Below are positions 1 through 64,000 of a stretch of DNA of 64,000 bases, piece by piece. The notes below the pieces were generated by a model that saw nothing but the letters and a program-made list of their open reading frames with translations, did not search any database and was not told where the DNA came from. Location: positions 1,382,077 through 1,446,076 of the forward strand of contig CBDDCD010000003.1 in assembly GCA_965226025.1 (NCBI GenBank), in the 5' to 3' direction. Position 1 is the stretch's first letter, and every line of letters begins with the position of its first letter. The stretch comes from Candidatus Moanibacter sp. (GTDB lineage: Bacteria > Verrucomicrobiota > Verrucomicrobiia > Opitutales > UBA2987). The translations under genes were made by a program, and so were the position numbers.

Positions 1-317
1 TACCATGCAAAGCGGAATTGGGAAAGGATGACGGTTCCGTTGCTTATTTGGGCGATGCCCGGACACTCCGTCCCGTACCAATCGAAATCCGGTGCAAAGC
101 CAGGCTGAGACCAGGATCTGCCTTGATCGCTGGAGCGCGACAACAACGTACGAAAAAGAGGATCCCCCGGTGGGTGCATGCGAGGATCCCTGCGTCTCGA
201 ATGGTTGAAGGCCGCCAGCCAGTCGCCATTCTTGAGGACGGCAATGGAAGGATGGGAGATATAGGCCCAAGGATCTCTGTGGATCGTTACGGTTTGACGG
301 ACGGTTGGCATAGCCAT
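1..317 (-). CDS. Sialidase/BNR (Asp-box) repeat beta-propeller protein, 5' part (runs off window start)
   Basis: Manual translation from ATG at 317: MAMPTVRQTVTIHRDPWAYISHPSIAVLKNGDWLAAF...SRSSDQGRSWSQP (Asp-box SxDxGxSW). Open to the window edge; absent from the ORF track. Confidence 0.75.
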   Translation of the reverse strand, partial: MAMPTVRQTVTIHRDPWAYISHPSIAVLKNGDWLAAFNHSRRRDPRMHPPGDPLFRTLLSRSSDQGRSWSQPGFAPDFDWYGTECPGIAQISNGTVILSQFRFAW

Positions 318-1005
318 GTTGGGTAAGAGAGCATCGAGAAGTGTCAATGTTTAGTTGGGCACACTTCGTCCCCACACTTCGTCGGAAACACTTAGTCTTT
401 CCACTTAATCCCTGCAAAACGAATCGACTATGTGTTGTGTTCAGTCCGAATCAAAAGTTGACACGAATTCATAGGTTTCGGGTGTCAGGTCTCAGGAGAT
501 TAACACTCTCGTGAAACTCCCCTGTCGTGATCTGCAATCGAAAAGCACGAAGCGATCGCAGAGCACGATTCAGATCACAAGCGCAGGACGCCTTGCGACT
601 TCTCTCCCTTCGTCTAGTGAGCTCGAATCCATCGGCAGAACATCCAGAAACGGCACCGTTTCATTCTGTTGAAAGCAGCAACCCGTGCCTCTGATATTGC
701 TTAGTCGCTACACGTCGTTGTCCAACGTCCAACGTCCAAAAGCAAAGTCCGGCCGCGGGTGACCCTTTTAACAGGACGAAACTTGCTTGGGTGAGAGTTT
801 GAGCCTTCGATATTGGATATTCTGGGGCAGACTTCTGACTTACGGGTAGTTTCGGGAGAGGATGATGAGAAATTCGAGATTGAAACGACCAACTTTACGA
901 CGAAGCTTGCGGCAAGGAGTGACCTTGCTGAAACTTGACACACGCGACTCGCAATCTTCCAATCCGTGAACCGGAAACCGTGATTTTTGAACCCCATTCC
1001 CTGCC

Positions 1006-1931
1006 ATGAAACCCCTCCTCCGCACGGAGCCTTTTATTATCAACAAGAATCTGGGCAGCCCGCTGCTGACCAGAACCGAGGATTTGACGTCGACAAATGC
1101 GGATGGGTTACCCGTGGTGCAATTGACGCAGCGCCAGAAGTATGATTTCGACAGAGATGGATGGCTATTGATTCCCGGGGTCCTCTCGAAGACGGAGCTG
1201 GCCGAAATGTGCGAATTCGCCGAACGTCTAAATAGAGATCCTGAGAGCATACCGGAGCCGGAACGATGTGGCCTGGGCGGTCCCCTCCAAATTCTGGCTG
1301 ACCATCCGATCGTGTTGGGATTTCTCAACGAATTCCTGGCCTATCCTCCGCTTAGCAACGAAGCGAGCTACGGTTTCAGACTCGAGACCTCCCATTTGAT
1401 TTTTCGATCGACGCGTGAGAACGTTCAACGAGCATTCAGTCCTCACAATGGAAACGGCCTCTTCCGTCCCCCTTGGGATTCTCACTACTATCGGATGGTT
1501 CCGGGCAAGGCCTGGAGCGGATTGACGCGCGTCGTCTGGGAACTCAATCCGGTCCGGAAGGGATGTGGGGCACGCTGTTGCTGACGGGTAGTCATAAATC
1601 CGCCTATCCAGCGCCCGATTCGGCCAACGTTCCTGAGTCGGACCTCTGGGACACTTACGGTTGTCCGGCGGGATCGGTGCTGTTTTTTACGGAGGCTTTG
1701 TCGCACAGTGCATCTCAGTGGACCGACGAGGAATACGATCGTCTCGCGATATTCAATCTCTACAACACAGTCATGAATCGGTGGAATAACTGGCTGCCCC
1801 ATCCGGACCTCCTTGAGGCAATGCCGGAAAAGCGGCAGTCCCTATTCAGGGAGGTCGCGGCGAACGAAAACGTGCGTGGTGGACTCATGAAAGAAAGGAC
1901 CTCGGCCTACGCGGAAGATTGGGAGGGGTGA
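1006..1931 (+). pseudogene. Phytanoyl-CoA dioxygenase (PhyH) family protein, split by a single-base frameshift near 1566-1570
   Basis: ORF 1006..1584 (FDRDGWLLIPGVLS) continues in another frame as GTLLLTGSHK...PAGSVLFFTEALSH (1473..1931). One extra G in the GGGG run would join them. Could be a sequencing error. Confidence 0.75.
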
Positions 1932-2114
1932 CGATGGATGGTTCGGAGGGATGCTTTTCGAAAGAAGCAGAAGGGGAAGAAACGGAGATGGGGAGACAGC
2001 GAGAGGAATTCCAGTGATTTCGGTGAAAGAATGGATAGCGAGTGTTGACAGTTTTGAAAGAGGCGGATTGGAGGATCGACTTTTCTTCGCCAAGACTTCG
2101 CCCGGGCAGGAGAG

Positions 2115-2262
2115 GCGGCGCGTCCGGAGGCCACGCCCTACCTCCTTTTAGGTCTTCGAATCAGGAAAGATCGATTGTGGATGGCACGGAACGAGTGCCA
2201 GGATGATTGAACAGCATGCAATCACCCGTGAGGTGGTAGGGCGTGGCCTCCGGACGCGCCGC
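2115..2262. repeat. Inverted pair of GTAG-type REP-like palindromes (2115-2146 and 2231-2262)
   Basis: GGTAGGGCGTGGCCTCCGGACGCGCCGC and its reverse complement; the same unit recurs at 8462, 10348, 18221, 18318 and 59904. Confidence 0.8.
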
Positions 2263-2272
2263 AGAGGATCTT

Positions 2273-2386
2273 ATGACAACTGACGTAAAGACCTTTCCTT
2301 CCATTATCAACAAGAGCATGGGCCGGCCGATGGCCCCTTTCGAGGATGAGTTCCCGAAGTACAACGGTGACGGTCTGCCTATCGTA
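2273..2386 (+). pseudogene. N-terminal stub of a PhyH paralog, cut off by the 38-bp palindromic element
   Basis: MTTDVKTFPSIINKSMGRPM...NGDGLPIVE aligns with the N-terminus of the 1006 gene (FIINKNLGSPL...NADGLPVVQ). Confidence 0.7.
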
Positions 2387-2424
2387 GAGGCTGTCCCAAA
2401 TCCTCTCGGATTTGGGACAGCCTC
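2387..2424. mobile_element. 38-bp palindromic mini-element derived from the right end of the IS5/ISNCY-like IS
   Basis: GAGGCTGTCCCAAATCC-TCTC-GGATTTGGGACAGCCTC; each arm equals the IS terminus at 8513 and 47876. Flanked by TATCGTA and TATCTA. Confidence 0.8.
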
Positions 2425-2839
2425 TATCTAGCCCGCTTTTCTCTCAAATCTTTGAAGACCCGTTGGCGATTTGATGACTCATCCTTTGCCTTGCGCTAGG
2501 TTGAGGTCAAAAAGCGGGCTAACCAACGGAATGACACAGAAAATCTTGAGGAGTTTCAGCATCCGACATTACTTTCGGCGTCGAACCATTGGGGTGGTTT
2601 ACACTACACACTGTGGCAGCGAAGGGCCGAATACTCATTCGAGACATATCCATAAGACTTTCAAATTCAAGATCTTCTGTGTCATTCCGTTAAAAGCCTG
2701 GAAATCGTGTGAGATTTCCAGGCTAGCGGTGCCGAAGCTTCAGGAGAGTGTATGGATCTCTCTTCTCCGTGTCCGTGGCCTCGGTGGTTTGCTTCATGTC
2801 GTCTAAAATCGATCACCTATATAGATTCCATTTGCTAGG

Positions 2840-3259
2840 ATGATAACCTACCGAACCGATCTGAAGGGCGTCGACTGGGAGGTTCTGAAACAGGATCTCA
2901 TCGCGGACGACTTCCATAACGGCCGAACTACGACGCAGCTTCGTGGTCTCTCCTTCGATAACAGCGCCTTCGTCGCAATGGGCTTCGACGGTGACCGCTG
3001 TATTGCCAACGGGCGGTTATTGTCGGACGGCGTGAGCAATGCCTATGTTGTGGATGTTTGGACCCAGAGCGCCTATCGCGGGCAGGGAATCGGCCGAAAG
3101 ATCATGCAGATGCTGATCGATGCGGTCCCCGGTCAGCACATCTACGTTCAAGCAGACGATTCGGTCGGGTTCTACGAAAAGCTCGGTTTCGAAGAGCAGC
3201 CGAAAGGAATGAGATTGATCGTCGGGAAATATCTGCGAAACAACACCCGCGACGGATAG
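2840..3259 (+). CDS. GNAT family N-acetyltransferase
   Basis: Acetyl-CoA motif YRGQGIGRKIM and FYEKLGF. Confidence 0.85.
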   Translation: MITYRTDLKGVDWEVLKQDLIADDFHNGRTTTQLRGLSFDNSAFVAMGFDGDRCIANGRLLSDGVSNAYVVDVWTQSAYRGQGIGRKIMQMLIDAVPGQHIYVQADDSVGFYEKLGFEEQPKGMRLIVGKYLRNNTRDG

Positions 3260-3334
3260 GCAGGGAATGAAACATTACGTAATGTAGTTCGTAAGGTTTC
3301 GAAATAAGTGTGGGGCCGAAGAGAAAGTTTGCAG

Positions 3335-3602
3335 CGGATGAAAGAACAGCAACGGATGGGGAAGGAAGGACGCTTCATCCTTGAGTCTTAGTCGTAAGCC
3401 TCGTCGTAAGCCTCGTCGTAAGCTTGGTCGAGGAAACTCGAATCGAGATAGTAAGCTGTGGTTACCCGATTTGATTCTTTGTCGCGAGCTTTGGCGTGAG
3501 CTTTGTCGATTGGGTTGGAGGACGATATCGCAATCGATTCGGGGGGAAACGAAGACGGGAGAGAGAAAACGCAACGGATGAAAGAACAGCAACGGATGGG
3601 GA
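3335..3602. repeat. Intergenic short-repeat cluster
   Basis: CGGATGAAAGAACAGCAACGGATGGGGA twice (~3335, ~3575); tandem GTCGTAAGCCTC x3 (3391-3424); TTTGTCGCGAGCTTT motif also at ~17800 and ~56900-57180. Confidence 0.65.
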
Positions 3603-3915
3603 TGGGGAGAGATTCTGCAGCGGATTACAAGACGGCAGCGGATGGGGACCAAGGAAAGTTCCGACTTCGGTTCCTAGCAATGAGTGGGGAAAGAAGAGGG
3701 ATTGACCGCGGAAGCGCACGCTTCAGCGCGCAGCGGCGGGCAGCGGCGGGCATAGGCGTGCTGAAGAGGAATCCGCGGATTGAAATGCCAGGGAAAGAAG
3801 AGTCGCGAGTTTCGGCTGGGGAATTCTTGAACTCTATTCGTTGCCGTGCTTTCATCCGTTGCAAGCAATCAAGAGCAGCGAATGGGAAATAACCGCCAAA
3901 ACTCCTACACCTAGA

Positions 3916-6900
3916 ATGGCTTCCGAGCGCAAAAATCTATTACCGCGAATGGCGCTGAATCGGCCGGTCTCCGTCATTATGGCGCTGACTGCCTTGCTCG
4001 TAATCGGATACTTTGCCTACGTTCGCATCCCTCTCAACCTCTATCCTGAAGACTTAGAGAATCCGCGGATTTATGTGTGGGTTTCGTATCCTGACGCAGG
4101 TCCTATTGAGGTAGAGCAGAAGGTGACAAGACACCTGGAAGAAGCGGTTGCCACCGTTTCCGGATTGGACAAAATGAAAAGTTACAGTCGGATCCGACAG
4201 AACTCCACCAGTCTGAGGTTAGTATTTGTACCGGGCACGGATCTCAGCGTGGCTATGGCCGAGGTTAAGGACCGAATCGATCGGGTCAGGTCGAAATTGC
4301 CGGAAGAAATAGAGGATCCGAGGGTACGGCAATGGGACGCCGAAGATAGGTCCATCATCTGGGGCGGAAGTCATTTTTCAGATGACTTCGAGTCCGCCTA
4401 TTTCGTCATGGACCGCTACCTCCGTCCTACCCTGCAGCGAATTGAAGGCGTGGCCAACGTCGAAATCTGGGGTGGCCGACATAAGGCGATCCATATCGAG
4501 ATAAATCAGAAAAAAGCGCGCGCCCATGGCATAGAGCTTGGGCCCCTGGTCAATAGGATCCGCCGCGAGAACGTTAATCTCTCAGGCGGATACATCTATG
4601 AAGGAGGCAAAAAGATCCTGATGCGGTCCGCTGCCAAGTATAATGACGCGGAAGAGATTCGCGGCCTGCTGATCGACGCGGAGCATGATATTCGGCTGGA
4701 AGACATTGCCAAAGTCGAATTGCGCAGACCAAAGAAGGAATGGCTGTGGAGAGTCGATCAACGCGAGCAGATAGGTTTCGAAATTCACCGCGCAGCCGGC
4801 GGAAATATCCTGGAAATCAGTCGCAGGGTAAGAGCTGAGATTGAGAAATTTGAGTCCAATCCCCGATTCAGGGGTATGAGAATGGAGATTTTTTGGGATC
4901 AGGGGGAAGAGATCTTGCAGTCCGTAAACAATCTCAAGTCATCGGCACTTTGGGGAGGACTCTTTGCCCTCCTCATCCTCTATTCCTTTCTCCGGGCCTT
5001 TCGTATGACCTTGATCATATTCGCTGCTGTTCCCCTCTCGATCATGGCCACCTTAATAGCTCTCTATTTTTCGGGCTGGTCGCTCAATGTGGCGACCATG
5101 ATGGGATTGATGCTCAGTCTCGGTCTGGTCGTCGACAATGCCATCGTGATCGTGGAGAACATCTACCGCAAAAGGCAGAATCAGTTCACACCCCGCAAGG
5201 CTGCGATCGAAGGAACGGGAGAAGTGGGCCTCGCCATTACCATGGCAACCCTGACCACAATCGTGGTATTCGTGCCCTTGCTCCTATTGAGCGATGACCC
5301 CGATTTTTCATTCTGGATGTTTCGTATCGGGGTACCCGTAATCGTTGGACTGATCGCATCGCTTTTCATTGCGCTTCTCATTATTCCGTTGGCCACTCTG
5401 CGCCTGGCGACCAACCGTGTGAATTCGGAAATTCGCTCCATCAGCTGGTTGCGCAGCCACTATGAACGCATTCTGCGTCTGGTGCTGACCCGTCGTTTGG
5501 ATGCATTCATAATCGCATTGATTGCGCTACTGAGCATTCAGATTCCAATGAGCGGGATCAAGAAGGGTGATAAAGAACAGGGCGCTCAAAATGTAGTGAG
5601 GCTCAAGTTACTCATACCGCCTGGTTTGAGCATTGAAGAACAAGAGAGGAGCGTAGCCGGAATCGAGGAGGCGATTCTTGAAAAGAGGGAAGAGTATAAC
5701 CTCAAGAGAATCCGTTCTTGGACAAACCGAAACAGGAGCTATATCAGAATTGTCACTCATACGAATCCAAATGATACCTGGTATTCGGTGGCATGGAGCG
5801 ATCTATTGGAATGGACGGGGATCAAGGAAAAATCCCACCTCGATTATCTCGAAATTGTCCAGGATCTTAAGCAACGCCTCCTACTCCCGCCTGGGCATCG
5901 CTTACAGATCCAAGGGAGTGGAAATGACGGCAATGAGGATGACCGCCTGAAGATCAGCCTCTATGGAGAAGACTCACTCGTATTGATGAAATTGGTGGAG
6001 GAAGTAGAGCGTCGGTTGAAAATGATTCCGGACCTCATAGCCATCGAATCGGATATTGAGAGAGGAACCACAGAGTTGCGGGTGCGGTTGAACCGGGATC
6101 ACGTCAAAAAGTATGGAATCAATCCTCAAACCGTTTCGCAGACGATCGGCTATGCCTTGCGTGGTGTCACGGTTGGAAAGATCACTTCTCAAGGTGAGCG
6201 AGAGGTGGATATTCGTATGATGCTGGAAGAATCCGACAGGGAGAGCATACACAATTTGCTGAATATCGGTATACGCAATGGGGAAGGACAGGAAGTCCCC
6301 TTGGAATCCGTGGCCTCTGTATCTGTTCAAGAGAATCAGCCCGTTTTTGGCCGAAGGAATCGGCAATCCAACTTGAACGTAACTGCGATTGTGGCGAAAA
6401 GTGATTCAGAACGAATCTTTGCCCAAATCGAAAAAGTCATGGAGGGTTTCTATATGCCTCGCGGCTACCGTTGGGATAAAGGAGAGCGCTTCGTTCGACT
6501 CGAAAAGGCGGACAAATCACGTCGCTTCGCCATGGTGATGGCTGTAACGTTTGTCTTCTTGCTGATGGGAGTGCTCTTCGAATCCTTCATTCTCCCATTT
6601 TCAGTTATTGTTGCCGTACCCTTCGCCTTTCTCGGTGTCTATTGGACTCTATACCTCACCAACACGACGTTTGAACAAATGGCGGGCCTTGGCATGGTTA
6701 TCCTGATTGGAGTGGTCGTCAACAACGCCATCGTGTTGGTAGATCTGGTCAACCGATTGCGCCAGGAGGGACTGACGCGTCTGGATGCCTTGATTGAGGC
6801 CGGACGTCACAGATTTCGCCCGATCCTTATGACGACCTTTACGACCGCGGCCGGCCTAATCCCGATGGCGGTGGGAAATTCCCGTATGATCGGTCAATCC

Positions 6901-7074
6901 TATGCGCCCCTCGGCCGTACTATGATGGGCGGCCTGATCGCTTCGACGGCATTGACCCTATTTATTGTGCCGCTTTTTTATACTTTTTTTGATGATCTTC
7001 GGGAGTGGATCCGCCAGTTTTTCGGGAGCGCGATGTCGAGGGCGCCGGCGAGGTCGGAGTCATCGAGGACCTAG
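3916..7074 (+). CDS. RND efflux permease (AcrB/AcrD/AcrF family)
   Basis: About 1050 aa with GLVVDNAIVIVENI, GVVVNNAIVLVD and RFRPILMTT motifs. ATG 3916 preferred over TTG 3841. Confidence 0.92.
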   Translation: MASERKNLLPRMALNRPVSVIMALTALLVIGYFAYVRIPLNLYPEDLENPRIYVWVSYPDAGPIEVEQKVTRHLEEAVATVSGLDKMKSYSRIRQNSTSLRLVFVPGTDLSVAMAEVKDRIDRVRSKLPEEIEDPRVRQWDAEDRSIIWGGSHFSDDFESAYFVMDRYLRPTLQRIEGVANVEIWGGRHKAIHIEINQKKARAHGIELGPLVNRIRRENVNLSGGYIYEGGKKILMRSAAKYNDAEEIRGLLIDAEHDIRLEDIAKVELRRPKKEWLWRVDQREQIGFEIHRAAGGNILEISRRVRAEIEKFESNPRFRGMRMEIFWDQGEEILQSVNNLKSSALWGGLFALLILYSFLRAFRMTLIIFAAVPLSIMATLIALYFSGWSLNVATMMGLMLSLGLVVDNAIVIVENIYRKRQNQFTPRKAAIEGTGEVGLAITMATLTTIVVFVPLLLLSDDPDFSFWMFRIGVPVIVGLIASLFIALLIIPLATLRLATNRVNSEIRSISWLRSHYERILRLVLTRRLDAFIIALIALLSIQIPMSGIKKGDKEQGAQNVVRLKLLIPPGLSIEEQERSVAGIEEAILEKREEYNLKRIRSWTNRNRSYIRIVTHTNPNDTWYSVAWSDLLEWTGIKEKSHLDYLEIVQDLKQRLLLPPGHRLQIQGSGNDGNEDDRLKISLYGEDSLVLMKLVEEVERRLKMIPDLIAIESDIERGTTELRVRLNRDHVKKYGINPQTVSQTIGYALRGVTVGKITSQGEREVDIRMMLEESDRESIHNLLNIGIRNGEGQEVPLESVASVSVQENQPVFGRRNRQSNLNVTAIVAKSDSERIFAQIEKVMEGFYMPRGYRWDKGERFVRLEKADKSRRFAMVMAVTFVFLLMGVLFESFILPFSVIVAVPFAFLGVYWTLYLTNTTFEQMAGLGMVILIGVVVNNAIVLVDLVNRLRQEGLTRLDALIEAGRHRFRPILMTTFTTAAGLIPMAVGNSRMIGQSYAPLGRTMMGGLIASTALTLFIVPLFYTFFDDLREWIRQFFGSAMSRAPARSESSRT

Positions 7075-7263
7075 TCACAACCACATTGGTAACCGTCTGT
7101 CGTGAAATGCGCTTTGCCTCGGCGTAGCCTCGAACGACTATAAGACGGGTGAGCATTTGGACAAGCATACTGTTGACATCGAGCTCTCGATTCCGTCCGG
7201 ATTCCCGCATCTACGTTAGAGCTTCAGGTTAGCGCGGCCACCAGCCGTGCTGGACGACCGCTA

Positions 7264-8459
7264 GTGTCCTGACTCACAAATAAGCTTCTAAAACTTAATT
7301 ACCCGACAATTTCTCTCGTGCGCGTTTGATTTTCGCCAGAATCTCTTCGCCTTTGGCCTTCCACACATAGCATTTCGGATTCAAGTTGTGTTCGACGATA
7401 TACTCTTCGATGCATCGACATAATTCGCGCACGCTTTGGAAGCTTCCCTTGCAAATGGCTTGTTCGGAGATATCGCCGAAAAAGCGTTCCACTAAGTTCA
7501 TCCAACTGCTCGAAGTGGGCGTGAAATGCAATTCGATTGGGTTCGCTCCGTAGGCTTTCTGATGCTCTTTGTTGCGTCGCCCGATCCAATCCTTGACTTC
7601 TTGCTTCTTGTGGGTGGCATAGTTGTCCAGGATCACATGCAAGGTTAGCTCCTTCGGTGTTTCCCGATGAATCTGCTTCAGAAACCTGAGCCACTCGACA
7701 TGGGTGTGATTCTGCTCCAAGCGGCTAAAGACCTTGCCTTGCAGGTAGTCCAGGGCGGCAAATAAAGTCACCGTTCCATGTCGAATGTAATCGTGAGTGC
7801 GAGTCTGCGGACGGCCCGGACCCAGCGGCAAGGCCCGTTGGGTGCGCTCCAGCGCCTGACATTGGCTCTTCTCATCGCAGCAAAGCACCAGCGCCTTATC
7901 CGGCGGGTTCAGGTATAGCCCGATCACATCCCAGAACTTCTCCTCGAAGTTCTTATCGTTGGAAATCTTAAATACTCGGCTCTGGTGCGGTTTAAGCTCA
8001 TTCGCATTCCAGATGCGCTGCACGCTGGAGTGAGACATTCCCACCGCTTTGGCCATGGATCGGGTGGACCATCTTTGTCGGCTCTTAGGAGGCCGGGTAA
8101 CCTTCGTTATCACCTTCTCAATGCGATCCGTTGGAATCGACCGCTTTCGTCCGCGGCCGGGTTTATCCCTCAGTCCTTCAAGCCCGTTGCGGCGGAACCT
8201 AGCCGTCCACTTCGATACTTTCAACGAACTGCAGCGCAAGCGCCGGGCGACTTCCTCCTGGCCCAAGCCCGCCGCCCGCAAAAGAATGATTTCTGCCCTC
8301 TCGCTATCCCGTTTGCTGATTGTCGCCGCCTTTACTCGCCGCTCCAACTCTTGACGTTCCTCTGCAATCAGCATTACTGGTTCAATGGGTCTTCCCATCA
8401 CAACCGAAAGATATCACACCCGGATTAAATTATACAAGCTTAATTATGATACGGGACAC
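7264..8459 (-). mobile_element. IS630-family insertion sequence
   Basis: Imperfect TIRs GTGTCCTGACTCACAAATAAGCTT / GTGTCCCGTATCATAATTAAGCTT; TA duplication at 7262-7263 and 8460-8461 (CTAG target). Confidence 0.9.
7295..8401 (-). CDS. IS630-family transposase
   Basis: N-terminal HTH; CDEKSQCQALER, LDNYATHK and SSWMNLVERFF DDE motifs. Confidence 0.93.
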   Translation of the reverse strand: MMGRPIEPVMLIAEERQELERRVKAATISKRDSERAEIILLRAAGLGQEEVARRLRCSSLKVSKWTARFRRNGLEGLRDKPGRGRKRSIPTDRIEKVITKVTRPPKSRQRWSTRSMAKAVGMSHSSVQRIWNANELKPHQSRVFKISNDKNFEEKFWDVIGLYLNPPDKALVLCCDEKSQCQALERTQRALPLGPGRPQTRTHDYIRHGTVTLFAALDYLQGKVFSRLEQNHTHVEWLRFLKQIHRETPKELTLHVILDNYATHKKQEVKDWIGRRNKEHQKAYGANPIELHFTPTSSSWMNLVERFFGDISEQAICKGSFQSVRELCRCIEEYIVEHNLNPKCYVWKAKGEEILAKIKRAREKLSGN

Positions 8460-8512
8460 TAGGAGGTGGGCCGTGGCCTCCGGACGCGGAACAAAAGCCC
8501 GGTTCTATGTTA

Positions 8513-10330
8513 GAGGCTGTCCCAAATCCGAGAGGATTTGGGTGGAAGCCTGATACCGATATCAATCTTCGTCACGTTATGTAGACCACGACATGCCTTC
8601 CGTCCTCGGTAGCTTACCTTTTATCCGTTATGCACCTTTCCAGCACCCTTCCTCTCGCTTTGAGTCGATAGTTCTCCCAAGGAAGCGCCTCTGACTCGAT
8701 TCTTGGATCCCTATGCCGCCTGCGTTGCCTCTTTCTCATGTTCTTGCGCAAGTCTCTGCGCGATTTTCCATAGATTGTGGGACAGAACCGACCAGGCCAC
8801 GCTAAGGTTACGGTTGTCAAAGCCTTTGCTGCGTATCTTGCCCCCGTGCCATCGGTTCTTGAGCACTCCGATCCGGCCTTCGGTGCTCCCTCGTCGTCGC
8901 TGCAACCGGACAAAGCGCGGCTCCTCCATCCGCTCCTTGAGCTCTTGTGGATTGCGGGGCGTAAGGGCGTCAAAAATCCCCTCTGCCTGGGAGCCGCTTG
9001 CTGGCCGCCTTCGAGGCATAGCCCCGATCCCCACTGATCGCTTCGATCTTCTCCTCTAAAGCGAAGCCCTTTTGCCTCTCCAGACTTTCCCAAAGCTGCT
9101 TCAATTCGCTCGGGGCCTGCCCCCCATACAGTTTCCAGTCCAACAGATATCCCTCTGCGCTCTCGCATAAATAAAGGGTGTTGCCAAACTCCACCTCCCG
9201 ATCTGCCTTGCCTCGCACGATGACGTCAATCTCAGGTTCGTAGGCGCTCAGGATCTTCTCCTCATTCTTCACCTGCCGCCCCCCTATGATCCGTTCGTGC
9301 GCCTGTTTCATGACCTGCGGTATCTGCTCTAACATACCATCCATTCGCTCGATGATTCGGCTCGCCTTCTTCTCGGTGTAATCGCTTTGCATCCACATAG
9401 CTTCCAATAAGTCACGGTGGCGAAGGGCATGGCCCTCAATCTTCTTGAGCAATAGCTTCATCCGCCGCAGGATCCCTTTACGCGCTTTGCCCGCCTCCCG
9501 GCGCCGACGCGCATGCGTCATCTCCAGGCACCGTTTGTTCATCTCCCGAGCCAATCCCTTTGCTCCCTGGGGCATGCGCTGTTTCATTCCCGCCTGCCGG
9601 ATCAGACTGATCGCCTTGAGCAGCGTTGCTCCCACATCCTTGAGCAAGACCCAGTCCACGGGCCAGTGGATGTTCGCTTCCAGGCAAGTGGCGTCGATCA
9701 GGCATTCCCTCGTATCGATCGGCTTCTCTAATCCTGCCTCACCACAATGTTCAGCATTGCCCACCACCTCGGTCATCCTTGCATGCAGCTGTCTCAGATA
9801 CGCTTCGTCGAAGAATTTCGAATCCCGTTCCAGACTGCTCTTCGATATTTTCCGGATCCCGTCTACCTCACGCACCCGGCAAAAATTAGCCAGAAGCTCA
9901 CTGCGTCCCAACTCCTGCGACAGACAACGAAAGGATATCCCTCCGAGTAAATGACGCACCACCTCCACCCGCAGCGCTTTTATCGCTCTTAGAGCGCGTC
10001 GCTCCCGATCCTTCCCTCCCGCTTCATCCCATCCTTCCAAGGCTTTTACGATCGCCTCCCTTTCCAGCGAGGAGTCGATCAAAACCCGGTCAATCCGCTC
10101 CATTGTTTCCAGAAACACGGTGTAGTCTTTGCATCGAATGACTGGAGTTAGGGCTGGACGCAGGAAGCTTTGTACGGCAATATTTTTCATGAGAAGGGCG
10201 TGCTTTGTATTTGACTAACGCAAGCATAAGCGCCCTTTTTCGCCGGATCGAGCTTTTTGCAGCTCTATCCGGCCTTTTTTTTGCCCATAACTCATTAAAA
10301 ATCAATTGTTTCCACCACTGGGACGGGCTC
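8513..10330 (-). mobile_element. IS5/ISNCY-like insertion sequence, copy 1 (1818 bp), 7-bp TSD TATGTTA
   Basis: Ends GAGGCTGTCCCA / GAGCCCGTCCCA (imperfect TIR); TATGTTA at 8506-8512 and 10331-10337; near-identical inverted copy at 46060-47876; sits between two inverted REPs. Confidence 0.9.
8711..10190 (-). pseudogene. DDE transposase of IS copy 1, one-base insertion frameshift near 8990
   Basis: Identical to the 492-aa protein of 46200..47678 up to ASKRL, then shifts frame (GGCTCCCAGG vs GGCTCCAGG). Confidence 0.85.
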
Positions 10331-10495
10331 TATGTTAGAGGCTTCTGCCGTGTCCGGAGGCCCCGGCCCACGACTAGCTCTCATTTCGATAGATCCCGGA
10401 TCAATCGGGGTTTGAAACTTCCCCATACGGTTCCATTTTTCCGTCATCTTTATTGGTTCACCAACGGCCCCAAGTTCCGCATGGCCATTGAAGAT

Positions 10496-13400
10496 TCAGA
10501 TCTGCTTCGCGATAGATTCCTCGATATTGGATTTTCCACTCTCCAGGAGGGAGTAGAGGCACGGAACCACGACGAGAGTTAACAGAGTGGAACTGAGAAG
10601 CCCCGCGACCACGGTAATAGCCATAGGTGCGCGGATCTCGGCGCCCTCACCCAAACCGAGCGACATCGGCAACAGGGCCAGAACGGTTGTGGCGGTGGTG
10701 ATAAGAATAGGGCGCAGGCGAACGCTGCAAGCCTGCACAATGGCGCTCTCTTTCTCCATGCCTTTAGCACGCAGGTTGTTGATGTAATCGACCAGAACGA
10801 TGGCGTTGTTGACGACGATTCCCGCGAGCATAATCAATCCGATGAAGACTACAAGGCTCAGTGGAATACCGCCCAGGAAGAGGACGACGGCCACCCCAAC
10901 CAACCCCAACGGAACGGAAAAAATGAGAATGAACGGGTGAAGGAGCGATTCGAATTGGCTCGCCATCACAACATAGACCAGGAAGATCGCGAGCGCGAGA
11001 GCGAAGATCATACTCTTCTGGGACCGATCCATCTCCACTTTTTGTCCGCTGATCAGGAAAGAATAGCCTTCGGGAAAGACCATGCCCCGTAGAGTTTGAA
11101 AGATGGATTCAGTCGCCGTGCCCAAATCGGAATTTCGTATGTTTGCCGTAAGGAGCGCGGAACGCTGCTGGTTGATGCGCCGGATTTCACTGGGACCTTC
11201 CCCAATCCGAACATCGGCCACGGAGGCGAGCGGGATGGGTATCTGACCCTCCGGATTGATCACGAGGCGTTCCACTTCCTCGATTCCAAGGCGATCTTCC
11301 TCTTGGAGACGTACTCTGATATCGATATTGCGAACCTTGCGTCTCAGATTAGTGGCGACGCTTCCTCTAACTTTCTGGTGCACTCGTTCGGCGACCTCGG
11401 CGAGATTCAATCCGAGATCGGCAAGTCGATCTCGATCATAGATGATCTGAAGTTCGGGGTTTCCTCGCTGCAGGAAAGATTTGACGTCAACGACGTGAGG
11501 CAGGGCTGCCAATTTGCTCTCAACAATGCCGCTGAGCTGTCTCAGCGTGGTCAGACCCTCGCCATGAATCTCCACTTCGACGGGCATTTTGAAGCTGAAG
11601 AGCTCGGGATGGGACACTTTAACCTGTGCCTCAGGAATAACCGAGGCGACTTGGCGCAACTGTTCCGTAACAGCGGCAGCACGGTCTTTGGCTGTCGCGT
11701 TGGAAAGCTTGACCGTCAGTTCGGCGGAGTGTTCTCCCTTGTCGCTGCTGGTTGTATCATCGGGATCCACTCCGATTGTTGTGGTCAGGCGCTCGACCTC
11801 GGGAGGGGTCGAAAGGCGGCCTTCGATTCCTTGCACAATAGCCGAGGTCTGGTCGAGGGGTGTGCCCACAGGCAGGGAGATATCCAGGCTGAATTCCGAT
11901 TGTTGCGCGACTGGGATCAATTCCCGCCCTAATCTTGGCATTATCGCGAATAGGCAAAGAGCGAAACTCAGGGCAGCCGCGGAGATGATTGAGCCGCGGT
12001 GAGCCAAAGCGGCAACAATGATTCCGCGATAAGCGGCTGCAAGTCGGTCGTAAATCTTCTGAAAGAGATGAAGCAACGGCGCGATCACGGGAAAGAGGAC
12101 CAACCCTGCCAGGCATAGAACAGAAACCGCGATTGCGACAACGCTCATGAGGAGGATCTGCGCAATTGCGCCGACTGTGCGAATTAGAGTATCCAGTGCA
12201 TGCCGCAGGTAGAGGTAGAATGTTATGACGGAAATGAGTGGGGAATAGGCGACCGTCAGGGTACTGTTTTTTCCTTCGTACCATTTGATGAAACCTTGCA
12301 TGCTCTTGGAGAGACTTGCCGGACCTTGGTAGATCATGATGCCGGGCCGGAGGATTTGAGGCAATTTCCAGGCTCCCAGACCGTCATTCTCAGCCCATGT
12401 CGAAAAATCGCTGAAGGCAGTGTATTGGGGAGATAATCCGAGCGGCTGAAAGAGTCTCAATACCAACCAGATCAGTGGTCCGAACAAGGTAACCGCGCCC
12501 TTCAGCAGACAGGTCGATATAACTGTGATCGCGAGGGCAAGTTTCTTGGTGAGATTGACCGGCACTTGCAGCAAGGTGAGAAGAAAAAGGATGCTGCGGC
12601 GCCCGATCGGTTTGCTCTCATCCGACAGCGTCGCACGGGCCAGAATCATTGTATCGAACTCCATAAAAACCCTGCCCAGATTGGTTGTTTCCTGATTCGG
12701 AATATCTTCCTTTTTGACCTCTCGAGAGGCCAGCATCGGTATAAAATACAGGGCGACCGCCAACGACGCACAGAGGGAAAAGACAACGGTTAGAGCCATG
12801 TTTCCAAAGGTCTGTCCTGCAATTCCTTCAACAAATACGATGGGAGAAAAGACGGCAATCGTAGTCAGAGTCGATGCGGTGATGGCGCCGGCGACTTCGT
12901 GGACGCCACGCACGGTCGCATCGATCAAATCGTCCCCTTCTTCCCGACAGCGAAAGATGCTCTCCAATACGACCACAGAGTTGTCCACCACCATGCCCGC
13001 ACCCAGCGCCAAACCCCCGAGAGACATGATATTGAGGGAGACATCAAATAGATGCATGGGCCCGAATGTGGCCAGGATGGAGACCGGAATGGTCACGCCG
13101 ATGATAAGGGTGTGCAACAGACTCCGCAGAAAGGCGTAAATCACGATTATGGCCATTAAGCCGCCGATGACGGCATTGTTCCTTACTTCGCGGAGAGCAC
13201 TGAGGATGAATTCCGATGGATCGGAAAGAATCTCAATCCGCGCGCCCTCGGGCAGCTGATAGGCGACGAAATCAGTCATTCGGCGGTGTTCGAGGGACTC
13301 GCTAGGTCCTTGCTCTTCCAGATTCTCAACATACCTCTGCTGGGAGGGCAGACCAAAGACGCGGTCACGGACAAGCCGAGACACGGTCACGAGATTAGCA

Positions 13401-14281
13401 TCTCCCTCTTTGAAAATCTCAATTTCGACGCCTTCCCTCCCGTTTATCCGAGTGATGATTTCCCTGTCTTTGGGCGCGCGATAGACGCGACCGATGTCGC
13501 GTAAGCGCACTTCGGCTTCATTTTTGTTTGTGATGACGAGATTCGAGATCTCTTCGAGAGAAACAAATTCGTTGACGGTGCGAATGAGATACTCGAATTG
13601 ACCTTCTCGTAACCTGCCGCCGGGAAGGTTTACATTGTTCTGGGCCAAGAGACGGTCGATTTCGGCAATATCTAGTCGCAGTGCAGTAATCCTGCTTTCA
13701 TCCAGCGAAACATGGATCTCCTCTTCCCAGCCGCCTTTGGCCCTGACCGCGGCGACACCGGGTAAAGATTCCAGTTCGCGCTCAATATCATACTCGGCGA
13801 GATTGCGCAGTTCAAAGAGACTCTGTGGTCCATGCAGCCCGAGGCGCAGAATAGGGTCCAATGAGGGATCATAGCGGAGGAGGAGAGGCTTGTCCGCCTC
13901 GCGCGGCAGGCGCACGCGGTCGACTCTCTCCCTGACCTCCTGGGACATGAAATTCATATCGGTGCCCCACTTGAATTCGAGAATTATGTGGGAATAGCCG
14001 GCTTTCGAAATCGAGCTCTGATTAACTAGGTTTTGGAGTACGCCTAGTTCCTGCTCGAGTGGCCGGGAGATCAGGTTCTCCACTTCTTCAGGCGCGGAGT
14101 CGGGTAAATCCGTGCGCACGGTCAAGGTGGGGTAGGTAATGTCCGGCATGAGCGTCAGGGCCAGCCGGTGATAAGACACCCAGCCAAAGACGCAGACTGC
14201 CACCACGATCATCAATATCGCGACCGGGCGCGATGCTGTCACCGCAAAGTGTGAAGTCTGCCTATTCACCGGCGGAAACAA
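10496..14281 (-). CDS. RND efflux permease (AcrB family) with a long central hydrophobic insertion
   Basis: GMVVDNSVVVLESI, GIVVNNAIVLVD and RLRPILITT motifs; 1261 aa. Confidence 0.92.
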   Translation of the reverse strand: MFPPVNRQTSHFAVTASRPVAILMIVVAVCVFGWVSYHRLALTLMPDITYPTLTVRTDLPDSAPEEVENLISRPLEQELGVLQNLVNQSSISKAGYSHIILEFKWGTDMNFMSQEVRERVDRVRLPREADKPLLLRYDPSLDPILRLGLHGPQSLFELRNLAEYDIERELESLPGVAAVRAKGGWEEEIHVSLDESRITALRLDIAEIDRLLAQNNVNLPGGRLREGQFEYLIRTVNEFVSLEEISNLVITNKNEAEVRLRDIGRVYRAPKDREIITRINGREGVEIEIFKEGDANLVTVSRLVRDRVFGLPSQQRYVENLEEQGPSESLEHRRMTDFVAYQLPEGARIEILSDPSEFILSALREVRNNAVIGGLMAIIVIYAFLRSLLHTLIIGVTIPVSILATFGPMHLFDVSLNIMSLGGLALGAGMVVDNSVVVLESIFRCREEGDDLIDATVRGVHEVAGAITASTLTTIAVFSPIVFVEGIAGQTFGNMALTVVFSLCASLAVALYFIPMLASREVKKEDIPNQETTNLGRVFMEFDTMILARATLSDESKPIGRRSILFLLTLLQVPVNLTKKLALAITVISTCLLKGAVTLFGPLIWLVLRLFQPLGLSPQYTAFSDFSTWAENDGLGAWKLPQILRPGIMIYQGPASLSKSMQGFIKWYEGKNSTLTVAYSPLISVITFYLYLRHALDTLIRTVGAIAQILLMSVVAIAVSVLCLAGLVLFPVIAPLLHLFQKIYDRLAAAYRGIIVAALAHRGSIISAAALSFALCLFAIMPRLGRELIPVAQQSEFSLDISLPVGTPLDQTSAIVQGIEGRLSTPPEVERLTTTIGVDPDDTTSSDKGEHSAELTVKLSNATAKDRAAAVTEQLRQVASVIPEAQVKVSHPELFSFKMPVEVEIHGEGLTTLRQLSGIVESKLAALPHVVDVKSFLQRGNPELQIIYDRDRLADLGLNLAEVAERVHQKVRGSVATNLRRKVRNIDIRVRLQEEDRLGIEEVERLVINPEGQIPIPLASVADVRIGEGPSEIRRINQQRSALLTANIRNSDLGTATESIFQTLRGMVFPEGYSFLISGQKVEMDRSQKSMIFALALAIFLVYVVMASQFESLLHPFILIFSVPLGLVGVAVVLFLGGIPLSLVVFIGLIMLAGIVVNNAIVLVDYINNLRAKGMEKESAIVQACSVRLRPILITTATTVLALLPMSLGLGEGAEIRAPMAITVVAGLLSSTLLTLVVVPCLYSLLESGKSNIEESIAKQI

Positions 14282-14362
14282 GGGGCAACGAGTTTCTCTT
14301 CAAGTAGGAGAGAGTTCACGCACACCGACCGGCTCCGTCCTTTGCTCTTCATACAGCTCTTT

Positions 14363-15505
14363 CTAAGAACCAGTTTCCGACTCCTCAGAGGCTTGCTTTA
14401 CAGTCTCTACGAAGATTTTTACCCGAGTGTCATCCTTAAGGCCATTTTGTCCTCGGACAATCACCGGTGTGTCGATGTCAAAAGCGGAGAGCACCTCGAT
14501 TTGCCGGCTGTTCTCCAGCCCAACATTAATGCGGCTTTTGACGGCTATGCCATCCTTCACGACAAAGACGTATTTATCCTCCCCATCGTAGACGATCGAT
14601 CGCTTTGGAAGAAGGACCGCCTCTTCATGAGTTTCGGTAATGATCCTCACGCTGATGAACAGTCCCGGCGGAAGAAATCCCTGATCCGGGTGCAGCCCAA
14701 TGGTGACTTTGAATGTGCCGCTCTCAGTATCCACCATCGGGCTCAATCTTTTGATCCAACCGGTATAGGGCTTCGCGTCTTCTGTGCCCGGCGTCAAGAC
14801 CGCGGACTGATCCAGCATGATCACGCCTAGGTATCTCTCAGAAACGTGCACACGAGCGATCAATTCTTCAGGATCAGCAATGTGGAAAAGCTTGTCCTGC
14901 GTTGTAATACGGGCGCCGAGTTGCACCTGGCGTTCGGTGATTATACCGCTTATTGGAGCGAGAATAATGCTCCGAGAGAGCTGCAGTTCAGCGCGCTCGA
15001 GGCGGAGACGCGCCTGTTCGAAAAGAAGCTTTTTGTCTTCGTATTCCTGATGCGTGACCATCTCGCGATTGAAAATCTCCTCAATGCGCCCAAAATCGGC
15101 CTCCAGGTACTTCAGGTTTAATCGGCTCTCCTCCTCTTCGATGCGTCGTTCATCGTCCACCAGATAGAGGAGCGCATCGCCCACCTCAACGGTGTCTCCC
15201 TCTTCCACTGCGATGGACTTCACCAAGCCGCTGATTTCTGCATGGATGTCTACGGAACGTTCACTTTCCACGTTTGAGGTGAAGACGAGAAAAGACGAGA
15301 TCCGGCCGACAGTCGCCGAAGCGATCTCCACCGGCACTCCTTCGGTGTCGGAGGACTCCTGCTTGTCAGCTGAGTTTTTTTCGCCAGGTGGGTTGTTTCC
15401 CTGTGTCTTGCCATCCGAATCGATCGAATCTTTGAACCAGGTCAGGTATATCAGCCAGCCCGTGATTATCAGGCTGATCATAATGACGATCGAGAATTTC
15501 CTCAT
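14363..15505 (-). CDS. RND periplasmic adaptor (membrane fusion protein)
   Basis: N-terminal TM, lipoyl-like halves (VEEGDTVEVGDAL; ILAPISGII), coiled-coil hairpin; lies between TolC and RND. Confidence 0.9.
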   Translation of the reverse strand: MRKFSIVIMISLIITGWLIYLTWFKDSIDSDGKTQGNNPPGEKNSADKQESSDTEGVPVEIASATVGRISSFLVFTSNVESERSVDIHAEISGLVKSIAVEEGDTVEVGDALLYLVDDERRIEEEESRLNLKYLEADFGRIEEIFNREMVTHQEYEDKKLLFEQARLRLERAELQLSRSIILAPISGIITERQVQLGARITTQDKLFHIADPEELIARVHVSERYLGVIMLDQSAVLTPGTEDAKPYTGWIKRLSPMVDTESGTFKVTIGLHPDQGFLPPGLFISVRIITETHEEAVLLPKRSIVYDGEDKYVFVVKDGIAVKSRINVGLENSRQIEVLSAFDIDTPVIVRGQNGLKDDTRVKIFVETVKQASEESETGS

Positions 15506-17028
15506 CCCTCTAACCTGGATTCTAACGATTCCCAGCTGAAACCGTGCCGGTTCAAGATGGAGCCATCGAGCGCCTTTAGCTCGGCGGCTGCATCCACCAT
15601 ATCGAGCATAGCCTGGAGACGTCGCATACGCGCTTCGTCCATATCCTCCTGTGCTTCAAGAACGTTGCGAAAGGTAGAAGCTCCGGCTTTGTGTTTGATG
15701 CGCTCTTGCTCAAATTGCTCCTGGTGGAGAGAAACCGTCAGACCGGACAGTTCAAACAGTTCCTGCGCTGCTTGTAGGTTTCTCCAAGCGATACGCACCT
15801 CCAGTAGAGTTCGCTCGTTGATGTCCTCAAGACGGGTCTTCTCCTGTTCCAGTAGGACTTTGGCCATACGATACCTGGCTTTGTCCTCACGGAATCCCCA
15901 AGGAATACTCACTGCGAGTGCCGCCCTCCAGTTGTAGCCCGCGGCTAACACGGCATCATTGAGGGCGTTATCTCCCTCCTCGTCCCGTCCCAGGAATCCC
16001 CCGCGCAAGGAAAGGTCGAGATCGGGTAAGCGACTGTTGCGCGCCAGCCGCAAATTGATCTCCCGTTGCTTGATCACTTCCTCCTGTATCCGCGTCTCGA
16101 GATTCCAATCCACTGCCGACTGATAGGATCTGGCTAAATCGGGTAGAGGCATGAGTTCCTCGGGCAACGCTGAGACATCGAGCCATAGGTCGGAGATACT
16201 GAATTCGCCGATTAATCGCCGCAAGATATCGTTGGAGTCTTCAATTTCCTGTTGAGCAAGAATCACAGATTCTCGTTTCGAAGCAAGTGAGGACCGAGCC
16301 TGCAACACCTCCAGTTTTGTGGAGAGTCCGAGATGCTTGCGCTCCCTGGTTTGCTCCAACAGCGTTTGGGCGACTTCAACACTGGAACGCAGGAGGTCTC
16401 GGTGTTGGCGGACGTAGGCCAGTCTCCAGTATTGAATTTCTGTTTCCGTAATCAGGTTGACCATGTTTTTCCGCACTTCCAGTTCGGTTTGAACCAGCCG
16501 GGACTGCGATTGGGCGAGAGCCGCCAGATTGATTTTCTTGCCGAATCCCTTCAAAAGGGGCTGTTGAAGCTCCAGTTGAATCCTCGCATTATAATCGGGA
16601 TCGAGGATGCGAAAGGTGGAGTTGTCACTGTACCGATTCAAGTAGGTTGCAGCGGTCACTTCGGCGCCTGAGGCGAGCCTTTTACGCACACCGAGACTGT
16701 AATCACGAGTGTCGTTCTCCGGGTTGGCTGAGCCTTCTAGAGCATCCCCGGCGCCGGCGCTAACTTGCTCGCTCAATGCCCCGTTGAGAAAAAGATCATA
16801 GTCAAATGCCGCCTTTTCGATCTGTATTTCCTCTACAGCCAGCTCGGAGCGCCGGCGCTCAATACTCAATCCCAAGTTCTGCTCCAGCGCCCGATCGATC
16901 GCTTCGCTTAGGGAAAGCGCCTTTTCGCTGCCTGTGGTAACGACGGCGTTAGCGCCAAAGAAGATTGCGGCCGACAGGCTCGCAATAAGGGTTGAGCGTC
17001 GGTCTAGAAAACGGATAGAGATCTTCAT
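15502..17028 (-). CDS. TolC-family outer membrane efflux protein
   Basis: LSLSEAIDRALEQN, signal-like N-terminus from ATG 17028, duplicated OEP helices; overlaps the MFP start. Confidence 0.88.
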   Translation of the reverse strand: MKISIRFLDRRSTLIASLSAAIFFGANAVVTTGSEKALSLSEAIDRALEQNLGLSIERRRSELAVEEIQIEKAAFDYDLFLNGALSEQVSAGAGDALEGSANPENDTRDYSLGVRKRLASGAEVTAATYLNRYSDNSTFRILDPDYNARIQLELQQPLLKGFGKKINLAALAQSQSRLVQTELEVRKNMVNLITETEIQYWRLAYVRQHRDLLRSSVEVAQTLLEQTRERKHLGLSTKLEVLQARSSLASKRESVILAQQEIEDSNDILRRLIGEFSISDLWLDVSALPEELMPLPDLARSYQSAVDWNLETRIQEEVIKQREINLRLARNSRLPDLDLSLRGGFLGRDEEGDNALNDAVLAAGYNWRAALAVSIPWGFREDKARYRMAKVLLEQEKTRLEDINERTLLEVRIAWRNLQAAQELFELSGLTVSLHQEQFEQERIKHKAGASTFRNVLEAQEDMDEARMRRLQAMLDMVDAAAELKALDGSILNRHGFSWESLESRLEG

Positions 17029-17181
17029 ATGCTTGTCCAAAAGATTTCGAATTTTCTCGGCTCTGGCCGGTTCCTCCCGGCAATAATCCGGTTGCTCGTA
17101 GGCATGCCCGGCAAAGACAGTATGGGCCTTCAGGATCGAAATGAATCCGCTTTTCCGGCAGCCCTTTAACAAAGGAAAATA

Positions 17182-17742
17182 ATGCGAATTCGAAACGTCA
17201 AGCCAGACGAGAGGGAGATCATACGGCGGATAGCGTCTCTGGTCGTCGAGGGCTTCAGGGAACATTCGCCGGATTCATGGCCGGATATGGACGCGGCTTC
17301 CAAGGAAGTCCAAGAGTCTTTCGGATCGGATCGAATCAGCCGGGTCGCGGTTGAAGAGAGCGGGAGAGTCCTGGGATGGATTGGGGGGATCAGGCAGTAC
17401 GATGGGCATGTTTGGGAGCTGCATCCGCTGGTTGTGGATCCAGATCATCGAGGGAAGGGAATCGGGCGTGCGCTGGTTGCCGACCTGGAAGAAAAGGTTA
17501 GGGAGCGTGGCTGTAATACCCTATGGTTGGGAACTGATGATGAAGATGACCAAACATCACTTTCAGGGATCGATCTCTATCCGAATCCGTTAGAGCATCT
17601 CGCAATGATTCAGAATTTGCGCGGTCATCCCTATGGGTTCTACGAGAAACAGGGATTCGTTATTGTCGGGGTAATGCCGGATGCCAATGGGCCGGGGAAG
17701 CCGGATATCTTGATGGCCAAGCGGATTGGAAGAGGAGAGTGA
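17182..17742 (+). CDS. AAC(6')-Ia/Ii-like aminoglycoside 6'-N-acetyltransferase homolog (GNAT)
   Basis: WELHPLVV, LGTDDED..TSLS, HPYGFYEKQGF and PDANGPGKPDILMAK match the AAC(6')-Ii-type pattern. Confidence 0.82.
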   Translation: MRIRNVKPDEREIIRRIASLVVEGFREHSPDSWPDMDAASKEVQESFGSDRISRVAVEESGRVLGWIGGIRQYDGHVWELHPLVVDPDHRGKGIGRALVADLEEKVRERGCNTLWLGTDDEDDQTSLSGIDLYPNPLEHLAMIQNLRGHPYGFYEKQGFVIVGVMPDANGPGKPDILMAKRIGRGE

Positions 17743-17873
17743 ACAGTGTTCAGTAAACAGTGAACAGGTGTCGGGCTTAGGTCTCGGGATTGGTTGTCTT
17801 TGTCGCGAGCTTTGTCGCGAACTCTCCTGAAACTTCCGCGATTCGACGAATCCGATCGCCGTGCACTCAAATA

Positions 17874-18087
17874 ACGGAGGTCGATTACGCTTACGATTGG
17901 GCTGGTCGATCGTGGGGAGAAGGTGATCCGTAAAGGGCAATCGGAATTCGTAATCTTGAGCGTAATCGAAGCTCGAAGGATCGGAGGTCGATTACGCTTG
18001 CGATTGGGCTGGTCGATTGTCGGGAGGTGGTGATCCGCAAAAGGTAATCGAAACTCGCAATCTTAAGCGTAATCGAAGCTCGAAGCA
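17874..18087. repeat. Imperfect ~107-bp tandem duplication
   Basis: CGGAGGTCGATTACGCTT(A/G)CGATTGGGCTGGTCGAT and GCGTAATCGAAGCTCGAAG each occur twice about 107 bp apart. Confidence 0.7.
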
Positions 18088-18220
18088 CACCACGAACCTA
18101 CCTGAAACACAATAGTTTCGTCCCGTTAAAAGGGGCAACCCATGCCCCGGACCCTGCTTTGTCGATTCACTAGAGGTATCTCCCGATGGATTCTAGGAGA
18201 CAGCGCATTGCTAAGCGAAG

Positions 18221-18350
18221 AGCGGCGCGTCCGGAGGCCACGCCCTACCACCTGACGGTGAATCAACGGACTATCCGAACCCGAGAAGTGAGGGTGAACA
18301 AATTCTGTTCAGCCGCGAGGTGGTAGGGCGTGGCCTCCGGACGCGCCGCT
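18221..18350. repeat. Inverted pair of GTAG-type REP-like palindromes
   Basis: Same unit as 2115-2262. Confidence 0.8.
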
Positions 18351-18453
18351 GAGAGTTGAGATATAACTTGCTGCTAACGATATTCGTTGCCGTGCTGGTA
18401 TCTGTTGCGACATTGTCTACCCTTTGTTCGGAAAGAAGACCTCGAACCAGGTT

Positions 18454-19116
18454 ATGCACAGCAGCACCATCAGGGGAACAGAATTTGAGATCCATTGGCG
18501 GAGCGAAGTCGTTCCGCATGGCGAGTTCTTCGCTTCGTTTCGGGATACGGATCGGGTGGGGGTGGTCGCCCCGCACCGGACGGAGGATATCGGTGCTATC
18601 ACTTTGATCATGTCGTATGTGACGGCATTTTATGATCGTTATCGTGAGCGTGGCTCGGATATTTTTGCCTACCCGGATTTCTTTACCTTTCAGCACGAAA
18701 TCCCTTGTGCCGACTATGGCATGTGCGATATCTGGCCCTATCATAAGAACGTACACGTTGCCGACGGTGCGCAGCGGGCGACCGAAGCTATCAACGATCG
18801 GGGTGTGAATGTCCTGCTGGTTCCGGATGGCGATGCCGGCGAAGTCTCGATCGAAGAGGTTGAACTGGAGAGTGCTAGGAGAAACGTGGGTCGTTGTTTT
18901 GCCTACTCGGAATGCGGCATTACCCATGGGGCAGATCTTGTTTTGGAGTGTCGGAGCGATCTCCTCAGCGACTATGCCCTGGCCGTCCTCAAATCAGTCG
19001 ACGCGGACGGTTCCTCGACGGAGCAACGCGAACGGTGGATGGAGCAGGTGGCGTCGGGAACGCTGCGCCAGTCATTCCGTGAATTGGAACTTGGTGATGC
19101 ACTCCGGAAGGTCTGA
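18454..19116 (+). CDS. Hypothetical protein
   Basis: About 220-aa ORF co-oriented and closely spaced with the downstream genes; start uncertain. Confidence 0.7.
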   Translation: MHSSTIRGTEFEIHWRSEVVPHGEFFASFRDTDRVGVVAPHRTEDIGAITLIMSYVTAFYDRYRERGSDIFAYPDFFTFQHEIPCADYGMCDIWPYHKNVHVADGAQRATEAINDRGVNVLLVPDGDAGEVSIEEVELESARRNVGRCFAYSECGITHGADLVLECRSDLLSDYALAVLKSVDADGSSTEQRERWMEQVASGTLRQSFRELELGDALRKV

Positions 19117-19133
19117 TTGGACTCCAATCTCAA

Positions 19134-19925
19134 ATGCAAGCTGTTCAAGTCGCCGATAGCATTACCAAGCTGGGTCCACAGTTCCGGAGAACCGTGCTTG
19201 TTGCCGGCTCTCACGGTGGACGCTACTGTGGGTATTTGGCGGCTCTGGCAGGTCTGCGGGGCGTGATTTTTAATGATGCCGGCGTCGGCAAGGACAGGGC
19301 AGGCATCGGATCGCTGGATTTTCTGCAGCCTCTGGGAATCGCTGCGGCAACGGTTGGCCATACATTGGCCCGTATCGGGGATGGCGCTGACATGTTCGAG
19401 CGGGGGCGTCTCAGCTATTGCAACGAGGTGGCCGGGACGCTCGGTTGTGAGGCAGGCCAGACGTGCCGTGAAGCCGCCCAGGCGATGTGCCGGGGCAAGG
19501 TGTTTGAAGGGGATACGCCGGATCACGAGGAAGGTCGAGAAGGGTTGCGTGACGGTCCGGTTCGGGTGATCGCATGCGACTCGGCATCGCTCGTCCAACC
19601 CGGCGATGTTGGGGCGATTATCGTGACGGGATCGCATGGTGGTTTGCTTGCCGGAAGGCCCGGCTACGGGCTTGCGGTGCAGGCACGGGGGGCGATCTTC
19701 AACGATGCCGGCGTCGGGATTGATCAGGCGGGAATTCAGCGCCTTGAAATTTTGGATCAGGCTGCGATCCCGGCGGCCACAGTCGATGCCATGAGCGCTT
19801 GCATCGGCGATGCGATTTCGTCCTGGGAGAGTGGCATTATTTCCTACATCAACCCGCAAGCGGAGAAACGGGGTGTGGCGGTCGGTATGACCGTGCCCAC
19901 ATTTGCTGACGTTCTGATGGACTAG
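19134..19925 (+). CDS. Hypothetical protein made of two tandem homologous domains
   Basis: GSHGG...RG.IFNDAGVG.D.AGI..L..L....I.AATV....A.IGD occurs twice. Confidence 0.8.
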   Translation: MQAVQVADSITKLGPQFRRTVLVAGSHGGRYCGYLAALAGLRGVIFNDAGVGKDRAGIGSLDFLQPLGIAAATVGHTLARIGDGADMFERGRLSYCNEVAGTLGCEAGQTCREAAQAMCRGKVFEGDTPDHEEGREGLRDGPVRVIACDSASLVQPGDVGAIIVTGSHGGLLAGRPGYGLAVQARGAIFNDAGVGIDQAGIQRLEILDQAAIPAATVDAMSACIGDAISSWESGIISYINPQAEKRGVAVGMTVPTFADVLMD

Positions 19926-19943
19926 AAATCTGGCGGATAACCA

Positions 19944-21674
19944 ATGTCTTCAAGTGTAAGATTGAACGGAGGGCGTGCCCTCGCGGAGATGCTCAAGCGC
20001 CACAATGCTGCGCCAATGTTCGGGATGGGTGGATTTCAGTTGCTGCCCTTTTACGATGCGGTGCGGGAGTTAGGGCTCTCGCATACCTTGATCAACGACG
20101 AGCGTTGCGGGATCTTTGCCGCCGATGCCTGGGCGCGAGTGACCGGACGGCCCGGCATTTGCGATGCCACACTCGGCCCCGGGGCCACGAATCTGGTGAC
20201 GGGGCTGGTCGAATCGTTGAACGCGGGCGTCCCCCTCGTTGTAATCGTGGGCAACAGCAACCGGGATCACTCCTGGAAGAATATGACGCAGGAGGCGCGG
20301 CAGTCAGAAATTCTAGCGCCGGCGGTGAAGTCGTTGATTCGGGTTGAACGGGGACTGCGGATTCCGGAGCTTGTGCGAAGGGCCTATGCCATTGCCACAT
20401 CCGGTCGTCCTGGTCCGGTCGTGCTCGATGTGCCTGAAGACGTGGCGCACGGGGAGTTTGACTATCCGGAAGACGATCTGTATGTCGATCCGGAGACGCT
20501 TGGCATTCCGGCACAACGTCCCCGGCCTGGCCGCGAGGCGGTGGCCCGGGCGGCGGAGCGATTACGCATCGCCGACCGTCCGATTATTCTTGCCGGAGGC
20601 GGCATCCACCTTTCGGGAGCCTACGAGGAGTTGCTGAGCTTTGCCGAAGACTTCAGCATTCCGGTTGCCCAGACATTGAGCGGGAAAGGAGCGATCCCTT
20701 GCACCCATCCGCTGAGCGTGGGCCTGTTCGGTCGCTGGTCGAGAATTGCCAACGATCTGATCGAGTCTTCGGATTGCATCCTGTCGGTGGGGTGCAAGAT
20801 GGGCGAGATCGCCACCCGCCGCTACGCCCTGATTCCCCGTGGTGTTCCGTTTATTCAACTGGATATCGTGGCCGAAGAGATCGGGCGCACCACGCCCACC
20901 GAAGTCGCGCTCTGGGGCGATGCGGCGGAGGGACTTCGCGATCTCCATTCCAGCCTATCGGATGACATGGATTCCCTGAGGGCACGCCGAGGGGTTTACT
21001 TGGCTGAAGTAGAAAAACGGATGGAAACCTGGCGGATCGAGGCGGAACCGCGTTTTACTTCCGAGGAGCGACCGGTTCATATGGCGCGGTTGGTTCGCGA
21101 GCTTCAGCGCGAGATGCCCGAAGACGGCATTCTCGTTGTCGACGGCGGATTTGCGGCCCATTGGACCGGATTGCTCTATGACACGGTTCGAGCCGGTCGA
21201 TCGTATATCGCCAATCGAGGATTCGCCTCCATCGGCTACGGACTGCCGGGCACCTTGGGGGCTCAACTTGCGGTGCCCGATTCACCAGTGGTTGGACTGA
21301 CCGGGGACGCCGGATTCAATATGGTGCTTGGTGAACTCGAAACCGCCCGGCGGCTGGGTCTCGGGTTCACCCTGGCGATTGTGAACAATGCCGCGTCCGG
21401 ATACGTCAAGGCGCTTCAGCACAGTCTGTTCGAAGGCAGGTATCAGTCCAGCGATCTGACCGAAACCAATTACGCAAACGTAGCCCGAGAACTCGGTTGC
21501 CAGGGTATTCGGGTGGACGACCCCGACGATCTTGGGGCAGCGTTTTCTAAAGGAATTGCCACGCGGGACACTCCGACCATTGTCGATGTTCTGGTTACCC
21601 GCGATCCGTCCAAAATGCTGCCCGGTGTGGATAGCCGGACGGCGCCTGTAAAGAAAGGCGATAGGCCGGCATAG
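19944..21674 (+). CDS. Thiamine-diphosphate-dependent enzyme (acetolactate synthase large-subunit-like)
   Basis: TLGPGATNL, SGRPGPVVLDVPED and the TPP motif GDAGFNM...NN. Confidence 0.9.
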   Translation: MSSSVRLNGGRALAEMLKRHNAAPMFGMGGFQLLPFYDAVRELGLSHTLINDERCGIFAADAWARVTGRPGICDATLGPGATNLVTGLVESLNAGVPLVVIVGNSNRDHSWKNMTQEARQSEILAPAVKSLIRVERGLRIPELVRRAYAIATSGRPGPVVLDVPEDVAHGEFDYPEDDLYVDPETLGIPAQRPRPGREAVARAAERLRIADRPIILAGGGIHLSGAYEELLSFAEDFSIPVAQTLSGKGAIPCTHPLSVGLFGRWSRIANDLIESSDCILSVGCKMGEIATRRYALIPRGVPFIQLDIVAEEIGRTTPTEVALWGDAAEGLRDLHSSLSDDMDSLRARRGVYLAEVEKRMETWRIEAEPRFTSEERPVHMARLVRELQREMPEDGILVVDGGFAAHWTGLLYDTVRAGRSYIANRGFASIGYGLPGTLGAQLAVPDSPVVGLTGDAGFNMVLGELETARRLGLGFTLAIVNNAASGYVKALQHSLFEGRYQSSDLTETNYANVARELGCQGIRVDDPDDLGAAFSKGIATRDTPTIVDVLVTRDPSKMLPGVDSRTAPVKKGDRPA

Positions 21675-22008
21675 GAATCTGTCGAGCTTTGTGCTTGGGA
21701 ACAGATCTTCAGGCGTTATCGGACTTTGGAGGTGCTGAATACCGACCAAGCAATGTCGGGGCTGCGGGTGCCCTTTTGACAGGTTGAAACTCATTTGTGT
21801 CGGGTTAGTTCGTGCTGTCGACCGCAGTGGACGATTGAGTGGACGACAGGAGGGGATAACGGAGGAATGATCGTTGTCGCGCACCTAATCGTCCACTAAT
21901 GTCGATTTCGAATCTTGCCTATGACAGCGACAAATGAAACCTTTCTCTGCCGAATGGAGGTGCCGAAATTGCAGGAGAGTTAATACGGACAGATTTATTT
22001 TCTTATTG

Positions 22009-22077
22009 CTAGGAGCCTGTCGGACGAGGTTAACCTGTCGCACAACGATCCGAGGACAGAGTCCGACAGGCCCCCAG
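22009..22077. repeat. Short MITE-like inverted-repeat element (CTAGGAGNCTGTCGGAC family)
   Basis: CTAGGAGCCTGTCGGAC...GTCCGACAGGCCCCCAG; relatives at ~21672, 49286-49581 (x3) and 59782-59850. Confidence 0.65.
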
Positions 22078-22091
22078 AGAGGAGAATACTC

Positions 22092-23057
22092 ATGACCCCT
22101 ACGCCAGAGAAACTGCGGGAAATTCTGCGCTCGATGCAGACCATTCGCCGCTTTGAAGAGCGTGCCTCAGTTGATTATCGGTCCGGCGCCATTTACGGCG
22201 TTGTGCACTGTTATATCGGCGAGGAGGCGGTTGCCGTGGGGGTGTGCTCGGCGCTGAACAAGGACGATCAGATTATCAGCACCCATCGTGGTCACGGTCA
22301 TTGCATTGCCAAGGGGGCGGATCTGAATCGCATGATGGCCGAGCTCTACGGACGGCAGACCGGGTATTGTAAAGGCAAAGGCGGCTCCATGCATATTGCC
22401 GATTTCAGCATCGGGATGCTGGGGGCCAACGGCATTGTTGCCGGTGGCATTTCCATTGTGACCGGCGCCGGTCTGGCGGCCCAGCTCGAAGGCGAGGGGC
22501 GGGTCGCGGTCTCTTTCTTTGGGGACGGTGCTTCCAACGCCGGCCCTTTTCACGAGTCGATTAATATCGCGGCGGCGTGGAAGCTTCCGATGCTTTACGT
22601 CTGCGAGAACAATCTTTGGGCCGCCGGTACGTCGTCGGCCAAAACATTGGCCCACACCGACGTGGCGGCCCGGGCTGCCGGCTACGGCATTCCAGGCGTG
22701 GTTGTGGATGGGAACGACGTGCTGGCAGTCAATGAAGTCGCCGAAACCGCCGTTAGCCGGGCTCGGGCCGGGGAAGGCCCAACCCTCATCGAATGCAAGA
22801 CCTATCGCTGGCGCGGCCACACCGAAAGGATCGGGGGGGCTGATTCACGTCCGAAAGATGAGATCGAGGAGTGGCAACAGAAAGACCCGATCCGGCGTCT
22901 TGTCACCACCCTCATGGAGCAGGGGCTTCTCGTCGATACCGCCTGGCGGAAGATGGACACTGAAATTCTTGCGGAAATTGAGGCGGCGGTCAAATTTGCC
23001 GAGGAGAGTCCGTTTCCAGATCTGGAAGCGGCCCTCGAAGATGTATTTGCGGATTGA
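22092..23057 (+). CDS. TPP-dependent dehydrogenase E1 alpha subunit (AcoA/PdhA-like)
   Basis: STHRGHGH, GKGGSMH, FFGDGA...ENN and TYRWRGH motifs. Confidence 0.93.
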   Translation: MTPTPEKLREILRSMQTIRRFEERASVDYRSGAIYGVVHCYIGEEAVAVGVCSALNKDDQIISTHRGHGHCIAKGADLNRMMAELYGRQTGYCKGKGGSMHIADFSIGMLGANGIVAGGISIVTGAGLAAQLEGEGRVAVSFFGDGASNAGPFHESINIAAAWKLPMLYVCENNLWAAGTSSAKTLAHTDVAARAAGYGIPGVVVDGNDVLAVNEVAETAVSRARAGEGPTLIECKTYRWRGHTERIGGADSRPKDEIEEWQQKDPIRRLVTTLMEQGLLVDTAWRKMDTEILAEIEAAVKFAEESPFPDLEAALEDVFAD

Positions 23058-24035
23058 TTGAGAGGGCAACCCACCGTGCGAAAGATCTCATACGCGCAAG
23101 CCGGGATGGAAGCACTCGTAGCAGAGATGCGGCGAGATCCAAAGACGTTTCACCTTGCGACCAGCGCGTCTGCGGAACTCGTTAAAGAATTCGGGCCGGA
23201 GCGGGTGCGGGCTACTCCCATCGCTGAAAGCGCGTTTACAGGCATTGCCATTGGCGCAGCCGGCTCGGGTTTTCGACCGATCGTGGACTGGGGTATGGTG
23301 ACGTTTTCTTTTGTGGCCATGGACCAGATTGTGAACCAGGCGGCGAAAATCCACTATATGTTCGGCGGCCAGGTGAAGTTTCCGGTTACCTTTCGGGCTT
23401 CTGTCGGCGGCGGTAGGAGGGTGGCTGCGCAACACTCCCAGAGTCCCTACTCCATGTTTATGAATCTGGCAGGACTGAAGATGATATTGCCGTCCACGCC
23501 CTATGACATGAAGGGGCTGCTCACATCCGCCCTCCGCGACGACAACCCGGTCATTTCTTTTGAATCCAACCGTTTGGCGGTGACTGAAGGCGAGGTGCCC
23601 GAGGAAGACTACACCGTGCCGCTCGGCAAGGCCGATACCAAACGTGAAGGAACGGATGTCACCGTAGTGGCCCTGGCCTGGCTCGTGCACGAGGCGCTGG
23701 CCGCCGCCGAAGTGCTCGACCGCGAGGGCGTTTCTGTCGAGGTGATCGATCCGCGTACCCTCGTTCCCATGGATCAGGAAGCGATTCGTGCGTCCGTCCA
23801 GAAAACCGGCCGATTGGTCATCGCCGACGAGGCCGGCCCGACCGCGGGCGCATCGGCCGAAATTGCCACCTTGGTTACCGAAGATCAGGAGACGTTTGCA
23901 AAGATGAAAGTGGGGGTAAAACGTGTTTGCGCACTGCAGGTGCCGATACCGTACAGCCCCGGCCTCGAAGACCATGTCTTTCCAGATCGGGACAGAATTG
24001 TTGCCGGCCTAAGGGAAGTTCTGACCGCCGGTTGA
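23058..24035 (+). CDS. TPP-dependent dehydrogenase E1 beta subunit (AcoB/PdhB-like)
   Basis: TPIAESAF, AAQHSQS, EVIDPRTLVP and KTGRLVIADE motifs; start may be GTG 23076. Confidence 0.92.
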   Translation: MRGQPTVRKISYAQAGMEALVAEMRRDPKTFHLATSASAELVKEFGPERVRATPIAESAFTGIAIGAAGSGFRPIVDWGMVTFSFVAMDQIVNQAAKIHYMFGGQVKFPVTFRASVGGGRRVAAQHSQSPYSMFMNLAGLKMILPSTPYDMKGLLTSALRDDNPVISFESNRLAVTEGEVPEEDYTVPLGKADTKREGTDVTVVALAWLVHEALAAAEVLDREGVSVEVIDPRTLVPMDQEAIRASVQKTGRLVIADEAGPTAGASAEIATLVTEDQETFAKMKVGVKRVCALQVPIPYSPGLEDHVFPDRDRIVAGLREVLTAG

Positions 24036-24058
24036 CGAAGGAGATCTAGCTGGCGAAT

Positions 24059-24860
24059 TCAGACCGCCATATCCAACGGGCTAAGTGCTGGTGTTCATAA
24101 TTACGGTGACGTTTGTGGGAGCGCCATTGGGGGTAGTGCAAGGCGCCCAAACCCGGACGGGTCGGGGATCCCTTGCGCGTTTGGGCAACGCCGCAATACC
24201 CTCAATGCCGCCCCACCGCCTTGCGGCCTGGCGCTTTTGGCCTTGAGCCGCGTTAGCTTTGAGTCGCAGGGTTCGTACCTAGCCCACTCAAAGCCGCCTT
24301 GCTCAAGACCAGAATCGCCTAGGCAAACGCCATCGTAATTACGAACACCAGCACTAAGACTAGCGGCTCCGGGCTTCTGCATGACGTGAAGATAGATCTG
24401 TGTCGTTTCCAAATGCGCATGACCAAGAAGCTCCTGAACAGTGCGAATATCCACCCCCGCTTCGAGCAGATGGGTTGCGAATGAATGACGCAGGGCATGA
24501 GTGGTTACTCTCTTGCCGATGCCTGCCCCCTTTCCCAAACCGCACTACGACCTGACCTCGCTCAAGATCCACATCCTTGATCCTAAGGTGCACCAACTCA
24601 CTCACACGCAAGCCCGCTCCGTTTATGAAGAACCATCTGATCGCCTCTTTCCATCTGTCCAAGCACCATTGCGATGGAGACTTGTCCCGCGTGGCCCATT
24701 CCACGAATTCACGGGCCCAATCGCTCGTCGCCGACACACCTCGATTCGCACACCAAGAGAGGTACCAGCGAAGAGTGATCTGGTGGGAATCTTTCGTTCG
24801 AGGTGCGAGATCGGACCGATCCAGAATCTCCTTCCAGCGTGGAAAATAGACCGCCTTCAC
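24059..24860 (-). pseudogene. intI: Integron integrase, internally deleted twice and interrupted by a MITE
   Basis: GAGLRVSE..LRIKDVD, GKGG and [35 protein letters not shown]. Removing the MITE restores the C-terminal SLSPLDMAV*. Divergent from an attC array. Confidence 0.88.
24085..24354. mobile_element. 270-bp MITE with ~30-bp TIRs and TAA duplication, in the intI 3' end
   Basis: GTGCTGGTGTTCATAATTACGGTGACGTTTG / GTGCTGGTGTTCGTAATTACGATGGCGTTTG; TAA at 24082-24084 and 24355-24357. Confidence 0.85.
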
Positions 24861-24868
24861 TGAATTCC

Positions 24869-24898
24869 TATATAGTGAATATAAATTCACTATATCAA
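24869..24898 (-). promoter_or_regulatory. Candidate intI promoter overlapped by an 11-4-11 palindromic operator
   Basis: Minus strand TTGATA-N18-TATATA; ATATAGTGAAT-ATAA-ATTCACTATAT at 24870-24895. Confidence 0.5.
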
Positions 24899-25269
24899 GC
24901 GTCGTGCTACACTCAGTGGCAGTTATGGTTTCGGTTACTTTGGCGGATAGGTTCTCGCTCAGTGACCTTATTCTCTGTCATCCAATGATTTGCAGCCGAT
25001 TGGAGGGCAATTTTGGAAACACGATGGAAAATGATATCCACCGCTGGGTGTAGCCCTTTTGACTGCTAAAGGAAGAGGGCGGCACTCTTGGGACCTTCAG
25101 TGTAGGTTTTGCAGATCCTCGATTGTTGGTTGCGCTCGATCGAAATTGCGGCCATTCTCGGCAGATCACGATTCGGGAGCCGCATAAAACCACATTCTTT
25201 TCAACTAGACTAGTGTTCGGTGTCCTCAACACCTTCGCAGTCTTTCTGATTCCCTCTTTCCTTAATATC

Positions 25270-25302
25270 CTACACTGAGTGGAGCCCATTATACTGTTCG
25301 GC
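25270..25302 (+). other. attI crossover region (core GTTCGGC at 25296-25302)
   Basis: First GTT core before cassette 1; exact reverse complement of R'' GCCGAAC of attC1. Confidence 0.65.
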
Positions 25303-25311
25303 ACTAAATAG

Positions 25312-25719
25312 ATGAGCCATCGCACCTACATTTGCCTTGAGTGCAGAACCAGCACCGGCAGAACCGCTCGATACGGAGACAGCTCCGATTCGGTCCGCTG
25401 CCCGGGTTGTCGAGAAAAGATGTGGAGTCTTTTTTGGAAGTCGCGAATACCGAAGAAGAAAGATGATAATGGTTGGAGAAGGTTGGCTCGGAAAGTCTAT
25501 TCTGAAGCACCTGATGTCGCCAAATACGCACAGCATCTGGAAGAGAAAGCGCAGAATCTTCAAGTACGAATTGAAAATGCGCGTAGAATGAAGAACTCTC
25601 TTAGTCGGGAGTCGAAAGTGAGGAAACTTCAGGCAAAGCAAGCGAGATTAATCCGGTCGAGAGATATACTCGTAGCTGAGACAAAACAAGCCGAACCAAG
25701 CAGTGGATCTAACCTGTAG
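25312..25719 (+). CDS. Cassette 1: hypothetical zinc-ribbon/coiled-coil protein
   Basis: CLEC...CPGC pairs followed by a basic helical tail; bounded by attI and attC1. Confidence 0.7.
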   Translation: MSHRTYICLECRTSTGRTARYGDSSDSVRCPGCREKMWSLFWKSRIPKKKDDNGWRRLARKVYSEAPDVAKYAQHLEEKAQNLQVRIENARRMKNSLSRESKVRKLQAKQARLIRSRDILVAETKQAEPSSGSNL

Positions 25720-25771
25720 TACTCGCGCGCTCGCACTACGGGTAGATCACTTTCAACGTTGGGAATAGAGG

Positions 25772-26155
25772 ATGAAAGTAACGGAATTTGCGTTTGTGGG
25801 ACATGCGGTTGCAGATTTGCAGCGAGCACGGACTTTCTATGAAGAGGTGTTGAAATTGCCGAAGCCAAAAGCTCTAAATGGCTCGCTGGATGGGGAGCGC
25901 GGTTTTCTCGAGTATGAAATCGGTCCGCATACTCTGGCGATCACGACTGCGTGGACGGATGGAAAATCTCCGGAAGAACCAGGTACGGGACTGGTTCTTG
26001 AGGTCGATGACTTTGAAGCAGCAGTGCGTCACATCCGTGCATGCGGAGTGGAATTCGAGCTTGGCCCTGCAGAGCAGGATATTTGCTTTATTGGCGTGAT
26101 TAGTGATCCCGATGGGAATAAGATCGGTATACACCAAAGAAAGCGTCAACTGTGA
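25772..26155 (+). CDS. Cassette 2: VOC/glyoxalase family protein
   Basis: VADLQRARTFYEEVL and ISDPDGNKIGIH. Confidence 0.85.
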   Translation: MKVTEFAFVGHAVADLQRARTFYEEVLKLPKPKALNGSLDGERGFLEYEIGPHTLAITTAWTDGKSPEEPGTGLVLEVDDFEAAVRHIRACGVEFELGPAEQDICFIGVISDPDGNKIGIHQRKRQL

Positions 26156-26228
26156 AACTGAGACACTCGAGACACGGCATTGAGGTAGCACGATGAATCC
26201 CCATATCACACCATAGGTTGGGTGAAAG

Positions 26229-26438
26229 ATGAGGTATATTGAGTTCAAGGAGGCGATCCACGCCGAGTTAATCCGGAACAGGGAGGGCCTCACCTGGAAG
26301 GAATTGAAGGAAAAACGGGAGCTACCGTATGAACGGCCCTGTGGTACATGGACCAAATGGCTCGAAAGTGAGATTGGATTGAGAAGAATTAGGAAATCGG
26401 AAAACGGGAATTCCCTTGTGTGGACACTTTCTGAGTAA
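26229..26438 (+). CDS. Cassette 2, second ORF: small winged-helix-like hypothetical protein
   Basis: 69 aa (EGLTWKELKEK..LPYERPC.TW...LE.EIGL), ending just before attC2. Confidence 0.6.
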   Translation: MRYIEFKEAIHAELIRNREGLTWKELKEKRELPYERPCGTWTKWLESEIGLRRIRKSENGNSLVWTLSE

Positions 26439-26516
26439 TCGGTTTCGATCGAAAGCCTTCCCAACCAAGCGATCGAGGGCAACTCGGCCTAGCGGCCTCC
26501 TGCCTCATCGCAAACG

Positions 26517-26843
26517 TTAGGTGCCCACATGAACGACGTGATGGGGAGATACGGATTCAATCGCGGCGTTGATTTCGTCGACGAGAGGCCGGATGTCGTC
26601 GAGGCGATTTGACTCCGCGTGAATTACCACGATTCCAATGTCAAAGTTTTGCAGATTGAGCTGTTGCACCAGGTTCTCGTCATGCGTCACGAAGACGTCA
26701 AACTCAGGCGCAGCAAGGGTCAGCAATTCGCCATTGGACTTTGATGCCCAGCCGTGCTTCGGAACGGTCGTTACCAGTTTCCCTTCGAGGAGCGCCGACA
26801 GCTTACGAGGCAGGCACTCATCGAGGATCACCCGCCGACTCAT
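26517..26843 (-). CDS. Cassette 3: DUF5615 PIN-like toxin
   Basis: VILDECLP, GW....NGELL..A and FVTHDENL; overlaps the DUF433 stop. Confidence 0.82.
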   Translation of the reverse strand: MSRRVILDECLPRKLSALLEGKLVTTVPKHGWASKSNGELLTLAAPEFDVFVTHDENLVQQLNLQNFDIGIVVIHAESNRLDDIRPLVDEINAAIESVSPHHVVHVGT

Positions 26844-27055
26844 GTCGTCGCCGCTTCGATCTCCCGTTTCGCGGCACCCTCGAGAAATCGGTGGACTTGC
26901 TCCTTCGAGACCGTGGGAAAGTCGTCCAGGAATTCTGCCACGGTTTCCCCTGCCTCAAGATAGTCAAGAAGGGTCCGGATCGCAACGCGAGTTCCACGGA
27001 ACACCGGTTTACCGCTGAGAATCTCCTGAGAACACTGAACGATAGATTCACTCAT
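26840..27055 (-). CDS. Cassette 3: DUF433 antitoxin
   Basis: EILSGKPVFRGTRV.I.TLLDYLEAG.....FLDDFPTV. Confidence 0.88.
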   Translation of the reverse strand: MSESIVQCSQEILSGKPVFRGTRVAIRTLLDYLEAGETVAEFLDDFPTVSKEQVHRFLEGAAKREIEAATT

Positions 27056-27248
27056 CAGGAAGAAGCATGGAGCAGGTTTTCATTGATTTCAACGTGAATG
27101 ACCCGCACGGCACCTAACAAAACGGTCCTTCCAACCCCTGCCAGCGCCGCCGATTCGAAACGGTCGGTGGCTTCGTGCAACGTTGGCGGAGACGGAATTG
27201 GTTTGTCGGCAGGTGCGGCAGACCTCTAACGTTCGGCGAATGCAGACA

Positions 27249-28196
27249 ATGACGCACAGGCTCACGACTGAGCTTAGAAGAATGGCATCCGAGAGCCACG
27301 ATGTATGCGTCTCTTGTGGCCACCGTTTTCGCGAAGGTGACACTACCCATCTCGGTTATGACTCCGAAGGCAATCCACTGTATGTCTGCGATGGTTGTTC
27401 CCAGAATTTGAAGGAGACAGCTGTTCGAGATTACTTTACTTCGCGGCCCTATCAGGTGCCCGGTGCGGACGCCAAGCTGTGGCGCTACATGGACTTCACA
27501 AAATACGTGAGTCTCCTCTCGACGTCCGACCTTTGTTTCACGCGAGCCGATTGTTTTGAAGACGCATTTGAGGGGGCGAAAGGTATACGCAAGAACAAAG
27601 AGAAGTGGGATCAGCACTACCTAGGATTTTTTCAGCAGGCCATTCGAAACCCGCCTCCGGGACACGAATGCAATCTAAGCGATGAGGAAGTCGAAAAGGA
27701 AGCCGACCGAATATTGAAGGATTTAGAGAAGGGCGGCGAGGCCGACAGGTCGAGGACGTTTGTCAATTGCTGGCACGAAAATGAATTCGAATCAGAAGCG
27801 ATGTGGCGGCTATATTCCAGCTACATTGACAACGCGATTGCTGTGCAAACCACCTATGGCGCACTTTACGCCGCGATCGATCGCGATCCATCCATTCAGA
27901 TTGGACGGGTCGAATACGTAGATTTGAATACGAGCTACGTCGGCGTGAATGATGCGTTCTGGCGTAAACGAAAGTCCTTCGAGCACGAGAGAGAGGTCAG
28001 AGCAGTGGTCACAGACTTCAATTGGGATGACCTAGGAAAGATTATTCCTGTGAATCTGCCGGTTCTGATTGAGAGCGTATTTGCCTCACCGAACGCTCCT
28101 AAATGGTTTCTGGATCTTGTAAACGACGTGAATAAGAAATATGGACTGCAGATAGCCGTCGAAAGTTCGGCACTTAAAGAAGAGCCTTTCTACTAA
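27249..28196 (+). CDS. Cassette 4: DUF2971-like protein with N-terminal zinc ribbon
   Basis: CVSC...CDGC; LWRYMDF, FEDAFEG, NCWH..E.ESEAMWRLY and KRKSFEHEREVR. Start 27240 or 27249. Confidence 0.75.
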   Translation: MTHRLTTELRRMASESHDVCVSCGHRFREGDTTHLGYDSEGNPLYVCDGCSQNLKETAVRDYFTSRPYQVPGADAKLWRYMDFTKYVSLLSTSDLCFTRADCFEDAFEGAKGIRKNKEKWDQHYLGFFQQAIRNPPPGHECNLSDEEVEKEADRILKDLEKGGEADRSRTFVNCWHENEFESEAMWRLYSSYIDNAIAVQTTYGALYAAIDRDPSIQIGRVEYVDLNTSYVGVNDAFWRKRKSFEHEREVRAVVTDFNWDDLGKIIPVNLPVLIESVFASPNAPKWFLDLVNDVNKKYGLQIAVESSALKEEPFY

Positions 28197-28215
28197 GAAC
28201 AAGAATGCCTAACAA

Positions 28216-28500
28216 AACAATAAAGGGTGCATTTAACCGTGGTTAAAATGCACCCCTGGTTGAACAAGCCGTGAAGGGCTCGAAATCGCGCTATAGGAAA
28301 AAGTATTCTAACTCGTTGGTATAAAGCGAAATAAATTCACTTGACAAGCGAGTATACTAACGTGACTTTCATTAGAGAAAGTGAAGGGTCTTTAGGGACT
28401 TTTTCCGATTTCACGGCACAACGGGAATTGAACGACAATTTATCCAATTCGTGGAACGGTGCAATCTGAAAAGTGCCGCGTCAGCGGCTTAGTTCAACAA
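28216..28500 (-). mobile_element. 285-bp non-coding IS91-like mini-element inserted in attC4
   Basis: AACAA on both sides; hairpin then CCTGGTT at one end, TGCCGCGTCAGCGGCTTAGTTCAACAA at the other, as in the element at 41408-41876. Removal restores a foldable attC. Confidence 0.72.
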
Positions 28501-28632
28501 GCGGCTGCACGACAACACTTGACCCGTAGTGAGTTTGAAAGCCGTTAGTAATCTGAACTTTCGACCAGCAGTCCACGCTCGCTCTCAGGTCAGGTGTGTG
28601 TGAGCCTTGGACGTTAGCCTAAGAAAGTTGCA

Positions 28633-28661
28633 TTGACACAGAAGATTTCGAAAACTATCTT
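28633..28661 (+). promoter_or_regulatory. Sigma70-type promoter of the TA cassette
   Basis: TTGACA-N17-TATCTT, 7 nt before ATG 28669 (probably leaderless). Confidence 0.65.
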
Positions 28662-28668
28662 CAAATTG

Positions 28669-28893
28669 ATGATTGTGGAGCAATTCCCAGAGGTTCAACG
28701 ACTATCGCCCGAGAGGAAGCTAGCTCTCGCAGCAGAGCTGTTCGAAGACGCAACGGATTGCCATGCTGAGCAACCCGATCCGCAGATCGTCAAACTTCTA
28801 GACGAACGGTTGGCCGAGTATAGGGAGAATCCTTCCTCAGCCTCAGCCTGGAACGAGGTTAAGGCTCGGATTCTAGCGAGCCGTGACCCCTGA
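28669..28893 (+). CDS. Cassette 5: putative addiction-module antitoxin
   Basis: LSPERKLALAAELF...LDERLAEYRENP.....WNEVKARI pattern. Confidence 0.82.
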   Translation: MIVEQFPEVQRLSPERKLALAAELFEDATDCHAEQPDPQIVKLLDERLAEYRENPSSASAWNEVKARILASRDP

Positions 28894-29199
28894 ACCCGTT
28901 TGGACGTGGCGCGCGGAGGCCGATCTCCTCCGCGAGTTTTCCGATTGGAGGATTTTAGCGAAGGTTCCGGATTCAATCTTTTGGAGATGGTCGATTCGGC
29001 TCTCCGCCTTGTGCGGATCATGCCGGAGATGGCACCTCTTTACACTGAGAATTATCGGCGGTTAGTATTGAGACATCGAAGAATTGGGATCTTCTACACG
29101 TCTGAAACTCGCGGAATCGTGGTCCATGCTGTCTGCGACCTTCGGCAGGGTAGGGACACGATACTCCGACATCTCGGCATCACACCAGCCGGGGGCTAA
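28883..29199 (+). pseudogene. Cassette 5: RelE/ParE-family toxin, frameshifted near 28936-28942
   Basis: WTWRAEADL in one frame continues as RLEDFSEG...YRRLVL...GIFY...IVVHAVCDLRQ in another. Confidence 0.72.
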
Positions 29200-29268
29200 C
29201 AATCGCGTCGACTCAACGCCGGCTGACGCCGCCGCGAGTCACGCAAAGCGTTATGTCCGGAAACACTG

Positions 29269-29613
29269 ATGGATAGAGATTCCAGGATCGTTGGATACAT
29301 TGGGGCTACGACGCGGGGCGATGTGGTTTGCGACGGCCCTGCGTGCATAATTGCGGGTTCCTACAAAAGGATGAAGGGATATCTTGCGAAATCGAAAACG
29401 AAACCGCCTGGAAAGGTCAAGATCCGCAAGACGCGTTTCGGTGAGATTCTGTCCGGGATGAATATGGGAGGCGCATATTCGTTTGACGAAGAGTCCTACG
29501 GAAGATTCCTGCCCCTTGCCCGAGAGGAAGGAATGAAATGCGAAGATGTGGATTTCACACCGGACGCAGAGGGCGAAGCGAAATTCTACACAATGACACC
29601 CAGAAAGAAATAA
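29269..29613 (+). CDS. Cassette 6: hypothetical protein
   Basis: 114-aa ORF filling the cassette; its stop lies in R'' of attC6. Confidence 0.75.
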   Translation: MDRDSRIVGYIGATTRGDVVCDGPACIIAGSYKRMKGYLAKSKTKPPGKVKIRKTRFGEILSGMNMGGAYSFDEESYGRFLPLAREEGMKCEDVDFTPDAEGEAKFYTMTPRKK

Positions 29614-29706
29614 CAAATCGTGGCAGCGAATGCCGGTTTATACCGTCCGTTCCAATGTAGACCACTTAGCCCGGCCTCACTGCACTCAAACGTTCTCTTT
29701 CATCAC

Positions 29707-30609
29707 ATGACACCATCAACGTCGATTAGAATGACACGTGCAATGGACGTTGTAAATCAGCTGTCGGACGCCCTTGGCTTGGCCCTGAAAGAACCGTCGC
29801 TGCTCAAGGACTCAAACCACGTGACATTCCGTGTGAACGCTGATGTCGTCGCGCGTGTATTGCTAGATGCCGGTGATAACGCATACGCGATGCTGGCGCT
29901 CGGACGCGATGTTTCACACTACCTTGCAGAGCATGGTGCACCCGTTACGCGGCCAACGACGAGGCCGGATGCGGGGCCGCATCAGGTTGATGGCCATTGC
30001 GTGACGTTCTGGTGCTACGAACCGATTGCGGCGTCCAGGGTCGATGTAAACCAAGCCGCGAGCGCGTTGAAGCATGTTCATCGTGAGCTTCGTGACTTTC
30101 CCGGTGAGTTGCCGCACTTCTGGGACTCCATGGAAACAACCTATCAGAGTCTTCTTTCACCCGCCGGGCGCCAGTTTCTTTCGGTACAGGATCATGGATT
30201 TTTGGTGGATGTCTTTGACCAGTTTCAGCACCTTCGGAGTTTGTCGAAGGATGTGCTTCGCCCGTTGCATGGAGGATGCCACCTGGCCAATGTCATTAAC
30301 ACAGAACGGGGGCATCTGTGGCTTGATTTTGACAGTGTCTGTGAAGGGCCGATTGAATGGGACCTCACTTGTTTTGCGGGGGACGTATCCGGTGATCGAA
30401 ATTTCGATGCGGAACTCCTTCATGAATTAGGTTTGCTGCGAAGCTGGGCTACGTCGGTCTGGTGTTGGATGATCTACGACCGATCGGAAGAGAAGCGCGA
30501 GGCCGCCGATCTTCACCTGGCCAGGCTGAAGATGCAGTACCCAAAGAATTCAGGAGAGAACCATGCCTTGCACATTAACCCGGGATCTCGCTGCGCTCGG
30601 TCCGGGTAG
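29707..30609 (+). CDS. Cassette 7: aminoglycoside phosphotransferase/choline kinase-like protein
   Basis: LHGGCHLANV and WLDFDS...GPIEWDL. The usual catalytic HGD reads HGG here. Confidence 0.8.
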   Translation: MTPSTSIRMTRAMDVVNQLSDALGLALKEPSLLKDSNHVTFRVNADVVARVLLDAGDNAYAMLALGRDVSHYLAEHGAPVTRPTTRPDAGPHQVDGHCVTFWCYEPIAASRVDVNQAASALKHVHRELRDFPGELPHFWDSMETTYQSLLSPAGRQFLSVQDHGFLVDVFDQFQHLRSLSKDVLRPLHGGCHLANVINTERGHLWLDFDSVCEGPIEWDLTCFAGDVSGDRNFDAELLHELGLLRSWATSVWCWMIYDRSEEKREAADLHLARLKMQYPKNSGENHALHINPGSRCARSG

Positions 30610-30657
30610 GTGATGGCCGCGTTCGACAAGAGATGATGTGCCGAATGATGCTGGATA

Positions 30658-30849
30658 TTACATCGCGGGCGTCGCCACAGTTTGAGTGTCGCTCTGCTCG
30701 GGTTCCCGCACAGTCGGAACTCCGTCAGGGCTTTCCGCATCCACAGAGGATGATCGGCGCGCGAGTCGCCGCTCACGCTTCTCCTGAGCCTTTCGCATCC
30801 TGTCCATTTCCTTGCGGCGTTTTTCGAATGTGTTTTTGTTTTTTGCCAT
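30658..30849 (-). CDS. Cassette 8: small basic coiled-coil protein, inverted orientation
   Basis: MAKNKNTFEKRRKEMDRMRKAQEKRERR; RBS AAGGA upstream. Confidence 0.7.
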   Translation of the reverse strand: MAKNKNTFEKRRKEMDRMRKAQEKRERRLARRSSSVDAESPDGVPTVREPEQSDTQTVATPAM

Positions 30850-31081
30850 ACTGATCCTTTTGGGGAATCCTCAAATGTCGCGAAACGAGGAGCCGATGTC
30901 CATCACGTTAACGTCAACAGGGTGGAGAGTATCACAACTGCGAGACGATCGCTCGTCCTCAATAGTGGTACTTTAACCGGCACACGCAGACACTTCACGG
31001 TGATTGATCCCTGATGAATAAACAGTCGAACCAGCGGCTCCACGACAACGGGAGCGAACGCTCCCGAGCGTGAGTCAATTC

Positions 31082-31373
31082 GTTGGCAGAGCGTCAGATC
31101 AGAATGAAACTGAACCACGGAGGACACTGAGACACGGAGGAAGAAAGAGGAAAATCGGAAACTACGAATCACACGAATCAGCGCGAATCCAGAAGGCACT
31201 TAAAGGGCGATGAGTTCGAGTGAAGAGAGATCGCATTGGCGTAGATTGGTCCCGCTCAGCGGGATTGTTCAGAAATACGAACTGCCAACAAGGCGCGGGA
31301 GGCAAATCCGGTTGGAGCCGCCTGTTTCAATCAATTCCCCTTGATCCGGAATGCCTCCGCTTAATCGTTAGGC
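31082..31373 (+). other. Cassette 9: ORF-less cassette
   Basis: GTTGGCA/TGCCAAC perfect pair enclosing about 200 bp of short repeats and no credible ORF. Confidence 0.7.
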
Positions 31374-31385
31374 CGTGTTCGTTTT

Positions 31386-31943
31386 ATGAGATTGAGAACT
31401 ACAAGAAGAACAGACGGGAATCCTGATGTAATCGTCCGCAAGCGGAAGTATGACGGAAGTGTGAAGTCAGAGTGGGAAGGGGAATTGCTGCCATCTCCGG
31501 CGAAAGAGTGGCTTGTAGTACTGCACCATCCCAAGCGCCACCGTAAGTTTCAGGACGGAGCGGTAGAGATGTCGGAGCCGTTCTTTCTGCACTGTTTTAA
31601 CACTGAAGAGCCCCTGACCGTGTTACTGGAGTACAATACCGCTGGGGCCTTCACAGGCGCTAAATGCGATGCCGCTCTTCCCGCGAAGTGTGCAGGAGAC
31701 GTGGTCGAGTTTCATGATCTAGACCTCGACCTGATTGTTGAGCCAGAATTCACGTACTTTGTTCGCGATCGAGAAACATTTGATCGGAACAGGGAGCGCA
31801 TGTGTTACCCAGCCAGAGTGGTAGGATTGGCGAATCAGGGCATCGAGTTGGCCCATACACTTCTATCATCGCGTCAGTTTCCGTTCGACGAGCATCTTTC
31901 CGGTTTACTGCGGTCGCTATTGCCTAAGGTTGGTGAGGCATAG
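31386..31943 (+). CDS. Cassette 10: DUF402 family protein
   Basis: RKYDG.....W, EFHDLDLDLIV and DRETF...RERMCYP. Confidence 0.78.
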   Translation: MRLRTTRRTDGNPDVIVRKRKYDGSVKSEWEGELLPSPAKEWLVVLHHPKRHRKFQDGAVEMSEPFFLHCFNTEEPLTVLLEYNTAGAFTGAKCDAALPAKCAGDVVEFHDLDLDLIVEPEFTYFVRDRETFDRNRERMCYPARVVGLANQGIELAHTLLSSRQFPFDEHLSGLLRSLLPKVGEA

Positions 31944-32122
31944 ACTTACTTCTTAGCGAGCACGGAAAGCTACAGTTGCTGTGACTCTGAGCACTGTGGG
32001 GCCTAACCAGCGCATCAAGTCGGACGCAGCCACGTACGGCCCCTAGGCTTTTTTCGGTGCACCATGCATCCGCCATCCGAGTTTTTCGGATTTGGGATGG
32101 CTTGGCTGCGCCGCTTATGCTA

Positions 32123-32160
32123 GAGGCTGTCCCAAATCCGAGAGGATTTGGGACAGCCTC
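32123..32160. mobile_element. 38-bp palindromic mini-element, second copy (opposite orientation)
   Basis: GAGGCTGTCCCAAATCC-GAGA-GGATTTGGGACAGCCTC; flanked by TATGCTA and TATTCTA. Confidence 0.8.
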
Positions 32161-32573
32161 TATTCTAACAATACTTTCGTCGCCCACAGGCGGGGCACGA
32201 TCTTCCGGAAACAGCGCCACCTGTTCGGGTCTTTCCCTGCCCTCTTCGAAAATCTCGATGCTCTTGCGCCACGCTTCGTGTTGGCTATCGTTGATCTCTC
32301 CAAGGTAGAGGACCTGTCTTTGGACCACCCGCCCCCCGCTGACACGCTTGTTCTCAACGATATTCCAATAGTAGTGCTCTTTGCCATCTTTGCGCCGACG
32401 ATTACACCTCAGAAACATGATGGCCCACCATTATACGAAAAAATCCCGCCCTGGGAAGAGCGTAGGTCTACACTACAGGCGGTTTTGCCAACCCACCTCT
32501 ACTGTTGATGCGCCTCCTGAGCCCTACTACCCCCGAAAAAAACCGTTTCGGAAGTTGAGTTGGTCAAGTAGGG
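32161..32573 (-). mobile_element. IS1634-family remnant (left end and first ~86 codons of transposase from 32418)
   Basis: MFLRCNRRRKDGKEHYYWNIVENKRVSGGRVVQRQVLYLGEINDSQ; the end abuts the 3' half of an attC. Confidence 0.8.
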
Positions 32574-32646
32574 CTAACCCGGAATCTCGCTCCGCTCGAT
32601 CCGGGTAGGTGATGGAGCACGTTAGCGAGAGAGGATTGAGGAAAGG

Positions 32647-33504
32647 TTGGCTGACGATATTTTAGATGCGCTGCCCGTTTCTGTGCACGGCGGTCACACA
32701 GCGGAGTTTGGCGACGGCGAGGACACGCTGGCCGAGGTTGTCGCCGAGTATGCGCGGCAGGATTTTGCCTGGTTCGGGGTTACCGAGCACATACCTCCAG
32801 TCTCTGACGCGTTCCTGTTCGATGAGGACATAGAGGCAGGGGAGACTGCGACGAGCAAGCGCGCTCGATTCGTCGACTATTTCTCGACGGCCCGCTCGTT
32901 GCAGTCCGAGCATCGCCCAAAGCCCCAGATTCTAGTTGGATTCGAGACGGAGTGCTGCACGGGCTACATAGAGCACGTGGATGAACTGCGACGCGAATTC
33001 AAGCCGGATTACATTGTAGGCTCCGTACACCATGTTCGTGATGTCGTAATTGATGGACGATCACGATGGTACGCAGAGGCGATAGCGTGCGTAGGCGGAA
33101 TCGAGGAACTCTACTGCGAGTATTTCGACCAGCAGTATGAGATGATGGAAGCGCTACGGCCTGAAGTAATTGGTCACTTCGATCTGATACGAATGCACGA
33201 TGCTGAGTATCACGAGAGGCTTCGAGTCGGTCAGATCAAGGACCGCATCTGGAGGAATCTTGAGAAGGTGAAGGAGATTGACTCCATACTCGATCTCAAC
33301 CTTAGGGCTCTGGAGAAAGGCGCGTCCGAACCGTACGTGACTCGTTCGATCCTGGAGATGGCATCAGAGATAGGTGTGAAGTGCGTGCCCGGGGATGACT
33401 CCCACGGCGTGGCTACCGTAGGCCGTCATCTCGACAGGGGAATCGAACTGCTTGTGGAGATGGGTTTTGGGGTTGAGTGGCCCAAGCCTCGTGGATGTGA
33501 TTGA
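32647..33504 (+). CDS. Cassette: PHP-family histidinol-phosphatase-like protein (HisJ type)
   Basis: SVHGGHT, GVTEH, IVGSVHH, GHFDL and GDDSH metal ligands. Confidence 0.88.
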   Translation: MADDILDALPVSVHGGHTAEFGDGEDTLAEVVAEYARQDFAWFGVTEHIPPVSDAFLFDEDIEAGETATSKRARFVDYFSTARSLQSEHRPKPQILVGFETECCTGYIEHVDELRREFKPDYIVGSVHHVRDVVIDGRSRWYAEAIACVGGIEELYCEYFDQQYEMMEALRPEVIGHFDLIRMHDAEYHERLRVGQIKDRIWRNLEKVKEIDSILDLNLRALEKGASEPYVTRSILEMASEIGVKCVPGDDSHGVATVGRHLDRGIELLVEMGFGVEWPKPRGCD

Positions 33505-33635
33505 GACGTCGTGATCGCTAATATGTGTTGCAGCTGACGGATGCCCGGTTGTGCCTGAGTTGACGGTGTTTCGCCTTTCCAATTCGGTTGAGACAATGCA
33601 AAACAGGAAGTCTGTCCGCAGCTGAACACTGCGTT

Positions 33636-34370
33636 ATGCACAAGGAGGGGTATTTTGATGAGCGTGCTGCGGCGACCTACGACGTGCGCCATGCAGATTT
33701 AGCTGGACCAGAGATCGTCAAACCGACCGTGGACTTTCTGGTCGACCTTGTCGGTTCGGGTAACGCGCTTGAGTTTGGGATTGGAACAGGACGAATCGCT
33801 CTGCCCTTGGCAGATCGCGGCGTGATCGTTCACGGGATCGAAATGTCTCGCGCAATGGTTGCTAAACTCGTTGAGAAACCAAAAGGTGCTGAAATACCAG
33901 TGACAATCGGCGATTTCGCAACGGCAGCCACCGGTGAATCGTATTCTATAGTATATCTGCTCTTTAACACGATCATGAACCTCACGACGCAGGACGCGCA
34001 GGTAGAGTGCTTTCGAAATGCGGCTGCGCATCTTGAGCCGGGTGGACATTTCGTAATCGAAGTGATGATTCCCCAATTAAGAGAACTCTCGACGAGCAGG
34101 AGGTGTCATGTGTTCGGATTTAAGAAAGAAAAATGGGGAATTGACGAGTATGACACCTCAACACAGAGCGTAATCTCACATCATCTGAAGTTCTCGAACG
34201 GAAAGATTGAACGCTCGTCCGTTCCCTTCCGCTACGTTTGGCCGGGAGAACTTGATCTGATGGCGAAGATTGCAGGAATGACTTTGAGTGGACGATGGGA
34301 AAACTGGCGAAAGGACGCCTTTACGAATGAAAGCCACCTTCATATTTCCGTGTGGGAAAAGACTGCATAA
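33636..34370 (+). CDS. Cassette: class I SAM-dependent methyltransferase
   Basis: ALEFGIGTGRIALPL; ATG lies in the R' core and the stop in the next R''. Confidence 0.9.
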   Translation: MHKEGYFDERAAATYDVRHADLAGPEIVKPTVDFLVDLVGSGNALEFGIGTGRIALPLADRGVIVHGIEMSRAMVAKLVEKPKGAEIPVTIGDFATAATGESYSIVYLLFNTIMNLTTQDAQVECFRNAAAHLEPGGHFVIEVMIPQLRELSTSRRCHVFGFKKEKWGIDEYDTSTQSVISHHLKFSNGKIERSSVPFRYVWPGELDLMAKIAGMTLSGRWENWRKDAFTNESHLHISVWEKTA

Positions 34371-34433
34371 CAAATCGTCCCTGAGAACGCGATAAATCGC
34401 GTCTAAGGACTCAACCGTTCTGCCAAAGAAACC

Positions 34434-34949
34434 ATGAATCCACATCGCGGGCTACTCCACCACATGAACATCAACGTTTCCGACCTGGAACGATCATCCA
34501 AATTCTACGGTCCGGTACTCGAATTTTTGGGATACGACAGAGCGGATTACGATCACGAGGGCGATTGGGCGTTCGAAGACTGGAAGCATTGGCTGGAAGG
34601 AACGCCGCACGAAATCAGCATCGTACAAGCAAAATCGGGAACAAGCTACGATCGTGATGAAAGACGGGCGGTTGGTCGACATAACCACATTGCCTTCTGT
34701 GCGGAAGATCGAGAGGACGTGGACCGGCTTTACGAGGAAGTATTAGCTCCCCTAGAGCGTGAAGGCCTATGCTCGGTAGAGGATCCGCCTTGCGAGTGCC
34801 CGGAATATGGGGAGGGATATTATGCGACATTCTTTATGGACCCGGATGGCTTGAAGTTTGAGTTCGTCATCAATCCGAACTATTTCCGAAAGAAGGCACT
34901 GAGAGACGAAAGGATCGCAGAACAAGATACGGGAGCGAACGACGGCTAG
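34434..34949 (+). CDS. Cassette: VOC family protein
   Basis: HHMNINVSDLERS..FY, HIAF and YYATFFMDPDGLKFE. Confidence 0.87.
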   Translation: MNPHRGLLHHMNINVSDLERSSKFYGPVLEFLGYDRADYDHEGDWAFEDWKHWLEGTPHEISIVQAKSGTSYDRDERRAVGRHNHIAFCAEDREDVDRLYEEVLAPLEREGLCSVEDPPCECPEYGEGYYATFFMDPDGLKFEFVINPNYFRKKALRDERIAEQDTGANDG

Positions 34950-35568
34950 TGCCGCCGTCACTGCGTTCAAGCGTTAGTGCGCCGAGCGAAGCGAGGCGCT
35001 TCTTATCCGGTGAATGTCCGGATGTTTCAAAGTAATAGCGAAACAGAAACTACCGAGTGTTGTCCCGCCGAGCGGGATCAGCTAAGTCATTAAAACGCGT
35101 GGACCGCGCTGACAGGTCGAAACCGGAAACCGTTGCTTCTGTGACGTGTGGAAGGATGGCGAAACGGCATATGCGAAGCGTACACAGGGAAGCATGCAGG
35201 CCGCAGAGGGTTCGCAGTCCTCTAAGGCAATTTAGCCCCGTAATGAGTGTAGAAGCAGGCGACGACGGCGTTAACGTGAGCGGAAGTCAGCACTCCACGG
35301 ATCGCAATGGCGAGATCAGTGGGGGCCTGTCGGGGTTCGAAGCCGTGGCATGTATGCAGAGAAGCGTTCTTGAACTCGGGAGAGCGCACGGGTTCCCGCA
35401 AGGGTATGGCTATGCAACCAACCGGAGGATAGACAGATGACCCGTGTGCAGTCAGACCGGCCCATAGTACTCGGAGACGGTAGGACCGATCACGAGGGGA
35501 AGGGGCGGGCTGAGCGGTTAAGTGAGCAAAGCACCCACGCTTGGGGAAGGAGTGTCCCGAAAAAGAGC

Positions 35569-36211
35569 GTGTCACGCACCCTGCTCGAACTGAGAGAGAA
35601 AGCGAAGCGGGAACCGAAGCATCGGTTCCGTTCATTGTGTCGAGAGATCAACCTGCCGATGTTGTATGAGAGCTTTGGAGAGCTCAAACGTAGCGCTGCG
35701 CCCGGAGTGGACGGCGAGACGGTGGCGAGCTACGAAGGCGATCTGGAGAACCGACTGAGGCAGCTGTTGGAGCGACTGGTGAACAAGACATACCGGGCGC
35801 AGAAGGTGAGAAGGCGGCATATCCCCAAGGGGAAGGGAAAGACCCGACCCCTTGGCATACCCGCCTTGGAGGATAAGATCGTCCAGCAAGCGGCCAGTCG
35901 ATTGCTGCAAGCAATCTACGAAGTCGACTTTCTGGATGTAAGCAAGGGGTATCGGCCGAACCGTGGGGCCCGCGATGCGAGCCAGGAACTACGCGAGCAA
36001 CTCTTTCTGGAAAGAGTGCACTGGGTAGTGGAGGCGGACATCGAGGGTTTCTTCGAGAAGGTCGATCATGACTGGCTGGAGCGCATGCTGGAGCAGCGGG
36101 TGGACGATAGAGCGTTCATGCGTCTGATCCGCAAGTGGCTCAAAGCTGGAGTTCTGGAAGAAGCCGGAGAGGTGATCCACCCTGCGACGGGAACGCCTCA
36201 AGGTGGGATAC
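35569..36211 (+). pseudogene. ltrA: Group II intron RT/maturase, 5' half
   Basis: APGVDG, RRRHIPK...RPLGIP..EDK, EADIEGFF..VDH and GTPQGG; start uncertain (GTG 35569). Confidence 0.9.
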
Positions 36212-37833
36212 TGACGCCTCGTACACAAAAGGTAACTTTCGCCGGGCGGACCTTCCGGTTCGGCTGAAACTGGGATCGAATGGTGTATGGTCAGGGTGTC
36301 GCTGTCTACGATAATCTCTTTGGTGACGAGCCGGATGATCTTCTGGCGCTCGGTCACGCAAAGAGTCTGCGCCGAGTGCTGCAATTGGGCAAGAAAACCT
36401 TCGATGGAAGCGTTCATTCTGTGCAAGCGGCTGTTTTCCAAGGCCTGCAGCCTAAGGCTCTCCATCTCTTTTTCGAGGGCGCTCCGGCGCTCTCTGAGTT
36501 TCGGAGAACGTTCCCTGAGCTCAGCCAGCCCGAGCAAATCCTCTTGGTAGGCATCCAAAAGCTTGTTGATCCGGGCATCCATGCGCTTTATTTCGCCTTC
36601 GAGGTGGGCTTTGCGTTGCTCTACCGGGTCGCTGGTAAGGCATTCGCGCAAGCGGCGGTCGATCTCGGCGCGCACCAACTCCGGGCAATGAAGCAGCCGA
36701 ATAACCTCCATCCATACCAGTTCATCGAGGTAATCCTGGCGAATGGGCCGGCAATCGCAGGCAGGTCCTCGAAGGTGGCGCCATTTGTCCGAGCCCAGGC
36801 ACCGGTAATAGCGCACTTGTCTGCGGCTTGTCCTGGTCGAGGTAAGATAGAGTCCGTATCCACATTTTCCGCACACCAGAAGTCCTTGCAGCAACGTGGG
36901 CTTTTTCGTTTTTCGCGCCGACAAGCGTTTGTTTTCCTGCAGTCTCTCTTGGGCCATCTCGAAAGTCTGCACAGGGATCACGGCCGGAACCGGCACCTCG
37001 ATCCATTCCTCGCGGCTGGTTTCACGGTTAGCTCCCGAACGCGGGGAAAAACCGCCCTTTTGACGTAGAGGCCGGGTAATCCTTTTGCGCTCGGCCCGCT
37101 CGGTTTTTCCGAAGCAGGCCGTCCCTTTGTAAGCGGGATTCCTCAACATGCCCCAAACCGTCGATCTCTCCCAGGGGCTCTTTCCAAACCGGGTCGGAAT
37201 ACCTTCCTGGTTGAGTTCGCGCGCGATCGCTCCTATGCTCCAAAGCTCCCGCGTAAAAAAGTCGAAGACTTTCCGGACCACTTCGGCTTCCGCCTCGATC
37301 ACCGTATAGTAGGCCTCCGAAGTATCGGTTTTTCGGATATACCGGTAGCCATAAGGCGCTCCCGACAACACATTGACACATCCGCTTCGAGCGCGATGCC
37401 TTTTGCCGCGACGGGTTCGCTCCGCGATCTGGGCTCGTTCATATTCGGCGATCATTCCCTGAAACTGTACCAACAGCCGATCCTCCGGACTGTCGCCGCC
37501 AGCGGATTTGAGGAAAACCGTTTCCACTCCGCGTCGGTTAAACTCCTCGAGCAACAGCACCTGATAGGCGTATTTTCGGCTGAGCCGATCCGGGCCATAG
37601 ACCAGGACTGTCTCCAGCACCCCCTCACTTGCCAGATCGCGAAGACGCTCCAGCCCAGGACGATTCAAGACGCTCCCGCTGTAGCCCTCATCCTCGAAAA
37701 TCCAGTCTTTGGCTACGACGTAGTTATGGCTTTGGGCATATTCGGACAGCAGCGCCGTCTGACTGGCAATCGTGTTTTGTTGCCTCTGCCGATCCGAGGA
37801 TACTCGTGCATAGATGGCCGCATTCTTCTTCAT
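35989..37833 (-). CDS. Large serine recombinase (resolvase, recombinase, zinc-ribbon and coiled-coil domains)
   Basis: AIYARVSS, DEGYSG...RPGL, DRLSR, LLQGLLVCGKCG and YYRC. Reads past the element end into the RT antisense strand. Confidence 0.93.
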   Translation of the reverse strand: MKKNAAIYARVSSDRQRQQNTIASQTALLSEYAQSHNYVVAKDWIFEDEGYSGSVLNRPGLERLRDLASEGVLETVLVYGPDRLSRKYAYQVLLLEEFNRRGVETVFLKSAGGDSPEDRLLVQFQGMIAEYERAQIAERTRRGKRHRARSGCVNVLSGAPYGYRYIRKTDTSEAYYTVIEAEAEVVRKVFDFFTRELWSIGAIARELNQEGIPTRFGKSPWERSTVWGMLRNPAYKGTACFGKTERAERKRITRPLRQKGGFSPRSGANRETSREEWIEVPVPAVIPVQTFEMAQERLQENKRLSARKTKKPTLLQGLLVCGKCGYGLYLTSTRTSRRQVRYYRCLGSDKWRHLRGPACDCRPIRQDYLDELVWMEVIRLLHCPELVRAEIDRRLRECLTSDPVEQRKAHLEGEIKRMDARINKLLDAYQEDLLGLAELRERSPKLRERRSALEKEMESLRLQALENSRLHRMNASIEGFLAQLQHSAQTLCVTERQKIIRLVTKEIIVDSDTLTIHHSIPVSAEPEGPPGESYLLCTRRQYPTLRRSRRRVDHLSGFFQNSSFEPLADQTHERSIVHPLLQHALQPVMIDLLEETLDVRLHYPVHSFQKELLA

Positions 37834-37981
37834 GGTTTGGCTCTCCATTGTTCAGGTTGTCAGCATGACGCAGGCCGGGAACCAACACCCGGTAAACTTG
37901 CGCCAACTTCTCCTCAGCGTAGCGATCGTAACGGGCGGCAAGCTCGATACGCAGGCTGCGCTGAGGGTTGGATTTAGCCAT
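37724..37981 (-). CDS. Small hypothetical protein of the recombinase element
   Basis: ATG overlaps the upstream gene's end; its 3' part overlaps the recombinase start. Confidence 0.5.
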   Translation of the reverse strand: MAKSNPQRSLRIELAARYDRYAEEKLAQVYRVLVPGLRHADNLNNGEPNHEEECGHLCTSILGSAEATKHDCQSDGAAVRICPKP

Positions 37982-38282
37982 GGATACTCTCCTGCAAAAA
38001 AGCCCGTAAAGCCTCGGCTGTGAGATCGCTGATACGTTGGTTTCTTCGCCGGGCGGTAGAACGAACCTCCTGGATCAAGCCTGGGGGCAATCTCACCGTG
38101 AAAACCTCTTTCGATTCGGGCGCAGAAAGGGGCTGAGCGGCGGTTTGCGCCCGTCGAAGGTAACGATGCGCTTGACGCGAAGATACCTCGAACCGGGCGA
38201 TCAGAGACGATACAACCTCGCCGGAAGTGGCATTTTTCCGTAAAAGCTGTATCGCCGTATTCACCCGCCGGGTTTGTTCCAT
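37974..38282 (-). CDS. HTH plus ribbon-helix-helix DNA-binding protein
   Basis: LIARFEVSSRQAHRYL (HTH-like) and VFTVRLPPGLIQEVR..ARR....ISDL..EALRAFL (RHH-like). Confidence 0.75.
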   Translation of the reverse strand: MEQTRRVNTAIQLLRKNATSGEVVSSLIARFEVSSRQAHRYLRRAQTAAQPLSAPESKEVFTVRLPPGLIQEVRSTARRRNQRISDLTAEALRAFLQESIHG

Positions 38283-38310
38283 AGCCGATGCTCTGCCCAC
38301 TATGACTTAT

Positions 38311-38326
38311 AGATAATACATTATCT
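38311..38326. promoter_or_regulatory. Palindromic operator candidate upstream of the recombinase operon
   Basis: AGATAAT-AC-ATTATCT, just downstream of minus-strand TTGCCA. Confidence 0.5.
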
Positions 38327-38435
38327 GACATGGCAACTCGTTTTTCTGGATTTCTGTTTCAACCTAGCCGAACGAAACCGCTCGAATCCAATTATCCGGC
38401 GAAAGCTAAAGTTGCCTTTTGTGTACGAGGCGTCA

Positions 38436-39100
38436 TTTCGCCGGTGTTAGCGAATATCTATCTGCATTACGTCTTGGACCTGTGGATAGAAAAGAGAGTG
38501 CCCCGACGGATCCGGGGGTGTAAGGTCTACATGCGCTATGCTGACGATTTTGTCGTTGGTTTCGAATATGGAGCAGATGCGCAGTGGTTCTATGAGGAAC
38601 TGCCCAAACGTCTGGCCAGGTTCGGCCTGAACATGGCGGCCGACAAGAGCGGAATCCTCCGCTTCAGTCGCTGTGATGTGAGAGGAAGCGGATGTTTCAC
38701 CTTCCTCGGGTTTGAGTTCTATTGGGCCCATACGCGAAACGGAAAGCTGACGGTGAAGCGGCGAACCTCAAAGAAGAAGTTCAAGAGCTCGCTGTTGAAC
38801 CTGAAAGAGTGGCTGAGGAAGAACCGCAGTCGCCCGCTCAAGGAGCTTGCCGTCACGCTGCGGCGCAAAAACCAGGGGTACTTCAAATACTACGGGGTCA
38901 TTGGGAACTCGTATATGTTAAAGCGCTATTGGCAGGAGAGCCGACGGATCATCTTCCGTGGTCTCAATCGCCGCAGCCAGCGCAAAAGCTACAATTGGGT
39001 TGGTTTTGAACAGATGTGGAAAACACTGGCTATACCGACCCCCAGAATCATAGAAAGACCCTACTGCCGACACCACCAATGGACTCTCTCCTATACATGA
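38436..39100 (+). pseudogene. ltrA: Group II intron RT/maturase, 3' half
   Basis: SPVLANIYLH, RYADDF, FTFLGF and domain X GYFKYY; no endonuclease domain. Confidence 0.9.
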
Positions 39101-39238
39101 ACAACGCCTCGCTGTCTCCACTGCGCGATCGCTCAGAGGAGCCCTGTGCGAGAAAACCGCACGCAGGGATCTGCGAGGGGGCCGTCGGGCAACCGGCGGT
39201 CCTACCTTGATGCCCCGGAAAGGTTAGTAGATGGCACA

Positions 39239-39913
39239 ATGAGCTGGAACGCAGAAGAACTAGACCCGAAGTATCCATTTGACCTCTTTGCGGTGAAATT
39301 CGAGCTGGACAAGACTCATACGGCATTGGTTGTGATCGATATGCAAATCGACTATTTGCATATCGACGAGAACTCTCCCGTGGGAAAGAAGTACCCCGAC
39401 ATTCGAAATTACTTCAATAGAAGAATCGATGAGATCGTGATGCCGAACTCAGTGAAGTTGATCAAGGCGTTCCGCGAGCGGGATCTAAAAATTGCATATA
39501 CACGAAATGGATGCATGACATCGCTGGGTGATGAGATGTCTGATCGACTAAGAGCACTGAACAACCCACCAAAATTGTGGAGAGGGACTCCGCGGTACGA
39601 AATTGCAGAAGCAATCTATCCCAGGCCAGAAGACCTGGTTATTGATAAACTGACCTCTGGTGGATTCACTTCAACTCAACTTGATCACGCATTGAGAAAT
39701 TATGGTGTTAGAGATGTTGTGGTAGTTGGGGTGTTCACCGATATGTGTGTCTTGGGCTCTGCGAGAGTTGCGGCCGAGTTGGGCTACAACACCATGATCT
39801 GCGAGAATTGCTCAGCTACGATGACACAACGAGCACATGACGAGGCCCTGCTGACCCATGCCAGAAGATTTGGCAGGGTTTCGACTGCAGACGACCTGAT
39901 CAAGGAGTTGTAG
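39239..39913 (+). CDS. Cassette: isochorismatase-family cysteine hydrolase
   Basis: ALVVIDMQ, VIDK..SGGF and GVFTDMCV. Confidence 0.9.
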   Translation: MSWNAEELDPKYPFDLFAVKFELDKTHTALVVIDMQIDYLHIDENSPVGKKYPDIRNYFNRRIDEIVMPNSVKLIKAFRERDLKIAYTRNGCMTSLGDEMSDRLRALNNPPKLWRGTPRYEIAEAIYPRPEDLVIDKLTSGGFTSTQLDHALRNYGVRDVVVVGVFTDMCVLGSARVAAELGYNTMICENCSATMTQRAHDEALLTHARRFGRVSTADDLIKEL

Positions 39914-40084
39914 AATAGTGAGCGCTAACAAATGAATGTACTGGATTTTCACTCGCTCCGCTCCTAAAAACCAGTGATTCAAATCGTTATGCGGCATCGA
40001 TAACTCGGTGGAGTCTTTGAGCAAACTGAGAAGTTGGCTCGCACTTGCGAACGCTCCGGCGGGCGGCGCTTCCAAAATTAGTCC

Positions 40085-40113
40085 TTGATATATATCCGCT
40101 ACGGATATAGTAT
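40085..40113 (+). promoter_or_regulatory. Promoter with palindromic operator upstream of the PadR-family gene
   Basis: TTGATA-N17-TAGTAT enclosing TATATCCG-CTA-CGGATATA. Confidence 0.6.
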
Positions 40114-40119
40114 CGTGGC

Positions 40120-40482
40120 ATGGCAAAGAGTACAACCAACGCGCCCCTCACTCCGGCAGTGCTTCATATCCTCCTCGCGCTTTCTACGAAAGAGCGGCAC
40201 GGCTATGGAATCATGAAGCAGGTCGAGTCGGACTCGCAGGGAAAGGTGAACATGGGGCCGGGTACGCTTTACGGCTCGATTGGTCGCATGATCGAGGCCG
40301 GATTGATATGCGAGAGCAACAAAAAGATAGACCCTGAAATGGACGACGAGCGGCGGGTCTATTACAAAATCACTGGCCTCGGCCAAAAAGCGCTCGCGGC
40401 GGAGTTGCAGCGATACCGCGAGGTCGTAGCGGTCGCCAAACAAAAACGGCTCTCGCCGAGTAATTTTGCGTATGGCATATGA
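40120..40482 (+). CDS. Cassette: PadR-family transcriptional regulator
   Basis: ILLAL...RHGYGIMK, GPGTLY and RRVYYKITGLG. Confidence 0.92.
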   Translation: MAKSTTNAPLTPAVLHILLALSTKERHGYGIMKQVESDSQGKVNMGPGTLYGSIGRMIEAGLICESNKKIDPEMDDERRVYYKITGLGQKALAAELQRYREVVAVAKQKRLSPSNFAYGI

Positions 40483-41239
40483 ACACTCAATACGACGATT
40501 CCGAAGCTGGTACGCAACACTGCTTCGTCTCTACCCGAAGCCGTACCGCGAGCGCTTTGGAGAACCGATGGAGCAAACCTTCAACGATCTTCTCCGAGCG
40601 CGCGCAGAGGAAGAAAAAGGATTATTCGGCTTCGCTCTCTGGATGTTCGTCGAAACATTCGCAGGACTTATAAGAGAGAACATAACAGTTATCATCATGC
40701 AAAACAAAAGCATTATCCGCATTGCGCTCGCGACAGCGTTCATATTGCTGCTGCCCTTGTTAGCGATGCAGTTCACCGATGAAGTGGTCTGGGACCTGGC
40801 CGATTTCGCTGTCGCCGGCGTCCTCCTGTTCGGCGCTGGTCTTACGTATGAGCTGATAGCGAGGAAGGCAGGCCATATCGCGTACCGAGGCGCCGTCGGC
40901 GTTGCGGTCGCGGCAGCGCTCCTCCTTGTCTGGATAAACCTTGCCGTTGGCATCATTGGAAACGAGGGAAACCCCGCCAACTTGATGTACATCGGGGTGC
41001 TCGCCGTCGGAATTATCGGTGCCCTCATCGCGCGCTTCCAGCCACATGGAATGGCGCGCGCGTTGTTCGCGACGGCGCTTGCTCAGATGTTGGTCGCCGT
41101 GATCACGCTGGCCGCTCGGCTAGGCACCAGTGGACCGGTCTGGCCGAGAGATGTATTGATCGCGACTGGATTCTTTGCCACGCTGTGGCTCGGATCGGCT
41201 TTGCTGTTTCAACGCGCAAGCGCCTCGGACCAGACGTAG
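40472..41239 (+). CDS. Cassette: PadR-associated multi-pass membrane protein
   Basis: LLRLYP..YRERFG..M..TF N-terminus followed by about six TM segments. Confidence 0.8.
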   Translation: MAYEHSIRRFRSWYATLLRLYPKPYRERFGEPMEQTFNDLLRARAEEEKGLFGFALWMFVETFAGLIRENITVIIMQNKSIIRIALATAFILLLPLLAMQFTDEVVWDLADFAVAGVLLFGAGLTYELIARKAGHIAYRGAVGVAVAAALLLVWINLAVGIIGNEGNPANLMYIGVLAVGIIGALIARFQPHGMARALFATALAQMLVAVITLAARLGTSGPVWPRDVLIATGFFATLWLGSALLFQRASASDQT

Positions 41240-41407
41240 AACTGACGGCTTGAGTGGCGGTTTAGTACGCCAAGCGCAGAGAATGCTTTTGCCTGCGCAC
41301 TTTGAACGCGACATGGCAAACTTTCTGGATCGGCAGCAGGATTCCGATGTAGAGTCTACGTTCAACGACGCTAAAGTTCCCAGAGGGCCGCTGCTGCCGC
41401 CTAACAA

Positions 41408-41876
41408 GGTAAGGATTAGAAACCGATCCGAAGATTCGGTTCTAATCCCTGGTTCATGAAGCCGCGGGTAAAAGGGGAATGGTTCAGAGGGCCCGGAGGT
41501 GATAAGCGAGGGGAAAGGAGCCTTGGAGTGGGAGGAATGGAAGAGGAAGCCGAAGTGCCTGAGCTTGACGAAGCCCTTGGGCAGGACGTGCTGGAGGAAA
41601 CGGCGCATGTACTCAAGAGCCAGTACTCGCGCACCTCCTCTTCGCTGATATCCTCCAGGGCTTTGCAACAGAAGTTCTGCAGTTGCCGCAGGCCCCGCAG
41701 GTAACTCTGGATGGTTCTTATTGCATAGCTTTTCAGTTTTAGATCTGTTACATATTGATCGTATAGATCGGCGTTCATGGTATCTTCCTTTCATTTGATG
41801 ATTTAACCTTGTCGGGTGAAAGATACCGATCTGCATAAATCGCCTTAAACTGCCGCGTAGCAGCTTACTTGAACAA
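41408..41876 (-). mobile_element. Internally deleted IS91-like element (integrase N-terminus fused to a Y2 transposase fragment) in attC16
   Basis: MNADLYDQY..DLKLKSYAIRTIQSYL (integrase SAM-like) joined to RRFLQHVLPKGFVKLRHFGFL; AACAA on both sides; CAAG at the ori-like end. Confidence 0.8.
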
Positions 41877-42660
41877 GGTAAGGATTAGAAGCCGAGCCGA
41901 AGGTTCGGTTCTAATGCCTGGTTCATGAAGTCGCGGGTAAAAGGGGAATGGTTCAGAAGGCCCTGAGGTGATAAGCGAGGAGAAGTAGAAGCGGGGGTAT
42001 GAGGAAAGGTAAAGGAAGCAGGTAGAAGCAGAGTGGTAGGGTTCTGAAGAAGGGGGAAATGGGGGAATTCGGGTCGATAGGTGTAGTGAGGGCATAGTGA
42101 GACGGGCACGTGCTGCGATGGAATCGCGGCGCGTGGAGGAGGAAGTGAGTTGGAAGAGGTGCTTGAGCTGGAAACAGACTCAGCCGGTATCGGGAATGAT
42201 CAGGGGAGGGCTGCGAGAAGGCATGAATCGGATCCACTGCATGGGGAGCCGACAGCGAGGACAGCGCAGAGGTTTGGGTTTTATGGGCGGAGTTGGTCGG
42301 GCCGTGGATGCAGGCAGGAGCTCGTAGAGGACGCAGATCAGTTGCCTGATTTTTTGCAGAGGAACTGTGAAGTTGGGCGAGAGGAAGCCGAAGTGCCTGA
42401 GTTTGACGAAGCCCTTGGGGAGGACGTGCTGGAGAAAACGGCGGATGAACTCGAGAGCCGGTAGAGAGAGCTTGCGCGATCGGCGCGAACCGACCTTTCG
42501 GTATTTGAAGATAACCTCCTGGCCGTCGTAAGAGACCACGCGCGCCTCTGAGATGGCGACCCGGAAAAGATAGGCACCGAGGTACTTGAGGGCACGACGA
42601 CCATCGCCGACGCTTTTACAGTGCACGACCCAGGGTTTTTGCCAGACCTGTGGTTTCTGA
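41877..42660 (-). mobile_element. Second tandem IS91-like element, only the transposase C-terminal part retained
   Basis: KPWVVH, YLGAYLFRVAISEAR, EFIRRFLQHVLPKGFVKLRHFGFL and CPRC; same terminal hairpin as 41408. Confidence 0.82.
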
Positions 42661-43198
42661 AAATTCCCGCACGTTGATAGCGTTGCACTTATGAATATGA
42701 ATGGTACTCTCCTCGGCCATGGGATTCTGCTTGGACATGATGGCAAAATTCATGATTTCCTGGTTCCGAGGCAGACGGGATTTGACTTTGGAGAACATGC
42801 CATTGCGCCAAGTGTCATCGGTCGGAATTTGGCTTAGGTTTTGCCTGGGCACATCAGGAAGAACAGGCACCTCACTTCATGGGTAGCGACCACAAACTAC
42901 CATAACGGTGACCCTTCTCCATAATGAATTCAAGGAAGGAAGGCTGAGGAGGATCTCACGTGAGGGGAGTCTCTGCGAATGAGTCTTCGGAGTAGATCGA
43001 TTGATCCAGCCGGCCAAAATCAGGAGCAGCAGCTGTCAGGGTTTGAGCACGAAGTTCATAGTTGACTAGATTCTCACGTCTGGGGCTCAGGCGCAAGGCA
43101 AGAGGAAGTTGGGTTGAATCAAGGCAGACTTCTGTTCGACTTGGAGGTTCCAATTTCTCGTGCAACAGAGACTCGTGGGTCGACCGAATATCTTGACC

Positions 43199-43306
43199 CT
43201 ACGGCAGGTTGCATCGGGCGAGGTGAAAGGCGATGGAGGCCTCGACGATTCCAGCGCCAATTACGACTACAGGATTCCCGTCAGAGGCGTTGACTGGCAG
43301 TTGCAT
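43199..43306 (-). pseudogene. Fragment of a FAD-dependent oxidoreductase
   Basis: VVVIGAGIVEASIAFHLAR (degenerate GxGxxG) followed by a stop. Confidence 0.5.
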
Positions 43307-43424
43307 CCTATAACCCGCCGTACTGGCAATTTGCTCAATCGCAAATTTCACTTTTACCGGAGGTCCATATTCAACTGAATGGCGTTTCATATTTGCCGAG
43401 TAGTTGGGGGATGAGATAACCGGG

Positions 43425-44966
43425 CTAGTCGTAGTTGATCGACAGGCGGACCTCTTTGAGGATCACCGGATTCAGGCGAGGCGACCCTCCCTTGATTATT
43501 CGCACCGTCACCTCGTTGATCCCCTTTCTCAGCACCGATGGCGGCACGTCGAACTCGATCAAGGTTCCCTCGACGGTCTCGATCGACAGGGTCGTGTGGT
43601 AGACATCGCCGTCGAAGACGTGGTAGCCCCACCCGTCAGTGGAGACACGGCGTGCGTCCCACGCGAGGATGTCACCGTTGACGCTGACATCGAGTTCGTC
43701 GTCATCGGCGATGTTGCCGAAGCCCAGGCCGAGCTTGACGGAGCTCGCAGCTGAGGCATCGTCAGCAACGTCCATCTGCAGCACGGAGCCGCCGTCGGGC
43801 AGGGTTTCCTCCAGGAAGACGGGGAGTTGGGCGAGCGGAATCGCATAGCGGAAGGCGCCCACGTGGGCGTGTTTGGATTCGACTCTGTCGGTATGGTCCA
43901 GCTCGTAGCGTTTGTTCAAGCGAGGCAGACGCTCCCTGTTGACTATCTCGCCCAGGACTCGGCGCTTCCACTCGTTTGGGGTGTTGAAGTAGTTGAAGAG
44001 GTAGAAGCCGTCGACGCCGGCATCCCAGAATCTGGCCGCCAGGGCTCGAAGCACCTCCTCGTCCAGGGCCCAGCGCAGGGCCTCGAAGCTGCCGAGGATC
44101 TGGCAGTCGGTTCCTTCGGTCGCTGCCACGAACTGGCGGATCGGCTGCTCGAAGGGGATGAATCCTCCACCCGCCGCGACCATGTCGACCAGGCCCTCTT
44201 TGATCCACCGCTCGACGTCCAGGCCGATTCTCGCACTATCGTACAGGGTTGGCGGAACGCGCACCAGGAGGTCCAGGTGGCGGCCTCGCTCGGCTCCGAC
44301 TTCATCCATGCGGGCACGGATGCGTTGGATGAAGTCAGTCATCAGGTAGCAGTTTGCATAGGCCTCCTCGGGGCGGAAGAAGGCGGGGTGGCGCATGTAG
44401 TCGAGCTCGACGCCGGCAATGTCGAAGCGCTCGAACAGCTCGAAGATCACGGCGAGGAGATGGTTGCGGACACCCGGGAACTTGTAGTCGACGCCGCGGG
44501 CAATGGCGTGCTCGATGGTCGGGGCGGAAATGTACTCGTCCGGCTGACCGATGAGCCAGTCCCGGTGCGTCCTGCGAAAGTTGCCGTATCCCGGGGCGTT
44601 GAACGGGATGTTGTAGTGGCTGTTCATGCGCATGGACGGGAAGACATCGATGCCCGCCTCAGTGAACTGCCTGTTGATTTCGGTCAGGGGACCGCCGCAG
44701 GTCTCGGCGAGGTCCTGGAGGTTTTTCTTGGCCCAGTAGTGGCGCTCGTCCTCGAAGATTTCGAAGCCGTCGCCCGTCCGCTCGCCTACCGATGTCTCGA
44801 ATTCATAGGTCTCCGAGTTGCCGACGCACCAGCTGACGACATCAATCGGCGACCCTTCGTATGTCTCGATCATCAGTTCTCTGATGGTCTCGGGTGTCAC
44901 AGGGCCGGTCATGTTGCTCATGAGCCAGCCGTCGTCATTGCTGATGATGCGGCGATTCTTGGGCAC
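43425..44966 (-). CDS. Glycoside-hydrolase-like TIM-barrel protein (GHL10/DUF187-like)
   Basis: FPSMRMN, VDYKFPGVRNH, DIAGVELDYMRHP and AGVDGFYLFNY. Confidence 0.7.
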   Translation of the reverse strand: MPKNRRIISNDDGWLMSNMTGPVTPETIRELMIETYEGSPIDVVSWCVGNSETYEFETSVGERTGDGFEIFEDERHYWAKKNLQDLAETCGGPLTEINRQFTEAGIDVFPSMRMNSHYNIPFNAPGYGNFRRTHRDWLIGQPDEYISAPTIEHAIARGVDYKFPGVRNHLLAVIFELFERFDIAGVELDYMRHPAFFRPEEAYANCYLMTDFIQRIRARMDEVGAERGRHLDLLVRVPPTLYDSARIGLDVERWIKEGLVDMVAAGGGFIPFEQPIRQFVAATEGTDCQILGSFEALRWALDEEVLRALAARFWDAGVDGFYLFNYFNTPNEWKRRVLGEIVNRERLPRLNKRYELDHTDRVESKHAHVGAFRYAIPLAQLPVFLEETLPDGGSVLQMDVADDASAASSVKLGLGFGNIADDDELDVSVNGDILAWDARRVSTDGWGYHVFDGDVYHTTLSIETVEGTLIEFDVPPSVLRKGINEVTVRIIKGGSPRLNPVILKEVRLSINYD

Positions 44967-45198
44967 GGATCCTCCTAGTCTTCGCGGAGCACTGTCCTTG
45001 TCTTTTCGGGGCGAATGCTTGACACGGCATCTCGTAACAGAGCACCTTTATGTCCGGTAAATAATTACCGGCAAATAATAGGATGCCCAGCGGCACGATG
45101 CAAGACCATGATCGGCCAAGGTCGAACCCTCATCTGCTGATCGGACGGGGCGCGAAGCTCCCGAAGCCGAGCAGTGACCATCAAAATCGAGGAGAAAT

Positions 45199-46059
45199 CA
45201 TGTCCAGACCACGCATTTTGTTCTACCACGACGGACGCCATCCGCTCATCTATATGTACGAGCCTCCCATGCAAAAGGAGGAGTACGAGCAGGCCGTCGA
45301 CGAGTTGATCGGCACGCCGGTGGAGGCCATCATGTTCTGCCTGGGAGACGGGCGCACTGTGCTCCACGATACTAAAGTGGGCGAACTGTGGGGCACGCCC
45401 AATGAGCAATGGTCGCACCTGATCTTTCGGCGTGCCCATCAAAACGCAAAACACCTCATCGAAGAGGGCAACGACCCCCTGCGCATTGTCTGCGAGCGCG
45501 CCCATGCCAAGGGTTTTCTGCTCTACCCGACCCTGCTGGTGCAGCAGGGCAGCGGCGAACGAGGTGCGGATACGCGCGGCTCGAACTTCCGCTTTGACAA
45601 CAAGCACCTGGAGATCGGGGCCCGGAAGGATCTGGATACAGGATTTCCAGGCGCCGAATGCCTGGATTTCAAGCGCGAGGAGGTCCGCCAGGAGCGCTTT
45701 GCGCTGATCGATGAAACCCTGAACAACTACCCGGTCGACGGCTTTGAGTTGCAGATGAACTACACGCCTTACTACTTCCACCCGAACGAGGTCGAAGCAG
45801 GGCGCCAGATCATGACTGGCTGGATTCGCCGGGTGTCTGAAGCGGTCAAAAAGAGTGGCGGCCAGCGCGAACTGGTCGTCCGCATTCCCAACAGTATCGA
45901 GGCCTGCCTGGAAAAGGGTATGGATGTGCGGGAGTGGATTGGCCAGGGCCTGGTCGATGCCCTGGTCGCCGAGGACCATGAAGAGGGGAACGTGGTTACC
46001 CAGGACACGGATTTCCGGCCTCTGGTGGAGGCCGCAGAGGGGTCCAATTGTCGTAACTA
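45199..46059 (+). pseudogene. Paralogous glycoside-hydrolase-like protein truncated by IS copy 2
   Basis: LDFKREEVRQER, YPVDGFELQM and DVREWIGQGLVD align with the divergent neighbour; ends at the IS. Confidence 0.72.
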
Positions 46060-47876
46060 GAGCCCGTCCCAGTGGTGGAAACAATTGATTTTTAATGAGT
46101 TATGGGCAAAAAAAAGGCCGGATAGAGCTGCAAAAAGCTCGATCCGGCGAAAAAGGGCGCTTATGCTTGCGTTAGTCAAATACAAAGCACGCCCTTCTCA
46201 TGAAAAATATTGCCGTACAAAGCTTCCTGCGTCCAGCCCTAACTCCAGTCATTCGATGCAAAGACTACACCGTGTTTCTGGAAACAATGGAGCGGATTGA
46301 CCGGGTTTTGATCGACTCCTCGCTGGAAAGGGAGGCGATCGTAAAAGCCTTGGAAGGATGGGATGAAGCGGGAGGGAAGGATCGGGAGCGACGCGCTCTA
46401 AGAGCGATAAAAGCGCTGCGGGTGGAGGTGGTGCGTCATTTACTCGGAGGGATATCCTTTCGTTGTCTGTCGCAGGAGTTGGGACGCAGTGAGCTTCTGG
46501 CTAATTTTTGCCGGGTGCGTGAGGTAGACGGGATCCGGAAAATATCGAAGAGCAGTCTGGAACGGGATTCGAAATTCTTCGACGAAGCGTATCTGAGACA
46601 GCTGCATGCAAGGATGACCGAGGTGGTGGGCAATGCTGAACATTGTGGTGAGGCAGGATTAGAGAAGCCGATCGATACGAGGGAATGCCTGATCGACGCC
46701 ACTTGCCTGGAAGCGAACATCCACTGGCCCGTGGACTGGGTCTTGCTCAAGGATGTGGGAGCAACGCTGCTCAAGGCGATCAGTCTGATCCGGCAGGCGG
46801 GAATGAAACAGCGCATGCCCCAGGGAGCAAAGGGATTGGCTCGGGAGATGAACAAACGGTGCCTGGAGATGACGCATGCGCGTCGGCGCCGGGAGGCGGG
46901 CAAAGCGCGTAAAGGGATCCTGCGGCGGATGAAGCTATTGCTCAAGAAGATTGAGGGCCATGCCCTTCGCCACCGTGACTTATTGGAAGCTATGTGGATG
47001 CAAAGCGATTACACCGAGAAGAAGGCGAGCCGAATCATCGAGCGAATGGATGGTATGTTAGAGCAGATACCGCAGGTCATGAAACAGGCGCACGAACGGA
47101 TCATAGGGGGGCGGCAGGTGAAGAATGAGGAGAAGATCCTGAGCGCCTACGAACCTGAGATTGACGTCATCGTGCGAGGCAAGGCAGATCGGGAGGTGGA
47201 GTTTGGCAACACCCTTTATTTATGCGAGAGCGCAGAGGGATATCTGTTGGACTGGAAACTGTATGGGGGGCAGGCCCCGAGCGAATTGAAGCAGCTTTGG
47301 GAAAGTCTGGAGAGGCAAAAGGGCTTCGCTTTAGAGGAGAAGATCGAAGCGATCAGTGGGGATCGGGGCTATGCCTCGAAGGCGGCCAGCAAGCGGCTCC
47401 AGGCAGAGGGGATTTTTGACGCCCTTACGCCCCGCAATCCACAAGAGCTCAAGGAGCGGATGGAGGAGCCGCGCTTTGTCCGGTTGCAGCGACGACGAGG
47501 GAGCACCGAAGGCCGGATCGGAGTGCTCAAGAACCGATGGCACGGGGGCAAGATACGCAGCAAAGGCTTTGACAACCGTAACCTTAGCGTGGCCTGGTCG
47601 GTTCTGTCCCACAATCTATGGAAAATCGCGCAGAGACTTGCGCAAGAACATGAGAAAGAGGCAACGCAGGCGGCATAGGGATCCAAGAATCGAGTCAGAG
47701 GCGCTTCCTTGGGAGAACTATCGACTCAAAGCGAGAGGAAGGGTGCTGGAAAGGTGCATAACGGATAAAAGGTAAGCTACCGAGGACGGAAGGCATGTCG
47801 TGGTCTACATAACGTGACGAAGATTGATATCGGTATCAGGCTTCCACCCAAATCCTCTCGGATTTGGGACAGCCTC
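46060..47876 (+). mobile_element. IS5/ISNCY-like insertion sequence, copy 2 (1817 bp), no matching TSD
   Basis: Same ends as copy 1; flanks TAACTA and TAGATA. Confidence 0.9.
46200..47678 (+). CDS. DDE transposase (IS5/ISNCY-like), intact
   Basis: IDATCLEANIHWPVD, VRGKA...VEFG, GDRGY and R..TEGRIGVLK. Confidence 0.88.
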   Translation: MKNIAVQSFLRPALTPVIRCKDYTVFLETMERIDRVLIDSSLEREAIVKALEGWDEAGGKDRERRALRAIKALRVEVVRHLLGGISFRCLSQELGRSELLANFCRVREVDGIRKISKSSLERDSKFFDEAYLRQLHARMTEVVGNAEHCGEAGLEKPIDTRECLIDATCLEANIHWPVDWVLLKDVGATLLKAISLIRQAGMKQRMPQGAKGLAREMNKRCLEMTHARRRREAGKARKGILRRMKLLLKKIEGHALRHRDLLEAMWMQSDYTEKKASRIIERMDGMLEQIPQVMKQAHERIIGGRQVKNEEKILSAYEPEIDVIVRGKADREVEFGNTLYLCESAEGYLLDWKLYGGQAPSELKQLWESLERQKGFALEEKIEAISGDRGYASKAASKRLQAEGIFDALTPRNPQELKERMEEPRFVRLQRRRGSTEGRIGVLKNRWHGGKIRSKGFDNRNLSVAWSVLSHNLWKIAQRLAQEHEKEATQAA

Positions 47877-48307
47877 TAGATAACTTTCCCTTGTCGAATC
47901 AGGATATCGAGCGCGCGCAGAGTTTCGTCAAGTGGAGTTTCGGAATCCCAACTGTGAAGGAGGTAGAGATCGATGTGGTCGGTCTGCAGGCGCTTCAGGC
48001 TCCGCTCGATCTCCCTCATGATATGGTAGGCGGATGAGCCCAGGTCATTGGGGAGGCCTCCCGTAGGACTGTGCACTTTGCTCGTAATGACGAGATCGTC
48101 ACGCCGACCTTTAATGGCCTTGCCCAGCACAGTTTCGGACCAGCCTTGGCCGTAGATATTGGCGCAGTCCATGAAGTTGATGCCGTGATCAATGGCACAC
48201 TCGATCGTTTTTCTGGCGACACTTTCATCGCGGGTTCCACGAAATGCGGTACCGAGACAGAGTCGGGAGACCTTGAGGCCCGTGTTTCCGAAGCGTGTGT
48301 ATTTCAC
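47877..48307 (-). pseudogene. Aldo/keto reductase truncated by IS copy 2
   Basis: GLKVSRLCLGT, DCANIYG and SLKRLQTDHIDLY; ends at RQGKVI at the IS end. Confidence 0.85.
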
Positions 48308-48518
48308 CCCAACGTCTCAAACGGCTTCTTAAGGGCAGACGAAAGTTGGATTGCCATGGAAGTAAACTGATGAAGTACCCTTAGAACTCAATCGCCAATG
48401 TAAGTGAGGATAAAAGAATGCCCTTAAGAAGCCTAAATCCGACAAGCGCGAATAGCTGCGTTCCCGAAGGTCCCTGATAATTGAATATTGAAAATTCGAT
48501 GTTGGGACAATCGAGCCT

Positions 48519-49265
48519 TCAAAAGTGATCCAGCAGCAACCGGCTGATCGGGTTCAGACGGCTGTAATACCCGCGCGCGGCCTCGTCTTTTCCTTCCCAC
48601 AGCCGTGGTGGAAAAATCGTAAAGTTGCTCACATACCGATCCGAGGTGTGTCCACAGTAGAGGTGAATGGTGCGCCGCTCAGTTGTCGTCTTGCGGACGT
48701 TGCCGGCGTGAATGGTGTAGGCGTTGAAGAGGATCGCGGTGCCCGCTTTGCCTTCGATGTGGTGAGCCGTGGCCAGGTCGTACTCTTCGAGATCCTTCGG
48801 TTCGGGTGTCTGAGCACTACCGGGAATGACACTGAAGGTGTGGGTCGTTTCGTCTACATCAGTCAAATAGAAGACGACCGAGAGGTATCTCGTGTAATGA
48901 GGCGGCTTCGTACCGCCGCCGCACGAATCCCGGTGCCAACCGCATTCGGTCGGGCCCTCCGGATTCGCGGCCCGGATCATGACGGAGTGCTCCTCAGCAC
49001 ATAGTTCGGGTCCCATGATGGCCTCCATGAGCGGAAGCACGGACAGCGGCCGCATCGTGAAATCAAGGTCCGGCTGAGCCAGCAGGATGTATTCGTTCTG
49101 GCTGCGTCCGTCCGAGACACCGCGCCACAGCGTTTCGTTGTCGACGAGATCCCGGTCGATGGTTGTGTTTATGAGACTGACCTCAGCGGGCGTCAGCGCC
49201 TCGGGGACGGCGAGGTAGCCGTTCAGGGCGAAGAATTTCAGCTGTTCGGAGTGATCGTCCTTCAT
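48519..49265 (-). CDS. PhyH-family Fe(II)/2-oxoglutarate dioxygenase
   Basis: WHRD, VIPGS and IHAG. Confidence 0.85.
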   Translation of the reverse strand: MKDDHSEQLKFFALNGYLAVPEALTPAEVSLINTTIDRDLVDNETLWRGVSDGRSQNEYILLAQPDLDFTMRPLSVLPLMEAIMGPELCAEEHSVMIRAANPEGPTECGWHRDSCGGGTKPPHYTRYLSVVFYLTDVDETTHTFSVIPGSAQTPEPKDLEEYDLATAHHIEGKAGTAILFNAYTIHAGNVRKTTTERRTIHLYCGHTSDRYVSNFTIFPPRLWEGKDEAARGYYSRLNPISRLLLDHF

Positions 49266-49285
49266 TGCCTGATCGAAATATGCAG

Positions 49286-49581
49286 CTAGGAGGCTTATAG
49301 TCGGACTTTGACGTTCGATTGCTTCGCAAATATCCGCGTTTGTCCGACTATAAGCCTCCTAGCAAAAGGAATCTGTCGGTATGAAAATGGTAGTGATTTA
49401 GGAACGTCAACCTCCGATCTGAAGTTCTGGTCTGGTGCGAAGTGCAAAGTCCGACAGATTCCTAGGTCCAAAATAGGAACGCTAAAATCCTGAACGTGCT
49501 TATTTTTGGGCTAGGAGTCTGTTGGACTTTGTGGTTCGATTGCTGTGCAAGTGTGAGAGTGCATAGTCCGACAAGTTCCTA
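49286..49581. repeat. Cluster of three MITE-like inverted-repeat elements
   Basis: 49286-49362, 49367-49465 and 49511-49581, with AGGA..CT.TCGGAC / GTCCGAC...CCTAG ends. Confidence 0.7.
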
Positions 49582-49598
49582 AAGCCAGAATACTGGTA

Positions 49599-51176
49599 GT
49601 GAATACGAAGAACTACGACCACATCATCGTCGGTTCGGGCGCCGCCGGCGCCGTACTGGCGGCCCGCCTCAGCGAAGATCCGAACCGCTCCGTTTTGCTG
49701 CTGGAGGCGGGGCCGGATTTCCCAGATCGGGACCAGGTGCCGGAAGAGATCAAATACGGCTATGGCCGCGATCCCGATATCTGGGCCCGCGCCTTTGGCT
49801 ACCCGACTCACTTTGGCTGGGACTATCGCGCCCGCGGCACCGATCTGGCCCCCGATATATTCATCCCCAGAGGCAAAGTCATCGGCGGTTCCACGGCCGT
49901 TAACGCCCAGATCTTCTTGCGTGGCGTTCCGGAGGACTTCGACATGTGGGCCGTAATGGGCAACGACAAGTGGAGCTTTGAGCGACTGCTGCCCTACTTC
50001 TGCAAGATCGAAACCGATCTGGACTACGGCGAAGCCTCCTACCACGGCAACAGCGGCCCCATCCGGGCCCGGCGTTTTAAACCGAACGAGTGGCTGCCCG
50101 AGCACAGCGCCTTCTACGATGCCGGCCGCGACGCCGGCTACTCGGATTGTCCCGACCATAATGACCCGAATTCCACCGGCATCGGCCACCTCGCTCTCAA
50201 CAACCCCGATGGCATTCGCTGGAGTACCGCCATCGGTTATCTGGAGCCGGCGCGGCAGCGGCCCAACCTGGAGATCAAGGCCGACTGCCAGGTCCACCGA
50301 GTGCTCTTTGCGGGTCGGCGCGCCACCGGCGTGCAACTGGAAAGTGACGGGACAATCCTCGAAGTCAGCGGTGGGGAAGTCATCCTCAGCGGCGGCTCCA
50401 TCGGCTCGCCTCACCTGCTGTTGCTTTCGGGCGTTGGCCCGGCTGCCCACCTGCAGCAGATGGGTATCGATGTGGTCCACGACCTTCTGGGGGTGGGGCA
50501 AAATCTACGCGACCACCCTCAGGTAGCGGTGACTCTGAGGACCCGGCAAGGGGTGCGGCTCGATGGCCGCGATCCCAGGCTGCAGGTGGGCCTACGCTAT
50601 ACAGCGGCGGATTCGGATCTGCGCAACGACATGTTCATCCTCCCGGTCTCCTTCGCCACCGAGGATGGCCATTTCGCTATCTCCCACTCCAAACCTCTCG
50701 GCTTTTATATGGTGAGCTGCATCTATCTTGCCGCCAGTGCCGGCCAGCTCAGACTGGCCTCGACCGATCCCCATGTGCAGCCGCAGCTCGACTACAACTA
50801 TCTGGCCGAGACCTTCGATCGCCAGCGACTGCGCGAAGCCGTCCGAATCATCATCGACCTGCTCGAACACCGGGCCTTCAAAGAAATCGTCGACGTGAGG
50901 ATCGGTCCTACAGATGTCGAACTGGCGTCGGACGCCGCCTTGGACGAGTGGATGGCGCGCGTCATCAGTACCAGCCACCACGTCTCATCCACCTGCAAGA
51001 TGGGGCCCGCTACCGATTCGCTGGCTGTGGTCGACCAGTACGGCAGGGTTTACGGGCTCGAAAACCTGCGAGTGGTGGATGCCGCCATTATGCCCGACTG
51101 TGTGCGCGCCAACACCAATGCTACCACCATGGTTATCGGAGAAAGGGTGGCCGATTTCATCCTCCAGGGGCAATGA
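49599..51176 (+). CDS. GMC oxidoreductase (choline dehydrogenase-like)
   Basis: GSGAAG, RGKVIGGSTAVN, GQNLRDH and NLRVVDAAIMP...NTNAT. Confidence 0.92.
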   Translation: MNTKNYDHIIVGSGAAGAVLAARLSEDPNRSVLLLEAGPDFPDRDQVPEEIKYGYGRDPDIWARAFGYPTHFGWDYRARGTDLAPDIFIPRGKVIGGSTAVNAQIFLRGVPEDFDMWAVMGNDKWSFERLLPYFCKIETDLDYGEASYHGNSGPIRARRFKPNEWLPEHSAFYDAGRDAGYSDCPDHNDPNSTGIGHLALNNPDGIRWSTAIGYLEPARQRPNLEIKADCQVHRVLFAGRRATGVQLESDGTILEVSGGEVILSGGSIGSPHLLLLSGVGPAAHLQQMGIDVVHDLLGVGQNLRDHPQVAVTLRTRQGVRLDGRDPRLQVGLRYTAADSDLRNDMFILPVSFATEDGHFAISHSKPLGFYMVSCIYLAASAGQLRLASTDPHVQPQLDYNYLAETFDRQRLREAVRIIIDLLEHRAFKEIVDVRIGPTDVELASDAALDEWMARVISTSHHVSSTCKMGPATDSLAVVDQYGRVYGLENLRVVDAAIMPDCVRANTNATTMVIGERVADFILQGQ

Positions 51177-52010
51177 ATGTATTCGACCTCTAGGCCGAAG
51201 GAGACGGAGCGCATGTTAACCAACGTTCAGATCGCGCATTTTCATGCACTCGGTTTTGTCAGAGTACCGGGTGCCCTATCGCCGGAAGAGATTGATGAGT
51301 TTTTGTGGCGCTTTGACGCAATTATTGAGCAGGGCGAAACGCAGGGCGACACCTCGGCCGACGGGTCGCGCATTTTCCCCGGCGGCCACCGTGTCATCAT
51401 TCCGTTGATTGAGGCAGACCCGTTTTTTTACAACCTGCTTGACCATCCCAACTTGGCCGGGATCGCAGAGGATCTTCTGGGCGAGGATTGTATCTATTTC
51501 GGTAGCTCCGACGGACAGATCCACGATGGGGACACCCATTGGCATCGCGATGGCGCGCTACCTGGACCAGCCATCGAAGCCAAGCTGACTTTTTACCTCG
51601 ACGCTGTCGCCCCGGGAAAAGGCTGTATGAGTTTCATTCCCGGCAGCCACTTTTGGCCCCTCCACTTGACTGATCTTGAAAAGCCGATCGACGAGCGTGT
51701 CCTTGGTTATCCGATTTCAGAACTTCCTGGAAGGTACGATCTGCCGGCGGAGAAGGGGGATGTGATCGTCTTTCATTCCCGGATCTGGCATTCTTCCTGG
51801 GGTGGCGGGACCAACCGAAGGCAGATGGCCTGGATGATGAGGACACGACCACGCCTGAATTGGGAAATCGAACGTATTGTCGATTTCAACAAGAGTTATG
51901 CCGAAATGTGGGCTCCTGCGACCGGCCGCCTGGTCACGGACCGACTATTTGAGACAGCCAACCCACGCCGGATGAAAAAGATCCAGCTGCTGAAAGATTT
52001 GGGTTTGTAG
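51177..52010 (+). CDS. PhyH-family dioxygenase
   Basis: WHRD, FIPGSH and GDVIVFHSRIWH. Confidence 0.87.
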   Translation: MYSTSRPKETERMLTNVQIAHFHALGFVRVPGALSPEEIDEFLWRFDAIIEQGETQGDTSADGSRIFPGGHRVIIPLIEADPFFYNLLDHPNLAGIAEDLLGEDCIYFGSSDGQIHDGDTHWHRDGALPGPAIEAKLTFYLDAVAPGKGCMSFIPGSHFWPLHLTDLEKPIDERVLGYPISELPGRYDLPAEKGDVIVFHSRIWHSSWGGGTNRRQMAWMMRTRPRLNWEIERIVDFNKSYAEMWAPATGRLVTDRLFETANPRRMKKIQLLKDLGL

Positions 52011-52017
52011 GCATCCT

Positions 52018-52368
52018 ATGGCATTCCTTCTTAGGCTTTGCGCCATCGCCTTAGTTGCGGGTGCGTCTTTGTCCTGGCTCTTCGCTGACACTTATCGGCT
52101 GTATGTGCAAACCAAGGATGATCCACCCTTGGTGATCGCTCACTGGGGCGACTATATCGATTATCAGATGTGGCGGGATATTTTCGAGGAGTTCCGTCAA
52201 AAACACCCGGAAATTGTGTTTGAGAGGCGCCATATCCCTTCCAGCAGGTACAACCTGAAGATACAGCAGCAGGTCGTTTCTGATACGCCTCCGGACCTGT
52301 TCCTCTTTCAGGATGAACCGTTTCCCAACTTGATTAACTCCGGCAAGCTTGAGGATCTGTCGCTATGA
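52018..52368 (+). pseudogene. Truncated duplicate of the solute-binding protein N-terminus
   Basis: Highly similar to residues 1-115 of 52460..53923; stops at LEDLSL. Confidence 0.75.
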
Positions 52369-52459
52369 AGAAAGTCGCAATTTTCAACTACCCATCTACG
52401 ATATTCGGTGCTGAATTCCGGGCACTAGCGAAAGGCGGAGCCCAATAGACTGTAAACCC

Positions 52460-53923
52460 ATGGCATACCTGATTCGGATTATCGCTATCGCCTTAATTGT
52501 GGGCGCATTTTTCTACTGGTTGTTTGCCGACACGTTTCGCCGGTATGGAAAAACCGCAAAGGATCAACCCCTGGTTGTGGCCCACTGGGGCGACCATATC
52601 GACTATCAAATGTGGAGTGAGATATTCGAGGCGTTCAGCCAAAAATATCCGGAGATCAAATTCGAGAGGCGCCACCTTCCAGCAAGCCGGTACCACCAGA
52701 AGATCCAACAGCAGATTGTCTCCGATACGGCTCCGGATCTTTTCATGATGCAGGATGAACCGTTTCCGAATCTGATAGCCTCGGGCAAGCTTGAGGATCT
52801 GTCCCCGTATATCAAGGCGATGGACCGGTGGGGGGAGGACGGGGAGATTGTAAAAGGGGAGTACTGGAAGACGGCCGTCCGCGACTTCGGGGAGTATCAT
52901 CCAGAGACTAAGGAATGGGAGCAGTGGGGCATGCCGGTATGGGGCGGCTGTAATCTGCTCTTTTACAACAAAGAGAATTGGAATCGCGCCCAAACCCGGG
53001 TAGGAGAGAATCCCGACGCACCCGGTCTCCGAAAAGGAAATGATGGCTGGTGGTATGTGAATGACGACAAGTGGACCCTGGAGGAATTCGTTGAGATCTG
53101 CCAACGCCTGACCATGGATCTGGATGGAGATGGTCGGACCGATCAGTACGCATTCTTCGTGCCCTGGTGGGGCTGGATGCCGATTCATTGGACGGTGGGG
53201 GCTAGTGTATTGAATGAAGATTTCACGAGAACCACCTTTTATGGGCCGGAATGTGAAGCCTCATTGACCTTGCTCCAGGATCTCCGTTTGAAGTACAAGG
53301 TAATGCCAGCACCCTCTGCCTTGGGCGCTCTGACCATGAACACCGCCTTCTTCACCGGCATGGTTTCGATTCTGAACACGGGCACCTACGGCCTGATCTA
53401 TCTGAATGCAACGGGCATCGACTACGACATTCTTCATTTTCCCAGAGGCGAAGGGGGTAGGCGCTACACGCGTTTTTTCTGGGAAGGCATGGCCATGAGC
53501 AGCCTGTCGAAAAATAAGAAAGAAGCCTGGATCTTCCTGGATTTCCTGACCTCCATCGATGGGCAGAGGATTCTTGCAGAATATCAGATTTCACTCCCGA
53601 GTCTGATAGCATCGGAACCCTTCTTCTTGAATGCGGCGCGGGCACCGGTTTCGTCTCGGCAGGTGGATCTATACAAATTCACGGAAGCTGCCAGGACCTA
53701 CGCCAGGCGACAGCCAATCAGCGTTCACTACGGGCCCATGGAAAGAGCGATTGTGAAGTGCATGAGTGCTCTAATAGCCGAAAATGAAGACTTTCGTCTG
53801 ACCCCCAGGCAAGCCATTGCCAGGTATCTTTTCGAAAGTCCGGAATTACTGGAGAAACTGCCCCCGGTTGACCTCGTCGCGGCAGAAGAGTATCGGCCGG
53901 ATTGGGAGGCGATGCGCCGATGA
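52460..53923 (+). CDS. ABC transporter extracellular solute-binding protein (sugar-type)
   Basis: APDLF, LLFYNK, WTLEEF and EAWIFLDFLTS; N-terminal membrane anchor. Confidence 0.87.
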   Translation: MAYLIRIIAIALIVGAFFYWLFADTFRRYGKTAKDQPLVVAHWGDHIDYQMWSEIFEAFSQKYPEIKFERRHLPASRYHQKIQQQIVSDTAPDLFMMQDEPFPNLIASGKLEDLSPYIKAMDRWGEDGEIVKGEYWKTAVRDFGEYHPETKEWEQWGMPVWGGCNLLFYNKENWNRAQTRVGENPDAPGLRKGNDGWWYVNDDKWTLEEFVEICQRLTMDLDGDGRTDQYAFFVPWWGWMPIHWTVGASVLNEDFTRTTFYGPECEASLTLLQDLRLKYKVMPAPSALGALTMNTAFFTGMVSILNTGTYGLIYLNATGIDYDILHFPRGEGGRRYTRFFWEGMAMSSLSKNKKEAWIFLDFLTSIDGQRILAEYQISLPSLIASEPFFLNAARAPVSSRQVDLYKFTEAARTYARRQPISVHYGPMERAIVKCMSALIAENEDFRLTPRQAIARYLFESPELLEKLPPVDLVAAEEYRPDWEAMRR

Positions 53924-54852
53924 GGATTTCCTCCAAGGTTCGGAAGAGTGGAGCGGGCTACCTCTTTGCGTCGCCCTGGCTGACAGGATTGCTCCTTTTG
54001 ACTCTATTTCCGCTGCTCGGGTCCCTGCTTCTCTCTTTTACGAGGTGGGACGGGATGAATTGGGCGCAGCTGCAGTGGGTGGGCCTGAGCCAATATGAGA
54101 AGGCCATGGCGGACCCGTATGTGCAGAAGGCCTTGGTGAATACCGTGATCTACAGTCTGGCCGCGGTGCCGGGTGGGCTCGTCATCTCCCTGATCATCGC
54201 GGTCTTGCTGAACCAGAAGCTCAAGGGAATCACCATATTCCGCACCATCTATTTCATGCCCTACATCATAGGCGGGATCGCTACGATTATGATGTGGCTG
54301 CAACTGTTCAATCCGGACTTTGGGCTTCTGAACCTGATTCTTCGCACGATTGGGTCTGGGTTTGAAAGCGTCGGACTGCTGCCGAATGATTGGAAGCCGC
54401 CGGGATGGATTTACGACGAACGGTGGGCCAAGCCGGCGTTGATCATGATGAGTTGGTGGGGCGCAGGCGGGCCGGCGCTCATCTTTCTGGCCGCTCTTCA
54501 AAACGTCCCGCCACAGCTCTACGAAGCCGCACACATCGATGGAGCGGGGCGGTTTCAGCAATTCCGGCACGTAACCGTACCCCAGATCTCACCGGCCATT
54601 TTCTTCAATCTGGTGATGGGTGTGATTGGCAGCTTCCAGGTCTTCAACGAAGCTTTTATAATGACTGCGGGTGGCCCCAATGATGCCACTCTGTTCTTTG
54701 TCCTCTATCTTTACAATAAAGGCTTTATCGATTTCGAGATGGGATATGCCAGCTCCCTGGCCTGGATCCTGTTCGTCATCATTCTGGTACTTACGCTTTG
54801 TGTGGTGAAATCCAGCAAGCTCTGGGTCCACTATCAAGGGGAGGACGGATGA
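53920..54852 (+). CDS. Sugar ABC transporter permease
   Basis: EAA loop LYEAAHIDGAG. Confidence 0.92.
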   Translation: MRISSKVRKSGAGYLFASPWLTGLLLLTLFPLLGSLLLSFTRWDGMNWAQLQWVGLSQYEKAMADPYVQKALVNTVIYSLAAVPGGLVISLIIAVLLNQKLKGITIFRTIYFMPYIIGGIATIMMWLQLFNPDFGLLNLILRTIGSGFESVGLLPNDWKPPGWIYDERWAKPALIMMSWWGAGGPALIFLAALQNVPPQLYEAAHIDGAGRFQQFRHVTVPQISPAIFFNLVMGVIGSFQVFNEAFIMTAGGPNDATLFFVLYLYNKGFIDFEMGYASSLAWILFVIILVLTLCVVKSSKLWVHYQGEDG

Positions 54853-55730
54853 GTATGACGGCATCGGCAAAGTTCGTCCAGTCCTCGCCTAGAGGATTTC
54901 AGTTGCGCCAGATATTATCGAAGGGTGCGATGTATGTGCTGCTATCGGCAGTGGCTCTGACGTTTCTTTTTCCGATCTTGTGGGCCATCAGTTCGTCACT
55001 GAAGTCCTTAGGAGATGTCTATCAGTTTCCGCCCACCCTTTGGGCGGATGAGTGGCTTTGGTCCAATTACCCCGACGCCCTCAAAAAGCTGCCCTTCCTG
55101 AATTTCATGGTCAACACGGTGGTGATCTGCCTGTCGGCGACGACGGGACAGGTTCTCTCTTGTTCTCTGGTCGGGTTCGCTTTCGCTCGGCTGCAGTGGC
55201 GGGGACAGAGTTTCTGGTTCGTTGTTCTGCTCGCAACCATGATGCTGCCGGGGCAGGTGCTGCTCATACCCCGCTACATTCTTTTTGATGCGCTCGGGTG
55301 GATCAATACCTACAAGCCCCTGATCGTGCCTTATTGGTTTGGAGAGAGCGCTTTCTTCATTTTTCTGTTTCGCCAGTTCTTCAAGGCGATTCCGAAGAGC
55401 CTGGAGGAGGCTGCCGTTCTCGATGGCGCCACCACCTGGCAGATCTATTGGCATATATTCCTGCCGAATGCCAAACCTGTTATCGCCACCGTCGCGGTCA
55501 TGAGTCTGATTCAACATTGGAAGGACTTCATGAATCCCCTCATTTACATCAACGACATGGACAAATTTCCTATCAGCGTGGGACTGGATCTGTACAATTC
55601 GTTGGAAGGATCCTGGATTAACCTTCTCATGGCAGCGAGCCTCACCGCCCTGGCGCCGCTCGTGGTTCTCTTCTTTTTGGCGCAGAGGTACTTCGTTCAG
55701 GGGTTGTTGCTCTCGGGGACGAAGGGGTAA
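54849..55730 (+). CDS. Carbohydrate ABC transporter permease
   Basis: EAA loop LEEAAVLDGA. Confidence 0.92.
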   Translation: MSMTASAKFVQSSPRGFQLRQILSKGAMYVLLSAVALTFLFPILWAISSSLKSLGDVYQFPPTLWADEWLWSNYPDALKKLPFLNFMVNTVVICLSATTGQVLSCSLVGFAFARLQWRGQSFWFVVLLATMMLPGQVLLIPRYILFDALGWINTYKPLIVPYWFGESAFFIFLFRQFFKAIPKSLEEAAVLDGATTWQIYWHIFLPNAKPVIATVAVMSLIQHWKDFMNPLIYINDMDKFPISVGLDLYNSLEGSWINLLMAASLTALAPLVVLFFLAQRYFVQGLLLSGTKG

Positions 55731-55802
55731 GTTTCGGCGACGTCCGTATTGACGGCCGTCAATACGGACGTCGCCGAAACTAGGACAGTTGACCTACACG
55801 CG

Positions 55803-56828
55803 ATGGTTATCTACGAGAAAACAATGCCACGTCACAACATACCCCCGGAACATGGAGTTCGCATACCGGCCGATGCGATGCGCGAATTCATTGCCGCTCT
55901 TTTTCGCAAAGCAAAGGCACCGGCTGAGCAAGCGGGTCACATGGCTGTCACGCTGGTGGCTAATGACCTGCGATGCGTCTTCAGCCACGGGACGATACAA
56001 GCGGACGCCTATGTGCGCCAGATGTTAGGAGGCCACACCAATCCTAATCCCACCGTGACCGTCGTATCTGAATCGTCGGCCACAGCGGTTCTGGACGGCG
56101 ACGGGGGTCTGGGATATTTCCCGGCCCATCGTGGAGCCGAGATGGCCATAGAGAAAGCGTTGGATTTAGGCGTCGCTGCGGTGACCACAAGGAACCATTT
56201 CCACTTTGGCGCCGCCGGAAACTACTCACGGATGGCCCTTCCTAAGGATTGCATCGGCATGGCTATTTCCTCTCATCGCTTCCGCCCAAATCCGGAGGCC
56301 ACCGTGATGAGCGCCTCCGGAGGCTCGCCCATGAGTATCGCCGTTCCGACGGGTAGCGAGCCGCCGCTGGTCCTCGACATGTCTGCCTCCTTTCTGCCGC
56401 AGGAAGAGGACTTGGTACTAAAATTTCCTACCGCGTTCTTCAAAGCGCTGGGCTTGGCCTCCATATTTCAATCGATGGGAGGCATTCTGGCGGGGATGTA
56501 CAATGAGGGTTTTCGCTATACGGGGACGGATGAAGTCGCGGCGCCGCACCAGGGCGCCTTTGTCGCCATTTTTGATGTGAAGCGGTTTATGGAAGTCGCT
56601 GCATTCAAGAAGGAAATGGACCGCTACTTGCGCGAAGCGCGTTCCACCCAACCTCTTCCTGGGACCGAGAGGGCCGAACTGGCCGGCGGCATGGAATGGG
56701 CGTGGGAAAAGGAGAACCGGGTTGAAGGCATTCCGGTCGATCCCGACCACCAGCAGAAGCTGGAGACGTTGGCGGAAGAGATTGGAGTGAAGGCGCCTTT
56801 CGGGGAGTTTGAGGCGACCCGATTCTGA
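55803..56828 (+). CDS. Ldh_2 family oxidoreductase (malate/lactate/ureidoglycolate dehydrogenase-like)
   Basis: DLRCVFSHG, DGDGGLG, RNHFHFGAAGNY and LVLDMS; start uncertain. Confidence 0.87.
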   Translation: MVIYEKTMPRHNIPPEHGVRIPADAMREFIAALFRKAKAPAEQAGHMAVTLVANDLRCVFSHGTIQADAYVRQMLGGHTNPNPTVTVVSESSATAVLDGDGGLGYFPAHRGAEMAIEKALDLGVAAVTTRNHFHFGAAGNYSRMALPKDCIGMAISSHRFRPNPEATVMSASGGSPMSIAVPTGSEPPLVLDMSASFLPQEEDLVLKFPTAFFKALGLASIFQSMGGILAGMYNEGFRYTGTDEVAAPHQGAFVAIFDVKRFMEVAAFKKEMDRYLREARSTQPLPGTERAELAGGMEWAWEKENRVEGIPVDPDHQQKLETLAEEIGVKAPFGEFEATRF

Positions 56829-57224
56829 AATGGTGCATTGGGGAGTTTTTTGGGATTACGAACTTTACTCCCGTTGTCGCCGCTCGATTTTCTTTGTCGT
56901 GAGCCTTGTCGCGAGCTTTGTCGATTGCTGAAGACTGCGGATGCTTGCTTAACATGATTGGGTTGTATTGCATGCTGTCTCAAAGCCTTCGCTCTATGGT
57001 ATTCGATTGTGTGGACGAGACCGCCTACAATCGCCAGAGATGCGAAGAATGTATGCGTGGCTTGTCTGTCCAGTATCCGCTCGCATCGTCGTTTGGTAGT
57101 GGCGATTAGGAGTCGGAGAGCTCCACATCGAAAAATCGTATTGAAGACCATAGTCTCGGGTCGACAAGGCTCGCGACAAAGAGGCTCACGCAATGATCTG
57201 AAGAGCACCAAAACAAGAATTTAC

Positions 57225-58055
57225 ATGAACGAAACTAGAAGGATGAAAGGCAAGCGAGTCCTGGTAACCGGATCGGGTACCGGAATCGGTCGTGGGGTGG
57301 CGTTGGAGTTCGCCCGGGCAGGCGCTGGGGTCGCTCTTCATTACGCCCACAGCGAAGAGGGGTGTCGCAGCGCGGTCGATGAGATCGAGAAGGAGGGGGG
57401 AAAGGCGAAAGCACTCAAAGCGGATCTCGGGAACATTGATGAATGCCGGGACCTTGCATCTGATGCGATCGATTTCCTCGGGGGGATCGATGTGCTGGTG
57501 AATAATTCCGGGATTACCATGAACAAACCGTTTCTCGAGGTGACTCCCGATCAGTTCAACACCCTCTACAATGTAAACATCAGAGGGATGTTTTTTCTCA
57601 CTCAATTCACGGTGCCGAGGATGATTGAACAGGGTAGTGGGTCGGTGATCAATCTTACCTCGGTTCACGCTTATGCCGGTATGACGGAGCACACCGTATA
57701 TGCCGGAACGAAAGGAGCGATCGTGGCATTCACTCGTGTTCTCGCTTTGGAGCTCGCGCAAAAGGGGATCCGGGTAAATGCCATCGCTCCGGGCTGGATC
57801 CTGGTCGAGAATCATCTCAAGGTACTGAAGGATTTCGATAGGGAAGCGGCGGCCGCCGGTATTCCAGCCGGCATCATTGGAGAACCGACCGACATTGGCA
57901 AATTGGCCCTCTTTCTCGCCTCCGATGACGCACGTTACATCGTCGGCCAGACCTTTCTTGTCGACGGCGGGCAACTTTCCATCATGCCCTTGACCGGCGA
58001 CTTTCGGGAAGAGCGGAAAGAGCAGTGGGGGCGGGGGTACGTGCCAGGTTTGTAG
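57225..58055 (+). CDS. Short-chain dehydrogenase/reductase
   Basis: TGSGTGIG, NNSG, YAGTK and RVNAIAPG. Confidence 0.93.
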   Translation: MNETRRMKGKRVLVTGSGTGIGRGVALEFARAGAGVALHYAHSEEGCRSAVDEIEKEGGKAKALKADLGNIDECRDLASDAIDFLGGIDVLVNNSGITMNKPFLEVTPDQFNTLYNVNIRGMFFLTQFTVPRMIEQGSGSVINLTSVHAYAGMTEHTVYAGTKGAIVAFTRVLALELAQKGIRVNAIAPGWILVENHLKVLKDFDREAAAAGIPAGIIGEPTDIGKLALFLASDDARYIVGQTFLVDGGQLSIMPLTGDFREERKEQWGRGYVPGL

Positions 58056-58105
58056 TTGTCGTAGCCTGGCCCCGCAGTCGCAGGGCCAGGCTACGACTAC
58101 TACAA
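58050..58105. terminator. Long hairpin between convergent genes (bidirectional terminator or REP-like)
   Basis: TTGTAGTTGTCGTAGCCTGGCCC...GGGCCAGGCTACGACTACTACAA. Confidence 0.55.
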
Positions 58106-59737
58106 ACCTATTGCATAACCGTCGCGCCGTGGATCCGACCCACCGATGAGGGCGCCGGAATCGGGATGAATGAGAATAGTCTGGGCGTAGCCTGGCCCGC
58201 CCCACTCGTCCAGTATTTGGAGATCGTGGCCTTTGTCCGCCAGGCCTCGGCGGACATCGTCGGGGAATCGAGCTTCCAACTGGAGGACATCGTCACAGGT
58301 GTGGGGGACGGTCGATTCCATCGGATTTTATAGACTGCGCCAGCGGGGCGCTTCGACGGCTTCCTGAGAGGTCATGCCGAAGTCGATGATGTGGGTGATA
58401 AGCTGAAGGTTGGTTTGGACCTGCGTGTCGGCTCCGGGGGTACCGCAGATTAGAAATGCCTTGTCGTCTTTGGTCGCGATGACCGGGTTCATGGTGTGGC
58501 GCACCCGCTTCCCCGGCATGAGGCAGTTCGGGTGATCGGAATCCAAATGCCAGTAGGTCATACGGTTGTTGAGGAGAATGCCGGTGTCTCCGGCGATGAG
58601 GCTGGATCCGAATCCTGACTGCAGGCTTTGCAAGACACAGACCGCGTTTCCATCGCCGTCAGCGGTACAGAAGCAGGTGGTGTCGGAATAGGATTCCGGA
58701 TGGCCGGCGGGCACGTTAGTCAGTGCCCGGTCGGGAGCAATTCGTTCGGCCTGTTGGGCGGCGTATTCTTTGGAGAGCAGGCCTTGGATGGGAACGTCGA
58801 CCCATTTGGGGTCGGCCATGTATTCTTCCCGGTCGGCAAAGGAGAGCTTCTTAGCCTCCACCATCAAGTGAACGCTTTCCGTCGAATTGCATCCGAGGGC
58901 TGCGAGGTCGAAGCGTTCGACGATGTTGAGTTCCTGGAGGAGGATGTGGCCGCTGGAGTTGGGCGGCATTTCGTAGACCTCATAGCCCCGGTAATTGACG
59001 TGGATGGGCTCGTCCCAGTGGGATCGATGGCCTGCCAAATCCTCTGCCGTGAGCAAGCCATTGTAGTCGTTGCAGAATTCGGCAAGGGCACGAGCGATGT
59101 CTCCTTCGTAGAAGGATTCGCGGCCATCGGACGCTATCGTCCGAAGAGTCGTGCCGAGATTTTTCTGATAGAGAATGTCTCCCGGTTGGACCGGGTTGCC
59201 GTCTTTGGTGAAGACAGGGCGGGTAAAGGGATCCGAGTTGAATCGGGAGAATTCATTTCCCAGTCCATTGGCGAGCTTGTGACTGACCGGGTAGCCCTCT
59301 TCGCAGAGGGAGATGGCCGGTTCAAGGACTTTATCAAGCGGTATTTTCCCAAATCGCTCGTGAGCCAGCAGCCAACCGTCCACGAGGCCGGGAATGGAGA
59401 CACTGAAGATGCCTTTCATGGGGATGCCGCCCTTTTCAAGATAATAGTCCCGGGTCGCGCCTCCGGGCGCCGCGCCGGTAGCATTCACCGCCGAGACCTG
59501 ACCGGTTTCGGCAGTGTAAATGAGCAAGAATCCGTCCCCGCCTAACCCAGAGCAGTCAGGCTCAACAACACCCAGCGCCGCTGCCGTCGCAACCGCCGCA
59601 TCGATCGCGTTGCCGCCCTCCATGAGGACCTGAATGCCCGCCTGAGAGGCGAGGGGATGACCGGAGGTCACCATTTCGTTGCGGCCCATAACGGATTGAC
59701 GGTAAGCTGGAAATTTGACGCCGTGGGGGGATAACAT
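58100..59737 (-). pseudogene. ggt: Gamma-glutamyltransferase family protein with an in-frame TAA at 58328-58330
   Basis: GGNAIDAAVA, nucleophile DTT and GTPGAD.Q; the frame resumes after the stop to GGSDPRRDG. Confidence 0.85.
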
Positions 59738-59781
59738 GCGGTCTTCTTGAAGGAATTCCGGCGTCTTGACAAACGCAAAGG

Positions 59782-59850
59782 CTATGAGGCTGTCGGACGA
59801 ACTTTCGTACTTGCAGAGCAATCGAAGCACAAAGTCCGAAAGCCTCCTAG
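59782..59850. repeat. MITE-like inverted-repeat element, same family as 49286-49581
   Basis: Reverse complement CTAGGAGGCTTTCGGACTTTGTGCTTCGATTGCTCTGCAAG...GTCCGACAGCCTCATAG. Confidence 0.65.
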
Positions 59851-60061
59851 CCTCAGATTTAGGGAATTATGAGGTAGACCGACCCGGAGCGATAACGAGA
59901 TGATAGGTGGGCCGTGCCCTCCGGGCGCGGCATCAGCTCCGAAACACCGAGCGAGCCACTTCCGCGTTCGGAGGTTCCGGGTCCGGAGGACGCGGACCAC
60001 CTTTTGTTGAATGTTCGAGCGACGAAGATGGGAAAGTCTACTTGCCCTGAGCCTAGCAGAC

Positions 60062-61510
60062 TCAATCCTCTGGGAACCGATTCTCGACTGGGCCTTCCCA
60101 AACGTCGCCGGATGCGACTGCGGCTGCGAACTCGCGGTTGCCCGTTACGGTGTGAATGATGTCGAGGTCTCTGCGGCGCGTGGCCTCGAGCGCTGCGATC
60201 CGTTTGGGTTCCCAGCCACTCCGCAGCTCGGCGAGGAGCGAATCCCGTAGTGGTTTCAGTTCCGGGGCTTCGCCCAGGTCGTGGAGCTCGTCCGGGTCGT
60301 CATCGAGATTGAAAAGTTGCACCCGTTCGTAGCCGTGATGGCAAGACATCTTCCACGGACCCCGACGAAACATCCTTGCGATCGGGTCCTCCCACTCGCC
60401 GGCACGATCGGCGAGCACCGTGTCGGACCAGTTCACCGAATCGGCAGGGGTGCCTTCGAGGAAAGGTTTGAGGCTGTTGCCGCGCTGTAGATTCAACGGA
60501 GGCGCTAGAGCGATCTCGATCAGAGTCGGGGCGATGTCGATCAGGCTGCAGGGCCGGTTCACGGTGATTCCTTGGGCATATCGCTCCGGCCAACTGACGA
60601 TCAGAGGGACGCCGAGCGACCCTTCGTAGAAACTCGATTTCCACCACGTCCTGTGTTCGCCCGCCATGTCCCCGTGATCGGAAGTGTAGATGATGATGGT
60701 GTTCTCGGTCATCCCCACAGCCGACAGCGCATCCGTAATCCGTCCGATGCATCGATCCAGGAAGGTTACCAGTCCGAAGTAGGCGGCTCGGCTGGTGCGT
60801 AGATTGTCCTCGGTCGCGTCATCTACGCCGCGGCGGTCGCGCCAGTCGCGCATGGCGGGGTGTAGAGATTCCAAATAGCCGGACGGGAGAATTGGTAGGG
60901 AGACGTGGTGGCGGTAGTATTCGAATAGATCTCTCGGGCAGATGAACGGGCAGTGCGGCTGGTAGAGCCCGACGGTGAGGAGCAGAGGACGATCGTCATT
61001 GCGATCATGCAGGTACTCGACGCAGCGATCGGTAACCGCCTCATCGTAGGAAAGATATCCGGTGCGGCCGGCGCCGGCATGCTGGAGTGAGTAAAGATAC
61101 TGGCCCTGCGCTCGCCTGATGGGTTCAGGAACGAGGTTGCTGTTGACATCTCCGATGAGGCGTTGCTCGAAGCCGTGCCGTTGATCCGGCCCGTTGAAGT
61201 GCATGCGCCCGCAGAGCGTTGTTTCGTATCCAGCGGCGGCAAGGTGATGGGCGAAGGTCGGCACGTCGCTGCTGAGTGAACACGAATTCGTCCAAACATC
61301 GATGTCACTTGAATAACGCCCGGTCAGGAAACTCATGCGTGACGGGCCGCAGAGGGGGTGGTTGCAGTAGGCCTGGGAAAAGCGAACGCCCTCTCTGGCG
61401 AGGGCGTCCAGGACCGGGGTTTTCACCGATTCGTCCCCGGCGCATCCCATGATGTGGGGATTGTGCTGATCGGACATGATTAGCAGAATGTTCGGGCGAG
61501 TATCAGGCAT
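60062..61510 (-). CDS. Formylglycine-dependent sulfatase (choline-sulfatase-like)
   Basis: PNILLIMSDQH, CGPSR.SFLTG, GRMH and TSDHGDM. Confidence 0.92.
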   Translation of the reverse strand: MPDTRPNILLIMSDQHNPHIMGCAGDESVKTPVLDALAREGVRFSQAYCNHPLCGPSRMSFLTGRYSSDIDVWTNSCSLSSDVPTFAHHLAAAGYETTLCGRMHFNGPDQRHGFEQRLIGDVNSNLVPEPIRRAQGQYLYSLQHAGAGRTGYLSYDEAVTDRCVEYLHDRNDDRPLLLTVGLYQPHCPFICPRDLFEYYRHHVSLPILPSGYLESLHPAMRDWRDRRGVDDATEDNLRTSRAAYFGLVTFLDRCIGRITDALSAVGMTENTIIIYTSDHGDMAGEHRTWWKSSFYEGSLGVPLIVSWPERYAQGITVNRPCSLIDIAPTLIEIALAPPLNLQRGNSLKPFLEGTPADSVNWSDTVLADRAGEWEDPIARMFRRGPWKMSCHHGYERVQLFNLDDDPDELHDLGEAPELKPLRDSLLAELRSGWEPKRIAALEATRRRDLDIIHTVTGNREFAAAVASGDVWEGPVENRFPED

Positions 61511-61998
61511 CTTGGTGCGGTGAACAAGAGCGCGTCTAATCAAGGAAAGGATGCCGGACGGGTGCGGGCACACAAGCACGGAGATTAAACCGCGGAGGAC
61601 GCTGAGAACCTGGAGCAGCTAAGCCTTAACCAAAGTAAGCGAGGGGGAGATTGAGTCTTCATCGTAAGCTCTGTCGCCTTTTCGAAGATCACCATTGGGA
61701 GTCGCGGAGAGGAAAAAACAATCCCGCTAAGCGGGAAAAAGACTGCAACGAATGGGGAGGGGAGGGATGCCCAACGCATCCGAGAAGGCAACGGATGGGG
61801 AATATCCAACGCCGAAGGCTCAAGTCTGAATGATCAAGTGACGAGCCCGCGCATTTCCGAAGGTCCTTGAGAATCGTGCTAGAGTTCTTGAGATACCTTG
61901 ATCCCTATCCGTTGTTTTCTTAATCCGTTGGGAGTCAGCCAATTTATCTGCACGACTACAACCGAGACCGGGATGTGCGGGCAACAAGGAGATCACCT

Positions 61999-62940
61999 AT
62001 GAGTAACAAAGAACGTGTAGCCTATTTCAATGGAGAGATTGTACCGGAAAGCGAGGTGCTGATTCCGTTTCGGGATCGAAGTTTCAAGTATGGAGATGGA
62101 GTATTCGATGCGGCGCGGACGTTTGGAGGGCGGATTTTCAAATTGCGTGAACACGTGGAGCGGCTCTTCGATTCCCTGAAATACGTCGGAATCGATCCGG
62201 AACTCTCACCCGAGGAAATTATCCGGCTGTCGGAAGAGGTCTCGGAGCGCAATCTCCCTCTACTGAAGCCCAATTCCGACCACTGGGTTTCTCAACGTAT
62301 CTCGCGAGGCGTGAATATTCCTGAGGGCGACATTCAGGAATGCACTGAACCCAATGTAATCATCGAGTGTACACCGCTGCCGTTAAAAGCCCGAGCGCCG
62401 CTCTATCGAGATGGGATTGAGGTCTTTTTCCCGTCGATCCGGCGGACACCTCCGGACTGCCTCAGCCCCAACGTCAAGGTCCACCAGTATTTGAACCTGA
62501 TTGTGGCGGACCTTGAGGTGCGCAGCCACAGTCCCGAGGCTTGGGCGATTCTCCTGGATACGCGCGGCTTTCTGGCCGAGGGTATGGGGAGCAACCTGTT
62601 TCTGGTGAAGGAAGAGGTTATTTACACGCCGAAGGCGGAATATGTTCTGGAAGGAGTAAGTCGCCAGACGGTGATCGAATTGGCCGGGAAGCTGGACATT
62701 GAGGTCGTGGAGCACGATCTCACACCGTCGGACGCGTTCCGGGCGGATGAGGCTTTCATTACCTCGACCAGTTTCTGCATCTGTCCCGTGCGATGGTTCA
62801 ACAAGAAATCGGTCCCGCACGAAAACGTCACCGGTCCCGTGACAGAGAGGTTGACGGATGCGTTTTCCAAGCTGGTCGAGTATGATTTCGTGGGCCAGTA
62901 TATGGCGTATCTGAAAGAAAGCGGAAACAACGCGAAATAG
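61999..62940 (+). CDS. PLP-dependent aminotransferase class IV
   Basis: YGDGVFD, EGMGSNLF, LEGVSRQTV and ADEAFITST. Confidence 0.92.
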   Translation: MSNKERVAYFNGEIVPESEVLIPFRDRSFKYGDGVFDAARTFGGRIFKLREHVERLFDSLKYVGIDPELSPEEIIRLSEEVSERNLPLLKPNSDHWVSQRISRGVNIPEGDIQECTEPNVIIECTPLPLKARAPLYRDGIEVFFPSIRRTPPDCLSPNVKVHQYLNLIVADLEVRSHSPEAWAILLDTRGFLAEGMGSNLFLVKEEVIYTPKAEYVLEGVSRQTVIELAGKLDIEVVEHDLTPSDAFRADEAFITSTSFCICPVRWFNKKSVPHENVTGPVTERLTDAFSKLVEYDFVGQYMAYLKESGNNAK

Positions 62941-62990
62941 CCGACACGGGAAGCAATACGATTCTTTGCTGAGAGAGAAAGGGACGGAAA

Positions 62991-64000
62991 ATGGCAGGGC
63001 TGGATATCGGTTCAACGAAGCAACTGTTCGTGGACTACTTCATCATCGAAAGCTTGAAATTCGCCAAGCAGGGGATGAATCCCGCCGTAAAGGTGGACCA
63101 CAATCCGATAATCCGACCCGAACGGCCATGGGAGGGAAATAACGTCAGGTTGGACTATGTGTGCTTCGACGAGAACGAGCGGGTTTTCAAGATGTGGTAC
63201 ACCGCCTCTACCAGCAAGACCCATCCCGATAGAATCCCGGGCGGCGCCAGCGGCCTGGTCATGATCGGGGAAGACGACCCGGGAATATCGTGCTTGGCTA
63301 TATCGGAGGACGGCGTCAACTGGAAGCGACCGGAATTGGGACAGGTGGAGTACGAGGGCTCCAGGAAAAACAACATCATTCCCACCAGGGAGGGCATGCC
63401 TTCCTCGCCGACTTTCCAGGATCTGCACGAGGAAGACCCCGCCAAACGTTGCAAAGCGCTGAGCAGTGGAGGATCCACAAAAGTCCCAATGAAGATCAGC
63501 TTGTTCTATTCACCGGATGGCTTCGAGTGGACACCCTATGAGAGTAATCCTGTTATCGATTCCACCCCGAGAATCGGCCGCTGGGGACCGACCTATCACA
63601 TGGGATGGGACTCGATACGGGAGACCTATGCCGCCTATGTAGAAAACAGCCACCACATGCGAGGGCCGTTCGGCAAACGATTAATAGGACGGGCCGAGAG
63701 CCCCGATATGATTCACTGGGAAGAGGCCGAGACGATACTCATTCCCGACGAAGAGGATTTTCCTGATACCGAGTTCTACAATATGCCCGTGATGGTCTAC
63801 GAAGGGATCTATGTCGGCATGCTTTGGATCTTTCGGACCACCAACGTGACTCATCACCCCGAGATCGTTTTCAGCCGAGACGGCTACCGCTTCAGTCGAA
63901 CCTATCGGGAGCCTTTTATTTCCCGAGGAGGAGCGATGGCGGATTTCGACTCCGTGTCGGTCTACGCCCACAGTCAGATTGTCGTTGGCGACAGCATACT
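62991..64000 (+). CDS. Beta-propeller glycoside-hydrolase-like protein, 5' part (runs off window)
   Basis: Manual translation MAGLDIGSTKQLFVD...NPIIRPERPWEG...FKMWY...AISEDGVNWKRP; repeated SxDGxxW; absent from the ORF track. Confidence 0.72.
   Translation, partial: MAGLDIGSTKQLFVDYFIIESLKFAKQGMNPAVKVDHNPIIRPERPWEGNNVRLDYVCFDENERVFKMWYTASTSKTHPDRIPGGASGLVMIGEDDPGISCLAISEDGVNWKRPELGQVEYEGSRKNNIIPTREGMPSSPTFQDLHEEDPAKRCKALSSGGSTKVPMKISLFYSPDGFEWTPYESNPVIDSTPRIGRWGPTYHMGWDSIRETYAAYVENSHHMRGPFGKRLIGRAESPDMIHWEEAETILIPDEEDFPDTEFYNMPVMVYEGIYVGMLWIFRTTNVTHHPEIVFSRDGYRFSRTYREPFISRGGAMADFDSVSVYAHSQIVVGDSI

What the first reader, a model, noticed from the sequence alone, without database searches (positions are those of the whole stretch)
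36212..38435. Serine-recombinase element that parasitises the conserved PQGG motif of an intron reverse transcriptase
Seen: a 2224-bp unit (HTH-RHH gene, small ORF, large serine recombinase; no other cargo) with 28-bp inverted ends (one mismatch), inserted antisense between GGGATAC and TTTCGCCG with no duplication. Exact removal restores a 435-aa RT with PQGGILSP and YADD, and both halves are stop-free. The joined ends form a perfect palindrome centred on AT, whereas the target centre is CT. Established: classical serine integrases need matching central dinucleotides. Inference: a minimal IS-like integrative hyperparasite that targets a conserved RT motif, tolerates a core mismatch, switches intron splicing and mobility off reversibly, and could hitchhike in intron domain IV. 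Nesting is integron > attC > intron > recombinase element.
Basis: partly seen in the sequence, partly recalled or inferred. Interest (0 to 1): 0.88.

Follow-up and report, generated by a model that had tools for sequence, protein, structure and literature searches.

The report
Recombinase element that targets intron reverse transcriptases
A 2.2-kb mobile element driven by a large serine recombinase sits in the most conserved motif of a group II intron's reverse transcriptase, and relatives in many bacterial phyla sit at the same codon, so it looks like a widespread parasite of another mobile element.

Summary
Window 36212-38435 is a 2224-bp unit with 31-nt inverted ends. It carries three coupled genes on the minus strand: an HTH-RHH protein, a small ORF and a large serine recombinase (LSR). 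It splits the RT gene of a group II intron at PQGGI|(I/L)SP.

A 99%-identical intron copy elsewhere in the same genome is empty.

The LSR belongs to a large family: 535 confirmed relatives, of which the best 80 were studied. Of 66 loci with clean ends, 56 abut RT motifs at the same codon, in both orientations. The hosts span Verrucomicrobia, Acidobacteria, Nitrospirota, Proteobacteria and, from plasmid records, Actinobacteria. Copies within one genome are 98.5-100% identical yet lie in unrelated introns, so they moved recently.

The two junction dinucleotides differ in 19 of 47 insertions, always by one base. In one genome an empty site (AT) and three insertions of a CT-core element show exactly the segregants expected from exchange across a one-base mismatch.

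Excision, a circle and hitchhiking with the intron were not observed. Eight literature searches found no description of such an element.

The parts
34977..39211 (+). Host group II intron (about 2.0 kb without the insert). It starts with GTGCG at 34977; the 3' end is approximate.
   Evidence: Homology with the second genomic copy starts at the GTGCG. Rfam RF02005 at 35083-35345 and RF00029 at 39137-39211.
35437..36210 (+). N-terminal half of the intron RT, ending ...TGTPQGGI
   Evidence: ORF listing; Pfam RVT_1 profile positions 1-127 of 205.
36211..36212 (.). Junction dinucleotide CT on the RT N-side (crossover core)
   Evidence: register fixed by the family alignment of ends.
36213..36242 (.). 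Terminal inverted repeat at the LSR-proximal end (half of the attP-like site). It lies inside the LSR reading frame.
   Evidence: the repeat finder I1. The first ~26 nt are conserved in 50 unique family ends.
36213..37833 (-). Large serine recombinase, about 540 codons inside the element. There is no stop codon inside the element; the ORF runs on to 35989 in flanking RT DNA.
   Evidence: Pfam Resolvase 6e-35, Recombinase 2e-21, Zn_ribbon_recom 1.5e-12. Stop position. Start inferred from L006.
37724..37981 (-). Small ORF (85 aa). Its start overlaps the stop of the HTH-RHH gene and its 3' part overlaps the LSR start in another frame. The N-terminal ~38 aa are conserved. Candidate directionality or accessory factor.
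   Evidence: Alignment A1 of 24 members, invariant D19 R20 K25 Y30 L33. Motif found in 52 of 66 loci. Complex model with the LSR scores 0.71 against a best control of 0.06.
37974..38300 (-). HTH-RHH protein (108 aa, GTG start). Candidate regulator or DNA-binding accessory protein.
   Evidence: Found in 62 of 66 loci by motif. Alignment A2. Pfam RHH_1 in 11 of 25 members, several HTH families in 2-5 members each. RefSeq calls homologues CopG-family RHH.
38311..38326 (.). Perfect 16-bp palindrome (7-bp arms, 2-bp spacer), 11-26 nt upstream of the HTH-RHH start. Candidate operator.
   Evidence: Read directly. Function is inferred, not tested.
38405..38434 (.). Terminal inverted repeat at the HTH-RHH-proximal end (the other half of the attP-like site)
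   Evidence: the repeat finder I1; family conservation.
38435..38436 (.). Junction dinucleotide AT on the RT C-side: the first two bases of the Ile/Leu codon of ..GG-I-(I/L)-SP
38437..39100 (+). C-terminal half of the RT (..SPVLANIYL.., YADD, maturase X domain)
   Evidence: Pfam RVT_1 positions 124-205 and GIIM.

Best explanation
This is one copy of a family of ~2.2-kb IS-like elements moved by their own large serine recombinase.

Inferred cycle. The LSR excises the element as a circle. In the circle the two ~26-31-nt inverted ends abut to form a palindromic attP-like site. The LSR then integrates the circle, by a conservative 2-nt staggered exchange with no target duplication, into a ~50-bp DNA site. 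That site happens to encode the RT motif T-P-Q-G-G-(V/I/P) | (I/V/L)-S-P-L-L-(A/S)-N of group II intron proteins.

Shown. The target codon is the same in many independent insertions. Both orientations occur. Recent movement took place between unrelated introns. There is no duplication. The crossover dinucleotide is the first two bases of the I/V/L codon, and exchange goes through when one of those two bases differs between element and target. In that case one junction carries the target's dinucleotide and the other carries the element's.

Inferred. A circular intermediate exists. The HTH-RHH protein regulates the operon, possibly at the 16-bp palindrome. The small protein binds the LSR at the base of its coiled coil and acts like a recombination directionality factor. 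The insertion knocks out the intron's RT/maturase, and precise excision would restore it.

The copy in this window has intact genes and ends. It is the only copy in its genome, although four free RT sites exist there.
For: Anatomy.

Empty paralogous site.

65 of 80 loci hold RT pieces that break at RT residues ~257-261.

Of the 80 loci, 66 gave clean ends. Among these:
- 46 have the RT N-half on one side and the C-half on the other, at the same codon (30 sense, 16 antisense to the LSR).
- 6 have the same RT half on both sides; all six are contigs of 2.5-3.1 kb.
- 4 have RT on the only recognisable flank.
- 9 are not in RT.
- 1 has no flank (with hand corrections for L019, L062, L006 and L076).

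Non-RT sites: of the 7 with both flanks readable, 4 score in the top 0.1% and one in the top ~1% of 200,000 background 50-mers on a weight matrix built from the RT sites. Recognition is therefore of DNA.

Recent mobility: copies within one genome are 98.5-100% identical, while the 400-nt RT flanks share no detectable similarity. Examples are three 100%-identical copies in three different introns, and three in two introns plus a permease gene.

Same architecture in cultured strains: Bradyrhizobium elkanii USDA 76, Mesorhizobium sp. AR02, Streptomyces, Rhodococcus.

Core dinucleotides: in 47 insertions the two junction dinucleotides are equal in 28 (AT 20, GT 4, GC 2, CT 1, TT 1) and unequal in 19. 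All 19 differ at one base and none at both; shuffled pairing gives a mean of 5.2 double differences, and only 0.03% of 10,000 shuffles gave none. On contigs of at least 100 kb the split is 19 equal to 13 unequal, including an isolate genome (contig lengths).

In genome G002 one intron is present in four copies with identical 506-nt N flanks:
- empty, core AT;
- sense insertion, N-side CT and C-side AT;
- antisense insertion, AG and AT;
- antisense insertion, AT and AG.
The same element in a Leu-CTG intron has CT at both junctions.

Operon conservation.

Complex model of the LSR with the small ORF (residues 1-45): score 0.71, best of 3 controls 0.06. That mark was reached by 58 of 80 solved complexes and 2 of 110 mismatched pairs. 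The runs agree in at least 74% of contacts and the partner's pLDDT is at least 65. Contacts are LSR 369-399 and 485-527 with small-ORF residues 8-36.
Against: No excision product, empty form of this copy or circle junction was seen. The four runs laid are metagenome contigs, which drop rare forms, and one contig spans both junctions intact.

The element is single-copy in this genome, although four unoccupied RT sites exist there: two with AT and two with CT centres. This copy may be dormant or tightly repressed.

9 of 66 clean loci are not in RT genes, and two of those show no likeness to the RT site.

14 of 80 loci were dropped before the junction count for poor ends. Ten of these still show RT pieces, but their junctions were not read.

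Most relatives come from metagenome-assembled genomes, where repeats can be mis-joined; the six 'same half on both sides' cases are probably that.

LSR-directionality-factor complexes have been solved (SPbeta entries), so the complex pass may rest partly on likeness to those. My own alignments were used, so the calibration holds only roughly.

No sigma-70-like promoter was found on the element's coding strand.
Confidence: 0.85

Rival explanations
1. This copy is a dormant or dead insertion. The family is mobile, but here the element is a fixed fossil that simply inactivates one intron copy.
For: It is single-copy in the genome, although four free RT sites exist, one of them in a 99% paralogue. 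The same insertion, 4 differences over 2.7 kb, lies on a metagenome contig that spans both junctions (run X1). No joined form of this copy was seen.
Against: All three ORFs are open. The LSR matches the full Resolvase profile (positions 1-143 of 145) and carries the family's invariant residues. The ends have only 2 mismatches in 31 nt. Contigs cannot show rare excision.
Confidence: 0.3
2. The unequal junction dinucleotides do not come from mismatch-tolerant exchange. They come from sequencing or assembly error, later point mutation, or homologous recombination between element copies that swapped flanks.
For: Most loci are from metagenome-assembled genomes. One copy (L064) has the N flank of L059 and the C flank of L057, so flank swapping does occur. 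One junction arm in L113 lacks a G in a G-run, which looks like a read error.
Against: All 19 unequal pairs differ at exactly one base and none at both; random pairing gives a mean of 5.2 double differences. 13 of the 19 lie on contigs of at least 100 kb, including an isolate genome and this window. In G002 the empty site and three insertions into identical flanks give exactly the reciprocal patterns predicted: one junction carries the target's dinucleotide and the other the element's. At 1.5% divergence between the two intron copies here, a chance change at this one base is unlikely.
Confidence: 0.2
3. The element entered an ancestral intron once. It has since spread only as cargo of introns, by retrohoming of the composite, rather than by its own site-specific integration.
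For: In G001 three full copies sit in identical intron copies, all in the same orientation. Cargo in domain IV is known to be tolerated by retrohoming introns (recalled, not tested).
Against: Identical elements lie in introns with no detectable nucleotide similarity, in both orientations, and in non-RT genes. In G001, 9 of 12 fetched copies of the same intron are empty. Junction dinucleotides segregate as expected for integration events.
Confidence: 0.03
4. It is a domesticated developmental or regulatory switch, like the skin element in sigK or the fdxN element cut out by XisF, that the host or the intron uses to turn the RT on.
For: Precise excision would restore an intact RT frame. NCBIfam's second-best match is XisF, far below its cut-off (101.9 against 375 bits).
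Against: The element is multi-copy, near-identical across unrelated introns, found in both orientations, in many phyla and also in non-RT genes. This is the behaviour of a selfish element.
Confidence: 0.05

Closest known systems
Tn4451/Tn4453 (TnpX) and Tn5397 (TndX): transposons moved by large serine recombinases
   Same: The LSR acts as the transposase. By inference there is excision to a circle whose joined ends resemble the target, with no target duplication. The PDB search finds the TnpX N-terminal domain at E 2.9e-07.
   Different: Those elements carry cargo (resistance or conjugation genes) and use a GA core (recalled). The multi-targeting clade described by Durrant et al. 2022 commonly carries DUF4368 (passages read), and no DUF4368 was found here. 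This element is 2.2 kb without cargo, has long inverted ends, an AT-type core and a long specific target inside RT genes.
Phage and ICE serine integrases (Bxb1, phiC31, A118, SPbeta SprA with its factor SprB)
   Same: The domain order is the same: Resolvase, Recombinase, zinc ribbon with coiled coil. The best PDB match is SPbeta YokA/SprA at E 2e-13 over residues 53-516. A small partner is modelled at the base of the coiled coil, where directionality factors are said to bind (recalled).
   Different: It is not in a phage or ICE and it is multi-copy. Its attP-like site is a near-perfect palindrome, and it inserts in both orientations. It tolerates a one-base core heterology, which Bxb1 and phiC31 are reported not to (recalled).
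IS607 family (small serine transposases)
   Same: An insertion sequence moved by a serine recombinase without target duplication.
   Different: IS607 elements have no terminal inverted repeats, minimal target specificity, and an N-terminal DNA-binding domain ahead of the catalytic domain (abstracts of PMC6188088 and PMC4058570 as listed). Here the enzyme is a 540-aa LSR with C-terminal DNA-binding domains, the ends are 26-31-nt inverted repeats and the target is specific. The NCBIfam IS607 model scores 38 bits against a cut-off of 110.
SCCmec recombinases CcrA/CcrB/CcrC
   Same: The best NCBIfam match is CcrB, over residues 4-474. These are LSRs that excise and integrate a cassette at one conserved gene end.
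   Different: The score of 117 bits is far below the 900-bit cut-off, so it is not a Ccr. Cargo, target (rlmH) and host range all differ.
Twintrons and IStrons (mobile elements nested in or fused to introns)
   Same: One selfish element lives inside another. The second intron copy in this genome is itself invaded by another group II intron.
   Different: Here the invader is a DNA element with its own recombinase. It targets the protein-coding RT motif, not an RNA structure, and it inactivates the host intron's protein.

Membership tests
Large serine recombinase (LSR) | N-terminal resolvase catalytic domain with the serine nucleophile motif | tested here: met
   Pfam PF00239 at E 6e-35, profile positions 1-143 of 145. 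Y13 R15 V16 S17 S18 are invariant in 24 family members.
Large serine recombinase (LSR) | Recombinase domain followed by a zinc-ribbon domain with an embedded coiled coil | tested here: met
   PF07508 at 2e-21 and PF13408 at 1.5e-12. Cysteines C326, C329, C350 and C364 are invariant. The coiled coil itself was not predicted separately.
Large serine recombinase (LSR) | Conservative exchange at a 2-bp central dinucleotide, with no target duplication | tested here: met
   The empty and occupied sites differ by exactly the insert, and one dinucleotide is shared at both junctions. This is sequence inference, not biochemistry.
Large serine recombinase (LSR) | Identical central dinucleotides required in both partner sites (as reported for Bxb1 and phiC31; recalled) | tested here: not met
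   19 of 47 insertions have junction dinucleotides that differ at one base. Reciprocal segregants lie next to an empty site in G002.
Insertion sequence (general definition) | Short (under about 2.5 kb), only mobility genes, terminal inverted repeats, multiple near-identical copies per genome | tested here: met
   Elements are 2.2-2.3 kb with three genes and 26-31-nt inverted repeats. There are up to 5 copies per genome at 98.5-100% identity. It is single-copy in this genome.
IS607 family | Small serine transposase with an N-terminal HTH; no terminal inverted repeats; little target specificity | tested here: not met
   NCBIfam NF033518 scores 38 bits against a cut-off of 110, matching the catalytic part only. 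Inverted repeats are present. The target is specific.
TnpX/TndX-type LSR transposons | DUF4368-bearing LSR (multi-targeting clade of Durrant et al. 2022), GA core, cargo genes | tested here: not met
   No DUF4368 among Pfam hits at E up to 0.01. The core is AT, GT or CT. There is no cargo. That GA is their core is recalled.
Group II intron (host element) | Ribozyme domains D1-D6 with an RT/maturase ORF in domain IV | tested here: met
   Rfam RF02005 at 83 bits and RF00029 at 41.7 bits, both over their gathering scores. RVT_1 and GIIM. GTGCG at the 5' end.
   There is only a frameshifted intI-like gene at 24101-24890, matching parts of TIGR02249 below its cut-off. Inverse-core/core pairs were seen by eye at about 25709-25765, 32574-32620 and 39925-39995. 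No attC model was run. Whether the intron lies in an attC was not settled.

The most novel reading that the evidence does not exclude
This may be an undescribed insertion-sequence family, the first built on a large serine recombinase, that lives as an obligate parasite of group II introns across at least seven phyla. It homes to the DNA that encodes the RT active-site motif. Its exchange tolerates a one-base heterology in the crossover dinucleotide, so each insertion and excision can swap the core between element and target. That rewrites the I/V/L codon of the RT and lets the element adapt its core to new intron lineages. It carries its own directionality factor, and its recombinase gene has no stop codon of its own, so the protein's tail depends on whether the element is integrated or circular. 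It may also multiply by riding intron retrohoming.
Probability: 0.45. Interest if true: 0.9.

Novelty: new variant of a known kind. Interest (0 to 1): 0.82.

Why it matters
It is a clear case of a DNA parasite specialised on a retroelement. Its target is conserved because the intron cannot change its RT active site, is dispensable to the cell, is multi-copy, and travels on plasmids and between genomes. That would explain some 'split' RT and maturase genes annotated in many genomes. It also adds a force acting on intron populations.

For recombinase biology it offers a compact natural system: an LSR, a ~40-aa candidate directionality factor and an RHH protein, with a defined ~50-bp target. Cultured carriers exist in which to test it. 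It also gives natural evidence that a serine recombinase can complete exchange across a one-base core heterology. This bears on how strictly central-dinucleotide identity governs these enzymes and on their use as genome-engineering tools.

Tried and rejected
Reads. The look-up of sequencing runs gave only Logan contigs of metagenome runs. Laying X1, X11, X13 and X14 showed no contig joining across the element and no circle. The two listed joints (36241 to 37753 and 37174 to 37286, sides of 21 and 32 letters) lie inside the element and look like other organisms' relatives. Contigs cannot show rare forms, so this says nothing about excision.

Promoters. scan_promoters_terminators found no sigma-70-like site on the minus strand of the element. 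The host may use other promoter types.

Small ORF. Pfam and NCBIfam gave nothing for it.

Script slips. My first ORF picker chose spurious long ORFs in GC-rich DNA, and I replaced it with motif-anchored ORFs. In one search the window row was mis-registered by one base and two loci (L006, L076) were wrongly called 'C-side' by a loose pattern; these were corrected by hand and. L019 needed a 1-nt arm correction, and L062 a 1-nt register shift because its target resembles the arm.

Tail of the LSR in a circle. In a modelled circle the LSR frame would read on for 20-38 residues (10 in L019, whose phase is 0) with a recurring ..NAKGNF.F.R.. pattern. Left-end positions +28 to +48 are more conserved than their mirror at the right end, with entropy by codon position of 1.27/1.01/1.55 against 1.69/1.92/1.69. 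This could reflect coding or a DNA site, so I make no claim.

Hitchhiking. G001 has 15 copies of one intron, and the three full elements in it share one orientation. This cannot separate composite retrohoming from repeated site-specific insertion.

Integron. This was only partly followed.

Literature. Eight searches found no paper describing a serine-recombinase element that targets RT genes. I saw listings and abstract openings only, plus passages of PMC4853749 (irrelevant) and of PMC10083194 ('reverse transcriptase' occurs 0 times in the main text). Supplementary tables of that paper, which list predicted LSR targets, are closed and may already contain these LSRs. ISfinder could not be consulted.


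Full report
WHAT IS THERE

Window 36212-38435 is a 2224-bp insert with terminal inverted repeats: 36212-36242 and 38405-38435, 31 nt, 94% complementary. It carries three minus-strand ORFs and nothing else.
- A 108-aa protein (38300-37974).
- An 85-aa ORF (37981-37724). Its ATG overlaps the stop of the first gene, and its 3' part overlaps the start of the third gene in another frame.
- A large serine recombinase (LSR) with Pfam Resolvase, Recombinase and Zn_ribbon_recom domains.

The insert lies in a group II intron. Rfam finds D1-D4 at 35083-35345 and D5/D6 at 39137-39211, and the intron begins with GTGCG at 34977. The insert splits the RT gene between ...TGTPQGGI and (L/I)SPVLANIYL..., and both halves are open.

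THE EMPTY SITE

The genome holds only this one copy of the element. It holds a second copy of the intron on contig C1, 98.5% identical over the 5' 1238 nt and 91.8% over the 3' 722 nt.
- That copy is unoccupied and reads GGGATAATTTCGCC at the site.
- The window reads GGGATACTGACGCC at the left junction and GGCGTCATTTCGCC at the right junction.
- Occupied and empty sites therefore differ by the insert alone, with no duplication.
- A central dinucleotide is present at both junctions: CT at 36211-36212 and AT at 38435-38436. The empty site has AT.
The two junctions do differ from each other by one base.

THE FAMILY

The best 80 (56-92% identity) were kept. They come from Verrucomicrobiota, Acidobacteriota, Nitrospirota, Desulfobacterota, Alpha- and Gammaproteobacteria, Planctomycetota, Bacteroidota, Gemmatimonadota and Armatimonadota, often with several copies per genome.

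tblastn with the intact RT of the C1 copy found RT pieces in 65 of 80 loci. The pieces typically end at RT residue ~261 on one side of the element and start at ~257 on the other.

I located inverted ends in all loci and fixed the register with a conserved block of the repeat.
- 66 of 80 gave clean ends.
- 12 were dropped for poor repeats or odd length, and 2 for lack of the anchor. Ten of these 14 still show RT pieces.

Of the 66 clean loci (with the hand corrections told under Tried and rejected):
- 46 have the codons for ..(T/S/V)PQG(G/A)(V/P/A) on one side and (I/V/L/A/T)SP(L/V/I)L(A/S)N on the other, broken at the same codon. Of these, 30 have the LSR in the RT's sense and 16 are antisense.
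- 6 have the same RT half on both sides. All are contigs of 2.5-3.1 kb, so probably mis-joined repeats.
- 4 have the motif on the only readable or recognisable flank.
- 9 are not in RT genes.
- 1 has no flank.

The non-RT hosts include a tyrosine-recombinase gene (L006, the closest relative: 92% nucleotide identity over 2211 nt), an IS21-like transposase, a MacB-like permease and a PP2C-like gene. On a weight matrix built from 44 unique RT sites, 4 of the 7 non-RT sites with both flanks score in the top 0.1% of 200,000 background 50-mers and one in the top ~1%. Two show no likeness. The enzyme therefore reads DNA, and the RT motif is its preferred DNA.

The same layout appears in finished plasmids of cultured Bradyrhizobium elkanii USDA 76, Mesorhizobium sp. 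AR02, Streptomyces sp. and Rhodococcus sp. (47-58% identity). There RefSeq annotates 'reverse transcriptase domain-containing protein | CopG-family RHH (a hypothetical protein in the Streptomyces record) | recombinase family protein | RT or maturase-specific domain'. In the Streptomyces and Rhodococcus records only the maturase-side RT fragment is annotated. Relatives at ~40% identity (P. putida pDK1, Microvirga) are in other contexts.

IT MOVES BY ITSELF

Within single genomes the element copies are 98.5-100% identical, while the 400 nt of RT gene on either side share no detectable similarity.
- Three 100%-identical copies lie in three different introns in both orientations (L066, L068, L069).
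- Three 100%-identical copies lie in two introns and one permease gene (L043-L045).
- Five copies lie in one closed chromosome (L057-L064).

This rules out a single old insertion carried along by one intron lineage. In G001 one intron is present 15 times; of 12 copies fetched, 9 are empty with an AT centre.

THE CROSSOVER

In the register above, a dinucleotide lies between each flank and the first base of each arm. It corresponds to the first two bases of the codon after GG-(V/I/P).
- Among 47 insertions (46 loci plus the window) the two junction dinucleotides are equal in 28: AT 20, GT 4, GC 2, CT 1, TT 1.
- They are unequal in 19. All 19 differ at one base, and none at both.
- Pairing the observed N-side and C-side dinucleotides at random gives a mean of 5.2 double differences; only 0.03% of 10,000 shuffles gave none.
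- 13 of the 19 lie on contigs of at least 100 kb, among them an isolate genome (Bradyrhizobium erythrophlei GAS478) and this window. 19 equal cases lie on such contigs (contig lengths).

The clearest case is genome G002. One intron occurs in four copies with identical 506-nt N flanks.

| Copy | N-side | C-side |
|---|---|---|
| Empty | AT | (same AT) |
| Sense insertion | CT | AT |
| Antisense insertion | AG | AT |
| Antisense insertion | AT | AG |

The same element, 99.8-99.9% identical, sits in another intron whose codon is Leu CTG, with CT at both junctions. So an element with core CT met a target with core AT. Each product has the target's dinucleotide at one junction and the element's, or its complement, at the other. 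Both reciprocal forms occur.

This is what a 2-nt staggered serine-recombinase exchange gives if the one-base mismatch is ligated and the heteroduplex is then separated by replication. That reasoning is my inference from the established cleavage geometry of serine recombinases. It also fixes the crossover position.

The window's CT/AT pair fits the same scheme. Bxb1 and phiC31 are reported to need identical central dinucleotides; that statement is recalled, not read here.

A palindromic AT core cannot set orientation, which fits the finding of both orientations. Because the second base is usually T, changing the first base yields Ile, Val, Leu or Phe codons, all found or tolerable at this RT position. 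This last point is inference.

THE OTHER TWO GENES

The HTH-RHH protein is present in 62 of 66 loci by a motif search. Nine columns are invariant across 25 aligned members. RHH_1 is hit by 11 of 25 members and several HTH families by 2-5 members each. A perfect 16-bp palindrome (38311-38326) lies just upstream of its start. I take it as a likely regulator and operator, untested.

The small ORF is found in 52 of 66 loci. It has a conserved N-terminal ~38 residues, with invariant D19, R20, K25, Y30 and L33.

A complex model of the LSR with residues 1-45 of the small ORF passed.
- The score was 0.71 against a best of 3 controls of 0.06.
- That mark was reached by 58 of 80 solved complexes and 2 of 110 mismatched pairs.
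- The runs agree in at least 74% of contacts and the partner's pLDDT is at least 65.
- My own alignments were used, so the counts hold only roughly.

The modelled contacts are LSR residues 369-399 and 485-527, that is, the two feet of the coiled coil and the last strand. Directionality factors of phage LSRs are said to bind there (recalled). Complexes of SPbeta SprA with its factor are in the PDB, so the pass may partly reflect likeness to those. The model supports binding; it does not show it.

AN ODD FEATURE

In none of the 66 clean loci, nor in the window, is there a stop codon between the LSR start and the end of the element. The frame stays open through the inverted repeat. It ends 2 to 1856 nt out in whatever DNA follows; in 7 loci the contig ended before any stop was reached. 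RefSeq's LSR CDSs likewise overlap the flanking RT CDSs. In a modelled circle the frame would end 23-119 nt past the arm. Whether this matters is open.

WHAT IS NOT SHOWN

- Excision or a circle (contigs only).
- Any effect on splicing.
- Reversibility.
- Hitchhiking with the intron.
- That the intron lies in an attC.

This copy may be dormant. It is single-copy although four free RT sites exist in the genome: two with AT centres and two with CT.

COMPARISON AND NOVELTY

By domains and exchange geometry this is an LSR element. It works like TnpX/TndX transposons and like phage integrases. It differs in several ways:
- it is a cargo-free 2.2-kb IS-like unit;
- it has a palindromic attP-like site;
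- its long target lies inside another mobile element's active-site motif;
- it occurs across many phyla;
- it tolerates a one-base core heterology.

It is not IS607-like and not a Ccr or XisF by NCBIfam cut-offs. Eight full-text searches and passages of Durrant et al. 2022 gave no description of it. I rate it a new variant of a known kind, of high interest.

Noticed in passing
L005 (G000:C1:1870139-1874309), reverse strand, about 3386-3600 of the reverse complement: The empty paralogous intron copy has an intact 480-codon RT. Its domain V region, however, is interrupted by another group II intron (Rfam group-II-D1D4-4), which starts with GTGCG exactly where homology to the window's intron ends. 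This looks like a twintron.
   Followed up: partly
window 24101-24890 (-): A frameshifted or shortened tyrosine recombinase matches parts of the integron-integrase model TIGR02249 below its cut-off. Downstream lies a run of short same-strand ORFs. The only IntI over the cut-off is on contig C2 and has one TAA inside.
   Followed up: partly
window about 25709-25765, 32574-32620, 39925-39995: Inverse-core/core-like pairs with internal inverted repeats lie between short ORFs. They look like attC sites by eye. No model was run.
   Followed up: no
window 2377-2427, 8503-8553, 32113-32163, 47829-47879: Four copies of a ~51-nt palindromic repeat, a REP-like hairpin, are scattered through the window.
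   Followed up: no
window 41403-42463: Nearby duplicated blocks (113 nt at 93% identity, 84 nt at 92%) overlap ORFs that look like the N-terminus of a tyrosine recombinase or IS91-associated integrase. This suggests decayed tandem copies of another mobile element.
   Followed up: no
L102 (G001:C24:140109-143609): One copy of the multi-copy intron carries only the first ~34-40 nt of the element's end at the usual RT site, followed by unrelated DNA. It is a truncated or rearranged insertion.
   Followed up: partly
L064 against L057 and L059 (one closed chromosome, OY762456.1): L064 has the 400-nt N flank of L059 (100%) and the 400-nt C flank of L057 (99.75%). Either the intron is a hybrid or there was a rearrangement between element copies.
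   Followed up: no
run X14, contig record 30 laid on window 37746-38427: A ~93%-identical relative of the element in a metagenome ends in an arm like L006's. It is followed by DNA whose reverse complement encodes S-P-Q-G-G-I, so it sits at the same RT site in another intron.
   Followed up: partly
G000: C1:890905, C1:1358993, C3:3090786: Three further RT genes or fragments in the window's genome have unoccupied target-like sites: PQGGPLSPLLSN twice with a CT centre, and PQGGSISPLLSN with an AT centre.
   Followed up: partly
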